Source: a virus
DNA: 53,795 nucleotides
Virus genome (UHGV): UHGV-0191815
Strand: one strand, 5' to 3'
Both the position numbers and the translations under genes were made by a program. Position 1 is the stretch's first letter; each line of letters opens with the position of its first letter. Of the stretch, positions 1-53,795 are shown piece after piece. The notes under the pieces were generated by a model. It was not told the DNA's origin. It saw only the letters and a list, made by a program, of their open reading frames with translations, and ran no database searches.

Positions 1-1
1 A

Positions 2-1363
2 GCCTCAATAAGCAATCTTGAAAGTAAAACTGACGCCAGCGTTTCACGTCTCGATCAGGCTATCGCTGACGAATCCAGCGCACGCAGCCAGGCAGTGAGC
101 AACGTTAACGCAAGCATTTCAACGCTCGACAAGAAAACCGACGCCAGCGTTAAACGCCTGGATCAGGCTATTGCTGACGAGGCCAGCGCACGCGCTGAAG
201 CTATCAGTGGTGTGAATGCATCAATTTCAACACTTGATGGCAAGGTCACAAGCAACGTGACTCGTATTGACAAGGCCATTGCCGACGAAACGAAGGCGCG
301 CACTGACGCGATAAGTAACCTTAACTCATCGCTTACCAGTACGATTAACTCGAAGGTGTCTGAAGTGTCAACGGCGCTTTCCACGCATGAAGCATCAAGC
401 GCGGAAAAATTTAGCCAGATTTCAGCGTCTTTCGAATCTGTAAACTCAAGCATTACAGAATGGTCGCAGTCTATGGCAACGGCTGACGAGGCACTATCAA
501 GCAAAATCGATCAGCTAACAGTGACCGTTAACGGGAACACAACGGCAATAGAAACGACGTCAAAAGCGTTAACCGACTTCAAGGGCAATGTTGATGCGAC
601 GTACTCCATCAAGCTGGCAACCGACAACAACGGCATGAAATACGCAACAGGTATGTCACTTGGTTTAACTGGCAGCGGTACTAACGTTCAATCGCAGTGT
701 ATTTTCCTTGTTGACCGCTTCGTATTGATGACCGCAGCAAACGGCACATATACAACGCCTTTCTATGTGTCTAATGGTGCAATGTATGTGAAAGAAGCGT
801 TTATTAAAAACGCATCAATAGGAACGGCTAAAATCGCAGATGCAGCCATTACTACGGCTAAAATTGCACAGCAGATACAGTCAACCAATTACGCCGCAGG
901 ATCTTCCGGGTGGATGATTAACAAAAACGGTAGCGCGGAGCTTAACAACGTAACGGTAAGAGGAACAGTGTATGCCAGCAGCGGTAAGTTCTCCGGGTCA
1001 CTTGAGGCTAAGACCTTTATCGGTGACGTTGCGAATATGTATACTGGATCTGACGTTAGCAGATTAGCCGATGGCGTACTGGAAAAAACAATAACATACA
1101 ATGACACATCTGACGCAGCGCACAGCCGACATATCTGCGTTATGGCAAACGTCAAAGGTTTTGGTGGCTGTACGATAATCATCGGCAGTTCAGAGAAAAG
1201 CCTATCTATGTCTGGCGACGAGCGCCTTGTTATGCACTCATCATCGGTAACTAGCAAGAGCGTTACAGTTAAAATTAGGGTATCCGCTCAAAATGGTAGG
1301 GGGGCTTATATAAATTCACCGACCGTCATTGTGTCGCGCGGTTCTGGTTCATTCTCAGGATAA
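2..1363 (+). CDS. J: C-terminal part of J-like tail tip / host-specificity protein; open from the window start, probably the continuation of 50603..53795 across the circular junction
   Basis: Frame starting at nt 2 has no stop from the window edge; translation begins with 36-aa repeats (NASISTLDKKTDASVKRLDQAIADExSAR) that match the repeats at the window end; the ORF-track start at 95 is an internal GTG. Confidence 0.6.
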   Translation, partial: ASISNLESKTDASVSRLDQAIADESSARSQAVSNVNASISTLDKKTDASVKRLDQAIADEASARAEAISGVNASISTLDGKVTSNVTRIDKAIADETKARTDAISNLNSSLTSTINSKVSEVSTALSTHEASSAEKFSQISASFESVNSSITEWSQSMATADEALSSKIDQLTVTVNGNTTAIETTSKALTDFKGNVDATYSIKLATDNNGMKYATGMSLGLTGSGTNVQSQCIFLVDRFVLMTAANGTYTTPFYVSNGAMYVKEAFIKNASIGTAKIADAAITTAKIAQQIQSTNYAAGSSGWMINKNGSAELNNVTVRGTVYASSGKFSGSLEAKTFIGDVANMYTGSDVSRLADGVLEKTITYNDTSDAAHSRHICVMANVKGFGGCTIIIGSSEKSLSMSGDERLVMHSSSVTSKSVTVKIRVSAQNGRGAYINSPTVIVSRGSGSFSG

Positions 1364-1368
1364 AAAAC

Positions 1369-1395
1369 AACCCCGCTTCGCGCGGGGTTTTCTTT
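1369..1395. terminator. Bidirectional intrinsic terminator between the J-like gene and the convergent lipoprotein gene
   Basis: GC stem ccccgc/gcgggg (1371-1376, 1382-1387) with an A-run upstream and a T-run downstream. Confidence 0.55.
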
Positions 1396-1643
1396 TAGTA
1401 GTTAGCTACACAGTTCGACGGGCTACCGATGCGGCGCATGTTGTGATCGAGTTCATGACACCATTGCCCAGTATACGGCAGTTTTTCAGTGTCATAGACA
1501 AGATGACCGCTTCCATCATATACAACATCTTGTGGAATCACTCCGCTATTCGGCAGGTTATGCAATGCAGCCTCTTTGTCAACAGCACAGCCAGTAAGAG
1601 ATACAGCCGCAGCAAACAAAACCACTTTGAACACGTTTTTCAT
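1395..1643 (-). CDS. Small lipoprotein (82 aa); possibly a Cor-like superinfection-exclusion protein
   Basis: N-terminus MKNVFKVVLFAAAVSLTGC has a signal peptide and lipobox (LTG|C); it sits just after the receptor-binding tail genes on the opposite strand, the position Cor takes in FhuA-dependent phages. Confidence 0.55.
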   Translation of the reverse strand: MKNVFKVVLFAAAVSLTGCAVDKEAALHNLPNSGVIPQDVVYDGSGHLVYDTEKLPYTGQWCHELDHNMRRIGSPSNCVANY

Positions 1644-1820
1644 TTTTGAATCCTCATTCTTGTTTGCTCATCCGGTTCATCCGGTGGCTTAAATATCCGA
1701 CAAAACCACATTTCGTATATTGACATAAATCAACAAATACATTTTGTGTAAGCAGAAAATGCAACATAGATCACAAAATGGTAGAATTATTCCGTTAATT
1801 AACATAATGGAGTCATTGCG

Positions 1821-4604
1821 ATGATTTACACAACTGGAACAATTGCCATTAATGGCAACACTGTTAATGGCGCGGGGACAAACTTCTCCGAGCCGCTTTC
1901 TCTCATTCGTGTGGGCTGCACGCTTATTGCTATCAGCAACCCTATCCAGATCTTTACAGTTACAGAAATCAAGAGCAGCACAGAACTGTCAGTAACGCCA
2001 GCGGCTAACCCTGCAATTGCTGCCGGAACAAAATTTAGCATTCTGCTTTCCGACTCGATCTCAGTTGATGGGCTTGCTCAGGACGTAGCTGAAACGCTGC
2101 GTTACTACCAGGGCAAGGAATCAGAGATCGCAACGGCGGTCGAGTGGTGGAATGAGTTCGGCGGTGATGGTCAGATGGAGCAACTTCTTGCCGACATTCG
2201 CACAGAAACGGCGCAATCAACCGCCAACGCTCAAAAAACAGAATCAGACAAAAACGCAGCGGCATCATCAAAAACAGCAGCAGCAAACTCAGCAACCGCA
2301 GCAAAAGCGTCACAGGATGCAGCAAAAGCCAGTGAAACAGCATCCAGCAACAGCAAAAAAGCGGCGGCTACCAGTGAAACCAATGCGGCAAAATCAGCAG
2401 CCGATGCGCTTAACTATCGCAACCAGGCACAGGCCATCACCGGATCTAACATCGGTCTTTCCTCAAATCCTCGAGACTGCCCGGATATTTCAGGAAACCC
2501 ATCAGGTTATCTTGGCTTTCTGCGCATCATGGAAGGGGCTACCGGGTGGCCTTCTATTGCTTCAGGTGAGCGCTATTTGTCTGGCTTTATTTGCCCGACT
2601 TTAGGCAGTGTCCCGGCATTTTCTGGTCTTTTTATAGGGCATATTACCGGCAGTGCTTACACTTATAAGTGGAGCGAATCAACAGGACCGCAATGGGCTA
2701 GACACGCAAGAAAAGATGAATTAGATGAGAATAGCTCACCACAGTTCAGATCTGTAAGTTTAAAAAGAGTTAGTGACTCGACTACCGGATGGGTTGCAGG
2801 AGGTCTTTTATCTAGCGTTTTGGTTGGTACATCAGGATCAGAACGTGTTTACGGTGGACTATACCCTGAGACAAACCTTTCTTTGCCTGACCAATTAACA
2901 CTACATTTGAGATCTGGCGGCGTGAACAGATACGCAAGCCTTAACGTAAACGGTGAATTTATAGCTGACTCTTTCAAACCTAAAAACGCTGAACAGACAA
3001 GGAGAAACATCAACATCCCAACCATAGGCGGTGGCGAGATAATAACAATCGAAGCACCGGAAGGCGTTGAGGATGGGAAGTATTACCCTATAATTATAAA
3101 CGCCAGTTATTACAGCGCGTACATAACTGGCTATCAGATCGATATTGTTACAGCGTCTGGCGCAGGTAATTACCCAATGAACTGTAACACCTTTTCGGGG
3201 TATGTAAGGACTGGTGGGTGGAGCGACAGAAAAGACGGCGGTTATGGTTACTATAATCGTTATAGTGATAAAGAAATCGCTTTACAATCTATCTGCAGTT
3301 CCAGCAAAGACAAAGATAATTTGCTCTTTGTTTTTGTTGAAGCAAGGGCATTTCCTGTTAAAATGCGCTTGCCTGTAGGCGTAACAGCAGAAGCACCAGC
3401 GGCCCAGGTTGTGTATGATAGTGGTAAAGATACAGAAACGATAATCCCGTGGGGTGTATCAGATCCGCTTAGTTCATATAAAAACCTGCAGGTTATGTTT
3501 GACTTCAGGATGGGTCGGTGCGGCTTTTATTCTGCAACGACTGAAGGACTTTATTATATTTGTAGCGGTGGCAGGGTCGGCCTGTTTAACGGAATTACCG
3601 TTGGCGAAGAAATATCTATGACGATGCCAAAGCTAACTATAAATGGCATGATAGGATCATCTAATGGTTACGTTGCACAAACTGACGCTGATTGGAATGG
3701 TCAGCAGTCAGATGGCATAAGCAAGTTTAAACCTATTGCTGGCAATGTTAACACGCCTGAAAACAGCCTAACTTATGGTGGTTTTCATGTTGGATTTAGC
3801 AATAGCCACGCAACTCAATTCGCCGGGCGCAATTCAAAATTCTACGCAAGAAGTTTTGAGGCCGGAGTAGATAAAGGTTGGCGTAGGCTTGCGACGCTTA
3901 ACGATAATCTTGTGCAAAGGTGGACGGGATACCAGGAATTTAAATCAACTGATTTTTATTCCGATACATTCTCAAGAAAACTATCTTTTAAAGTAACAAC
4001 GTCGACAGTAAGAAACGGAGCATTCGAGCTTTGGGGTGATCCAAACAGACCTACCGTTCTTGAGTATAAAATAAGAAATCCAGAGACAGATACAGCACTA
4101 AAATATGCGTTTTACGCGCAACAGAATACTGATGATTCAATAGTATTCAACGTTAACGGCGCTGTGACATGTGTTACAGTGACCCAATCATCAGATCGCG
4201 ATCTGAAGGACAACATTCAGGTTATAGGTGACGCTACCGAAGCAATCCGTAAAATGAACGGGTACACCTACACGCTCAAGGAAAACGGCCTGCCTTACGC
4301 TGGTGTTATCGCTCAGGAGGTCATGGAAGCGCTGCCGGAAGCTGTTGGATCGTTTACTCATTACGGTGAAGCGTTACAAGGCCCAACAGTTGACGGCAAC
4401 GAGCTACGCGAAGAAACTCGTTACCTAAATGTTGATTATGCAGCGGTTACTGGTTTACTTGTCCAGGTGGCACGCGAAACAGATAACCGCGTCACAGAAC
4501 TGGAAGAAGAAAACGCCAGCCTGCGAGCCAACATTGCCGCAATGGATGAGCGCATCGCAAAACTTGAAGCGCTTGTCAGTAAGTTGACCGGAAGCGAAAA
4601 ATAA
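1821..4604 (+). CDS. Side tail fibre protein with C-terminal intramolecular chaperone (peptidase S74-like) domain
   Basis: 927 aa; N-terminus has Ala/Ser/Thr-rich fibre repeats (KAAATSETNAAKS); C-terminus has SDRDLKDNI...YTYTLKE...GVIAQEV...coiled coil, typical of self-cleaving fibre chaperone domains; RBS ggag upstream. Confidence 0.75.
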   Translation: MIYTTGTIAINGNTVNGAGTNFSEPLSLIRVGCTLIAISNPIQIFTVTEIKSSTELSVTPAANPAIAAGTKFSILLSDSISVDGLAQDVAETLRYYQGKESEIATAVEWWNEFGGDGQMEQLLADIRTETAQSTANAQKTESDKNAAASSKTAAANSATAAKASQDAAKASETASSNSKKAAATSETNAAKSAADALNYRNQAQAITGSNIGLSSNPRDCPDISGNPSGYLGFLRIMEGATGWPSIASGERYLSGFICPTLGSVPAFSGLFIGHITGSAYTYKWSESTGPQWARHARKDELDENSSPQFRSVSLKRVSDSTTGWVAGGLLSSVLVGTSGSERVYGGLYPETNLSLPDQLTLHLRSGGVNRYASLNVNGEFIADSFKPKNAEQTRRNINIPTIGGGEIITIEAPEGVEDGKYYPIIINASYYSAYITGYQIDIVTASGAGNYPMNCNTFSGYVRTGGWSDRKDGGYGYYNRYSDKEIALQSICSSSKDKDNLLFVFVEARAFPVKMRLPVGVTAEAPAAQVVYDSGKDTETIIPWGVSDPLSSYKNLQVMFDFRMGRCGFYSATTEGLYYICSGGRVGLFNGITVGEEISMTMPKLTINGMIGSSNGYVAQTDADWNGQQSDGISKFKPIAGNVNTPENSLTYGGFHVGFSNSHATQFAGRNSKFYARSFEAGVDKGWRRLATLNDNLVQRWTGYQEFKSTDFYSDTFSRKLSFKVTTSTVRNGAFELWGDPNRPTVLEYKIRNPETDTALKYAFYAQQNTDDSIVFNVNGAVTCVTVTQSSDRDLKDNIQVIGDATEAIRKMNGYTYTLKENGLPYAGVIAQEVMEALPEAVGSFTHYGEALQGPTVDGNELREETRYLNVDYAAVTGLLVQVARETDNRVTELEEENASLRANIAAMDERIAKLEALVSKLTGSEK

Positions 4605-4634
4605 GAGGTGATGTGCGAAGAACATCGCCGCGCG

Positions 4635-4662
4635 AAACGAGGCTAACGCCTCGTTTCTTTTT
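4635..4662 (+). terminator. Intrinsic terminator after the tail fibre gene
   Basis: Stem aaacgaggc / gcctcgttt with loop taac, followed by cttttt. Confidence 0.6.
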
Positions 4663-4917
4663 GTGTACCAAATTGTGACCAAATTGATAAATCAAAAACA
4701 AAAACAAAACATAACACATTGAATACAAATGAATTTTTCATTAAGTTATCCATTCAAAAGATAAGTAGGTAACGCCATTTCTATCATTTCACATCGTGTC
4801 ACATCGTCACCGCTTCACATTGATTTTAAAAGAAATATTTATTCTATCGTGTCATATCGTTCCCTATCGTGTTACTATCCATGCGTAAAATGTGTGTACC
4901 AAATAGTGACCAAAATT
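4662..4917 (+). promoter_or_regulatory. Integrase upstream region with repeats; candidate attP / arm-type binding sites
   Basis: Two near-identical 23-bp direct repeats tgtgtaccaaatWgtgaccaaa (4662-4684 and 4893-4915) flank an AT-rich stretch carrying short 10-bp-phased repeats (acatcgtgtc / acatcgtcac at 4791-4810; tatcgt at 4845, 4855, 4865). Confidence 0.35.
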
Positions 4918-6117
4918 ATGCTTACAGATACCAAATTACGAAACATTCACGGCAAGCCATACGACGGCCCGGAAGAAGTACCGGACGCTGGCGGATTGTC
5001 TGCCAGGATAAGCCCGCGCGGAGTTATATCTTTCCAGTATCGCTACCGATTCAACGGCAAGCCTCGACGGATGAAGATTGGCACATACGGAGAAATAACA
5101 CTCAAAGAAGCGCGGGCGGCGGTGGCGGAGCATAAGGAAGTGCTAAACTCAGGCCGAGATCCATCGGTAGCAAAAAGAATGCACCTTTCCCGCGTTACGA
5201 CACGGGCAACGGTTGAGGATATTGTAAGGGAGTACATGGAATCGCCGCAGGCAAGGAACATGGTCAATTATAAGCAGGTTGAGGCCATGCTAGATAAGCA
5301 CGTCATAAAACCATACGGTAGCTATATAGTCGATGATATGGACGCTATGATGTGGGAGGGGGTTTTTAGAAAGGTAGCCAGCGGTGGCGCACCAGTTCAG
5401 GCAGGTATAGTTCTCAACAGAATGAAGGCCGTAATAAAATACGCCATTCGCCGCCGCCGCGTGGATCGTGACGATATATCATTGCTGTGCGTTAAAGACG
5501 TTGGCAAAAAACCAGCGCAAGGCAAGCGAGTTTTGTCAATACAGGAGATCCACCGCCTAATCGGCCTTATAGACAGTTCAAAAATGGCGCGGCTGAATCA
5601 GATATTGATGAAGCTGATTATATTTACCGGGTGCAGGACAAGCGAACTGACAAACGCAAGGCGCGAGCATTTCGATCTTGATAGCTGCGTGTGGACGGTT
5701 CCTGGTGCATTGAGTAAGAACAGGAATGAGTTTAAGCGCGGTTTATCGGGCGTTAGCGTGGCTTTATTGCGTGAGGCTATGGATCTGCATAGCTTTAATT
5801 TTGTCTTCGTTCCTGTGCTTTCTGGAAGGGATGAGGCGGTGGATAGAAGTGTACCAAAAACAGCAGCTAGGGATTTAATGATGAGGATGGGCGGCGAGCC
5901 GTGGTCATGTCACGATCTACGCCGCACCGTGAGGACAAACCTTTCAGCGCTTGGCGTTGCGCCTCACGTCGCGGAAAAGGTTTTGGGGCACAAGCTGGCG
6001 GGAATGTTGGCTATATACGATCAGTATGACTATGTGAGGGAACAAATAGAGGCGATGAATAAGCTGGCTGATTATTACATGAAGCCCATTGACTTACAAA
6101 ATGAAATAACATCCTGA
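4918..6117 (+). CDS. int: Tyrosine integrase, P4-like family
   Basis: N-terminus MLTDTKLRNIHGKPYDGPEEVPDAGGLSARISPRGVISFQYRYRFNGKPRRMKIGTYGEITLKEARAAV matches the P4-type integrase N-terminal domain; C-terminal catalytic region has HDLRRT and Y; the ORF-track start at 4849 is an upstream extension. Confidence 0.85.
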   Translation: MLTDTKLRNIHGKPYDGPEEVPDAGGLSARISPRGVISFQYRYRFNGKPRRMKIGTYGEITLKEARAAVAEHKEVLNSGRDPSVAKRMHLSRVTTRATVEDIVREYMESPQARNMVNYKQVEAMLDKHVIKPYGSYIVDDMDAMMWEGVFRKVASGGAPVQAGIVLNRMKAVIKYAIRRRRVDRDDISLLCVKDVGKKPAQGKRVLSIQEIHRLIGLIDSSKMARLNQILMKLIIFTGCRTSELTNARREHFDLDSCVWTVPGALSKNRNEFKRGLSGVSVALLREAMDLHSFNFVFVPVLSGRDEAVDRSVPKTAARDLMMRMGGEPWSCHDLRRTVRTNLSALGVAPHVAEKVLGHKLAGMLAIYDQYDYVREQIEAMNKLADYYMKPIDLQNEITS

Positions 6118-6173
6118 TAACGGTAAAGAGAACCGCCGCGCTTTAATGCTGGCATCCCCTTAACGGGTTCAGG

Positions 6174-6206
6174 GAATGGAGTACCTGAATCCTTCCATTT
6201 TTTAAT
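6174..6206 (+). terminator. Putative terminator after int
   Basis: Short hairpin (aatgga...tccatt) followed by ttttttaat. Confidence 0.3.
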
Positions 6207-6291
6207 CAGCTTAAAAAATGCCGACTTACTCAGCCCGCCCAACATTTTTTGCACTTGCTCACGATTAATAAGGATTGTCCGACCTTATCCA

Positions 6292-6945
6292 TTATCTTTC
6301 CCCCGTGTATTCAACGTGTCCGATACATCCATCAATAATAGCTTGCGCCATATTGCGATAATCACGCGTAAATTCACTGTCACGGCTAAAGTCGATCTCG
6401 CTTGCCGCGTCGTTACCCATAACCTTAGTGGCAAGTGCGAACGCTATTCCAGCGAGCGCCTTTTCTTTAGGATCTACATACAGCCTGAAAGAGTATGATG
6501 CCAATGATTGAGGCTTCTCTTCACAATCATCTTCCTTGCTTTCACATATGCCCCATTTATCACCAACATATTTAAATTTAACGACATCGAGAACCCTCCC
6601 GCTCGTAAGACCTACACAATCAAGCCACACACCAACCGGAGGCTTTTCGCCTGCCAGCCATTCCGTTTTTTCTGGTTGCGTTTCGCAATCACTGCGCTCA
6701 TCTTCGATTAATTCATCAATGATTTCACTTTCTTTATTCATACCGTCATCATCCTTTTCAGAGAAACGTATAAAGCGCCACGTATTAGCCATCAACGTAT
6801 AAGATTCGCCGCCAACCTTAGATCCTGCGTAATACTCCGTACCAAAATCGTAATAGCTCGAAAACGTTGTCACTTCGAAAGGCGGAATATCAACGCGGAA
6901 CCTGTGAAGCATTGTGCCTATTGCACGAGGTGTTTTATTTGCCAT
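6292..6945 (-). CDS. Hypothetical acidic protein (217 aa); last gene of the minus-strand operon
   Basis: Long ORF with ordinary composition and an acidic central region (DELIEDERSDCETQPEKTE); start codon sits 2 nt downstream of the stop of the 58-aa gene. Confidence 0.55.
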   Translation of the reverse strand: MANKTPRAIGTMLHRFRVDIPPFEVTTFSSYYDFGTEYYAGSKVGGESYTLMANTWRFIRFSEKDDDGMNKESEIIDELIEDERSDCETQPEKTEWLAGEKPPVGVWLDCVGLTSGRVLDVVKFKYVGDKWGICESKEDDCEEKPQSLASYSFRLYVDPKEKALAGIAFALATKVMGNDAASEIDFSRDSEFTRDYRNMAQAIIDGCIGHVEYTGER

Positions 6946-6947
6946 AT

Positions 6948-7123
6948 TACGCCACCGTTACATTGTCAACTTTGATAAAGTATTCAGGGTGATTTTCTAT
7001 TTCGTGCTTGAAGTGCGCGTGACACAATCGCCACTCCCGCGCCTGGTTGTGGAAGTAATAAACATATTCGCCATCAATCTTATACAAAATGCCCGTAGGT
7101 TTAGCCATGTAGTAACGAACCAT
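6948..7123 (-). CDS. Hypothetical small protein (58 aa)
   Basis: MVRYYMAKPTGILYKIDGEYVYYFHNQAREWRLCHAHFKHEIENHPEYFIKVDNVTVA; its ATG overlaps the ninB stop (TAATG), suggesting translational coupling; not in the ORF track because it is under 60 aa. Confidence 0.4.
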
Positions 7124-7554
7124 TATTGCCCCCAGCGTTTTATAAATTCCTCGTTTAACTTAGTATCGCCAGACCACTGAACACCGTGTTCAGCGCCGAA
7201 CGAGTAGATCAGTTCGATTAATTCGATAAATTCTGCTTTACTCATTCTGCTTGTTGACGTACCCAGTACAACAAACCCTGATTTATCCAGGTTAGGGACA
7301 ACGCCATATTTCTTAAGTCCGGCAGTAAATACCGCTTTCCAGTCTTCCGGTGACAGCTTTTTCCCGTACCAATTGACCTGCTCGCTAACGTCTGTCAGCA
7401 GCGCCCAAAGCAACGCGTTTTGACTCAGTGAGCGGGTCTTCTCCTGGATGGTAATGACCAGCGGGCTTTTGCTATCAGGCTGGATCTCTCTTATCTGCCT
7501 GATAGCATTTTCTTTCACGGCGTCGTTTACTATCTCAAATCTAATTTGCCTCAT
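7123..7554 (-). CDS. ninB: NinB-like recombination protein (lambda NinB/Orf family)
   Basis: Collinear similarity to lambda NinB: ...PLVITIQEKTRSLSQNALLWALLTDVSEQVNWYGKKLSPEDWKAVFTAGLKKYGVVPNL...GFVVLGTSTSRMSKAEF. Confidence 0.8.
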   Translation of the reverse strand: MRQIRFEIVNDAVKENAIRQIREIQPDSKSPLVITIQEKTRSLSQNALLWALLTDVSEQVNWYGKKLSPEDWKAVFTAGLKKYGVVPNLDKSGFVVLGTSTSRMSKAEFIELIELIYSFGAEHGVQWSGDTKLNEEFIKRWGQ

Positions 7555-7748
7555 GATACACCGTTACTATTTTCACGCGGTGCACGCGCATACATGATTG
7601 CCCATAAAGAAATAAGCCTTGAACTAGACATAAAATCGTTTTTAAGTTTTTTCATATCAATGACGACAGGGCGATCAGGATCATCGCCTCGCATGTATTC
7701 CGCAATAGTGCTCATGTCTTCAACAGTCAAATCAAGTTCTTTGTCCAT
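7551..7748 (-). CDS. Hypothetical protein (65 aa, start MDKELDL)
   Basis: Internal ATG preceded by RBS aaggtgggg; the ORF-track 5' extension (7551..7832) overlaps the upstream gene. Confidence 0.45.
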   Translation of the reverse strand: MDKELDLTVEDMSTIAEYMRGDDPDRPVVIDMKKLKNDFMSSSRLISLWAIMYARAPRENSNGVS

Positions 7749-7758
7749 AATCCCCACC

Positions 7759-7965
7759 TTACACAATACGCATTGTTTTTCGTAATTCACCGCGCAACGC
7801 CTGCAACGCGTAATGAATAGGCACAAAAGCACGGTTAAATTTTACGTGCCTGTATTTGCGCATTAGTGGCGGCGTATAAACCATCGCGCCGCAAGGATCG
7901 CATGGGAATTTAAAGTGAGATTCGTCAATAAACGTTTCTACTGAATAAAAAATTACCCGTCTCAT
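7759..7965 (-). CDS. Hypothetical protein (68 aa)
   Basis: Tightly packed ORF in the operon; start overlaps the stop of the upstream gene. Confidence 0.4.
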   Translation of the reverse strand: MRRVIFYSVETFIDESHFKFPCDPCGAMVYTPPLMRKYRHVKFNRAFVPIHYALQALRGELRKTMRIV

Positions 7966-8519
7966 AATTCCAACCCCGTTTCGCCGTTAAGTTTTTCGAT
8001 CTCAAATACTGGTTTATCAGGTAGCAGGCCGTTATTTTTCCGGTATTCGTTCAGACGGCTGTCAAAGTCAAACGCCAAATCATTAGCGTGACCGAATCGC
8101 CCAGGTTTAAACAATGAGTAAAAGTTAACCCCGTGTCGGTTAGGGTCAACGCAAAGCGTTTCATCAATAACCATTAAACGCAGAGTCCGAGATAGATAAT
8201 TCCACGGAATACCCGTTTCCGCGCTAATGTCGCGCATACGCTTTTTAACGCTGTAGTCACCAAATAACGCAGCGACGCGCTCGCGACGTTCAGCATATAA
8301 CTGTTTAATACGATAACCAAGCAGTCTGCGGCGGCGTCCAAAACATGTATACACGCGCTCGACGATGCCGTTTTTTATTAAGTGTTTAATTGTCTCAGGC
8401 ATGATTCCATCCTTATCATACCCGACCAATAATCCTGTTTTCTGTCGTAACTGGTGCATTGTTGCGATGCCATCAAGTTCAAGGATATTGATAATTTTTG
8501 TTTCAATTTCAGCGCTCAT
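7962..8519 (-). CDS. Hypothetical protein (185 aa), possible winged-helix protein
   Basis: ORF with RBS gagg; immediately downstream of the helicase gene. Confidence 0.5.
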   Translation of the reverse strand: MSAEIETKIINILELDGIATMHQLRQKTGLLVGYDKDGIMPETIKHLIKNGIVERVYTCFGRRRRLLGYRIKQLYAERRERVAALFGDYSVKKRMRDISAETGIPWNYLSRTLRLMVIDETLCVDPNRHGVNFYSLFKPGRFGHANDLAFDFDSRLNEYRKNNGLLPDKPVFEIEKLNGETGLEL

Positions 8520-8595
8520 TTTTAGCCTCGTTTAAAACGCGATAACAGCCACCAGAAAGCGGTAAACTTTCCGGCAAGCTGTTTGCTAATATTGA

Positions 8596-10011
8596 TTAAA
8601 AGGATGCGTTATTCTGATTGTTTCGTTGGTTAAAACGGCTTGTGCGATGATTCATTGACTGAATGCACGCTGCGGCTGCGCGCGCCTGGTCGCATGGCAA
8701 GATATTACCGTTGTCATCAAACCGCTGGTAAACAGTTCCAGACTTACCATGACGGTTTTTTGACACAATGATTTCCATATATTCGCGAGCAACAGACTGT
8801 TCGTCGTAATATCCATCGCGGTAAACCATGATGATCCTGTCGGCATCTTGCTCAAGGTTGCCAGAATCACGAAGATCAGAATTATTAGGGCGCTTGTTCG
8901 GTCGCTCCTCAACGCGGCGGGACAATTGCGCCAGCGCCAACACTGGTACACGCAATTCTTTAGCCATCATCTTTAACGACCACGACAATTGCCCTACGGC
9001 GAGATCATGACGTTCGGCCTTAGCCAGCTTCATTAACCCGATATAGTCAATCATTACCATACCCAGGTTCGGGTGATCCTGCTTCATGCGTTCCGTTGTT
9101 GCGCGTATTTCCTCAACCGTTAACTGCGACGCGTCAACGATCCACACATCAAGGTTAGCAAGTGCGCTCATACCCTGGCCGACATGCGCCCAACCTTCAT
9201 CATCAAGTTTTACCGGATTGCGCAGGCAGTCAGTTGATAAATTACCAGCGCCAGCGATAGCCCGCTCAGTCATCTGATCGAGTGACATTTCAAGCGTGAA
9301 CAGCAAAACGCCAACCCGCTGATCTTTACTGCCAGGGTAAGGGCGTTCAGCGGCTGCGCGGGCAATTGTCAGCGCCAACGCAGATTTACCAGACCCAGGG
9401 CGTCCGGCGAGAAGCACCAAATCAGTAGCGTTAATGCCGCCCAACATTTCGTCGAGTGGTTCTATACCTGTTTTGATGTTGTCAGAATTGACACCGCATT
9501 CCATGCGCTTACTTAAAACATCCGTATATTCCTGTACCGCATCGCGCAACAGAACAGGAATGATCTTGTCTTTCGTTACCTTTAATTTTGAATACCGGGA
9601 ATCAAAATCTTTCATCGTCTCTTTGACGACCTCAAGCGTCCCCGTCTCCAGTTTGTAGCGCATATCGTCGATTAGTTCCAACATCTGCCGCCGCTGGTGC
9701 TCTTCACGTAGTAACTGTGCGTATCCCTTCAGGTTGGCAGCAGACGGGCACGATCGCGCCGTTTGCATCAGCGGTACAAAGTTTTCATTGCCAATCTCAT
9801 CACCTACCAGCAATGCATCTATGAGATTTCTGTTTCTGGCTTGCGCCCGGATAACTTCAAACGCACGTTTATAGAGCGGGATCGTGAACACTTCAGGATC
9901 AAGCGTGGCGAGAACATCTTGCGCGTTAGGAGTAAGACCGCCCAACAGCAGCCCGCCGATAACTGACGCCTCACGTTCCTGCCGTAGCGAGTTTATTTGC
10001 TCAGTTACCAT
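8596..10011 (-). CDS. Replicative DNA helicase, DnaB-like
   Basis: Walker A GRPGSGKSALAL; DnaB-type N-terminal domain (SVIGGLLLG...) and RecA-like C-terminal domain (...VLALAQLSR...). Confidence 0.85.
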   Translation of the reverse strand: MVTEQINSLRQEREASVIGGLLLGGLTPNAQDVLATLDPEVFTIPLYKRAFEVIRAQARNRNLIDALLVGDEIGNENFVPLMQTARSCPSAANLKGYAQLLREEHQRRQMLELIDDMRYKLETGTLEVVKETMKDFDSRYSKLKVTKDKIIPVLLRDAVQEYTDVLSKRMECGVNSDNIKTGIEPLDEMLGGINATDLVLLAGRPGSGKSALALTIARAAAERPYPGSKDQRVGVLLFTLEMSLDQMTERAIAGAGNLSTDCLRNPVKLDDEGWAHVGQGMSALANLDVWIVDASQLTVEEIRATTERMKQDHPNLGMVMIDYIGLMKLAKAERHDLAVGQLSWSLKMMAKELRVPVLALAQLSRRVEERPNKRPNNSDLRDSGNLEQDADRIIMVYRDGYYDEQSVAREYMEIIVSKNRHGKSGTVYQRFDDNGNILPCDQARAAAACIQSMNHRTSRFNQRNNQNNASF

Positions 10012-10029
10012 TATGTTATTGCCTCCGGT

Positions 10030-11148
10030 TTACAAAATGGAAAATTCAGGGTAATAAACAAATCGCCCGATTTCACCATGATCCGGGCTGTAAATTATTA
10101 CCGCCGCCAGGCGACGCGACCTCCAGCCTCCATTAGTCGAATACGCATCCTTGCCAGCTAACGTGCCGTGGTGCTCAACAATTCCTAGTGACGTTTCAAT
10201 GACTGTTTGATGGTGCAGATGCCCAGTGTGAGCGTAAACAGCAACCGACTTCCCGAAATCTTCGCGCCAGTCAGCTACGCAAGCAGACAATAAATTTTCC
10301 GGTTTTTTGATAGTGTGCCCGTGGTGGTAAGCAAGGAATGTTTTCCCGTACTGCGTGTGGTGTACGATAGTAGGTGACACATCAACCGTCACGCGCGGTT
10401 CATCTTCGTAAAAAGCAGCCAGCGCCGCACGCAGCCAAATCATACCAGACTGGTCATGATTCCCTGATAACACCTGGATTTCCACATCCTTATGATTTAG
10501 CAACATCTTTCCGACCGCCCGCCGGACAGACCGGATCGCCACATAAACAAGTTTTGCGTAGCGCGAATCGCAATCAAGAACGTGATTGCTTGATGGCGTC
10601 ACTGGTAACAATCCGTCAGTGTGAAGCAGGTCGCCACCGAGAAGTAAGACCGCTTTTTCACTCATAGGAGCAGCGCCAACAGCATAATCAAAGAAGTCAT
10701 TTAACACGCGTTCAGCGATCCCAGTGTCGTAGCTCTCGCCACATTCAGCTTTGTGAGCAAGTGCCCCGATGTGCAGGTCAAACACCGGATAAAGTGCCAG
10801 GCTTTTTTGAAAATCAATTTCAGGCACTGACACAGCCTCCGCGCGTGGTATTTCATTCGTGAAAGCGTCGCGGGCGGCTTGCATTAGCCGTTCCATTTCG
10901 TCGCTGTCACGGGCCGTTTTAATCCAGCGCATGACCGTATTGCCAGCATTATCGACAAGAACAGATTCACCAGTAACGCTAAAACCAGGAGCGCGGCGCG
11001 TGGATATTAAACCGCGTTTTGCTAGTTTTGCGCCCAGGCGTTCGACATTGCGTTTAGACATGCCATATTTTTCAGCGATCTGTTTATACGTTAAACCGTT
11101 TTGGTATTCAGCGATTAACTGCTCATCGCTGATTTTTCTTTGCGACAT
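10030..11148 (-). CDS. HTH domain fused to calcineurin-like metallophosphoesterase
   Basis: N-terminal HTH (LTYKQIAEKYGMSKRNVERL); phosphoesterase motifs DLHIG, GDLLHTDG, GNHD, HTGHLHH; start chosen at MSQRK with RBS ggagg. Confidence 0.65.
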   Translation of the reverse strand: MSQRKISDEQLIAEYQNGLTYKQIAEKYGMSKRNVERLGAKLAKRGLISTRRAPGFSVTGESVLVDNAGNTVMRWIKTARDSDEMERLMQAARDAFTNEIPRAEAVSVPEIDFQKSLALYPVFDLHIGALAHKAECGESYDTGIAERVLNDFFDYAVGAAPMSEKAVLLLGGDLLHTDGLLPVTPSSNHVLDCDSRYAKLVYVAIRSVRRAVGKMLLNHKDVEIQVLSGNHDQSGMIWLRAALAAFYEDEPRVTVDVSPTIVHHTQYGKTFLAYHHGHTIKKPENLLSACVADWREDFGKSVAVYAHTGHLHHQTVIETSLGIVEHHGTLAGKDAYSTNGGWRSRRLAAVIIYSPDHGEIGRFVYYPEFSIL

Positions 11149-11181
11149 AATGTTAATTCCTCCAGTTAACAAAATGTATAC

Positions 11182-11924
11182 CTATTTGCACGCAAAAAGT
11201 TCAGACACCCAAAGTTGACCCTTAGCAGTAAATAGTGATTGTACATAACCAGCATCCGAACATTTTACCACTCCATAGCCTTTGTCTACGAACCACTGCT
11301 TGAACATACGCCCTCCGCGCTTAATTCGAGTATCGTACACGTCAACCTGTTCGAGTTTTTTGTTGAGTTGCGTAGCAGTCATACCCAAAGGCCTGGCAAC
11401 CTGTGTTGCGTTGCGATACTGTTTGTTTCTCACAATCGCATCACAGACAGCCGCTTTTGGCGCTAATTCCTTGTTTTCCAGCGCCAGCCGTTCAGCTTCT
11501 TTCTGTGCTAATAGTTTTTGTTCCACCTCATCAGCCCATGCGCGAGCCGCAGCAACCGGGTCAGTGAAATCCGGCAAAGCTGGTTTAAAACCGTAATGTC
11601 CATTTTCACGCAAAGCAGGGAGAACATCCTCGCACACCCAATCCTGGAAGCGCTCAGCCGATTCTATTTTTGATCGCATCACAAGGCGGTAAACATCTGA
11701 TTCATGGATTAGCGTTACGCCTTGCGGGATTGGAGCGAATCCCAAATGTTCCATTTCAGAACATTTTATTTTTATCAATGACTTACAGTGATCTTTGATA
11801 GCTTTTGTGGCGTAGCGTAACCAAGCGCCCGCGCCACATCCATTGCAACAAAAGCAGGTTTACCATCATAAATTACAGCAGTGATTTTATTGTCATCAAA
11901 ATTAAAGCACATCAACTCAGACAT
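11182..11924 (-). pseudogene. Antirepressor (Bro-N + KilAC/ANT domains) interrupted by a frameshift near 11775-11780
   Basis: Bro-N N-terminal half (MSELMCFNFDDNKITAVIYDGKPAFVAMDVARALGY) is in ORF 11775..11984; the rest (...FQDWVCEDVLPALRENGHY plus the KilAC region ATQVARPLGMTATQLNKKL) is in ORF 11182..11778 in another frame; junction lies in an A-rich run. Confidence 0.5.
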
Positions 11925-12056
11925 TGTAATTTCTCCGTAAAACGCGCTACAACGCAAAAATCCCACCGCGTAACCCGATTGCACAGGTTGCAGTGTTTTA
12001 TTGCGTCAGATGCGCTTTTAGGTGGCTAATTTTTGATTTACAGACTGATATGAAGG

Positions 12057-12158
12057 TTATGGATTGACGAGAAGGAACAAACCGCCGAACAAAGCGACGT
12101 TAACAGCGATTGCAGCAGCGATGGCAAAAGCCAGGGCGAAAACGTGTTTACCGTCCAT
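12057..12158 (-). CDS. Putative 33-aa transmembrane peptide
   Basis: MDGKHVFALAFAIAAAIAVNVALFGGLFLLVNP; short hydrophobic ORF in an otherwise non-coding gap. Confidence 0.3.
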   Translation of the reverse strand: MDGKHVFALAFAIAAAIAVNVALFGGLFLLVNP

Positions 12159-12186
12159 TTTCAAAATCCTCTCTAAAACGCTCTCT

Positions 12187-12242
12187 AGCGAGCTAAATAG
12201 CTAAAGGTATGCAAGTGTAGCACCACATGCGATTTAGCTCGC
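12187..12242. repeat. 12-bp perfect inverted repeat (agcgagctaaat ... atttagctcgct) separated by 32 bp
   Basis: Read directly from the sequence; lies between the antirepressor and the replication initiator gene. Confidence 0.5.
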
Positions 12243-12292
12243 TGGTGAGCTTGTTTTGCGGGTAATTTTTGATTTTTGCGGATCGTGGTTGG

Positions 12293-13345
12293 TCAAAGAG
12301 CGCCTGCGCGTGTATCACGTAGCGTTTTTGGTTTAAGCAGGAAATCAAGTGTCGCAGTGAAGCCATCGCCGAAGTAAAAATCTGAAGCATTGTTTTTGAA
12401 CGTTTCAAAGTAGGCGACAAAGCCGTTAATGCTTTTGTCTTTCAGGTAGTCGGTGAACGCGTAGATCTTGCGTTCAAGATCCCGATCCAGTTCGGCAGGT
12501 GGCAACAGGCCATCAAACGTGCTGTTAAATGCCTCCACTACGTCGGCAGCGTTTGCAGTGGCTGACAGGTTGCGCCATTTTTCAGCATCAGCCAGATACC
12601 CATCAAATTTAGTTACCCGGCAAATGTTAACAGGCTTAGGAGTTCCGCCACGACTACGCCATTGCGTTAAAGCCCACTCAATCACTAATGTGATCTCATC
12701 CTCTGTGTATGCTTTACGTGTTTTTGTTTCTGTCAGTAGTTCTGTAAATGGCTTGGCATCACGACATTTGCATCCTGCCTTGTCGTTGTAGAAGGCCAGG
12801 CAACGCAACGCCGCTTCGTTTATGCCATCATGACTGACTGTTTTTTGTTCACTTTCGACAATACACGTAGTGTATATATCTTTTTCTCTTTCTTCTTCTT
12901 CTTCTAATTCTAATTCATGACCCTTTCCTGACCCGGTCATGACCCTATCATGACCTTTTTGTGTTGGATTGATTAACTTTTCTAATTTTAATTGTTCCTT
13001 CGCTGTGTTTATTGCTGCCCTATATGCGCTTTTAGAAGTCATTGATTGGTCCAGCCTTTTTAATAACTTTAAACAAGTTATGTGGCCCTGAGAACATTCA
13101 AACAAACCAATTTCGATGAAGTATTTCATCATTTCTTCTATACGTTTTTCAGTCGATCCGACGTTTCGCGCAATGATTCTCGCGTCATGTCGTAGGTCAA
13201 AAGTCAGATTATGCTGATCTACGTCATAAGTTATTAGTTCGAGGCAATACCAATAAAGCCCGTACCCTTCCAGGCCATAATCTAACAAAACGTTTTGAAG
13301 TTTTTCATCGCGGTTAGCATCGCTATCGTGCTTAAACCACTTCAT
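12293..13345 (-). CDS. Replication initiation protein (replisome organiser, DUF4373-like N-terminus)
   Basis: N-terminus MKWFKHDSDANRDEKLQNVLLDYGLEGYGLYWYCLELI is typical of phage replication initiators; RBS ggagg; iterons lie inside the gene. Confidence 0.7.
   Translation of the reverse strand: MKWFKHDSDANRDEKLQNVLLDYGLEGYGLYWYCLELITYDVDQHNLTFDLRHDARIIARNVGSTEKRIEEMMKYFIEIGLFECSQGHITCLKLLKRLDQSMTSKSAYRAAINTAKEQLKLEKLINPTQKGHDRVMTGSGKGHELELEEEEEREKDIYTTCIVESEQKTVSHDGINEAALRCLAFYNDKAGCKCRDAKPFTELLTETKTRKAYTEDEITLVIEWALTQWRSRGGTPKPVNICRVTKFDGYLADAEKWRNLSATANAADVVEAFNSTFDGLLPPAELDRDLERKIYAFTDYLKDKSINGFVAYFETFKNNASDFYFGDGFTATLDFLLKPKTLRDTRAGAL
12915..12955. repeat. Candidate origin of replication: four iterons (tcatgaccc / tcctgaccc) with exact 11-bp phasing, next to a polypyrimidine/AT tract
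   Basis: Iteron starts at 12915, 12926, 12937 and 12948; flanking tract tttttctctttcttcttcttcttctaattctaatt (12875-12912); sits in the linker region of the initiator gene, as in lambda O. Confidence 0.55.
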
Positions 13346-13348
13346 AGA

Positions 13349-13603
13349 TCATTCCTCCGGCAATGCAATATCATAAATTTCGCCGTATTCGTCAGCGCGT
13401 TTAATGAATCCTTTGCGGATTAATGAGTTTAATGCGTCAACAGTAGTATGCAGTGGCAGTTCGCAGACTTTTGCGATCTCTTCGCGTGAAGCATGTGCGC
13501 GGCCCTTGTTGTCTGCCTTTTCTGCAAACGCCATTAAGACAATTTTTTGAATCGGGCTGTTAAGTTTTACGTTCCATGCTTTGCTAATCATGTTCATACT
13601 CAT
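13349..13603 (-). CDS. Small HTH DNA-binding protein, first gene of the minus-strand early operon (Cro/CII-like position)
   Basis: MSMNMISKAWNVKLNSPIQKIVLMAFAEKADNKGRAHASREEIAKVCELPLHTTVDALNSLIRKGFI; RBS aggag 9 nt upstream of this ATG; divergent from the repressor gene. Confidence 0.55.
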   Translation of the reverse strand: MSMNMISKAWNVKLNSPIQKIVLMAFAEKADNKGRAHASREEIAKVCELPLHTTVDALNSLIRKGFIKRADEYGEIYDIALPEE

Positions 13604-13909
13604 TGTGTTTTCTCCTATGGTTAAAATGAACGCGCTGGCGGGCATCCCATTATCATTAGATAGCAGTGATTGACCGCTGAACAGATCCCGCCGTTGCGTG
13701 ATATTTGTTTTTCGCATTGCAGCGACACCTGGTTTTTAAAGAGCTTTCAAGGTATGTGCCATTTGTGCTTTCCATTATCTTTTTTCTTGCATCCTTGCAA
13801 CTATGGCCTTACCTTGTCAGCAAGTTTACAGAATGTTGTTAATAGATCAAGGATTGAAAAATACATTTTGTGACTTGCATCAAAAATTTTTAGGTTATAG
13901 GGTAGCGAT
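13604..13909. promoter_or_regulatory. Divergent immunity-region control region (candidate operators and promoters for the repressor gene and the minus-strand early operon)
   Basis: About 300 bp non-coding between divergent HTH genes; contains atacattttgtgact (13861-13875), the palindromes ttgca-tcct-tgcaa and cttg-tcag-caag, and the nut-like element. Confidence 0.5.
13713..13750 (-). promoter_or_regulatory. nut-like element on the minus-strand transcript (boxA-like GCTCTTTAAAAA + hairpin CGCTGCAATGCG)
   Basis: Reverse complement reads agCTCTTTAAAAAccaggtgtCGCTGCAATGCG; near-identical to the plus-strand element at 22441-22474. Confidence 0.45.
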
Positions 13910-14557
13910 ATGAAAACAAAATGGTATGACTTGGCAAAACAACTCATGCGGGCGCAAGGCATGAGCCAGGATTCATTGGCTGATCTTATGGGGATAACCA
14001 AAGGTGGCCTTTCTCACTGGTTGAACGGTCGCCGTGAGCCGAATCTTGAAGATATTACGCGGATCATGCGGGCGCTTGGGCGTCGGCAATTCACTGTTAC
14101 TCATGATGGTATGGTCATTGATGATTCTGTTTCTAACACGTTGCCGGGAGCGCCACCGCGTGATTTAGGTAGTTACCCGGTTGTTGACTGGAAGGACGCA
14201 GCAAACAATATGGAAGACATACGCCGATCAACATTACCACACGTTACGACTAGCGTTATTTGTTCAGATGATAGTTACTGGCTGGTTGCTAAAGGTGAAT
14301 CAATGAACGCGCCGCAAGGGTTAAGCATCCCGGCGGGTACTATGATACTTGTTGACCCGCACGCGCCAGCTATTGATGGCAAACTGGTTATAGCCCAACT
14401 GGAGGAAGGGCAGACACCGACGTTTAAACAGTTGATTACTGATGGAGGCAGAAAACTTTTGCGTTCACTTAATCCGTTGTATCCTCCGATCCCTATGAAT
14501 CCAGAATCAAAAATCATTGGCGTGGTTGTTGATGCGAAGATCGTAAACCTGCCATAA
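13910..14557 (+). CDS. CI-like prophage repressor (HTH_XRE N-terminal domain + LexA-like S24 peptidase C-terminal domain)
   Basis: HTH (SQDSLADLMGITKGGLSHWLNGRR); C-terminal S24-type region (...LVAKGESMNAPQGLSIPAGTMILVD...KLVIAQLEEGQTPTFKQL) with Ser and Lys catalytic context. Confidence 0.85.
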   Translation: MKTKWYDLAKQLMRAQGMSQDSLADLMGITKGGLSHWLNGRREPNLEDITRIMRALGRRQFTVTHDGMVIDDSVSNTLPGAPPRDLGSYPVVDWKDAANNMEDIRRSTLPHVTTSVICSDDSYWLVAKGESMNAPQGLSIPAGTMILVDPHAPAIDGKLVIAQLEEGQTPTFKQLITDGGRKLLRSLNPLYPPIPMNPESKIIGVVVDAKIVNLP

Positions 14558-14562
14558 ACATT

Positions 14563-14587
14563 AGCCGCCCGGTGGCGGCTTTTCTTT
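14563..14587 (+). terminator. Terminator after the repressor gene
   Basis: Stem agccgcc / ggcggct followed by tttcttt. Confidence 0.5.
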
Positions 14588-14679
14588 GCCATAAAAACGC
14601 CAAAACGTAAACAGAAAACCGTGTTTATTGTTTAAATATCAATGGCTTATAAATTTTATAAAAAAGTATACAAAATGTG

Positions 14680-14708
14680 TTGACTGGTGTTTTTACGTGG
14701 CGTATATT
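14680..14708 (+). promoter_or_regulatory. Sigma70-type promoter for the plus-strand early operon (PL-like), with an operator-like sequence abutting the -35
   Basis: -35 TTGACT (14680-14685), 17-bp spacer, -10 TATATT (14703-14708); gTATACAAAATGTG lies at 14666-14679. Confidence 0.6.
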
Positions 14709-14962
14709 GCGAATCAAAGGAAGGATGCAGGTAACAAAATCAACTTCCTGGCACTTTAAAAATCAGGCTTAACACCTTGTCAACCGTGGAGTAACTCCCC
14801 GATGGGGGACCGAAAGCGGCACTGATAACAAGGCGCATGGGGTGTTTAAAGCGTTACATCCCCCACGAAACCGCACGCAAGGCGACGAGTCAGCTTGCTT
14901 GGAGTGAGCAGGGTCACACCGGAAACGGCGATGATTGCGGGATTAGTTGAAAGATGTTAAGC

Positions 14963-15000
14963 CATTCTTTAACAATCTGGTCAGCCGCTGGAAGTGCGGC
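14963..15000 (+). promoter_or_regulatory. nut-like site: boxA-like (cattCTTTAACAAt) followed by hairpin GCCGC-tggaagt-GCGGC
   Basis: Lies in the roughly 340-nt leader between the promoter and the first early gene; boxA resembles the rrn/lambda boxA consensus. Confidence 0.45.
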
Positions 15001-15056
15001 AATTAACGAAGATGATTTTTTATTAAGTATCATCAAGGATATAAGGAGATCAGATC

Positions 15057-15347
15057 ATGGCAGTTACAATCATGTATGGCAAATGTGACAGTAAACTGAA
15101 TGCCAGGGAACGCAGAAGAATAAAAAGAGAAAACGAAAGAAAATCATCACCTGCAATTAATAAAACAGACAATGTGGATAAAGCTATTCGCTTTGCAAAC
15201 GAGGAAAGATGCAAACCAAATAGCATTAAAGAACATCGCAAAGGAGCAACAAAATGGTATGCGGAAAGTGAAAGCGGAAACTACTTCCACGCAACGCAAC
15301 CGCGCCAGCTTGGTGAAATCCCGCTAGACAAAGTTCGATACCATTAA
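15057..15347 (+). CDS. Putative N-like transcription antiterminator (arginine-rich motif protein)
   Basis: 96 aa; N-terminal arginine-rich motif NARERRRIKRENERK; first gene after the promoter and nut-like site; RBS aaggag. Confidence 0.45.
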   Translation: MAVTIMYGKCDSKLNARERRRIKRENERKSSPAINKTDNVDKAIRFANEERCKPNSIKEHRKGATKWYAESESGNYFHATQPRQLGEIPLDKVRYH

Positions 15348-15377
15348 TACATATCGTAAACAATATGAGGTGACGTT

Positions 15378-15500
15378 ATGGTTATTAAGGCGCTTCAATT
15401 CAAACTGGCGGTAGCGGAAATGCTTCACGATGCCGAAATGTGGAGCGCCGCGAATAAAGCCTTGTATGTAGTGTTAACAGCGAAGGAGATTAAAGAGTGA
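15378..15500 (+). CDS. Hypothetical small protein (40 aa)
   Basis: MVIKALQFKLAVAEMLHDAEMWSAANKALYVVLTAKEIKE; RBS gaggtga; stop overlaps the erf GTG start. Confidence 0.4.
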   Translation: MVIKALQFKLAVAEMLHDAEMWSAANKALYVVLTAKEIKE

Positions 15501-16138
15501 AAACAGAGTTACACAAAAAGCTGTGGACGATTCAACAAACGTTGAACGCTCCGAAAAATCAGCGTAATAATTTTGGTGGGTACAATTACAGATCGGCGGA
15601 GGATATTTTGGAGGCGGTTAAGCCACTTCTTCAAAATATAACGCTGACTGTTAGCGATGAAATCGTCCTGATCGGCAATCGCTATTATGTGAAAGCCACT
15701 GCCACACTAAGCGACGGAGAAGATGAAATTGCGGTAACTGCTTACGCCAGGGAAGAAGAAAGCAAGAAGGGAATGGATGCAAGCCAGCTAACTGGCGCGA
15801 CATCAAGTTATGCTCGTAAATACGCGTTGAACGGGTTGTTCTGTATTGACGATGCGCGAGATCCTGATACTGACGCATACGCTAAGCAGACAGGCCAGCA
15901 GCCTCGCCAACAGAAAAACCCACCAAAACAACAACCACAGCAGCAGAAAGCGCCGCCAAATCCTGATGAAGTGTTAGCGCGTTTCTGTGATGCGGCAGCG
16001 AAAGCGCCGGACGCTAACAAGTTGCGCGAGATATTCGGGAAGTGCTGGAAGCTACTTCCTAAAGATTCAGAGCAGCAACAGAAAGCCAAAGACGTTTATG
16101 ATATTCGCTTAAAAGAGATTAACGGGGAGATCGGTTAA
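15497..16138 (+). CDS. erf: Erf-family single-strand annealing recombinase
   Basis: Strong collinear similarity to P22 Erf: LNAPKNQ..FGGYNYRSAEDILEAVKPLL...DEIVLIGNRYYVKATAT..DGE...REEESKKGMDASQLTGATSSYARKYALNGLFCIDDA. Confidence 0.85.
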   Translation: MKTELHKKLWTIQQTLNAPKNQRNNFGGYNYRSAEDILEAVKPLLQNITLTVSDEIVLIGNRYYVKATATLSDGEDEIAVTAYAREEESKKGMDASQLTGATSSYARKYALNGLFCIDDARDPDTDAYAKQTGQQPRQQKNPPKQQPQQQKAPPNPDEVLARFCDAAAKAPDANKLREIFGKCWKLLPKDSEQQQKAKDVYDIRLKEINGEIG

Positions 16139-16608
16139 TGAGCTTAAATTCAATCACGCTGGGCGGTAATATCGGAAATGATATGGAAGTTCGCCACACG
16201 CAAAACGGTAAAGCTATTGGTAGCTTTCCGTTAGCTGTAACGAATGGCTACGGTGATAATAAAAGGACTATGTGGATCACTTGCCTGGTATTTGGCGAGC
16301 GCGCTGAAAAAATAGCGCCACATATTCGTAAGGGTGGAAAAATAGTGGTAAGCGGTCGCCTGGATGTTCGGCAATATGACCGGAACGACGGCACGAAGGG
16401 GACTGCGGTGGAAGTGGCTGTCAATGAGTTCGAATTCATGAACGTTAACCAGCAAGGCCAGCAGCAAGGCCAACAGCAGAAAGCGCCACCGCAGCAGCAG
16501 AGTAATAACGGTGGATATAAAGAACCGCCAATGGACTTCGACGATGATATTCCATTTGCTCCTGTAGGGTTACAATATGGCAAAAGCAGGATCTACGCGC
16601 TATCTTGA
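16138..16608 (+). CDS. ssb: Single-stranded DNA-binding protein
   Basis: OB-fold N-terminal region (ITLGGNIGNDMEVRHTQNGKAIGSFPLAVTNGYGD), Gln-rich linker, acidic C-terminal tail DFDDDIPF. Confidence 0.85.
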   Translation: MSLNSITLGGNIGNDMEVRHTQNGKAIGSFPLAVTNGYGDNKRTMWITCLVFGERAEKIAPHIRKGGKIVVSGRLDVRQYDRNDGTKGTAVEVAVNEFEFMNVNQQGQQQGQQQKAPPQQQSNNGGYKEPPMDFDDDIPFAPVGLQYGKSRIYALS

Positions 16609-16870
16609 TGCGCCGCCGATTCCGCGAACAAAAGAGCAAGTTCTCAAAGAAGCCCGTGATCAAATCGATCATGGGCTTTTTTTATGCGGCACGGCAGCGG
16701 AACGGATGGCAAAAAGATTTAGTGACCTGTACGCAAAGCAAATATGGTTCGACAACTGGCAGGCAAGTTTTTATCCACTACAAAGAAAACCGGATATGCA
16801 CTGGCCTGAATATGTCGATCCACGTATGCGCAAATATCGCGGGCGTATGGGCCAGGTCATTAACGATTAA
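16577..16870 (+). CDS. Hypothetical protein (start uncertain; 5' end overlaps ssb)
   Basis: ORF continuing the operon. Confidence 0.35.
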   Translation: MAKAGSTRYLDAPPIPRTKEQVLKEARDQIDHGLFLCGTAAERMAKRFSDLYAKQIWFDNWQASFYPLQRKPDMHWPEYVDPRMRKYRGRMGQVIND

Positions 16871-17109
16871 TGAGGTATCAAATCATGATCGAGGAAAAAG
16901 AAGTTGATAAGGAAATGCCTGACACAGCAGATGACTACGTTACTTTTGATGGTGGCCTGTATGAGTTCGATACGTCGGCTGGGTGGACTGATAAGTGGCC
17001 TCTTCCTACTCGCCAGGAACTAATGGCGCGCAAATCATTCGGCGAAGATGCGGAACGCCTTGCCAATAACAAGTGGCTTAACAAGTTTATTGCGGAGGGT
17101 GGAAAATGA
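16870..17109 (+). CDS. Hypothetical protein (79 aa)
   Basis: ORF with ATGA overlap to the next gene. Confidence 0.45.
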   Translation: MRYQIMIEEKEVDKEMPDTADDYVTFDGGLYEFDTSAGWTDKWPLPTRQELMARKSFGEDAERLANNKWLNKFIAEGGK

Positions 17110-17219
17110 ACCTTGCAAAAATTGCCGCACTGATTGCGGCCTTGTCTGTCGCTGTTGTGTATCTCAGCGTATCTCTTTATATCACGGTAGCGATCATTAA
17201 ACTTATTACTAACATGTGA
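17106..17219 (+). CDS. Small transmembrane peptide (37 aa)
   Basis: MNLAKIAALIAALSVAVVYLSVSLYITVAIIKLITNM; ATG overlaps the upstream stop. Confidence 0.4.
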   Translation: MNLAKIAALIAALSVAVVYLSVSLYITVAIIKLITNM

Positions 17220-17228
17220 GGCCAAATC

Positions 17229-17348
17229 ATGAAAGTCGGTAAGGATATTGTGACGGTCGCGTTTTGCATTATTTGTTTCCTGTTTGTGGTTGTGTTTTGC
17301 GGCGGATTTGCTGCGTTGGTTAGTCTTATTTTCAGGGGGCTGTTGTGA
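17229..17348 (+). CDS. Small transmembrane peptide (39 aa)
   Basis: MKVGKDIVTVAFCIICFLFVVVFCGGFAALVSLIFRGLL; stop overlaps the next start (TGATG). Confidence 0.4.
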   Translation: MKVGKDIVTVAFCIICFLFVVVFCGGFAALVSLIFRGLL

Positions 17349-17620
17349 TGAAAACATGGGATGCAAAGGCTGGTGATCTTGTCGTGTTGCCTGAATATCG
17401 TAATGACCCCGGCCTGGTTGTGCTTAACAGATCTGATTGCAATATGGCCCGTCCGATTCTGGTCAGATATTTGGATGGGGTGATTATAGTTCCAGTTTAC
17501 TTTGCTCGAATTGAGCTAATGGCCCGCAATGTTCGCGTTAAGCCGTTCCGGGCTTATGTTGAAGATCACTGGCGGAAATTGTTCGCCGGACTGAATGGGA
17601 TGTACGGCGTATGGCTATAA
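17348..17620 (+). CDS. Hypothetical protein (90 aa)
   Basis: ORF in translationally coupled series. Confidence 0.45.
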   Translation: MKTWDAKAGDLVVLPEYRNDPGLVVLNRSDCNMARPILVRYLDGVIIVPVYFARIELMARNVRVKPFRAYVEDHWRKLFAGLNGMYGVWL

Positions 17621-17802
17621 AATTGGTGAAGGTCAAACACCTGAAAGGCGGCGAAAAATTAATGTCATGGTGGGGGTATGAATTTATCGCCACTGCCTTT
17701 CATTTCGGACCAGGGGGCCAGGTGACAATTTTTGATGAAGATTTCGACGAGGTGGGGCAGTGGCATCTTGAGCAATATATCGAGGTGTTAGATGAAAATT
17801 AA
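17611..17802 (+). CDS. Hypothetical protein (63 aa)
   Basis: ORF in coupled series. Confidence 0.4.
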   Translation: MAIKLVKVKHLKGGEKLMSWWGYEFIATAFHFGPGGQVTIFDEDFDEVGQWHLEQYIEVLDEN

Positions 17803-18124
17803 ATTTCATAAAGCGTATGACGCTGAAAGTAACAAGCTGTCGCTATTTATTGAGTTCGAGCGCCGGATCGTGGTTGTTCCTTATGCGCGTCGCTTCAATG
17901 ATGCGGCAGGGCGGCGGCAGTTCGCGTTAGATATGCTGTTACGTGGCTGCGGCCTTATGCGCCCGCTATCTGATTTGAAACGGATGATGCCTGGATCGTT
18001 CGGTCAGATTGATGAAATTGAAATAAGCAAGGAAGAGCTAAACCGGGCGCGTGATTTGTTCCTTTCAAGCGAAGGAAACCCGTTTAATCCAGAAACTGAA
18101 ATGAGATGGCATCACCCACTATAA
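17792..18124 (+). CDS. Hypothetical protein (110 aa)
   Basis: ORF in coupled series. Confidence 0.45.
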   Translation: MKIKFHKAYDAESNKLSLFIEFERRIVVVPYARRFNDAAGRRQFALDMLLRGCGLMRPLSDLKRMMPGSFGQIDEIEISKEELNRARDLFLSSEGNPFNPETEMRWHHPL

Positions 18125-18137
18125 AAGGACAAATATC

Positions 18138-18758
18138 ATGAAAGACATCAAAACAGCTTATTCACTCGGCAGCGATGGCATGTTAATCACTCGTTACACT
18201 GAAGACGCAAGTTATCATGAAGTTGAAACGAAGGATTATCACGAAGTGATTAAAGATATGGAATCTGGCGCGTATGACGCAGATTTGAACCTGGCGTTGC
18301 AGGTTGCTGATATTGTTATGGATGCGTCGATGCGCGATTATGTGTCTTTAGACGCTGAAGAAAAAACTGCTATAGCTCGTTATGTCTTCTGCCTCACTTT
18401 CGTGAAACGCATGGAAGAGGAATATGGTCGCGTGCCAGTGCCGGAAGATCTTGATCCTCTGGCGTTCGGTAGTGCTGTTATCTTCCCGTTAGATGAAAAC
18501 CGCATGGTTAGCGCTGCACTGTATTCTGTGCGCGGTGTGATGAAGAAAATATTTGAGGCCAAAGCGCTACAGAAGTGCATTGATGAAGGGCACAACGAAG
18601 AAGACGTAAGAGCAATCATGCCGATGTTTTATGGCGAAATGGTTGATATTAACATGCGTGCGAATGATTTAGGCGTGCAGGCGGTAATAAGCGTGCTTAA
18701 TGAAGCGCGTAAAATGGCACAGCCAATGCCTGAACCTGAAAAGCGCGTACTCCATTAA
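18138..18758 (+). CDS. Hypothetical protein (206 aa)
   Basis: Long ORF with RBS; no recognisable motif. Confidence 0.55.
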   Translation: MKDIKTAYSLGSDGMLITRYTEDASYHEVETKDYHEVIKDMESGAYDADLNLALQVADIVMDASMRDYVSLDAEEKTAIARYVFCLTFVKRMEEEYGRVPVPEDLDPLAFGSAVIFPLDENRMVSAALYSVRGVMKKIFEAKALQKCIDEGHNEEDVRAIMPMFYGEMVDINMRANDLGVQAVISVLNEARKMAQPMPEPEKRVLH

Positions 18759-18857
18759 TATTGTGATTGCGATTACATAACTATACGTTTTGTGTTGTGA
18801 TCGCAAATCCGTTTTGTAAACTGAAATCGAAAGGTTTACAGCACGGAGGGAAACAAG

Positions 18858-19076
18858 ATGGCACGCGAATTGATGCTTTATTGCGTAGAAGGTGGCGTGG
18901 GACATGATTCCTACGTCGCCGGGAAAAGCTATCCAGCAGATGAAGTGCTTTCTAATATGCACTTCCGGGAAAATGAACAACAGGTGTCTGTATGGAAGCG
19001 GTGCGCTGATGGCGTTGAGATAGTCAGCCTTGAAAGATATTTGGGCAAATTTGACTACGCATTGTTCGAGGCTTAA
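18858..19076 (+). CDS. Hypothetical protein (72 aa)
   Basis: ORF with RBS ggaggg. Confidence 0.45.
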   Translation: MARELMLYCVEGGVGHDSYVAGKSYPADEVLSNMHFRENEQQVSVWKRCADGVEIVSLERYLGKFDYALFEA

Positions 19077-19167
19077 CTATGGACGATTCATTGCTATTTA
19101 TGTGCATTTGCTGGGGTTTTATTGCCTTATGCCTGTTTGTCAGATGGTTTATTGAATATCACATGAG

Positions 19168-19365
19168 GTGATCTATGAAAAGGTTGGCGAATACATGATA
19201 CCGGATAACGCTAAATTAGCCGGAATCGGTCAATTTGGTTGTTATTACTATAACTGCGTAGGTGATATTTATCAGGTCAGTATTGTTGGTGGTGTACAAC
19301 ATTTTCGTCTTATGCACTTTGAATTAAGCGCACTTAAAAAGGCGGTGTTAATGTATGAAGTTTAA
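19168..19365 (+). CDS. Hypothetical protein (start uncertain)
   Basis: ORF; possible GTG or internal ATG start. Confidence 0.35.
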   Translation: MIYEKVGEYMIPDNAKLAGIGQFGCYYYNCVGDIYQVSIVGGVQHFRLMHFELSALKKAVLMYEV

Positions 19366-19558
19366 ACAGTACAAAGACTGGAAGATTCCAGAAGAAGCAA
19401 CAAAGGCAGCGCCCGGAATTTTTTCGGGCGTTTATTTTTATATGGAAGGTAAATGGTATTTCGGCAGCAGGCCGGATCATTATTATCAAGAATTATGCAA
19501 GTCTCACACATGGGATATTAAGGAACGCGTGCAAGGTGGTGTAATAGACGAGGTTTAA
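19355..19558 (+). CDS. Hypothetical protein (67 aa)
   Basis: ORF in coupled series. Confidence 0.4.
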   Translation: MKFKQYKDWKIPEEATKAAPGIFSGVYFYMEGKWYFGSRPDHYYQELCKSHTWDIKERVQGGVIDEV

Positions 19559-19559
19559 A

Positions 19560-19796
19560 ATGGTTAAGTGTTTTTTAAACTGGTTAAAGACGTGGCTTTT
19601 GTGTACGCTTCGTGTTTTTTTGGTGTTCGGTTGCGCTATCGTCGTATTTACGCTGGGTGTGATGTTTGTTACATGGTCAGTTCCTGAATTTAACGACATT
19701 GATGGTATTCTTTTTACGGTGCGTGTTTTATTGGCTGTTAGCGCATTCATTGGTTTTTGCTGGACTGTAGCGCCTGATTGGGAAGATGAATGGTGA
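19560..19796 (+). CDS. Small integral membrane protein (78 aa, 2-3 predicted TM segments)
   Basis: Hydrophobic stretches LLCTLRVFLVFGCAIVVFTLGVMFV and LLAVSAFIGFCWTV. Confidence 0.45.
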   Translation: MVKCFLNWLKTWLLCTLRVFLVFGCAIVVFTLGVMFVTWSVPEFNDIDGILFTVRVLLAVSAFIGFCWTVAPDWEDEW

Positions 19797-20034
19797 TCCT
19801 ATGGCTTTGTTTAATATGTCAGAGCCGCAATTCAACGCCGTAAAAACTGCCGCGCGTGCGGCGCTTTCTGCCTGCAAAGCAGAGGCGGAAAGAAACGGCT
19901 ACAGCGATAAAGCTACGCGGCTGATATTAGAAAAGCATTATCGCAAGGTCGCCCCGCTAATCAGCATTGAGCGTTTTGTGTGGTTGGTTGGGTATCTCAA
20001 TAATAGATGGGGGACTGACCAGGATTATTTTTAG
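19786..20034 (+). CDS. Hypothetical protein (about 80 aa)
   Basis: ORF in coupled series. Confidence 0.4.
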   Translation: MNGDPMALFNMSEPQFNAVKTAARAALSACKAEAERNGYSDKATRLILEKHYRKVAPLISIERFVWLVGYLNNRWGTDQDYF

Positions 20035-20042
20035 TGGGGGTA

Positions 20043-20585
20043 ATGATGAAAAATGATTTCGGAGGCAGCAACACGCCAAAGGAAATTAAAGACCTGTGGC
20101 AGACGCCAAAACCAGTATTCAGGGGAATGGATCGTGAGTTCGAATTCGTCGCTGACGTTGCGGCAAATAAGGAAAATGCGCTAGTTCCGCGATATATAAC
20201 CGAAGAAATGGACACGTTGCATTATCCGTGGGGAGCGGTGGCAATGCCTGGTGATTATGTGTGGATGAATCCGCCATACTCAAATCCGGGTCCATTTGTT
20301 GATAAAGCTGCGCTCGAACATCAACGGAATCACATCGGTTGCGTGATGTTGTTGCCCGCTGACATTTCTGTTAGCTGGTTCATGAACGGCGTTGAGACGG
20401 CAAACGAGTGCCGATTGGTAACGCGCGGGCGGCTGGCGTTTATTAATGCTGCGACTGGTAAGCCAGTAAGCGGAAACAACAAAGGCAGCTTGTTTTTGAT
20501 CTGGCATCCACGGTGCAAACATGAATGCATTTTTACTCACATAACACGTAAAGAGCTATATGCAAGAGGTGCAGATAATGACTAA
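20043..20585 (+). CDS. Phage-type DNA N6-adenine methyltransferase (Dam family)
   Basis: Catalytic NPPY motif (YVWMNPPYS) and overall layout of small phage Dam methyltransferases; RBS ggggg. Confidence 0.75.
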   Translation: MMKNDFGGSNTPKEIKDLWQTPKPVFRGMDREFEFVADVAANKENALVPRYITEEMDTLHYPWGAVAMPGDYVWMNPPYSNPGPFVDKAALEHQRNHIGCVMLLPADISVSWFMNGVETANECRLVTRGRLAFINAATGKPVSGNNKGSLFLIWHPRCKHECIFTHITRKELYARGADND

Positions 20586-21075
20586 TGCAGCAGATTTACT
20601 ACGACTTGCAGCGGAAACAATAGAGCAAAGGGGCAAACAAAACGGATACGACAGAAAGCAGGAAAAATCAGCGCCTAAAATAGCCACTATATACAACGCT
20701 AAGAAGGGAGCAAATTTAACCCCACTTGATGTATGGGATCTGATGATTTGTCTTAAGGAGGCGCGTTTAGAGGCCATTTTAGCCAATGGCAGCGATCCTA
20801 CTGACACTTTAGTTGACCTAATCAGCTACAGCGCACTAAAAGCTGAGCAAATATTGAATAATCGGGATGAAGAGTTAAAGAAAAATAAGTTCACTGAAGA
20901 CAATATTAATGATGGAATAATAAATGACGCAGCAATAACAAGCTGTAAGGGATTGCCACCTTCAATGCTTAACCCTCAATGCGGTTGTATTTCAACTCGG
21001 CTTGATTTTAATTTCAAAAGATCTGAGGCTATTCGCGATAAGAGGTATGACCCAAATGAAGAAGGTGACAATTGA
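20578..21075 (+). CDS. Hypothetical protein (165 aa)
   Basis: ORF between the two methyltransferase genes. Confidence 0.45.
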   Translation: MTNAADLLRLAAETIEQRGKQNGYDRKQEKSAPKIATIYNAKKGANLTPLDVWDLMICLKEARLEAILANGSDPTDTLVDLISYSALKAEQILNNRDEELKKNKFTEDNINDGIINDAAITSCKGLPPSMLNPQCGCISTRLDFNFKRSEAIRDKRYDPNEEGDN

Positions 21076-21559
21076 CAGGTTATTGGCCTGCGTTTATGTC
21101 GCCGTTTTCGTGATCATCAACCTCATTGTTAACCATTGCGGCCCGTGTGTAATTCCGATCACTACGGTAGCCGCAGTGTGTGTAAATATGATGATCCGCG
21201 ACTTTTTGTTATATGACGGCGGTATTAAGTGGTCGGCTACAACATGCGCAGCCGCTGGCGCAATCACGGTAATGATAAATTACGATGCGGGAATGGTGGC
21301 AATTGCGTCATTTGTCGCGGTTGTTTCCGGTGCGCTTATTTCTGGCTGTGTTTACCGTGTTTTGCCTGGTGATTTCGATTCTAAGCGCTGGCCTGCAAAT
21401 ATAGCTTCAGCCATCGGGGATGCGCTGATTTTTCCCACGCTGTCGTTCATGGCGTTTATGCCGGAAATATCAGCCATGCAATTCATCTCAAAAATGGCAG
21501 CGGTGACAGTGATCACTATCATCATGCGCCGCTATTTCACGTTTGAGGGAAGAAAATGA
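21056..21559 (+). CDS. Integral membrane protein (about 4 TM segments)
   Basis: MKKVTIDRLLACVYVAVFVIINLIV...; multiple hydrophobic helices; RBS aagagg. Confidence 0.5.
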   Translation: MKKVTIDRLLACVYVAVFVIINLIVNHCGPCVIPITTVAAVCVNMMIRDFLLYDGGIKWSATTCAAAGAITVMINYDAGMVAIASFVAVVSGALISGCVYRVLPGDFDSKRWPANIASAIGDALIFPTLSFMAFMPEISAMQFISKMAAVTVITIIMRRYFTFEGRK

Positions 21560-22344
21560 GAAAGGCTAAACACTGGTTAAATAATTGGCTAAGAAACTGG
21601 GTTGTGTGGTCGCTGTACGACGGCAGCGGGTACGCCGTTAAAGACTGGGCGGAAGCGGGATATAAGTGCTATTGCTTCAACTATGACGGCGCAAATCACG
21701 GCGATTATGAAGGCGTTAAAATCATTCACCCGAATATTGAATACGTTAACGTATGGATTGATAGTCACTTCCTGGTGATGTTCTCGCCTGAATTGTCTGT
21801 TTATCCAGAGCCTGATATTATCCTGGGCTTCCCGCCGTGCGACGATCTCGCCGTGTCTGGCGCTCGCTGGTTCGCTGATAAACGGAAAAAAGATCCTGAC
21901 TTCCAGGTGAAGGCGGCTAATAGCGCAAAACTGGTAGAAAAGCTGGCGAATATGCACAACGTGCCGTGGATGGTGGAAAATCCGGTGGGAGCACTGTCAA
22001 CGCTATGGCGTAAACCGGATTTTATCTTCAATCCTTGCGCTTACGGTGGCTACCTTCCGGAAGATGACAAACATCCTGCCTTCCCTGAATACATAGCCGC
22101 CCGCGACGCATACACGAAGAAAACTTGTATTTGGTGCGGCAACGGATTTAAACAGCCGCTGTTTCGGCCTGTACCAATGCCGGACGAATTGGAAGACAGT
22201 AAACAGCACGCTAAGTTAGGAGGAAAGTCAAAGCGCACTAAGATGATCCGCTCACTAACGCCGCGAGGCTTTGCCCGTGCTGTATTCCTGGCTAACGACA
22301 GGGCCATCAATCGTAATACGCTCAACAGCGTTTTACCGGACTGA
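21556..22344 (+). CDS. Putative DNA (cytosine-5) methyltransferase
   Basis: Motif I-like LYDGSGY, motif IV-like GFPPCDDLAVSG, motif VI-like ENPVGAL. Confidence 0.55.
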   Translation: MRKAKHWLNNWLRNWVVWSLYDGSGYAVKDWAEAGYKCYCFNYDGANHGDYEGVKIIHPNIEYVNVWIDSHFLVMFSPELSVYPEPDIILGFPPCDDLAVSGARWFADKRKKDPDFQVKAANSAKLVEKLANMHNVPWMVENPVGALSTLWRKPDFIFNPCAYGGYLPEDDKHPAFPEYIAARDAYTKKTCIWCGNGFKQPLFRPVPMPDELEDSKQHAKLGGKSKRTKMIRSLTPRGFARAVFLANDRAINRNTLNSVLPD

Positions 22345-22366
22345 AATTTACAAAATGGCGTCATTG

Positions 22367-22382
22367 TGTGATTTGTGTCACA
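22367..22382. promoter_or_regulatory. Perfect palindrome TGTGA-tttgtg-TCACA (CRP-consensus-like, or a phage operator)
   Basis: Read directly; lies just upstream of a candidate promoter. Confidence 0.4.
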
Positions 22383-22398
22383 TAATGGCGCTTTTCTT

Positions 22399-22427
22399 CT
22401 TGTTTACGTGTATCCATTTTGTATACT
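22399..22427 (+). promoter_or_regulatory. Candidate internal promoter (-35 cttgtt, -10 TATACT)
   Basis: -10 TATACT at 22422-22427 with a 17-bp spacer; overlaps ccattttgtatac, a copy of the recurring motif. Confidence 0.35.
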
Positions 22428-22440
22428 GCAAACAAAATAA

Positions 22441-22474
22441 ACGCTCTTTAAAAATCCGGTGGCGCTGCAATGCG
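22441..22474 (+). promoter_or_regulatory. nut-like element: boxA CGCTCTTTAAAAA + hairpin CGCTGCAATGCG
   Basis: boxA matches lambda nut boxA (CGCTCTTA) closely; the whole element is near-identical to the minus-strand copy at 13713-13750. Confidence 0.45.
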
Positions 22475-22502
22475 TAAAAGTCACATGAAAGGAGTGTGAG
22501 CT

Positions 22503-22679
22503 ATGTCTTTCGATTATTACCAATGGCATGACGACTATGAACGAGAAAGCGTCATGCGTGCGATGTGCAACATGTGCGATACGAAGAAAGGAGAATGTAA
22601 CGAGTGCAACGAGTGTTTAGATCATTGGCTAAAGGCCGGACGCGACGAAAGGCGGAGCGAAACAGAAAATCAAAAATAA
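22503..22679 (+). CDS. Small Cys-rich protein (58 aa), possible zinc ribbon
   Basis: MSFDYYQWHDDYERESVMRAMCNMCDTKKGECNECNECLDHWLKAGRDERRSETENQK; under 60 aa so absent from the ORF track. Confidence 0.4.
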   Translation: MSFDYYQWHDDYERESVMRAMCNMCDTKKGECNECNECLDHWLKAGRDERRSETENQK

Positions 22680-22693
22680 TAGGGGTGATTTTT

Positions 22694-23305
22694 ATGCAAA
22701 ACCCTAAGAAACCAATCAGAAGGCGATGCAAATGCTGTGGCGCTTTCTTCGAACCTAAATACCACAATCAAACGTGGTGCAGTGATGACTGCCTGGATCA
22801 ACTTAAGTTCGAACAGCTATGCCGTGACCGTGAAAACGCAATGAAGGCGATTGAACGGAAAAAGCGCCGCGACAGCCAGCGGGAAGAGCGCAACCGGAAG
22901 CGGAAGGAGAAGCAGTTACACCCGCGAAGCTACTGGATACACCAAGCACAAACTGTATTTAACGCATACATCCGCGAACGTGATGCGGGGCAACCGTGTA
23001 TATCTTGCGGTACTTACTACGGTGATCAATGCGGTTGGGATGCCGGACATTACAGGACAGTAGCGGCAGCAGGACATCTTCGATTCAATGAAGATAACGT
23101 GCATCGTCAATGCAAACACTGCAATCAGAGACTGGACGGCAACATAGGAGGGTATCGCCCAGCACTGATTAGAAAAATTGGCCTTGCCAGGGTGGAAGTG
23201 CTGGAGAACAACAACGAAGTTCACAAATGGACTATCGAAGAATGTAAGGAGATCGCAAAAGTTTATCAGGCTAAGTTAAACGCCTTAAGGAGAAAGGCAG
23301 CATGA
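22694..23305 (+). CDS. ninG: NinG (Rap) recombination endonuclease
   Basis: Collinear similarity to lambda NinG: RRRCK.C...F......WCS..C...PRSYWI.QAQ...NA.IRERD...PCISCGT....QCGWDAGHYRT.AAA..LRFNE.N.H.QC..CNQ; start at ATG 22694 with RBS aggggtga. Confidence 0.85.
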   Translation: MQNPKKPIRRRCKCCGAFFEPKYHNQTWCSDDCLDQLKFEQLCRDRENAMKAIERKKRRDSQREERNRKRKEKQLHPRSYWIHQAQTVFNAYIRERDAGQPCISCGTYYGDQCGWDAGHYRTVAAAGHLRFNEDNVHRQCKHCNQRLDGNIGGYRPALIRKIGLARVEVLENNNEVHKWTIEECKEIAKVYQAKLNALRRKAA

Positions 23306-23709
23306 ACGAGTATACATTTAGCCTACCATACCCGCCATCGAACAACCGCTATTACCGACATTCACGCGGTATTCACTATATCAGCAAGGTTGGGAAAGAA
23401 TACAGGGAGCAAGTAAAAGACATCATCGAGCTATTAAATTTAAATATTAACCTGCCTTGCCGACTGGCAATAGCCATTTATGCCGCGCCGCCGGATAACC
23501 GGATCAGAGATCTGGATAATATCCCCAAATGCCTTTTTGATAGCCTTACTTATGCCGGATTCTGGAAGGATGACGGACAAATCGACGCAATAAAAATTGT
23601 TCGCTGCCAGAAGATAAAAAGCGGGCGCTTGTTTATTAAGGTACGCGAGCGCGGCGACCTGCTACCTGACATTGACGAATACGCGACTAATATGTGGGGT
23701 GACAAATGA
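23302..23709 (+). CDS. rusA: RusA Holliday junction resolvase
   Basis: LPYPPSNNRYYRHSRG....S..G..YR...........IAIY..PPDNRIRDLDNIPKCLFDSLTYAGFWKDDGQI matches E. coli / lambdoid RusA. Confidence 0.85.
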   Translation: MNEYTFSLPYPPSNNRYYRHSRGIHYISKVGKEYREQVKDIIELLNLNINLPCRLAIAIYAAPPDNRIRDLDNIPKCLFDSLTYAGFWKDDGQIDAIKIVRCQKIKSGRLFIKVRERGDLLPDIDEYATNMWGDK

Positions 23710-23888
23710 AAAACGAAATTAAAGATCTGCAAATAGATATTCAGCGCGACGAGCATGATTTAGAAACTGTGCGACAAATACAGGCTTTCCACATGCGAGA
23801 ATTGCTTGCGCTGAAAGAGCTTGAAAGAAAGCTAGTGCAGGCAATATCTGATCGCAAAAGACTGGTTGCGCGTTACTGGGGGAAATAA
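23706..23888 (+). CDS. Hypothetical protein (60 aa)
   Basis: ORF in coupled series. Confidence 0.4.
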   Translation: MKNEIKDLQIDIQRDEHDLETVRQIQAFHMRELLALKELERKLVQAISDRKRLVARYWGK

Positions 23889-24616
23889 TGAATCTGGAAT
23901 CAATTCTTAAATTCCACTTCCCAAAATCGCCGCGTTTATCAGATGAAAGCCGTGGTACGTCCCCGGATGCGCTTAATACTACGGATGCACTAACTGCCGC
24001 AGGTATGGCGCAATCGCGCGTAGAGCTTGGTTACAGTGCTTTTTTGGGGAAGATGGAACTATCACAAGCCGAAAAACATAAGGCCGTAGTTTTGCTTATA
24101 GAGCGCTTAAAGGCTATGGCAAAAGATTATGAATACGTTATTGAACTGGACGAGGCAAAACGCAATGATCTCATTATTCTTGTTGCCGTTTTCGCGTTTC
24201 GGGATTATTGCCAGAGTGCAGCGACCGAAAAAGTTTGCCCTAAGTGCGGCGGCAACGGGCTTTTACCAAATCCATATTGCGAATACACATCGACAGTTTG
24301 TTCGCGGTGCGGCGGCAAAGGCTACGTTAAAAACCATTGCCAACGTTGCAAGGGGCGCGGCGAAATACCGGATAAAGCAGCCAGTGAAGCGGCGGAAATG
24401 CCAGTGTTCAAAACGTGCCAGCACTGCGGCGGGCGCGGGTACTCGCGTTTCCCTGTAGATCTTGTCCGGCAGGCTGTTAATCAGCTTGTATTTCCGGTAA
24501 GCCGATCAACATGGTGGAAGAAATACCGCGCTTTCTATGAAGACGCCATTGCTGAGTTGTTCAAAGAAGAGGCGCGGGCTGACAACGAAATAAAACGAGT
24601 GACGCGGGGTGAATAA
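23888..24616 (+). CDS. DnaJ-type zinc-finger protein; possible late-gene regulator (Q-like position)
   Basis: Four CxxCxGxG repeats (CPKCGGNG, CSRCGGKG, CQRCKGRG, CQHCGGRG); located after ninG-rusA where lambdoid phages carry Q; function not established from sequence. Confidence 0.4.
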   Translation: MNLESILKFHFPKSPRLSDESRGTSPDALNTTDALTAAGMAQSRVELGYSAFLGKMELSQAEKHKAVVLLIERLKAMAKDYEYVIELDEAKRNDLIILVAVFAFRDYCQSAATEKVCPKCGGNGLLPNPYCEYTSTVCSRCGGKGYVKNHCQRCKGRGEIPDKAASEAAEMPVFKTCQHCGGRGYSRFPVDLVRQAVNQLVFPVSRSTWWKKYRAFYEDAIAELFKEEARADNEIKRVTRGE

Positions 24617-24816
24617 TGGATAAGCTGGAAATAAACGATCAGTTTGCTGTTATCTTGTTCGAAGATAAAACTGGCGGCGCATGGTGTAAGAAAGTAACTG
24701 GCGCGGAAGCGCGTTTAATATTGGGTATGGCAAGCGCGTTAAATGAAGGCGAATTGCCAGCCATCCCTATTAAGCCTGTCAAAATTTACAAGCGTGGTGA
24801 CGATAATGAAGCCTAA
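24616..24816 (+). CDS. Hypothetical protein (66 aa)
   Basis: ATG overlaps the upstream stop; first gene of the small-gene block. Confidence 0.45.
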   Translation: MDKLEINDQFAVILFEDKTGGAWCKKVTGAEARLILGMASALNEGELPAIPIKPVKIYKRGDDNEA

Positions 24817-25078
24817 ATTAAAAGAACATATTTACCGCCAGTTGATTAACGAGCTTGCGGATACAGCCCGATATTACGCAGGAACACAACAGCTACGCGG
24901 GCGGCTATCTTCGGTTGTTAACCGCTATATTGATGCCGGATGTCATCGCAAAGGTGAAATCACGATGGACGAGGCCATCAAGCGCCGGACGGCTGAATGG
25001 TCAGTGAGTAACACCGGATTAACCGGATACATTGAAGGCTATAACGACTGTTTACAGGATCATAGCGATGGCAAGTAA
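24806..25078 (+). CDS. Hypothetical protein (90 aa)
   Basis: ORF in coupled series. Confidence 0.45.
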   Translation: MKPKLKEHIYRQLINELADTARYYAGTQQLRGRLSSVVNRYIDAGCHRKGEITMDEAIKRRTAEWSVSNTGLTGYIEGYNDCLQDHSDGK

Positions 25079-25373
25079 AGACCTACACTTGAATCTGAAA
25101 GGGGAATATTTCCACGCTATCCGGGCTGGAAAGAAGGTGGAGGAATACCGGCTTTATAATAATTATTGGCGTAAACGCCTGGAAGGGCGTGAATATGAAC
25201 GCCTGATCATTAAATGGGGTTATCCAGCAGGACACGAAGCACACCGGATTATAAACCTGCCTTATTTTGGCTATGAAGTTAAAACTATCACGCATCCATT
25301 ATTCAGCCCTGATCCTGTTAAGGTATTCGCAATTAAATGTGATGTTAATTGGATGCTAAGAGGTGAAAAATGA
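25068..25373 (+). CDS. Possible ASCH/PUA-like domain protein (101 aa)
   Basis: LNLKGEYFHAIRAGKKVEEYRLYNNYWRKRL resembles the ASCH domain N-terminal strand-helix region. Confidence 0.4.
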   Translation: MASKDLHLNLKGEYFHAIRAGKKVEEYRLYNNYWRKRLEGREYERLIIKWGYPAGHEAHRIINLPYFGYEVKTITHPLFSPDPVKVFAIKCDVNWMLRGEK

Positions 25374-32754: not shown

Positions 32755-33240
32755 ATGACCCGCACGAAAAAGGCAAAGGCTGACGATAAAAAACCAGCCG
32801 CCAAAAAGACGGGCCGTCCACATGGCTATACAGAAGAAAAGGCATTGGAGATCTGCGAGCTTGTGTCGGACGGCGAAAGCATTAACAAGATTTCGAAGAT
32901 GCCTGGTATGCCTGCGCGTTCAACAATCCTTAAATGGTTCCGTGATGTGCCAGAGTTTTCGGACATGTACATACGCGCGAAGGAGATCGGATTCGAGGTG
33001 TTAGCTGATGAGATCATCGATCTTGCTGACGCGCCAGAGAACATCAAAAAGGAAGAATTGAACAGACACCATTTGATGATTGAGACTCGTAAATGGCTAT
33101 TAGCAAAACTGCAACCGCGTAAGTATGGCGAACGCGTTACGCAGGAGATCGTAGGCAACAGGGAAGAAGCACCCGTCCAAGTAGAAGTCACGAAAGAAGA
33201 GATCGCCCGCATTGTCCAGGAAGTAGAAGACGAGGTGTGA
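32755..33240 (+). CDS. Terminase small subunit
   Basis: Basic N-terminus, HTH-like segment (INKISKMPGMPARSTILKWF), position directly upstream of the large subunit; RBS aagagg. Confidence 0.65.
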   Translation: MTRTKKAKADDKKPAAKKTGRPHGYTEEKALEICELVSDGESINKISKMPGMPARSTILKWFRDVPEFSDMYIRAKEIGFEVLADEIIDLADAPENIKKEELNRHHLMIETRKWLLAKLQPRKYGERVTQEIVGNREEAPVQVEVTKEEIARIVQEVEDEV

Positions 33241-34721
33241 TTATGTTGACAGTCAAAGAACGAATTATTCAGTCCAAATGTGAAAACGATGGCCTGTTTT
33301 TCAATCGCTACTTTTACAAGCAAGCGAACGGAACGAAGATGTTAATCTCAGGCCATCACTTAGCTATCCGTGACGCACTGCAACGCGTTGTCAATGGTGA
33401 GATAACCCGACTCATCATCAACATTCCCCCAGGGTACGGTAAAACCATGATCGCTACCATCAACATGATGGCACGGTCCCTCGCAATAAATCCCCACACA
33501 AGATTCCTTCACGTTTCCTATTCCAACAACCTTGCGTTACTCAACTCCTCGACCGTAAGAAACATGATCTGCACGCCTGAGTATCAGGCAATGTGGCCCA
33601 TGAAGATCCGCAACGATGCTAACTCAAAATCTATGTGGTGGACCGAATACGATGGCGGCGTGTATGCAACGTCATCACTTGGACAGGTGACGGGGTTTAG
33701 GGCTGGTTACATGGAGCCAGGATTCAACGGTGCGTTAATCATCGACGACCCATTAAAACCCGCTGACGCTTATTCTGACGTGGTGAGAAAGCAGGTAAAC
33801 ACTAACTATAACGACACACTTGCTTCACGTCTGGCAGTGCAAACGACGCCTGTTATCGTCATCATGCAGCGCATCCATTACGATGATTTGTCCGGCTACC
33901 TGCTACGCGGTGGCAGTGGTGAAAAATGGCATCACCTGAACCTGCCAGTGAAGATCGACAACAGCGTTGACTACTGGGATTTGTACCCTGAAAACCAGTT
34001 CGCGATCCCTATTGCTCACAACCTGCCTGATGGCTGGCTGTGGCCTAAAAAGCACAATGACGCCCATGAAGCTGGACTGAAAGCACACAGGCGGTCATTT
34101 GAGACCCAGTACATGCAGCGCCCGCGTAAATTCGACGAAGAAGGCGCGTTATGGACTGAAGCCATGATAACCGCTGCACACCGGATGCAGATAACGCAGG
34201 ACAAGATCCGCACGGTAATAGCCATCGACCCGGCGACAACATCATCGGAGGAATCGGACGAAACCGGGATCATGGCATGTTCCGCTTACGGTGGCGGTAA
34301 GAATGCTCAGTATTCTGTTGATGGTGACTACTCAGGCCGCATGTCGCCTAATGCCTGGGCGCAAGCAGCAATGAACGCCTATGACATCCATGAGGCTGAC
34401 GCGATAGTTATCGAAACAAACCAGGGCGGTGAAATGGCAGAGGCCACGCTACGCAATGCCGGATTCAAAGGCCGCATTGTTAAGGTGCACGCAAGCAAGG
34501 GTAAATTCGCCCGCGCTGAACCAATATCTGCACTGTATGCACAAGGAAGGGTGGTCCACACTGGTGAACTGTACACGCTGGAAAATCAAATGATGGAATA
34601 CGTGCCAGCCACCGCCAAAAAATCCCCGGACCGTATGGACGCGATGGTATGGGGCATTACCGAATTAAGCCAGCCACAGGCGATGGGCCTCATGTTACCG
34701 AAGCGCCTGCGCGGATTTTAA
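33237..34721 (+). CDS. Terminase large subunit
   Basis: Walker A IPPGYGKT in the N-terminal ATPase domain, acidic nuclease-type C-terminal domain; about 494 aa. Confidence 0.85.
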   Translation: MIMLTVKERIIQSKCENDGLFFNRYFYKQANGTKMLISGHHLAIRDALQRVVNGEITRLIINIPPGYGKTMIATINMMARSLAINPHTRFLHVSYSNNLALLNSSTVRNMICTPEYQAMWPMKIRNDANSKSMWWTEYDGGVYATSSLGQVTGFRAGYMEPGFNGALIIDDPLKPADAYSDVVRKQVNTNYNDTLASRLAVQTTPVIVIMQRIHYDDLSGYLLRGGSGEKWHHLNLPVKIDNSVDYWDLYPENQFAIPIAHNLPDGWLWPKKHNDAHEAGLKAHRRSFETQYMQRPRKFDEEGALWTEAMITAAHRMQITQDKIRTVIAIDPATTSSEESDETGIMACSAYGGGKNAQYSVDGDYSGRMSPNAWAQAAMNAYDIHEADAIVIETNQGGEMAEATLRNAGFKGRIVKVHASKGKFARAEPISALYAQGRVVHTGELYTLENQMMEYVPATAKKSPDRMDAMVWGITELSQPQAMGLMLPKRLRGF

Positions 34722-34799
34722 AATCTGCCTCACAACTACCCACAAGTTTTTCTATTTTTCGCGTAGCAACGCGTAAACATGTATTCAGGAGTAAACATT

Positions 34800-36170
34800 A
34801 TGCCATCCAATTTAGAATTGGCGGTTAATGCTGCCTTGTCTCAACGCCAGGCGGCCTACGCCCGCTATGCCGCAGCCCACCCATTCACTATGGGGATAGA
34901 TGCCAAACGTGATGCCGCGTGGAGTGAATACGGATTCAAGGAAGAAATAACCTATGACGATTTGTACAAGCTGTATCGTCGCGGTGGCATTGCTCATGGT
35001 GCTGTAGAGAAGATTGTCACCACTTGCTGGAGAACCATGCCAACGCTAATCGAGGGAACCGAAGACGAGAAAGCGGAAAAGGAAACACCCTGGGAAAGAG
35101 AAATCAAGAAACAATTCGCCAACAGATTTTGGCGTGTCATTGCCGAATGTGACCGCCGCCGCCTCATCGGTCGTTATGCTGGCCTGTTGATTCACGTCAG
35201 AGATAGCCAGCCGTGGGATAAGCCTGTGACGAAAGGCACAGGTATTGCCAAATTTACCCCGGTGTGGGCTGGCGCACTGACGCCGAAGGACTTCGAAGAA
35301 GACCCGGACAGCGAAAACTATGGCCTGCCGACATGGTGGGAATACAAGGAACGCATTAACAGTAAGACCATTGCAAGAAAGATTCACCCGGATCGCATTT
35401 TCATCTTCGGTGACTATTCTGATGATGCAATAGCCTTCCTTGAGCCGTCCTATAACGCCTTTGTGTCGCTTGAGAAAGTGGAAGGGGGTAGCGGTGAATC
35501 ATTCCTGAAAAACGCTGCCCGCCAGCTTGCTATCTCATTCGATAAAGAGATTGACTTCCGTTCCCTGGCTGCAACATACGGATGCGACGTCACAGAGCTG
35601 CGCGAAAAATTCAACGAGGCGGCGGATGAAATGAATAAGGGTAACGACGTGATGATGGCATTACAAGGGGCCACAGTTAGCCCGCTGGTGACTGCCGTAT
35701 CTGACCCGTCAGCAACCTATGACGTCAACCTGCAAACCGCCGCCGCTGGTATTGATATTCCGACCCGCATCCTGGTAGGGAACCAGCAGGGCGAACGCGC
35801 ATCAACCGAAGACCTCCGCTACTTCAACAGCCGCTGTATGACCCGCAGGGAGGAAATCGGCGGTGAACTTGAGGATCTATTCCGCAAGATGGCAGATCTC
35901 CGCCTTATCAGCATGCCAATTGACGTATCAGTGATATGGGACGACCTGAACGCCATGACCAAAGCCGAACTACTGGAAGCGGCACACAAAATGGCACAAA
36001 TCAATCAGGCTTGTCTGGCTACTGGTGAAGAAATATTTAGCGGTGACGAGATCCGCGAGGCTGCCGGATACGATGGCCCAGCCAGTGTAGTAGAAACGGA
36101 AGAGGAGGACGATGATGAGGGTGAAGAAGATAATCAGGCGAATACCTCCAGCCGCGATAATGCCATCTAA
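34800..36170 (+). CDS. Portal protein
   Basis: 457-aa ORF directly after the terminase, with an acidic C-terminal tail (ETEEEDDDEGEEDN); start at ATG 34800 with RBS aggag. Confidence 0.65.
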   Translation: MPSNLELAVNAALSQRQAAYARYAAAHPFTMGIDAKRDAAWSEYGFKEEITYDDLYKLYRRGGIAHGAVEKIVTTCWRTMPTLIEGTEDEKAEKETPWEREIKKQFANRFWRVIAECDRRRLIGRYAGLLIHVRDSQPWDKPVTKGTGIAKFTPVWAGALTPKDFEEDPDSENYGLPTWWEYKERINSKTIARKIHPDRIFIFGDYSDDAIAFLEPSYNAFVSLEKVEGGSGESFLKNAARQLAISFDKEIDFRSLAATYGCDVTELREKFNEAADEMNKGNDVMMALQGATVSPLVTAVSDPSATYDVNLQTAAAGIDIPTRILVGNQQGERASTEDLRYFNSRCMTRREEIGGELEDLFRKMADLRLISMPIDVSVIWDDLNAMTKAELLEAAHKMAQINQACLATGEEIFSGDEIREAAGYDGPASVVETEEEDDDEGEEDNQANTSSRDNAI

Positions 36171-37056
36171 CACCGAAGACCCGACCATGACAGGGAAGTT
36201 ACGGTCTGGAGCTATCAAGCGTTTTAAAGCCTGCCTGAAGAAAGTTGCGGATCCGTATATTGCCATACTGGACAGGATGCAATATAGCCTGGCTGTTAAT
36301 AAGAAATACACTTTCCAGATCTACATTGACGAATTGCATGATTTGCTGGAAGACGCCAGCGACATGATTGATGAAATATTCGAGTTAACAGACCCGGAAA
36401 ACTTCTGGTTCTGGCAGGAATACGTGAAAGTGGCATATCAGCGCGGCACTTCACAGGAATATGCCAACCTCGCTAACCAGTCGGTCACATATTCCAGGGC
36501 TTATCCTGAAGTGTCGGCGGTATTAACCAGTCAGACCTATCGCACACGTCTTGCCCTGGTCCGTACCCGTGTATTTGAAGAGATGCGCGGGCTTACCGCA
36601 CAGATCAAGAAGGATATGGCCCGCCGATTAACCGAAGGCATGGCCCGTGGCTTAAACCCACTCGAAATAGCGCGCACATTGCAGCAGGAAACGCAATTGC
36701 CGCTATACAGGTGCAAACGTATTGCCCGCACTGAAATATGCACAGCGTTGCGCACAGCGCGTATGGATGAGGCAGAGGCCGCATCGGATGAGCTTAATTT
36801 GCGCACTATGCAGATGCACATTTCGGCATTGTCACCGACTACCAGGTTATCACACGCACAGCGTCACGGGAAAACGTACACCATAGAAGAGCAGCGCGAA
36901 TGGTGGAGCAAATCCCCTAATTCAATTAACTGCAAATGTAGCACTATTACCGTGCTGGTGGATGAATCTGGTAACATATTAAACAAACGAATCCTTGAGC
37001 GAGCGCAAGAGAATTACAAAGTTGCGCACGCTAAATATGGCGAAGATTGGGAGTAA
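36160..37056 (+). CDS. Head morphogenesis protein (Mu gpF-like minor head protein)
   Basis: Position after portal; about 300 aa; start uncertain (36160 or 36187). Confidence 0.5.
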   Translation: MPSNTEDPTMTGKLRSGAIKRFKACLKKVADPYIAILDRMQYSLAVNKKYTFQIYIDELHDLLEDASDMIDEIFELTDPENFWFWQEYVKVAYQRGTSQEYANLANQSVTYSRAYPEVSAVLTSQTYRTRLALVRTRVFEEMRGLTAQIKKDMARRLTEGMARGLNPLEIARTLQQETQLPLYRCKRIARTEICTALRTARMDEAEAASDELNLRTMQMHISALSPTTRLSHAQRHGKTYTIEEQREWWSKSPNSINCKCSTITVLVDESGNILNKRILERAQENYKVAHAKYGEDWE

Positions 37057-37061
37057 AAACC

Positions 37062-38330
37062 GTGAATAAAGAACTAATTCAGGTTAATACCAAATTAACC
37101 GCTAATACCATCCGCAGGGAAACGTATAACGGTCGTGAGCATATTGTTGTTCCGTCGTATACGTTGCCATTCAATATCGTTATGAATCGTGAATATTACC
37201 CGGAAGCCGAAATTATTGCTAATTATCAATCTCTGGAAGGCACGCTCGCACCACTGGGCCATCCTACGGTTAACGGTGAATTCGTTTCCGCATTTAGCCC
37301 GGAAGGTCTGAATATTGGCTTTTGTGGAGCATGGAACAGAAATGTTGAATTACGCGGCAATCGTGTCTATGTGGAAAAATGGGTGGATGTTGAAACAGCC
37401 AGCCATTCAGAACAAGGCCGCGAATTATTAAGCCGACTTGAAGCGCTGGAGAAAGGCGAAAGCAAAGATCCGATCTGGTCATCTGTTGCCGTATATCGCC
37501 AGCGTATGCCAGCTACTGAAGAAATGAAAGCCCAGGGTGCTGACAGCGTGGTTAAAATCATGTCAATCGACCACGACGCTATCCTGCTTCATGAACCGCC
37601 AGCCGCATCGCCTGAACAGGGCGTTGGCCTGATGGTTAACACTGACCAGGCGAAGCCGTTAATGGCGGTGGCAATGAAAGAAAACAGCTATCGCACGCTT
37701 GAAAGACAATTGGAAGAAGCGGCGCGTAAACTGTTCCCTGACGCCGATTATGTATATGTCGTGGACTTCACTGATAAAGAAGTGACGATTGCTACTAATG
37801 CCGAAAGTGCTCAAGTTTGCACGTATGAAAAACAGGCTGATAAAATAATTCTCAATAATGGCGAGCTTGCAACCAATGAGGAAAGTAAATCATGGTTCGC
37901 TCAGTTCGCTGAACACCTATCCAATCTTTTCTCATTAAACGAAAAAATTAAGGCCAATAAATCGGAGGACGATCCCATGCCTTTGACCAAAGAAGAACGC
38001 GCCGAACTGGTGAAAGAAATTAACGAAAGCATCACCGCAAATATGGCTAATGCAATCGCTGAAGCGCTTAAACCAGTACAGGCAAGCGTTGAAGAATTAC
38101 AGACCAATCAAAAAGCGATTAAAGAAGAGATCGCAGCAAACGCAGATAAAGAAGTAGCAGAAAAACGCGCCGCAGTAGCAAAAGTTCACGGCGAGATTGT
38201 TGCTAACGCATTAAATGGTGAAGCGTTAGAAGCAATGTTTAAATCCATGGGCAAAGCCGCGCCGATGGCAACCAACGCAGCAAGCGAAGGTAAAAAAGGC
38301 GAAGTTCCAGACTTTAACACTTATTTCTAA
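37062..38330 (+). CDS. Putative scaffolding / head maturation protein
   Basis: Position before the capsid gene; C-terminal half is coiled-coil-like and Ala/Glu/Lys-rich; GTG start with RBS ggag. Confidence 0.4.
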   Translation: MNKELIQVNTKLTANTIRRETYNGREHIVVPSYTLPFNIVMNREYYPEAEIIANYQSLEGTLAPLGHPTVNGEFVSAFSPEGLNIGFCGAWNRNVELRGNRVYVEKWVDVETASHSEQGRELLSRLEALEKGESKDPIWSSVAVYRQRMPATEEMKAQGADSVVKIMSIDHDAILLHEPPAASPEQGVGLMVNTDQAKPLMAVAMKENSYRTLERQLEEAARKLFPDADYVYVVDFTDKEVTIATNAESAQVCTYEKQADKIILNNGELATNEESKSWFAQFAEHLSNLFSLNEKIKANKSEDDPMPLTKEERAELVKEINESITANMANAIAEALKPVQASVEELQTNQKAIKEEIAANADKEVAEKRAAVAKVHGEIVANALNGEALEAMFKSMGKAAPMATNAASEGKKGEVPDFNTYF

Positions 38331-38346
38331 TTAAAAGGGGATCACA

Positions 38347-38718
38347 ATGTTTCGTTTTCGTCGTGTAAATATTGATGGCAAGTCCATCACCGAAACCCGC
38401 GCAGCAGGTGCTGAATTAAAACCTGGTGAACTGGTTAAACTGGAAGGCGGTAAATTTGTTAAAGCTACCACGGCAGAAGGTCGCTTGTATATCGTTAACC
38501 CTGCTTTCCATGAAGGCAAAACCATCGCTGATGCCATCGCAATGGGTGAAACCGTTGTTGCTGACTACTTTGAAACAGGCCGCGAATTCGCAATGCGTGT
38601 TGCACTTGGCACTTACACCAAAGATCAGGCCATCCAGGTAAACGAAGTTACTGTCGCGTACTGCCAGGAAGACGTGAAACTGGAAGCTGAAGACTTCATC
38701 CGCGTTCGCGTAGCTTAA
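38347..38718 (+). CDS. Hypothetical head protein (123 aa)
   Basis: ORF between scaffold and capsid genes; RBS aaagggga. Confidence 0.45.
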   Translation: MFRFRRVNIDGKSITETRAAGAELKPGELVKLEGGKFVKATTAEGRLYIVNPAFHEGKTIADAIAMGETVVADYFETGREFAMRVALGTYTKDQAIQVNEVTVAYCQEDVKLEAEDFIRVRVA

Positions 38719-38735
38719 TTTAAAAGGGGAAAAAC

Positions 38736-39785
38736 ATGTACTTTACTAAAGAAAACCTCGCTACCAACGCCCGTATGCAGGGCCATTGGAACGAACTGTG
38801 GGCGCAACGCAATATCTTCAACGCTCAACATGACGCCATGATTGCAGCGAACAAAGCAAACATGACTTCTGAAATGTTGGCCTGCAACGCTGTTGGTGGC
38901 TTCGCAAAAGAGTTCTGGAAAGAAATTGATAACCAGATCATCGAACTGAACACCGAGGAAATCGGTATTGAAATCGTCAACGACCTGATGGGTGTGCAAA
39001 CCGTACTGCCTATCGGTAAAACGCTGAAAATGTACAGCGTATCCGGCGACATTAGCGATGAGGTCGTGATGTCTATGGATGGCCAGGCACCGCACGGCTT
39101 TGATCACACCGAATACGGCAGCGATGGCGACCCGATCCCGATGTTTACCGCTGGTTACGGTGTCAACTGGCGTTTAGCTCATGGCTTAAACACTGTGGGC
39201 ATTGACCTTGCCCTGGACAGCCAGCGCCTGAAACTGAAAAAATTCAACAAACGCCGCGTTAAATTCTACCTCGAAGGGAATGAAAACATGGTTGTTGATG
39301 GTCATAAGGCAATGGGTATTAAAAACCACAAAAACACCCAACCACTGACCCTGACCACTAACCTGACCACTGCAACATTCGACCAACTGATCGACTTCTT
39401 CACCATTGGTGAATTCGGTGTTCTGGCCCGCAATAACTTCGTTGCAAAATACGATGTTATGTGGGTGTCACCTGAAATCATGGCTAACCTGGCCCGCCCG
39501 CACATCGTTAACGGTGCTGTCGTTGGTAGCGTGCTGCAAACGGTTATGCCGTTCGCCCCGGTTGGTGAAATTCGTCAGACCTTCGCACTGAAAGGCAACG
39601 AAATCATTGCTTATCAGCGCCGTCGTGATGTTATCAGCCCGCTGATCGGTATGACTACTGGCGTAGTGCCTGTTCCTCGCACCATGCCTACCGATAACTA
39701 CAATTTCAAAATCATGTCTGCCGAAGGTTTACAAATCACCTGCGACATGCTGGGCCGTTCCGGCGTCGTTTACGGTCATCAATAA
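38736..39785 (+). CDS. Major capsid protein
   Basis: 349-aa ORF after the scaffold gene, followed by a strong terminator; RBS aaagggga. Confidence 0.6.
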   Translation: MYFTKENLATNARMQGHWNELWAQRNIFNAQHDAMIAANKANMTSEMLACNAVGGFAKEFWKEIDNQIIELNTEEIGIEIVNDLMGVQTVLPIGKTLKMYSVSGDISDEVVMSMDGQAPHGFDHTEYGSDGDPIPMFTAGYGVNWRLAHGLNTVGIDLALDSQRLKLKKFNKRRVKFYLEGNENMVVDGHKAMGIKNHKNTQPLTLTTNLTTATFDQLIDFFTIGEFGVLARNNFVAKYDVMWVSPEIMANLARPHIVNGAVVGSVLQTVMPFAPVGEIRQTFALKGNEIIAYQRRRDVISPLIGMTTGVVPVPRTMPTDNYNFKIMSAEGLQITCDMLGRSGVVYGHQ

Positions 39786-39805
39786 TTCTTGCATTTCCTG
39801 TAACT

Positions 39806-39833
39806 CCCCGGCGCGATGCCGGGGATTTTTTTT
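39806..39833 (+). terminator. Strong intrinsic terminator after the capsid gene
   Basis: Stem ccccggc / gccgggg with loop gcgat, then attttttttg. Confidence 0.65.
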
Positions 39834-39851
39834 GTATGTGGAGTAAACAAA

Positions 39852-40238
39852 ATGGTCACTACAGAACAGGCGCGGGAATATCTTGAAAGCCAGGGTATTA
39901 ACCTGCCAGACGTTATCTTATCCTTGCTGGTGGAGCAGGCAAACATCGTTAACGAATGCCTTGATGCCAACTATCCGGCCTCCACTGCAACATTAATTCA
40001 ACTTTACCTGATTGGCCTGTTAGGACTTACCCAGGCTAACAAATACGTTTCCTCGCATACTGGTACGAACGGCGCAAGCCAGTCATACAGATATGTCGAT
40101 TTCAACCAAAAATGGAAAGCAGCCTATTCGTTGCTTTACTCCCTCGATAAACATCACTGCACCGCTGAATTGGTTCCGGCAGATCCACAGAATACCGCGC
40201 ACGCTGGGCTGTGGATAGGTAAGAGCGGGAGGATGTAA
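39852..40238 (+). CDS. Head-tail connector / head completion protein (hypothetical)
   Basis: ORF in the structural operon; RBS gtggag. Confidence 0.4.
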   Translation: MVTTEQAREYLESQGINLPDVILSLLVEQANIVNECLDANYPASTATLIQLYLIGLLGLTQANKYVSSHTGTNGASQSYRYVDFNQKWKAAYSLLYSLDKHHCTAELVPADPQNTAHAGLWIGKSGRM

Positions 40239-40240
40239 CA

Positions 40241-40426
40241 ATGTGGAACGACCTTACGTTACCTAAACCGCTATTGCCGAAGCCGTTTACCCGCGTGTGG
40301 GTGAAGACTGACACCGGGCGACAGGTGGCGGCATATCTCAATGACGCTGGCGAATGGGTAATTCTTTGCCCGCGCGTGGCTGAAACCCATCCGAGAGTCA
40401 TCAAATGGAGCAATGGCTATGAGTAA
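40241..40426 (+). CDS. Hypothetical structural protein (61 aa)
   Basis: ORF in coupled series. Confidence 0.35.
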   Translation: MWNDLTLPKPLLPKPFTRVWVKTDTGRQVAAYLNDAGEWVILCPRVAETHPRVIKWSNGYE

Positions 40427-40787
40427 GCTATCACGATTCACTTACAAGGCACTAGCCACCATTTACCCCGTGACGCGTGACGATTGGACTAACTCAGATG
40501 TCTACGGAACCCCATATCTGATTGATTGTGCATGGGAACGCACTGACGGAACCGCAACAGACGCAAACGGGAATGAGGTTAGCAACACGATAACCGTATA
40601 TACCGAACTTCTTTACAAGATGCAGCCAGTGCAGCGCCCGGAAAAAGGGTGGATGATTGCCACTGGCGACACTACTGCTATCGCTGACCCGCTGGCGGCT
40701 GGGGCCAACTTTATAACCGGGATCGTTGAATGGGACATGAGCATGTTTAACGACACACAGGATTATAAGATCGTCACAGGAGGTTAA
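40413..40787 (+). CDS. Hypothetical head-tail joining protein (124 aa)
   Basis: ORF in coupled series. Confidence 0.4.
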   Translation: MAMSKLSRFTYKALATIYPVTRDDWTNSDVYGTPYLIDCAWERTDGTATDANGNEVSNTITVYTELLYKMQPVQRPEKGWMIATGDTTAIADPLAAGANFITGIVEWDMSMFNDTQDYKIVTGG

Positions 40788-40789
40788 TC

Positions 40790-41263
40790 ATGCCACTGAA
40801 AGGCGTCAGACGAGTCCGTATGAAAATGACGGAAGAAATCAGGAGCATAGCAGAGAAAAAGACCTATGAAGTGCTATGGATGGTGGGCAACGTTGCATCC
40901 GGTATTGCATCTGGAATGACGCCAGTCGATACAGGTTTTTTGATTAACAGCATGTACCAGGATGTCGAGAAGAGCGGCAACGGCCTTCGTCTCAGGGTTG
41001 GATACACCGCCCGCTATGCTGAATGGGTGCATGACATGCCAGGGACATTAATGGGACAGCCTCGCGAGCATTTCGGGAAAACCAATAACCTTTCAGATTT
41101 CGGCCCGAAACAGGTAGTTGAGTTCGGCGGCGGTACTGGTAAGGGTTATTACTGGGCTCCTAACGCTGAACCGGAATTTTTGCGCAAGGCGTTCGAGGAA
41201 CCAGACAATTTCAATGAAATCTGGAACACGATAAAACTTGGGTACTGGACGAAACAATCATGA
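40790..41263 (+). CDS. Putative neck / tail completion protein (HK97 gp10-like)
   Basis: 157 aa; position and weak motif resemblance. Confidence 0.4.
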   Translation: MPLKGVRRVRMKMTEEIRSIAEKKTYEVLWMVGNVASGIASGMTPVDTGFLINSMYQDVEKSGNGLRLRVGYTARYAEWVHDMPGTLMGQPREHFGKTNNLSDFGPKQVVEFGGGTGKGYYWAPNAEPEFLRKAFEEPDNFNEIWNTIKLGYWTKQS

Positions 41264-41646
41264 AACGCAGCGAAGTATATGACGAAATAAGGGATTGGAT
41301 TAAGTCCCACGGGTACGACGAAGGTTATATTTTGCAGGCCCGTTTCTGGAATGAGCGATCCAATTCGAATAACGACAGGTACATTGTCATACAGCAAAAC
41401 GGCGGCGCGGCTGGTGAAGAAGCAGTAACCCGTGACTACTTCCGCATTCTGGTTATTTCAGCGCGCAATGACGCAAATATCAGTGAAGTGGAAGACCTCG
41501 CAGACGCAATACGCCAGAGTATGATAACCGAATACAAAACTGATAAAATTACACACATGAAACCAATTGGCGCTATTCCTGCAATGCAGACAAGAGAAGG
41601 GCGCTTCATCTTTACCGTAGCTTTCCAAACCATCATATCTAGATAA
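41260..41646 (+). CDS. Hypothetical tail-associated protein (128 aa)
   Basis: ORF in coupled series. Confidence 0.4.
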   Translation: MKRSEVYDEIRDWIKSHGYDEGYILQARFWNERSNSNNDRYIVIQQNGGAAGEEAVTRDYFRILVISARNDANISEVEDLADAIRQSMITEYKTDKITHMKPIGAIPAMQTREGRFIFTVAFQTIISR

Positions 41647-41658
41647 GAGGTAACTAAC

Positions 41659-42135
41659 ATGTCTCAGACTTGTGAAAAAGGTTCGTTCTTAGGCCGTGAC
41701 GTTGCCGTATTTTACGCTATCGCCTGCCCTAAAACGAAACCTGAAGAAAGCGCTTATAAAGCGTTAGGCATGATGCGTGGCAAATCTCTTTCCGTAGAAT
41801 GGGAAACCGCAGACGCCACCGCTGATAAATCAGCAGACTATACCAAAGAATCATTGGTGACTTACAAATCTGTTGCCTTCTCCGGCGACGGCGTATCCCG
41901 CACCGAAGAGATCCACAACCAGAAAGCACTTAAACGCCACGTTATTAACCCTGGCGAAACAACTGGTGCGCAGCCTTACGTCTGGTTGAAACTCGTTTCA
42001 CCGCTTGATGTAACAGAGGGTCCGTTCCTTTGCACTTCCTTTAAGGAAGAAGATCCGCACGACGATGTGTCCACCTGGTCAATTGAGTGCGAAAGCGCTG
42101 GCAAGGTCACAGTAGGTGACGTTCCTGTATTGTAA
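41659..42135 (+). CDS. Putative major tail tube protein
   Basis: 158 aa; position upstream of the chaperone and tape measure genes; RBS agaggt. Confidence 0.45.
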   Translation: MSQTCEKGSFLGRDVAVFYAIACPKTKPEESAYKALGMMRGKSLSVEWETADATADKSADYTKESLVTYKSVAFSGDGVSRTEEIHNQKALKRHVINPGETTGAQPYVWLKLVSPLDVTEGPFLCTSFKEEDPHDDVSTWSIECESAGKVTVGDVPVL

Positions 42136-42189
42136 CAGTAAATATTGACATCGGGGCCGCTTGGCCCCTTTATTTTTAAGGTGACAACT

Positions 42190-42870
42190 ATGATTCACGT
42201 TCGAACAGGACAGTTTGCGGTTGTGGTTGATGGCAGACGTTACGAATTTAATCCCTGCTTTGCTGCAATGGCTAAGATCGGCAGTGACAGGGAACTGGTC
42301 GAATACTTCGCAACGGTTCACGGTGGCAGATACCCACGGCGTATGCCGATGGATACAGACCTCCGCAATCGCATTCTGGCGCGTTGTTATGGTGAACTGG
42401 TGCAAACGTCCATACACATATTGAAATGTTGCTCAGAATGCGAAATAGGCCCGTTATTGGGCGAATGCAGCTTTACTCCTTCTGGTAAGTTGAGACTGAA
42501 ACCTGGATTGATGCCCACCAGCGATGTTATCACGCTGGCGCAACACTGCATGTTCCACGGTTTAATTGGTGACGGTCCAGAAGAAGACACTGGAGAAAAC
42601 CAGGATGGCGAGTACAAGCCCACATTCGACATCCTTGAGTATGTTTATTCTGCCGTTGCTCACCTGGGATTGTCTGAGTCTGAAGCGTGGGGCATGACAA
42701 TGACCGGATATAGGGCCGCTGTACGCGCTAAAACGCCACCAGACGAAAGAAACGAGAAAGGTAAACCAAACGTTCATATAAATAAACGTGATTATGATGA
42801 GCAAATGGGAGCGGCTAAAAGGGTGCTGGAATTAATGAAAAAACGCGAGCAAGAAAAAGCCCGGAATTAA
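42190..42870 (+). CDS. Putative tail assembly chaperone (G/GT-like position)
   Basis: Position between the tail tube gene and the tape measure gene; no frameshift evident. Confidence 0.35.
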   Translation: MIHVRTGQFAVVVDGRRYEFNPCFAAMAKIGSDRELVEYFATVHGGRYPRRMPMDTDLRNRILARCYGELVQTSIHILKCCSECEIGPLLGECSFTPSGKLRLKPGLMPTSDVITLAQHCMFHGLIGDGPEEDTGENQDGEYKPTFDILEYVYSAVAHLGLSESEAWGMTMTGYRAAVRAKTPPDERNEKGKPNVHINKRDYDEQMGAAKRVLELMKKREQEKARN

Positions 42871-42884
42871 CCGGGCCTTTATCT

Positions 42885-43187
42885 TTATTTGTATGCTGCG
42901 AATCGGCATCTTGCTTCATCAAGGTCATGAACATCGTACACGTTATCGTAAATGTAAGTTGCTACCTGTGCTTTCTGTACGTCAGTTGCGTTCGGGAACT
43001 CCATGCTTACGAAAGTCACTGCATCAACGTAGTGTTTGAACATCTTTTTGTTAACGCACAGCGCGTAAATCAATACAGCAGGCCAGCAAATCAGCGCACC
43101 AAAGAATGCCAGGAGCATATTCAGATGTTTTTTCTGAGCTACAACCATAGTTGCGACGAAGCCGATGAAGCAAATTACCAGTTCCAT
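42885..43187 (-). CDS. Membrane protein (100 aa) in reverse-oriented cassette 1
   Basis: MELVICFIGFVATMVVAQKKHLNMLLAFFGALICWPAVLIYALCV (two TM segments) then a soluble tail. Confidence 0.5.
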   Translation of the reverse strand: MELVICFIGFVATMVVAQKKHLNMLLAFFGALICWPAVLIYALCVNKKMFKHYVDAVTFVSMEFPNATDVQKAQVATYIYDNVYDVHDLDEARCRFAAYK

Positions 43188-43197
43188 GATACACCTC

Positions 43198-43305
43198 TCA
43201 ATTGCGTTTATCTTCTGTTGTCATTGCCAGCACCAGCACAGCCATCACATTAAATGCTAACCATGCTGTAATATATACATCTATAACCGTTTTGATTGCG
43301 TCCAT
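43198..43305 (-). CDS. 35-aa TM peptide (cassette 1)
   Basis: MDAIKTVIDVYITAWLAFNVMAVLVLAMTTEDKRN. Confidence 0.3.
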   Translation of the reverse strand: MDAIKTVIDVYITAWLAFNVMAVLVLAMTTEDKRN

Positions 43306-43318
43306 TCACCCGCCCCGC

Positions 43319-43405
43319 TTATTTCTTGTTTTTAAGTGCTTTCAGCATTTCTTCGATAAAGTCGGCATAATGCTCATGCTCGTTGGGTCGGTAGTAGCCT
43401 TTCAT
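43319..43405 (-). CDS. 28-aa peptide (cassette 1)
   Basis: MKGYYRPNEHEHYADFIEEMLKALKNKK; RBS gaggataag. Confidence 0.3.
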   Translation of the reverse strand: MKGYYRPNEHEHYADFIEEMLKALKNKK

Positions 43406-43574
43406 TTTCTTATCCTCTTTTGCTTCCTCCGGTTCATCCGGTCTTTTAAATCCTTTTTCTGTTTCCTGTTAGTTTTAGGGGTTTTCGCCTCCCTCGTTCC
43501 TTCGGTTGGCTGTGCCTCAAGTCTTAATCCCTTATTCCTTCGACCTTCTTTTCTCTCTCTTCCTTTGACTTCTT

Positions 43575-43614
43575 TATACAAAATGTATACGTTGAAGTGA
43601 AGACATTTTGTATA
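43575..43614. promoter_or_regulatory. Pair of inverted palindromic motifs (TATACAAAATGTATAC and ACATTTTGTATA) flanking gttgaagtgaag
   Basis: Read directly; about 40 bp upstream of the tape measure start and upstream of minus-strand cassette 1. Confidence 0.5.
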
Positions 43615-43654
43615 AAATAGGGATCTGGATCACGCTTTTTAGTGAGGTAAAATC

Positions 43655-45994
43655 ATGTCGGGTAGTTTAGGTACAATCTATTACGAAGTTGATGCAAAAA
43701 CTGGTCAGCTTCTTGTCGCTCAGAGACAGGCAGACCAGGCTTTTGACAGCATCGAGCGTGGCGCAAAACGCGCTGACCGCCAGGTGAATACGCTTAAGAC
43801 TTCAATCAAAGCACTATCCAGGGTCATCCATCTGTTACTTGCTGCTGAGGCTGTGCGCCAGTTTATTGACATGGCGGAACAAGCAAAAATGCTTCGCGTA
43901 AAAATCAAACTGCTTACAGGTGAAGCGGAGGCCACGGAACGTGTTTTCAACAGACTGAAAGATATATCAAAAGAAACAGGCCAAAGCCTCGAGGATACTG
44001 GCGACCTGTGGCAAGGGCTTGCTATATCGCTAAAAAACACATCCGCTACAGAAGGCCAGGTCTTAAACCTGGTCAGCACGCTGCAAAAACTAGGCAACCT
44101 GGGCGGCGTGTCTGCGGAACAGCTATCTAACTCCATGCGCCAGTTCCGCCAGGCTATTGATGCTGGCGTGTTGCAGGCTGAAGAATTTAACTCAATACGT
44201 GACAACACACCAACAATCATACAGGAAATGGCCCGCCAAATGGGGTTATCAATGGGTCAGTTCCGCGCTGAAATGCTGGACGGTAAGATCACGGCTGAAA
44301 GGATGCTTAACGCGATCCAGGCCGCTACGCAGGAAACAAACGAGAAGTTCGCACAGTTGCCGCGCACATCAGACATGGCCTTCAACGAGCTAAAAGTTGA
44401 GGTGATGGGCTTTGTCGAACAGTTAGACGATCTTTTCGGCATATCAGATGGCGTTGTGTCAGCAATAGACTTAATCACTGGTGGCGCTGAGGGATTAGGT
44501 AAAGGCGCAAAATTCGCCGCAACCTGTTTCAACACACTGAAAACCGCTGGTAGCGAGTTCATCGACATGTTTGACGATGTTGCTGTTAAAGCTGGTGAGG
44601 TGGCGGAAGAAATCATCAGAATGGTGACGCCAATCAAGGCGCTAATGGATGGCTACAAATGGATGAAGGAAATCATTGACAAACGCAAGGAAGAGCTAAA
44701 CAGCAACAACGAGAAGAAATTTGGCCCTACCATTGGCAAATTTATGACATTCAAGAATGACATAGAAAAAGCCACAGCCGCCTATGATGAGTTTATGCAG
44801 AAACAGGGTGAGGCTGACGATGGCAAGATCACGGGATTCGATCAGCCAGTTGGTAAGCCGAAAAAAGGCAAAAAGAACAAGAAATCAGAAGCTGATCGGC
44901 TTGGTGATGAAGGTATAAAAGTCTCCGACCAGTACAACAAGGACGCCGCCGCCATGCGTAAGGCACTGGAGAACGGCAAGGCCATTGATGCTGCGTTCGC
45001 TCAGGGCAAAATAACCCTCCTTGAGTACAAGGCCGCGCAGAAAGGGATAGGCAAGGAACTGAAAGACGAATTGGCGCAAATACCTGTCGATGAGCTACGC
45101 GACAAATGGGACCACATAGTCAGCCCGATGGACCAGCTTAAGGGCGAAATTGACCCAATCAAGCAGGCGCAAAATGAATGGGCTGTTCGAAAACAAATGC
45201 TGATAGACCTGGGCGCTACAGAGGCGCAACAGAAACAGGCGCTATTGGAATACGAACAACAGATCCGGGATCTGAAATGGGAACAATGGCAGGCGCAAAG
45301 CGACACAAACGGCCTGATTGGTGCGTGCGTCAGCGGCCTGAAAGGTGGCATGGGTAATGCCCTTACCGGACTGCTAAACGGTACTCAATCGCTAAGTGAG
45401 GTTTTCGCCAACCTGGGAAGCAGCATACTCAATACTGTTGGCAATAAACTATCAGAAATTGCCGCTAACTGGATAGCAGATCAATTGATGATGGAAACGC
45501 AAAGCAAGGCTACACAGGCAAGTACAACGGCTGGCGCTGTTGCTGCCCAGGGTGAGATCGCGGCTGCTGCGGCCCCGGCGGCGGCGGCAACTGCTGCATC
45601 GACTGGCGGTAGCTGGGCGGCGGCTGGTGCTGCGGCGCTTTCTGCGATCATGTCACTGGCAACGTCAATTTTTGGTGGCGGGCGTTATAATGGTGGTTCT
45701 GTGAATGGTGGAAGTCTGTACCGCGTAGGTGAGCACGGGATTCCTGAGCTATTCCAGACGAGCAACGGGCGTCAGTATATGATTCCTGGCGAAAATGGTA
45801 GGGTAATTCCTGGCCGCGATCTCTTTAATGGTGGCGGCATCAATATGCCTGTTAACATCACCGTACAGACCACAAACGGATTTAGCGACGAAGACGGTCG
45901 CAGACTTGAACAGACGATGGAACGCGTAGCAATGAAAATGATGGCAAGGGAATCGCAACGACCTGGAGGAATGTTGCAACCGCGCCGCAAATAA
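43655..45994 (+). CDS. Tail tape measure protein
   Basis: 779 aa, alpha-helical, Ala/Gly-rich segments; position before the tail tip genes. Confidence 0.85.
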   Translation: MSGSLGTIYYEVDAKTGQLLVAQRQADQAFDSIERGAKRADRQVNTLKTSIKALSRVIHLLLAAEAVRQFIDMAEQAKMLRVKIKLLTGEAEATERVFNRLKDISKETGQSLEDTGDLWQGLAISLKNTSATEGQVLNLVSTLQKLGNLGGVSAEQLSNSMRQFRQAIDAGVLQAEEFNSIRDNTPTIIQEMARQMGLSMGQFRAEMLDGKITAERMLNAIQAATQETNEKFAQLPRTSDMAFNELKVEVMGFVEQLDDLFGISDGVVSAIDLITGGAEGLGKGAKFAATCFNTLKTAGSEFIDMFDDVAVKAGEVAEEIIRMVTPIKALMDGYKWMKEIIDKRKEELNSNNEKKFGPTIGKFMTFKNDIEKATAAYDEFMQKQGEADDGKITGFDQPVGKPKKGKKNKKSEADRLGDEGIKVSDQYNKDAAAMRKALENGKAIDAAFAQGKITLLEYKAAQKGIGKELKDELAQIPVDELRDKWDHIVSPMDQLKGEIDPIKQAQNEWAVRKQMLIDLGATEAQQKQALLEYEQQIRDLKWEQWQAQSDTNGLIGACVSGLKGGMGNALTGLLNGTQSLSEVFANLGSSILNTVGNKLSEIAANWIADQLMMETQSKATQASTTAGAVAAQGEIAAAAAPAAAATAASTGGSWAAAGAAALSAIMSLATSIFGGGRYNGGSVNGGSLYRVGEHGIPELFQTSNGRQYMIPGENGRVIPGRDLFNGGGINMPVNITVQTTNGFSDEDGRRLEQTMERVAMKMMARESQRPGGMLQPRRK

Positions 45995-45999
45995 TTAAA

Positions 46000-46030
46000 A
46001 CCCCGGTACAATGCCGGGGTTATCTTTATT
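46000..46030 (+). terminator. Terminator after the tape measure gene
   Basis: Stem accccgg / ccggggt with loop tacaatg, then T-rich tract. Confidence 0.55.
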
Positions 46031-46205
46031 CAATTTCATCATTCTTAAATTCGCCGTTTGCATAAAGCTGTAATGCGCTTATCAGTTCGTCGGCTTGCTT
46101 TTTGTCTATTACAATCATCTCGCAGTCGCTAACGATCCATAATCTTCCATCATCTTCAACACTAAGATCAATCCTTCTGCATTCTTCAGTCTCGTTAATA
46201 ATCAT
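46026..46205 (-). CDS. 59-aa acidic protein (cassette 2)
   Basis: MIINETEECRRIDLSVEDDGRLWIVSDCEMIVIDKKQADELISALQLYANGEFKNDEIE. Confidence 0.35.
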   Translation of the reverse strand: MIINETEECRRIDLSVEDDGRLWIVSDCEMIVIDKKQADELISALQLYANGEFKNDEIE

Positions 46206-46243
46206 TATAAACCTTCATTATTTTATTAATTTAGTGAATAAAT

Positions 46244-46414
46244 TTACTCAAATCTTGTATACCCTCTTTCAATTTTCCCTCCTCTTACACTTCTTGCGAA
46301 TACGGCATCTGTGTATCTGAAAAACGGTTCTTTGTATGTCTCGCCTTTACTATCCATCCATTTTAGCACCCATGCCATACGTTTTACATTGCTTTTATTT
46401 GCCGGGTTTTTCAT
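46244..46414 (-). CDS. 56-aa basic protein (cassette 2)
   Basis: MKNPANKSNVKRMAWVLKWMDSKGETYKEPFFRYTDAVFARSVRGGKIERGYTRFE. Confidence 0.35.
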   Translation of the reverse strand: MKNPANKSNVKRMAWVLKWMDSKGETYKEPFFRYTDAVFARSVRGGKIERGYTRFE

Positions 46415-46435
46415 TTTATTTTCCTCCGCAAATCA

Positions 46436-46525
46436 CAACCTGCCGTTTCTTGCTATGTAGCTGCGAGCAAACATCACCTGCCAGATGTTCCAGATCTCCC
46501 GCCATGTGAATTTATCGTCATCCAT
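46436..46525 (-). CDS. 29-aa peptide (cassette 2)
   Basis: MDDDKFTWREIWNIWQVMFARSYIARNGRL. Confidence 0.25.
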
Positions 46526-46533
46526 ATTTCACC

Positions 46534-46788
46534 TCATTTATGCGCACCTTTTACGCCACAGTGGCGGTTGTATTCCAGATGGTCAATAATTAACCACATC
46601 TTTAAATCTTCGCTGAATAACCGCCAATCGGGGTTGATGTCAAATTTATAGCCGTAGCCATCGCGTAATTTTTTGGGGTTGGCCTCTTTTTTCAGGAAAG
46701 AATTTAATAAAGCCTTGCCTTTCTTGATGATCCGTTCCTGGGCGTTTTTCTGTGCTTTCAGGTTTTTGCTAATCATTACCAATTTCAT
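46534..46788 (-). CDS. 84-aa basic protein (cassette 2)
   Basis: MKLVMISKNLKAQKNAQERIIKKGKALLNSFLKKEANPKKLRDGYGYKFDINPDWRLFSEDLKMWLIIDHLEYNRHCGVKGAHK; RBS aaaggggga. Confidence 0.5.
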   Translation of the reverse strand: MKLVMISKNLKAQKNAQERIIKKGKALLNSFLKKEANPKKLRDGYGYKFDINPDWRLFSEDLKMWLIIDHLEYNRHCGVKGAHK

Positions 46789-46826
46789 AACATCCCCCTT
46801 TGTGCAACGTCTTTCTTATTTGCTTT

Positions 46827-46884
46827 CTGTATACAATATGTAATTGCCGAAGTGAAGCCATTTTGAAAACTAGCTATAATCATT
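46827..46884. promoter_or_regulatory. Palindromic motif ctgTATACAATATGTAa plus candidate plus-strand promoter for the tail tip operon (-35 GTGAAG, -10 TATAAT)
   Basis: -10 TATAAT at 46875-46880 with a 17-bp spacer; motif 46830-46842; gaagtgaag box shared with the site at 43591-43600. Confidence 0.45.
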
Positions 46885-46955
46885 GTGACGAAGTTCTCAT
46901 TTTTCGCGTATAAGCGCGTAAAGATGTATGCAATATGTAACTTATAGGGGGAATC

Positions 46956-47309
46956 ATGCCAGAAGTTTTCAAATGGACGCCGCAAAGAAGCTACAGCGTG
47001 ACCAGGGAACCAAATGTGTCGGTCGTTAAACTTGGTGATGGTTATGAACAGCGCCAGGTGAAAGGGATTAACACGTTGCTTGATAGCTATACCCTGGTTT
47101 TTAAAGGAAGTAGCGCCGGATGTGGTGATGGTGGAAACGTGGCGATCCAGGCTGAAGCATTTTTGAGGGCGCGCGGCGCTGTCGAGACTTTTTACTGGAC
47201 GCCTTCGATGGATGGTGTGCAAAGGCTTTTCGTTTGTCGTAGCTGGAGTATGACCAAAGACGGGCCTGTGTACACGTTAAACGCAACGTTTGAACAAGTT
47301 GTTGGCTAA
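46956..47309 (+). CDS. M: Tail tip protein M
   Basis: Collinear similarity to lambda gpM: ...KLGDGYEQRQ...SYTLVFKG...FYWTP...ATFEQVV. Confidence 0.8.
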   Translation: MPEVFKWTPQRSYSVTREPNVSVVKLGDGYEQRQVKGINTLLDSYTLVFKGSSAGCGDGGNVAIQAEAFLRARGAVETFYWTPSMDGVQRLFVCRSWSMTKDGPVYTLNATFEQVVG

Positions 47310-47324
47310 TGGTGGGGGGTTGTT

Positions 47325-47510
47325 ATGTACGGTTTTTGTGTGGTTGATAAGACTGAATCTTTTACATTATTCGCAGACTATGAGATCAACGACCTTGCTG
47401 TAAAAGCTGACAATGGCGATACATGGTATTTGCATGATATGGGTGACGGGTATGTCGGGTGCAGATCCAGGGAGGGTAAGGAGGTTTTATTTTTGGTTGA
47501 TGGTGTATAA
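47325..47510 (+). CDS. Hypothetical small protein (61 aa) inserted after M
   Basis: MYGFCVVDKTESFTLFADYEINDLAVKADNGDTWYLHDMGDGYVGCRSREGKEVLFLVDGV; followed by a terminator. Confidence 0.45.
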   Translation: MYGFCVVDKTESFTLFADYEINDLAVKADNGDTWYLHDMGDGYVGCRSREGKEVLFLVDGV

Positions 47511-47516
47511 AAACAA

Positions 47517-47540
47517 CCCCGCGCGAAGCGGGGTTTTTCT
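47517..47540. terminator. Bidirectional terminator between M-orf61 and minus-strand cassette 3
   Basis: Stem ccccgc / gcgggg with an A-run upstream and a T-run downstream. Confidence 0.55.
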
Positions 47541-47542
47541 TG

Positions 47543-47680
47543 TTAGAAATTCATGTACATCAATCCCATTGGGTGAGCGTGCGCCATGTTGTTTGCTATT
47601 GCCGCCCAGTCCCAATCAGCAGCGTGAACACCGAAGACGATCAAGCCCATTGCGATTAGCGCTAAAACTTCGATTTTCAT
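47543..47680 (-). CDS. 45-aa peptide with signal-peptide-like N-terminus (cassette 3)
   Basis: MKIEVLALIAMGLIVFGVHA|ADWDWAAIANNMAHAHPMGLMYMNF. Confidence 0.3.
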   Translation of the reverse strand: MKIEVLALIAMGLIVFGVHAADWDWAAIANNMAHAHPMGLMYMNF

Positions 47681-47691
47681 GATCCACCCCA

Positions 47692-47763
47692 TTAGCTCAG
47701 AAAGGCATAAACTATGGCAATTGCGCCAGCCACTACCAAAACATCTTCGATAACCTTATCCAT
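47692..47763 (-). CDS. 23-aa TM peptide (cassette 3)
   Basis: MDKVIEDVLVVAGAIAIVYAFLS. Confidence 0.25.
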   Translation of the reverse strand: MDKVIEDVLVVAGAIAIVYAFLS

Positions 47764-47772
47764 AATTGCCGC

Positions 47773-48021
47773 CTATAAGTTATCGCGCAGATAATTAACT
47801 CCTTTATCGGTGACGAACGAATGATTGACCTGGTTTTCGTCCGTCATGATGATGAATAGCTTTTCCTGCAGGTATTTCGCTTTTGGGTACAGCGTTAAAC
47901 AGACCTGGTACAGTATCCCGCGCTCAATCAGCAAATCAATAAATTCGTGCTCATGATAACCGATTAGGCGGGCGGCCTGTTTCAACGTGTACACATAATC
48001 GCCGTGATTGCGCCGCCCCAT
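47773..48021 (-). CDS. 82-aa protein with possible HTH (cassette 3)
   Basis: MGRRNHGDYVYTLKQAARLIGYHEHEFIDLLIERGILYQV... Confidence 0.5.
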   Translation of the reverse strand: MGRRNHGDYVYTLKQAARLIGYHEHEFIDLLIERGILYQVCLTLYPKAKYLQEKLFIIMTDENQVNHSFVTDKGVNYLRDNL

Positions 48022-48030
48022 GTTGCCGCC

Positions 48031-48381
48031 TTATTTATCGAATGCGCCCAGGTTATCAATGCAGAAGTCTTTCGCCGCTTTTTCGTATTCGCGTTTTGCC
48101 TCAGGATCGTCAGCCGGGAAGCCTTTTGCGTGGATTTCACCAGGGCAAGATTGATCCATAGAGTCTGCAAATTCAACATTGACATTGAAGTTAATATCTT
48201 TCGGGTTCATCTCTTCCACCTTATCCGGCACCTGGACCGGAGTAATATCAAAATCACGAGCGTTAGACCAACAGAGAAGCAATTCTCGACCTTCATCACG
48301 CGCTGCGGCATATGTATCAAACAGGCCCATGCGCTCCCATTCACATTTATCAGTCCACACGTCTAACCTGTATTTTTGCAT
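48031..48381 (-). CDS. 116-aa acidic hypothetical protein (cassette 3)
   Basis: MQKYRLDVWTDKCEWERMGLFDTYAAARDEGRELLLCWSNARDFDITPVQVPDKVEEMNPKD...; the overlapping plus-strand ORFs are Ser-rich and look like antisense artefacts. Confidence 0.55.
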   Translation of the reverse strand: MQKYRLDVWTDKCEWERMGLFDTYAAARDEGRELLLCWSNARDFDITPVQVPDKVEEMNPKDINFNVNVEFADSMDQSCPGEIHAKGFPADDPEAKREYEKAAKDFCIDNLGAFDK

Positions 48382-48388
48382 TTCGTTA

Positions 48389-48565
48389 ACCTCTCATTTG
48401 ACAGGTTCGATCTCGTACCCCAAAACGCGTTCGTCTTCAGCAAGTAAAAGTGCGTCAACCAGTGCCTCTCCTTCATCTTTATACATGGCAACAAGCATTT
48501 CCCTGCCATCCGCTAGGAACACCGTCAACCTCCACACCTTATCGTCCACATCACACCTCCGCGCC
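48389..48565 (-). CDS. 58-aa hypothetical protein (first gene of cassette 3)
   Basis: MARRCDVDDKVWRLTVFLADGREMLVAMYKDEGEALVDALLLAEDERVLGYEIEPVK; RBS gcaggg. Confidence 0.4.
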
Positions 48566-48592
48566 ATTTTGTTAACCCTGCTTCATTTTGAG

Positions 48593-48610
48593 TACAATAT
48601 ACATATTGTA
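48593..48610. promoter_or_regulatory. Perfect 8-bp inverted repeat TACAATAT-ac-ATATTGTA upstream of cassette 3 and of gene L
   Basis: Read directly; a candidate -35 TTGATC for the minus-strand cassette lies nearby. Confidence 0.5.
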
Positions 48611-48677
48611 AAAAACGCGATCAACCGTTCTGGTATGGTTTAGTGTGATGGCGATCACAAAATGACAAGGTGATAAA

Positions 48678-49382
48678 ATGCGCAACATACCTACAGAGAT
48701 GATTATTGATTCCGTTGATGCCGGAGTCGGCGCGGTAATTGACTTATTCGAACTGGACCTGACGCCCCTGGGTGGCGAGGTTATCCGCTTCCATTCCGGC
48801 GCGAATGGCTATTACGGCCCGGTTATCTGGAAGGGAGTGACTTACAACAGCTACCCAATCGAGGCGACTGGCTTCGAAATGAAAAACGAAGGCGTTTACT
48901 CACGCCCACAAATGGTAGTGGCAAACATTGGCGGCCTAATCACTGGGATGAATAACGATTTTAACGACCTGCGAGGGATGAAGGTTACGCGCCGCCAGGT
49001 GGAGGTGAAATACCTGGACGCCGTCAACTTCCCCAATGGCAACCCGGATGCGGATCCATCTATCGAGGCAGTATCTTTTTACGTCATTGAGGCGATGAGC
49101 GAAGAAACAGCAGACCAGGTGCAGTATGAACTGTCAACGCCAATTGATGCTGACAAGGCAGTTATCCCTGGGCGCACAATCCTCGCTGACGTTTGCCAGT
49201 GGCAATACCGGGGCGACGGTTGCGGATACAGTGGCGGGCCTGTAGCTACTGAGAAAGACGAATCTACCAGCGATCCAAAGCTGGATAAATGCAGCCACCG
49301 CCTGAGCGGTTGCCGTTTGCGTTTTCCGCGCCCGAATCCGTTACCAATTTCATGTTTCCCCGGATCAAGCAAGGTCGGTTAA
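48678..49382 (+). CDS. L: Tail tip protein L
   Basis: Collinear similarity to lambda gpL, including the C-terminal Cys cluster (...WQYRGDGCGYSG...DKCSHRLSGCRLRF). Confidence 0.85.
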   Translation: MRNIPTEMIIDSVDAGVGAVIDLFELDLTPLGGEVIRFHSGANGYYGPVIWKGVTYNSYPIEATGFEMKNEGVYSRPQMVVANIGGLITGMNNDFNDLRGMKVTRRQVEVKYLDAVNFPNGNPDADPSIEAVSFYVIEAMSEETADQVQYELSTPIDADKAVIPGRTILADVCQWQYRGDGCGYSGGPVATEKDESTSDPKLDKCSHRLSGCRLRFPRPNPLPISCFPGSSKVG

Positions 49383-49384
49383 TT

Positions 49385-50116
49385 ATGGCACTTGAAGATA
49401 AAATGATTCGCTATGCGGCAGCCCACCAGGAAGAGGAAGTGTGCGGGCTGGTGATAGATAACGATTATTTTTACCCGTGCGCTAACGTGTCTGAAACGCC
49501 TCACAACAGCTTTAAAATCTCGCCTGACGATTATATCAAAGCTGACGAATTTGGCGTTATAACCGCCGTTTTTCACTCCCATACTGACAATTCGTTGATA
49601 TTGTCAGCACGGGATCGACAACAGCAGGTTATTTCCGGCCTGCCGTGGTATTTGTGTTCCGGCGGCAGGGTGAGAAAATTTCGCCCTGTAGCGCATCTGT
49701 TAGGCCGTAAATTTGAGCACGGGAAAACAGACTGCTACTCGCTTTTTCGTGACGCATATCACCTTTGCGGCGTGGATCTGCCGGACTTTGAGCGCCACGA
49801 TGGGTGGTGGCTGCGTGGGGAAAACCTGTACATAAAGAACCTGCCATTGCACGGGTTTTTCATGGTTGACGCTCAAAGCATTCAGCCCGGTGATGTGATT
49901 ATCCGTCGGCCGTTTAAAGGCGCTGACCCATGCCACGCGATGATTTACCTGGGCGATAACACTGTTTTGCATCATGACAATGCCGGACTGTTAAGCCGCC
50001 GAGAGCAAATGCGGCCAGCGTATGTTCGGCAGACCAACTCAATATGGAGATCTGACAAATGCTCAAGTTTAGATTTACGGGCAATCTTCGAAGATATTAC
50101 GGCAAGGTGTGTTTGA
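49385..50116 (+). CDS. K: Tail tip protein K (JAB/MPN + NlpC/P60-like)
   Basis: Resembles lambda gpK (...GVITAVFHSHTDNS... and a C-terminal Cys-His region); start at ATG 49385. Confidence 0.8.
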   Translation: MALEDKMIRYAAAHQEEEVCGLVIDNDYFYPCANVSETPHNSFKISPDDYIKADEFGVITAVFHSHTDNSLILSARDRQQQVISGLPWYLCSGGRVRKFRPVAHLLGRKFEHGKTDCYSLFRDAYHLCGVDLPDFERHDGWWLRGENLYIKNLPLHGFFMVDAQSIQPGDVIIRRPFKGADPCHAMIYLGDNTVLHHDNAGLLSRREQMRPAYVRQTNSIWRSDKCSSLDLRAIFEDITARCV

Positions 50117-50589
50117 ACGTTGATACGCCAGCCCAGGGACTTGGCTTGCTGGTTGCGCAGAATCATGAGTTCAAAAAGGCGTTTTTAAGCACCCCGTTGC
50201 GCTTACGAATTGCCGGGAAAGATTATGACGAAAAGACCGCGCCCGCAGCGGTTAACAGTAAATACCCGGACGGAACCACAGTCATTGTTGCGCCAGTGGT
50301 GGAAGGTGGTATTGCGGGGATTGGCGTTGTAGGTTGGATTTTGATCGGTGTTTCGGTTGTTAGCGTTGCATTCTCGATCTTTATGTCACGCAACATGAAG
50401 ATAAAAACATCAGCAGAAAGCGCACAAGATAACACCATATCTAACAACACATACACCAGCGTTGAAAACAAGGTAGGCCAGGGTAGACCAGTGCCGATCC
50501 TGTTGGGTGAAATGAAAATAGGTTCAAACGTCGGATCGTTAGGCATAGACACAAACAACAACAGAGACGCTCTAGACGTTGTAAGTTAA
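50059..50589 (+). CDS. I: Tail assembly protein I
   Basis: Similarity to lambda gpI: N-terminal ubiquitin-like region, hydrophobic Gly-rich middle (VVEGGIAGIGVVGWILIGVSVVSVAF), C-terminal ...PVPILLGEMKIGSNV. Confidence 0.8.
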   Translation: MLKFRFTGNLRRYYGKVCLNVDTPAQGLGLLVAQNHEFKKAFLSTPLRLRIAGKDYDEKTAPAAVNSKYPDGTTVIVAPVVEGGIAGIGVVGWILIGVSVVSVAFSIFMSRNMKIKTSAESAQDNTISNNTYTSVENKVGQGRPVPILLGEMKIGSNVGSLGIDTNNNRDALDVVS

Positions 50590-50602
50590 CAGGAGAAAAA
50601 CC

Positions 50603-53795: not shown

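Follow-up and report, generated by a model that had tools for sequence, protein, structure and literature searches.

The operators of the classical lambdoid phages are confined to OL and OR. Phage P1 is different in that one immunity repressor, C1, acts on many operons through scattered operators, binding asymmetric 17-bp sites as a monomer. In the mycobacteriophages L5 and Bxb1, one immunity repressor reportedly acts at stoperators, asymmetric 13-bp sites that are spread across both genome arms, with many lying in short gaps within operons, and that are said to keep a strict orientation relative to transcription and to block elongation. The sites of the 933W repressor, which is non-cooperative and has sites at OR and OL only, were found experimentally to be 15 bp long (7+1+7); positions 2-5 are the decisive ones, and positions 4-5 read A-C (PMC3317979). 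For epsilon34 the authors of the genome predicted an operator consensus, WTACRAWWTGTAT (PMC2629481). The phages of the mEpimmI group, a recently defined coliphage family, are reported to be as frequent as lambdoid phages in human faecal samples and to form one immunity group (PMC11893012).

The window analysed here is the whole 53,795-nucleotide stretch of UHGV-0191815, the complete genome of a temperate coliphage of the mEpimmI group with mEp021 and mEp044 as relatives. It contains a recurrent motif whose full form is a 15-bp pseudo-palindrome, TATAC-N5-GTATA, made of a strong, near-invariant half, TATACAAAATG, and a weaker half. A 9-bp core, ACA-N3-TGT, was dropped in favor of the 15-bp frame after comparison with the relatives. 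Judging from the sequence, we believe that the motif is probably the operator of a lambda-like CI encoded at 13910-14557, and that CI would directly control dispersed cassettes and internal promoters. The predicted sites and the features around them are collected in Table 1.

Table 1. Predicted operators and associated features of UHGV-0191815 (bits, score in the position weight matrix scan)
Feature	Position	Strand	Remarks
Predicted operator AATACATTTTGTGTA	1736..1750		15.5 bits; between reverse lipoprotein gene (1395-1643) and tail-fibre gene
Predicted site pair	10005-10019 + 10029-10043		11.4 + 16.1 bits; 24 bp apart; brackets helicase gene ribosome-binding site
Predicted site pair	11142-11156 + 11166-11180		9.1 + 15.8 bits; 24 bp apart; brackets ribosome-binding site of gene 10030-11148
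Leftward early promoter TTGATC-16-TAAACT	13822..13849	-	Leads to nutL and replication genes; from promoter test and conservation
OR1-like predicted operator TTTACAGAATGTTGT	13825..13839		Overlaps spacer and -10 of leftward early promoter
OR2-like predicted operator AATACATTTTGTGAC	13860..13874		12.6 bits; 35 bp from OR1-like site
cI repressor gene	13910..14557	+	Helix-turn-helix N-terminal domain and lambda-CI-like C-terminal domain
Predicted operator TATACAAAATGTGTT	14667..14681		15.5 bits; last two bases overlap -35 TTGACT
Rightward early promoter TTGACT-17-TATATT	14680..14708	+	Leads to nutR1 and N-like antiterminator gene
Weak operator-like site TTTACGTGGCGTATA	14692..14706		5.8 bits; 25 bp downstream of 14667
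Operator-like site AATACATATCGTAAA	15346..15360		13.9 bits; directly 3' of N-like gene
Predicted operator pair	18782-18796 + 18806-18820		12.2 + 12.4 bits; 24 bp apart; on internal early promoter TTGTGA-16-TAAACT
Second predicted site near 22411	22347-22361
Predicted operator TATCCATTTTGTATA	22411..22425		16.6 bits; on promoter-like TTGTTT-16-TATACT; terminator precedes, nutR2 follows
Terminator-like hairpin	42859..42876		3' end of cassette 1
Reverse cassette 1	42885..43405	-	28-aa ORF (43319-43405) and 100-aa ORF (42885-43187)
Putative leftward cassette-1 promoter TTCACT-17-TATAAA	43573..43601	-	From operator-anchored promoter test and sequence
Predicted operator TATACAAAATGTATA	43575..43589		18.1 bits, best site of the genome; O1 position, over -10 of leftward cassette-1 promoter
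Predicted operator AAGACATTTTGTATA	43600..43614		14.7 bits; 25 bp from 43575 site; O2 position, over -35 of leftward promoter
Bidirectional terminator	45999..46021		Between tape-measure gene and cassette 2
Reverse cassette 2	46026..46788	-	ParE-like toxin gene (46534-46788) and two small ORFs
Leftward cassette-2 promoter TTCACT-17-TATACA	46828..46856	-	From operator-anchored promoter test
Predicted operator TATACAATATGTAAT	46830..46844		17.2 bits; O1 position of leftward cassette-2 promoter
Predicted operator AAGCCATTTTGAAAA	46855..46869		9.6 bits; 25 bp from 46830; ...GTAAA in most relatives
Predicted operator TATGCAATATGTAAC	46927..46941		11.8 bits; directly 5' of minor tail gene ribosome-binding site
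Bidirectional terminator	47515..47535		3' of cassette 3
Reverse cassette 3	47773..48567	-	57-aa and 116-aa ORFs and 82-aa KilAC-domain (antirepressor-type) protein
Leftward cassette-3 promoter TTGATC-17-TATATT	48596..48624	-
Predicted operator TATACATATTGTAAA	48598..48612		17.9 bits; O1 position of leftward cassette-3 promoter

The motif is far more frequent than expected by chance. An unbiased k-mer screen of the whole window gave CATTTTGTA as the top 9-mer and CATTTTGT as the most over-represented 8-mer of the genome (19 seen versus 3.1 expected under an order-3 Markov model, p ~9e-10). Six copies of ACAAAATGT were found where 1.06 were expected, a number reached in 0 of 100 shuffles, and with at most one mismatch there are 11 copies of TACAAAATGTA (1.7 expected) and 13 of CATTTTGTATA (1.8 expected). 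With sites of the window itself as its training set, a position weight matrix (PWM) found 10 sites of at least 14 bits versus 0.5 expected and 16 of at least 12 bits versus 2.5. Since training and scan used one and the same sequence, these figures are in part circular, a limitation shared neither by the k-mer statistics nor by the scans of other phages. Fourteen of the 16 best sites are non-coding on a gene map read by hand, which was used because the greedy ORF map was too crude, spurious ORFs covering real gaps. The first-pass annotation had named eight members of a palindrome family, and every string it quoted is present where it was placed. It had overlooked the copy at the leftward early promoter (13825-13839) and those at 10029, 11166, 15346, 18782, 18806, 22347, 46855 and 46927; at least nine loci with sites beyond the immunity region emerged from the PWM scan.

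CI is a homologue of lambda CI (PDB 3bdn, E = 2.5e-19, residues 15-208), with an N-terminal helix-turn-helix and an S24/LexA-like C-terminal oligomerization domain. These domains have also been reported, as has the immunity conferred by the mEp021 homologue, the nutL site and the presence of N-like and Q-like antitermination, which is a further likeness to lambda (PMC11893012). In lambdoid phages, pseudo-symmetric operators of 14-17 bp overlap the early promoters that flank cI; here, too, pseudo-symmetric sites (13825, 13860, 14667 and the weak 14692) lie over the -10 and -35 elements of such promoters. The OR1-like site reads TTTACAAAATGG in many relatives, and AAAAAGTATACAAAATG at the 14667 site is invariant across all cI loci compared. 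The spacing of the OR pair is 33-34 bp in relatives. At PR, lambda OR2 overlaps the -35 element in the way that the 14667 site does here. The OR2-like site is directly next to TTGCAT, the -35-like element of a PRM-like promoter (TTGCAT-17-TAGGGT) that was read by hand and from which a transcript would begin at the cI ATG. The motif copies of this region were earlier described as abutting the -35 elements of divergent early promoters; this is correct for 14666-14679 (TTGACT of the rightward early promoter), while 13861-13875 borders the TTGCAT of the rightward cI promoter. The weak site at 14692 covers the spacer and -10 of the rightward early promoter and is tentatively taken as its O1. Other conserved palindromes near the early promoters are CTTG-N4-CAAG at 13812-13823 and TTGCGAATCAA at 14706-14716.

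The likeness to lambda OR and OL extends to the domain plan of CI and to pseudo-symmetric operators with a consensus and a non-consensus half, and GTGTTGACT is the same here as at lambda OR2/PR. In contrast to lambda, the sites span 15 bp instead of 17, and cI is flanked by the two early promoters and points the same way as the N-like operon. The PWM scan found two recognizable sites per immunity-region promoter and no third OR site. Nor was a Cro homologue found: the leftward operon opens with a gene for an HTH_36 protein that resembles replication-initiator domains. The tripartite OR/OL with a divergent cro sharing its operators was thus not recognized here. Besides the missing third OR site and Cro homologue and the other palindromes near the early promoters, several observations count against the CI-operator reading, among them the lower scores of the immunity-region sites (10.6 and 12.6 bits) compared with the cassette sites (17-18 bits) and the weakness of the presumed O1 at the rightward early promoter.

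Sites occur at the same positions in about 45 IMG/VR relatives and in mEp044 and mEp021, which carry 16 and 15 dispersed sites, respectively, versus 2.4 expected. With the PWM trained on this window only, two to three sites of the same type were found in the cro-cI gap of every examined phage with a homologous CI N-terminal domain, namely ENT1 (55.7% identity), a Klebsiella phage (53.6%), phage L (52.2%), epsilon34, Nil2, Pm34 and the IMG/VR loci L096 and L098. Identity of this domain ranges from 42 to 56% for epsilon34, phage L, Nil2, Pm34 and ENT1, and the CIs share, exactly or nearly so, the N-terminal arm MKTKWYDLAK and a recognition helix of the form TKGxxSHWLN. The five named phages share the site type and the 15-bp frame with the present genome (PMC2629481) but have P22-like or lambda-like backbones unrelated to the mEpimmI group. 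Positions 43576-43588 of the window match the epsilon34 consensus exactly, that consensus being itself a prediction. The 933W sites have the same frame and the same A4-C5 as TATAC, but their half-site has G at position 2. Operator type co-varies with the CI DNA-binding domain, as in lambdoid phages. ENT1 was the one CI-homologous phage scanned whole, the others being compared at the cI neighborhood; across its 48-kb genome, PWM matches are found in just two clusters flanking cI, the classical OL/OR pattern, so that operators are confined to the immunity region in ENT1 and not in the present phage.

The same comparison bears on the identity of the binding protein. The sites might instead be recognized by a host factor or by a Cro analogue, the candidate for the latter being an 84-aa winged-helix protein, the product of the leading gene (13349-13603) of the leftward early operon. 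The lack of a recognizable Cro would leave room for such a protein, a second binder is expected since lambdoid Cro and CI share operators, and a Cro-like shut-off would suit cassettes that are on in lysogens. We nevertheless consider it unlikely, because the motif tracks the type of the CI N-terminal domain across unrelated backbones with ordinary Cro proteins, and because the HTH_36 protein matches replication-initiator N-terminal domains. To our knowledge, the motif fits none of the consensuses of E. coli regulators (LexA, EvgA, GadE, TyrR, NsrR and others). Three phage proteins had been proposed for binding assays in the first-pass annotation. Of these only CI fits; the product of 13349-13603 is the initiator-like protein and that of 47773-48021 is an antirepressor-type KilAC fragment. 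The annotation's suggestion that the motif is a repressor operator that wires the cassettes to the prophage repressor is, on the sequence comparisons, the best-supported reading.

Site spacing is also consistent with a lambda-type operator. Among site pairs no more than 80 bp apart, 5 of 15 are separated by 24-25 bp and nearly every other distance occurs once; a spacing of ~24 bp would suit pairwise cooperative binding, as in lambdoid phages. As in lambda, O1 and the -10 hexamer have four bases in common: the TATA that closes the operator opens the hexamer. At the rightward early promoter (where the -10 site is weak), the internal early promoter and two reverse cassettes, O2 lies 24-25 bp upstream over the -35 element, whereas the leftward early promoter and the third cassette have the -10 site alone. 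When the -10 was anchored on the operator TATA, a -35 element with at least 4 of 6 matches was found in 8 of 20 cases compared with a background of 12.7%, and these eight include both early promoters and all three leftward tail-region cassette promoters. Most promoters read by hand fall below the threshold of the promoter scanner (9 of 12 matches). In spacing as in placement over the -10 and -35 elements, the sites reproduce lambda OR1/OR2. An extended -10 (TGn) promoter was rejected, as the TG misses the required register by one base everywhere but at 1781-1789, 5' of the tail-fibre gene.

Part of this geometry could come from a promoter element without a dedicated regulator, CATTTTG + TAnnnT being a -10-proximal sigma-70 module copied between junctions. 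The strong half always gives TATA to a -10-like hexamer, the -35 lies at the right distance for several sites, and the junctions share other sequence, e.g. GAAGTGAAG. As a description, the 'shared promoter architecture' offered earlier as a second reading holds, the strong half-site being the first four bases of the -10 hexamer. As the full explanation we regard it as quite improbable: conservation is higher in the seven spacer bases than in the -35 elements, sites are found in either orientation and away from promoters (5' of ribosome-binding sites, or abutting the -35 at 13860 and 14667), the same motif forms the cI-flanking operator clusters in phages with related CI, and a promoter module gives no rationale for pairing at 24-25 bp.

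Beyond the immunity region, predicted sites are found at the reverse cassettes. The pair flagged in the first-pass annotation, at 43575-43614, lies outside the immunity region, between reverse cassette 1 and the tape-measure gene. Its strong half at 43575-43589 is kept with at most one mismatch, and CATTTTGTATA at 43600-43614 is exact, in 45 of 45 related loci. The cargo of this cassette is hypervariable, with at least 10 sequence clusters among the relatives; the operator pair is kept nonetheless. The 43600 site also overlaps a possible rightward -10 element, TATAAA, the 46855 site lies within the spacer of a rightward promoter, GTGAAG-17-TATAAT, and the 46927 site reads TATACAAAATGTAAC in relatives. 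Weaker look-alikes of the cassette-3 operator are present at 48561, 48580 and 48654, and weaker sites near 1736 at 1705-1719 (10.6 bits) and 1770-1784 (5.3 bits). The earlier statement that the copies outside the immunity region mark junctions between late genes and cassettes does not apply to 22414-22426, a copy in the early right operon that follows a terminator (22357-22392) and precedes nutR2.

Like morons, including the 'ant moron' of P22 and epsilon34 (PMC2629481), the cassettes appear to have their own promoter and terminator and carry variable cargo between conserved late genes. Classical morons, however, are expressed from the repressed prophage, whereas the promoters here carry predicted operators of the main repressor; P22 immI differs in having its own repressors, Mnt and Arc. 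The position of the predicted operator over the -10 argues against cassette expression from a repressed prophage. The cargo consists mostly of signal-peptide proteins and lipoproteins, including a superinfection-exclusion lipoprotein. Such genes might be expected to be on in lysogens, which is hard to square with their repression by CI. Different cassettes are flanked by identical terminator hairpins.

Two further explanations concern these junctions. Short homologies for cassette swapping at module boundaries, the regulatory appearance being incidental, would account for hypervariable cargo beside a constant operator pair and for the repeated terminators. We hold recombination to be a very improbable explanation of the motif, since it leaves the immunity-region copies, the palindromic form, the 24-25 bp pairing and the match to operators of related CIs unexplained; it is compatible with operator function and would be secondary to it. 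An RNA hairpin in the late transcript, acting as a processing or stability element, was considered for the inverted pair at 43575-43614, where a 54-nt stretch folds at -16.2 kcal/mol (z = -4.9; opposite strand, z = -5.2). However, other pairs do not fold (z = 0.2 and -0.3), single copies are conserved equally, and two inverted operators give a hairpin automatically, so we give this idea hardly any credence. No known RNA families or tRNAs were found in the window. A Q-binding element was likewise rejected, since the PR'-like promoter and terminator at 29811-29884 lack the motif; a Q-like antiterminator is encoded at 23888-24616.

In the early operon, the 18782/18806 pair is kept in mEp044 and mEp021. 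The operator-anchored test detected no promoter at the 10005/10029 pair, and the promoter-less pairs 10005/10029 and 11142/11166 are candidates for roadblocks to elongating RNA polymerase. Several copies of the motif lie 5-10 nt 5' of ribosome-binding sites. A translation-level or RNA motif was rejected because ACAAAATGT and ACATTTTGT take the same position in different genes, an interchange that fits recognition of double-stranded DNA and not of RNA; a mini-ORF starting from an ATG inside the motif was rejected because the ATG is lost in several relatives. Dispersed intergenic sites for an immunity repressor would resemble stoperators, but the sites here are pseudo-palindromic, their strong half faces toward the downstream gene in some cases and away from it in others, and they are often paired and mostly on promoters. 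P1 C1 differs in being unrelated to CI, and P1 is a plasmid prophage with another regulatory plan.

On the CI-operator reading, CI dimers would bind the sites through the N-terminal helix-turn-helix domain, and at sites 24-25 bp apart two dimers would bind cooperatively via the lambda-type C-terminal domain. With O1 on the -10 and O2 on the -35 hexamer, bound CI would therefore occlude RNA polymerase. Predicted sites are also present on the internal early promoter (18.8 kb), the promoter before nutR2 (22.4 kb) and the 5'-end promoter regions of all four reverse-oriented tail-region cassettes, as well as in promoter-less intergenic gaps of the replication operon. In a lysogen, CI may silence the cassettes as well as any sigma-70 restart promoters for the tail genes. 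Upon infection or loss of CI, the cassette promoters would fire together with the early promoters, and later Q-antiterminated late transcription from ~29.8 kb would cross the cassettes in the opposite direction. More speculatively, and at somewhat less than even chances, the sites may form a genome-wide CI regulon of at least 10 operator clusters. Each backward tail-region cassette would then be an 'anti-moron' that is off in the lysogen and fires as an immediate-early, antisense unit once infection or induction sets in, and the promoter-less pairs within operons would serve as stoperator-like roadblocks or as anchors for long-range CI octamer loops. With such a regulon, gram-negative hosts would have a system built on a lambda-type CI that parallels the stoperators of mycobacteriophages and the C1 network of P1.

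The operators of the mEpimmI phages were previously undescribed (PMC11893012), and the present analysis offers a concrete candidate, TATAC-N5-GTATA, together with a map of its locations. If CI binds these sites, the repressor directly controls variable accessory genes, whose products include a ParE-like toxin, an antirepressor-type fragment, and lipoproteins along with further secreted proteins, as well as internal promoters distant from the immunity region. This would change the prediction of which prophage genes are expressed by lysogens, and would provide a lambda-type system for the study of dispersed operators, long-range looping and antisense cassettes within a late operon.

The first-pass annotation had proposed a repressor operator or a shared promoter architecture, and the strings it quoted were all present where it had placed them. 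Exact, one-mismatch and k-mer counts in the window put the motif far above chance expectation. ACAAAATGT was found in 6 copies (1.06 expected), and with at most one mismatch TACAAAATGTA and CATTTTGTATA were found in 11 (1.7 expected) and 13 (1.8 expected), respectively. An unbiased k-mer screen returned CATTTTGT as the top over-represented 8-mer (19 versus 3.1 expected) and CATTTTGTA as the top 9-mer; 12 of the 19 occurrences of CATTTTGT are non-coding, and a few are coincidental start-codon contexts such as AACAAAATGG. One half of the motif, TATACAAAATG, is invariant while the other varies (GTATA, GGAGT, GGATT, GTAAC), a pattern of consensus and non-consensus halves also found in lambda operators. 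Read as 7+1+7, the site is TATAC-N5-GTATA with 10 bp between half-site centres, which would suit a helix-turn-helix dimer. We built a symmetric half-site position weight matrix (PWM) from the window; it scored 10 sites at 14 bits or more where 0.5 would be expected, and 16 at 12 bits or more where 2.5 would be. Training and scanning the same sequence makes this enrichment partly circular, a limitation that affects neither the k-mer statistics nor the scans of other phages. A strong operator-like site also lies within a small coding gene and is identical in phage mEp044; coding constraint may have preserved a chance match there, or the intragenic site may be functional.

On the identity of the binder, we regard the comparison of repressors as the decisive sequence evidence. 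The CI protein is plainly homologous to lambda CI (3bdn, E = 2.5e-19). Distant CI homologues have the N-terminal arm MKTKWYDLAK in common and a near-identical recognition helix (TKGGLSHWLNGRR in the window; SKGAVGHWMTGKR, TKGAVSHWLNGRR and TKGAVSHWLNARR in the homologues). Their carriers are otherwise unrelated: two IMG/VR loci (L096 and L098), Proteus phage Pm34, Salmonella phages epsilon34 and L, Nil2-type Stx phages, a Klebsiella phage and Enterobacter phage ENT1. Using the window-trained PWM, sites of the same type were found in the cro-cI intergenic region of every one of these phages, three in most and two in Pm34 and L096; in Nil2 one site exceeds the threshold and two more are visible by eye. 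Three-site regions have spacings of 33-34 and 25-27 bp (ENT1, TATACGTTTTGTATT / TATACGAATTGTGGC / TATACAACTTGTATC; phage L, AATACATTTCGTACT / AATACAATATGTGTG / AATACATCTCGTAAT). These shared cro-cI sites support the repressor-operator reading. The operator predicted for epsilon34 by the authors of its genome paper, WTACRAWWTGTAT (PMC2629481), has an exact match in the window, and for the 933W repressor a 15-bp 7+1+7 site with decisive positions 2-5 has been established experimentally (PMC3317979). As a control, ENT1 was scanned over all its 48 kb: the hits scoring 11 bits or more fall into two cI-flanking clusters, save one marginal 11.2-bit hit elsewhere, consistent with an ordinary OL/OR pattern. 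In contrast, at 12 bits or above mEp044 has 16 sites and mEp021 has 15 (2.4 expected). The motif is thus probably the CI-type operator, with a dispersal peculiar to this phage group. Another binder, for instance a host factor or the HTH_36 protein, is unlikely, since the motif tracks CI domain type across different phage backbones. The product of 13349-13603, previously called an HTH regulator, instead resembles the N-terminal domain of replication initiators, and no Cro homologue was found. At 13349-13717, the leftward early operon begins its protein-coding part, after nutL, with the gene for this 84-aa HTH_36 protein; a separate O-like gene comes next.

Of 15 site pairs separated by no more than 80 bp, 5 have a spacing of 24-25 bp, the same as lambda OR1-OR2, and nearly all other distances were seen once. 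Promoters were sought by anchoring the -10 hexamer on the operator's terminal TATA and looking for a -35 element 16-18 bp upstream; 8 of 20 candidates matched at least four of six -35 bases, compared with a background of 12.7%, and the clearest of the eight are those marked as operator-anchored in the table. For the cI promoter, the start would coincide with the cI ATG, an OR2/PRM-like arrangement. Only two of these promoters reach the threshold of a generic scanner; the rest are weaker matches and putative. That the motif is purely a promoter module is improbable: promoter-less and -35-abutting copies are left unexplained, and there is no account of site pairing or of the operator clusters in phages with related CI. 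At the 43575/43600 pair an RNA hairpin could be the functional element, as the two operators are inverted and either crossing transcript can form the stem. Other pairs do not fold; the hairpin reading applies to that pair only and is extremely improbable. Just 3' of the two early promoters lie conserved palindromes, within initial transcribed regions that are alike (TTGC-N3/4-CAARGG-AAGG); they could serve as a further regulatory site, or the two promoters may have a leader in common. A repeated translation-initiation region is itself operator-like, and in two genes it stands exactly 24 bp from a strong operator-like site, the pair bracketing the ribosome-binding site.

Coordinates of operator-like sites, promoters and associated features in the window
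Feature	Position	Sequence or remark
Leftward early promoter	site 13825 over -10	TTGATC-16-TAAACT; operator-anchored test
Rightward early promoter	weak site 14692 over -10, 25 bp from 14667, which overlaps -35	TTGACT-17-TATATT; operator-anchored test
Internal promoter	18.8 kb	operator-anchored test
Three leftward tail-cassette promoters		TTCACT-17-TATAAA, TTCACT-17-TATACA, TTGATC-17-TATATT; operator-anchored test
Putative cI promoter, PRM-like	site 13860 abuts -35-like TTGCAT	TTGCAT-17-TAGGGT; read by hand
cI gene	13910-14557	
Site pairs, 24-25 bp	43575/43600, 46830/46855, 18782/18806, 10005/10029, 11142/11166	
Match to predicted epsilon34 operator	43576-43588	ATACAAAATGTAT
Hairpin of inverted pair	43568-43621	14-bp stem, -16.2 kcal/mol, z = -4.9
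Palindromes 3' of early promoters	13812-13823; 14706-14716	CTTGTCAGCAAG; TTGCGAATCAA then AAGG
Translation-initiation repeats	10005-10019, 11142-11156, 1799-1813	GGAGG...AACAT(A/T)ATG
Intragenic site	27212-27226, gene 27114-27329	TATTCATTATGTAAA, 14.9 bits
Cassette 1 (reverse genes)	42885-43405	
Cassette terminators	42859, 45999, 47515, 1369	hairpins
Identical 21-bp terminators	1369-1389, 47515-47535	AACCCCGCGCGAAGCGGGGTT, opposite orientation
Third cassette terminator	45999-46021	AACCCCG...CGGGGTT
Leader hairpins	1672-1684, 43429-43441	CCGGATGAACCGG
PR'-like promoter and terminator	29811-29884	TTGTGG-17-TAAAAT
Q-like gene	23888-24616	
Terminator, promoter-like site, nutR2	22357-22473	16-bp stem
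Repeated 10-mer, both strands	15945, 16478, 19860, 22739, 31197, 45634, 50724	AGAAAGCGCC
Gene J, split by the cut point	1-1363, about 50603-53795	

Conservation was assessed in IMG/VR loci around the tape-measure gene (45) and cI (44), in 16 loci around the lipoprotein gene, and over most of the mEp044 and mEp021 genomes. In all 45 loci the CATTTTGTATA copy preceding the tape-measure gene is unchanged, and its inverted partner on the left, TATACAAAATG, shows no more than one mismatch, whereas flanks and intervening sequence vary. AAAAAGTATACAAAATG, adjoining the rightward early promoter, is invariant across all cI loci compared, and the copies 5' of the minor tail gene, tail-fibre gene, nutR2 and helicase gene keep their positions in relatives. 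Across 46 genomes, the 805 bp left of the 43575/43600 pair fall into at least 10 sequence clusters with different proteins, while the control region is constant. This cassette-1 cargo (loci L004-L048) is hypervariable and consists mostly of signal-peptide or lipoprotein-signal proteins; many clusters have a conserved 27-29-aa ORF of the type MK..YRPNEHE.YADFIEEMLK.LK. It is very improbable that the motif represents recombination-boundary homology, which might coexist with operator function but does not explain the immunity-region copies.

Hairpin terminators, three of the four bidirectional, bound the reverse cassettes, which contain 28-aa and 100-aa ORFs, a ParE-like toxin and a KilAC-type fragment; an exclusion lipoprotein is also among their cargo (PMC11893012). 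One terminator hairpin occurs twice (0 expected by chance), each time at the 3' end of a different cassette or close to it, and a third cassette terminator starts and finishes with the same sequence. A terminator scaffold and an operator/promoter scaffold seem common to the cassettes. The 5' leaders of the lipoprotein cassette and cassette 1 contain an identical hairpin sequence about 30-45 nt upstream of the start codons, in surroundings that are alike too, and may represent a common post-transcriptional element or a duplicated leader. Just 5' of the lysis genes, a PR'-like promoter with a strong terminator about 25 nt on looks like a Q-dependent late start; in lambda this start is adjacent to Q, but here about 5 kb separate it from the Q-like gene upstream. 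The motif is absent from this region, and we rejected it as a binding element for the Q-like antiterminator; late transcription would thus be independent of the junction promoters. Elsewhere, a promoter-like site carrying an operator comes directly after a terminator and precedes nutR2, whose sequence is almost that of nutL (GCTCTTTAAAAAYCMGGTGKCGCTGCAATGCG); this order suggests that the third nut site serves transcripts from its own CI-controlled promoter. The window's most over-represented 10-mer has 7 copies (0.1 expected), and no extended similarity was seen in their flanks.

The window is an essentially complete, circularly permuted 53.8-kb genome of a temperate siphophage. Because the cut point splits the tail host-specificity gene J, the record represents a permuted circle of the phage genome, not a prophage flanked by host DNA. 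The phage is one of the mEpimmI phages of Escherichia coli, with 85-95% identity to mEp044, mEp554, mEp010, mEp021, mEp515, mEp013 and MagusPhagus. The 2025 description of this group reports a single immunity repressor common to all members, an N-like antiterminator (Gp17) acting at three nut sites and a Q-like protein, and describes no operator sequences (PMC11893012).

From the observed motif, its conservation and geometry, and its homology to the operator regions of relatives, CI binding, the sign of regulation and its timing can be predicted. CI dimers would bind the 15-bp sites, cooperatively where these are paired, and occlude -10 and -35 elements. The targets of CI silencing in a lysogen would be the early promoters, the cassette promoters, the two internal ones at 18.8 and 22.4 kb and whatever rightward restart promoters the tail genes have. 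Upon infection or loss of CI all would fire together, and later Q-modified polymerases would read across the cassettes antisense. In the replication operon, the pairs that flank ribosome-binding sites and have no promoter might act as roadblocks or as anchors for looping. The chief difficulty for this model is that secreted or exclusion-type cargo is often expected to be on in lysogens, whereas CI would repress it. T5 Llp is expressed in the early lytic or establishment phase, and similar timing here would reconcile the cargo with CI repression. We consider it likely that the system is a lambda-type CI-operator switch with operators dispersed to accessory cassettes and internal promoters, which would be alike in logic, but not in parts, to P1 C1 operators and mycobacteriophage stoperators.
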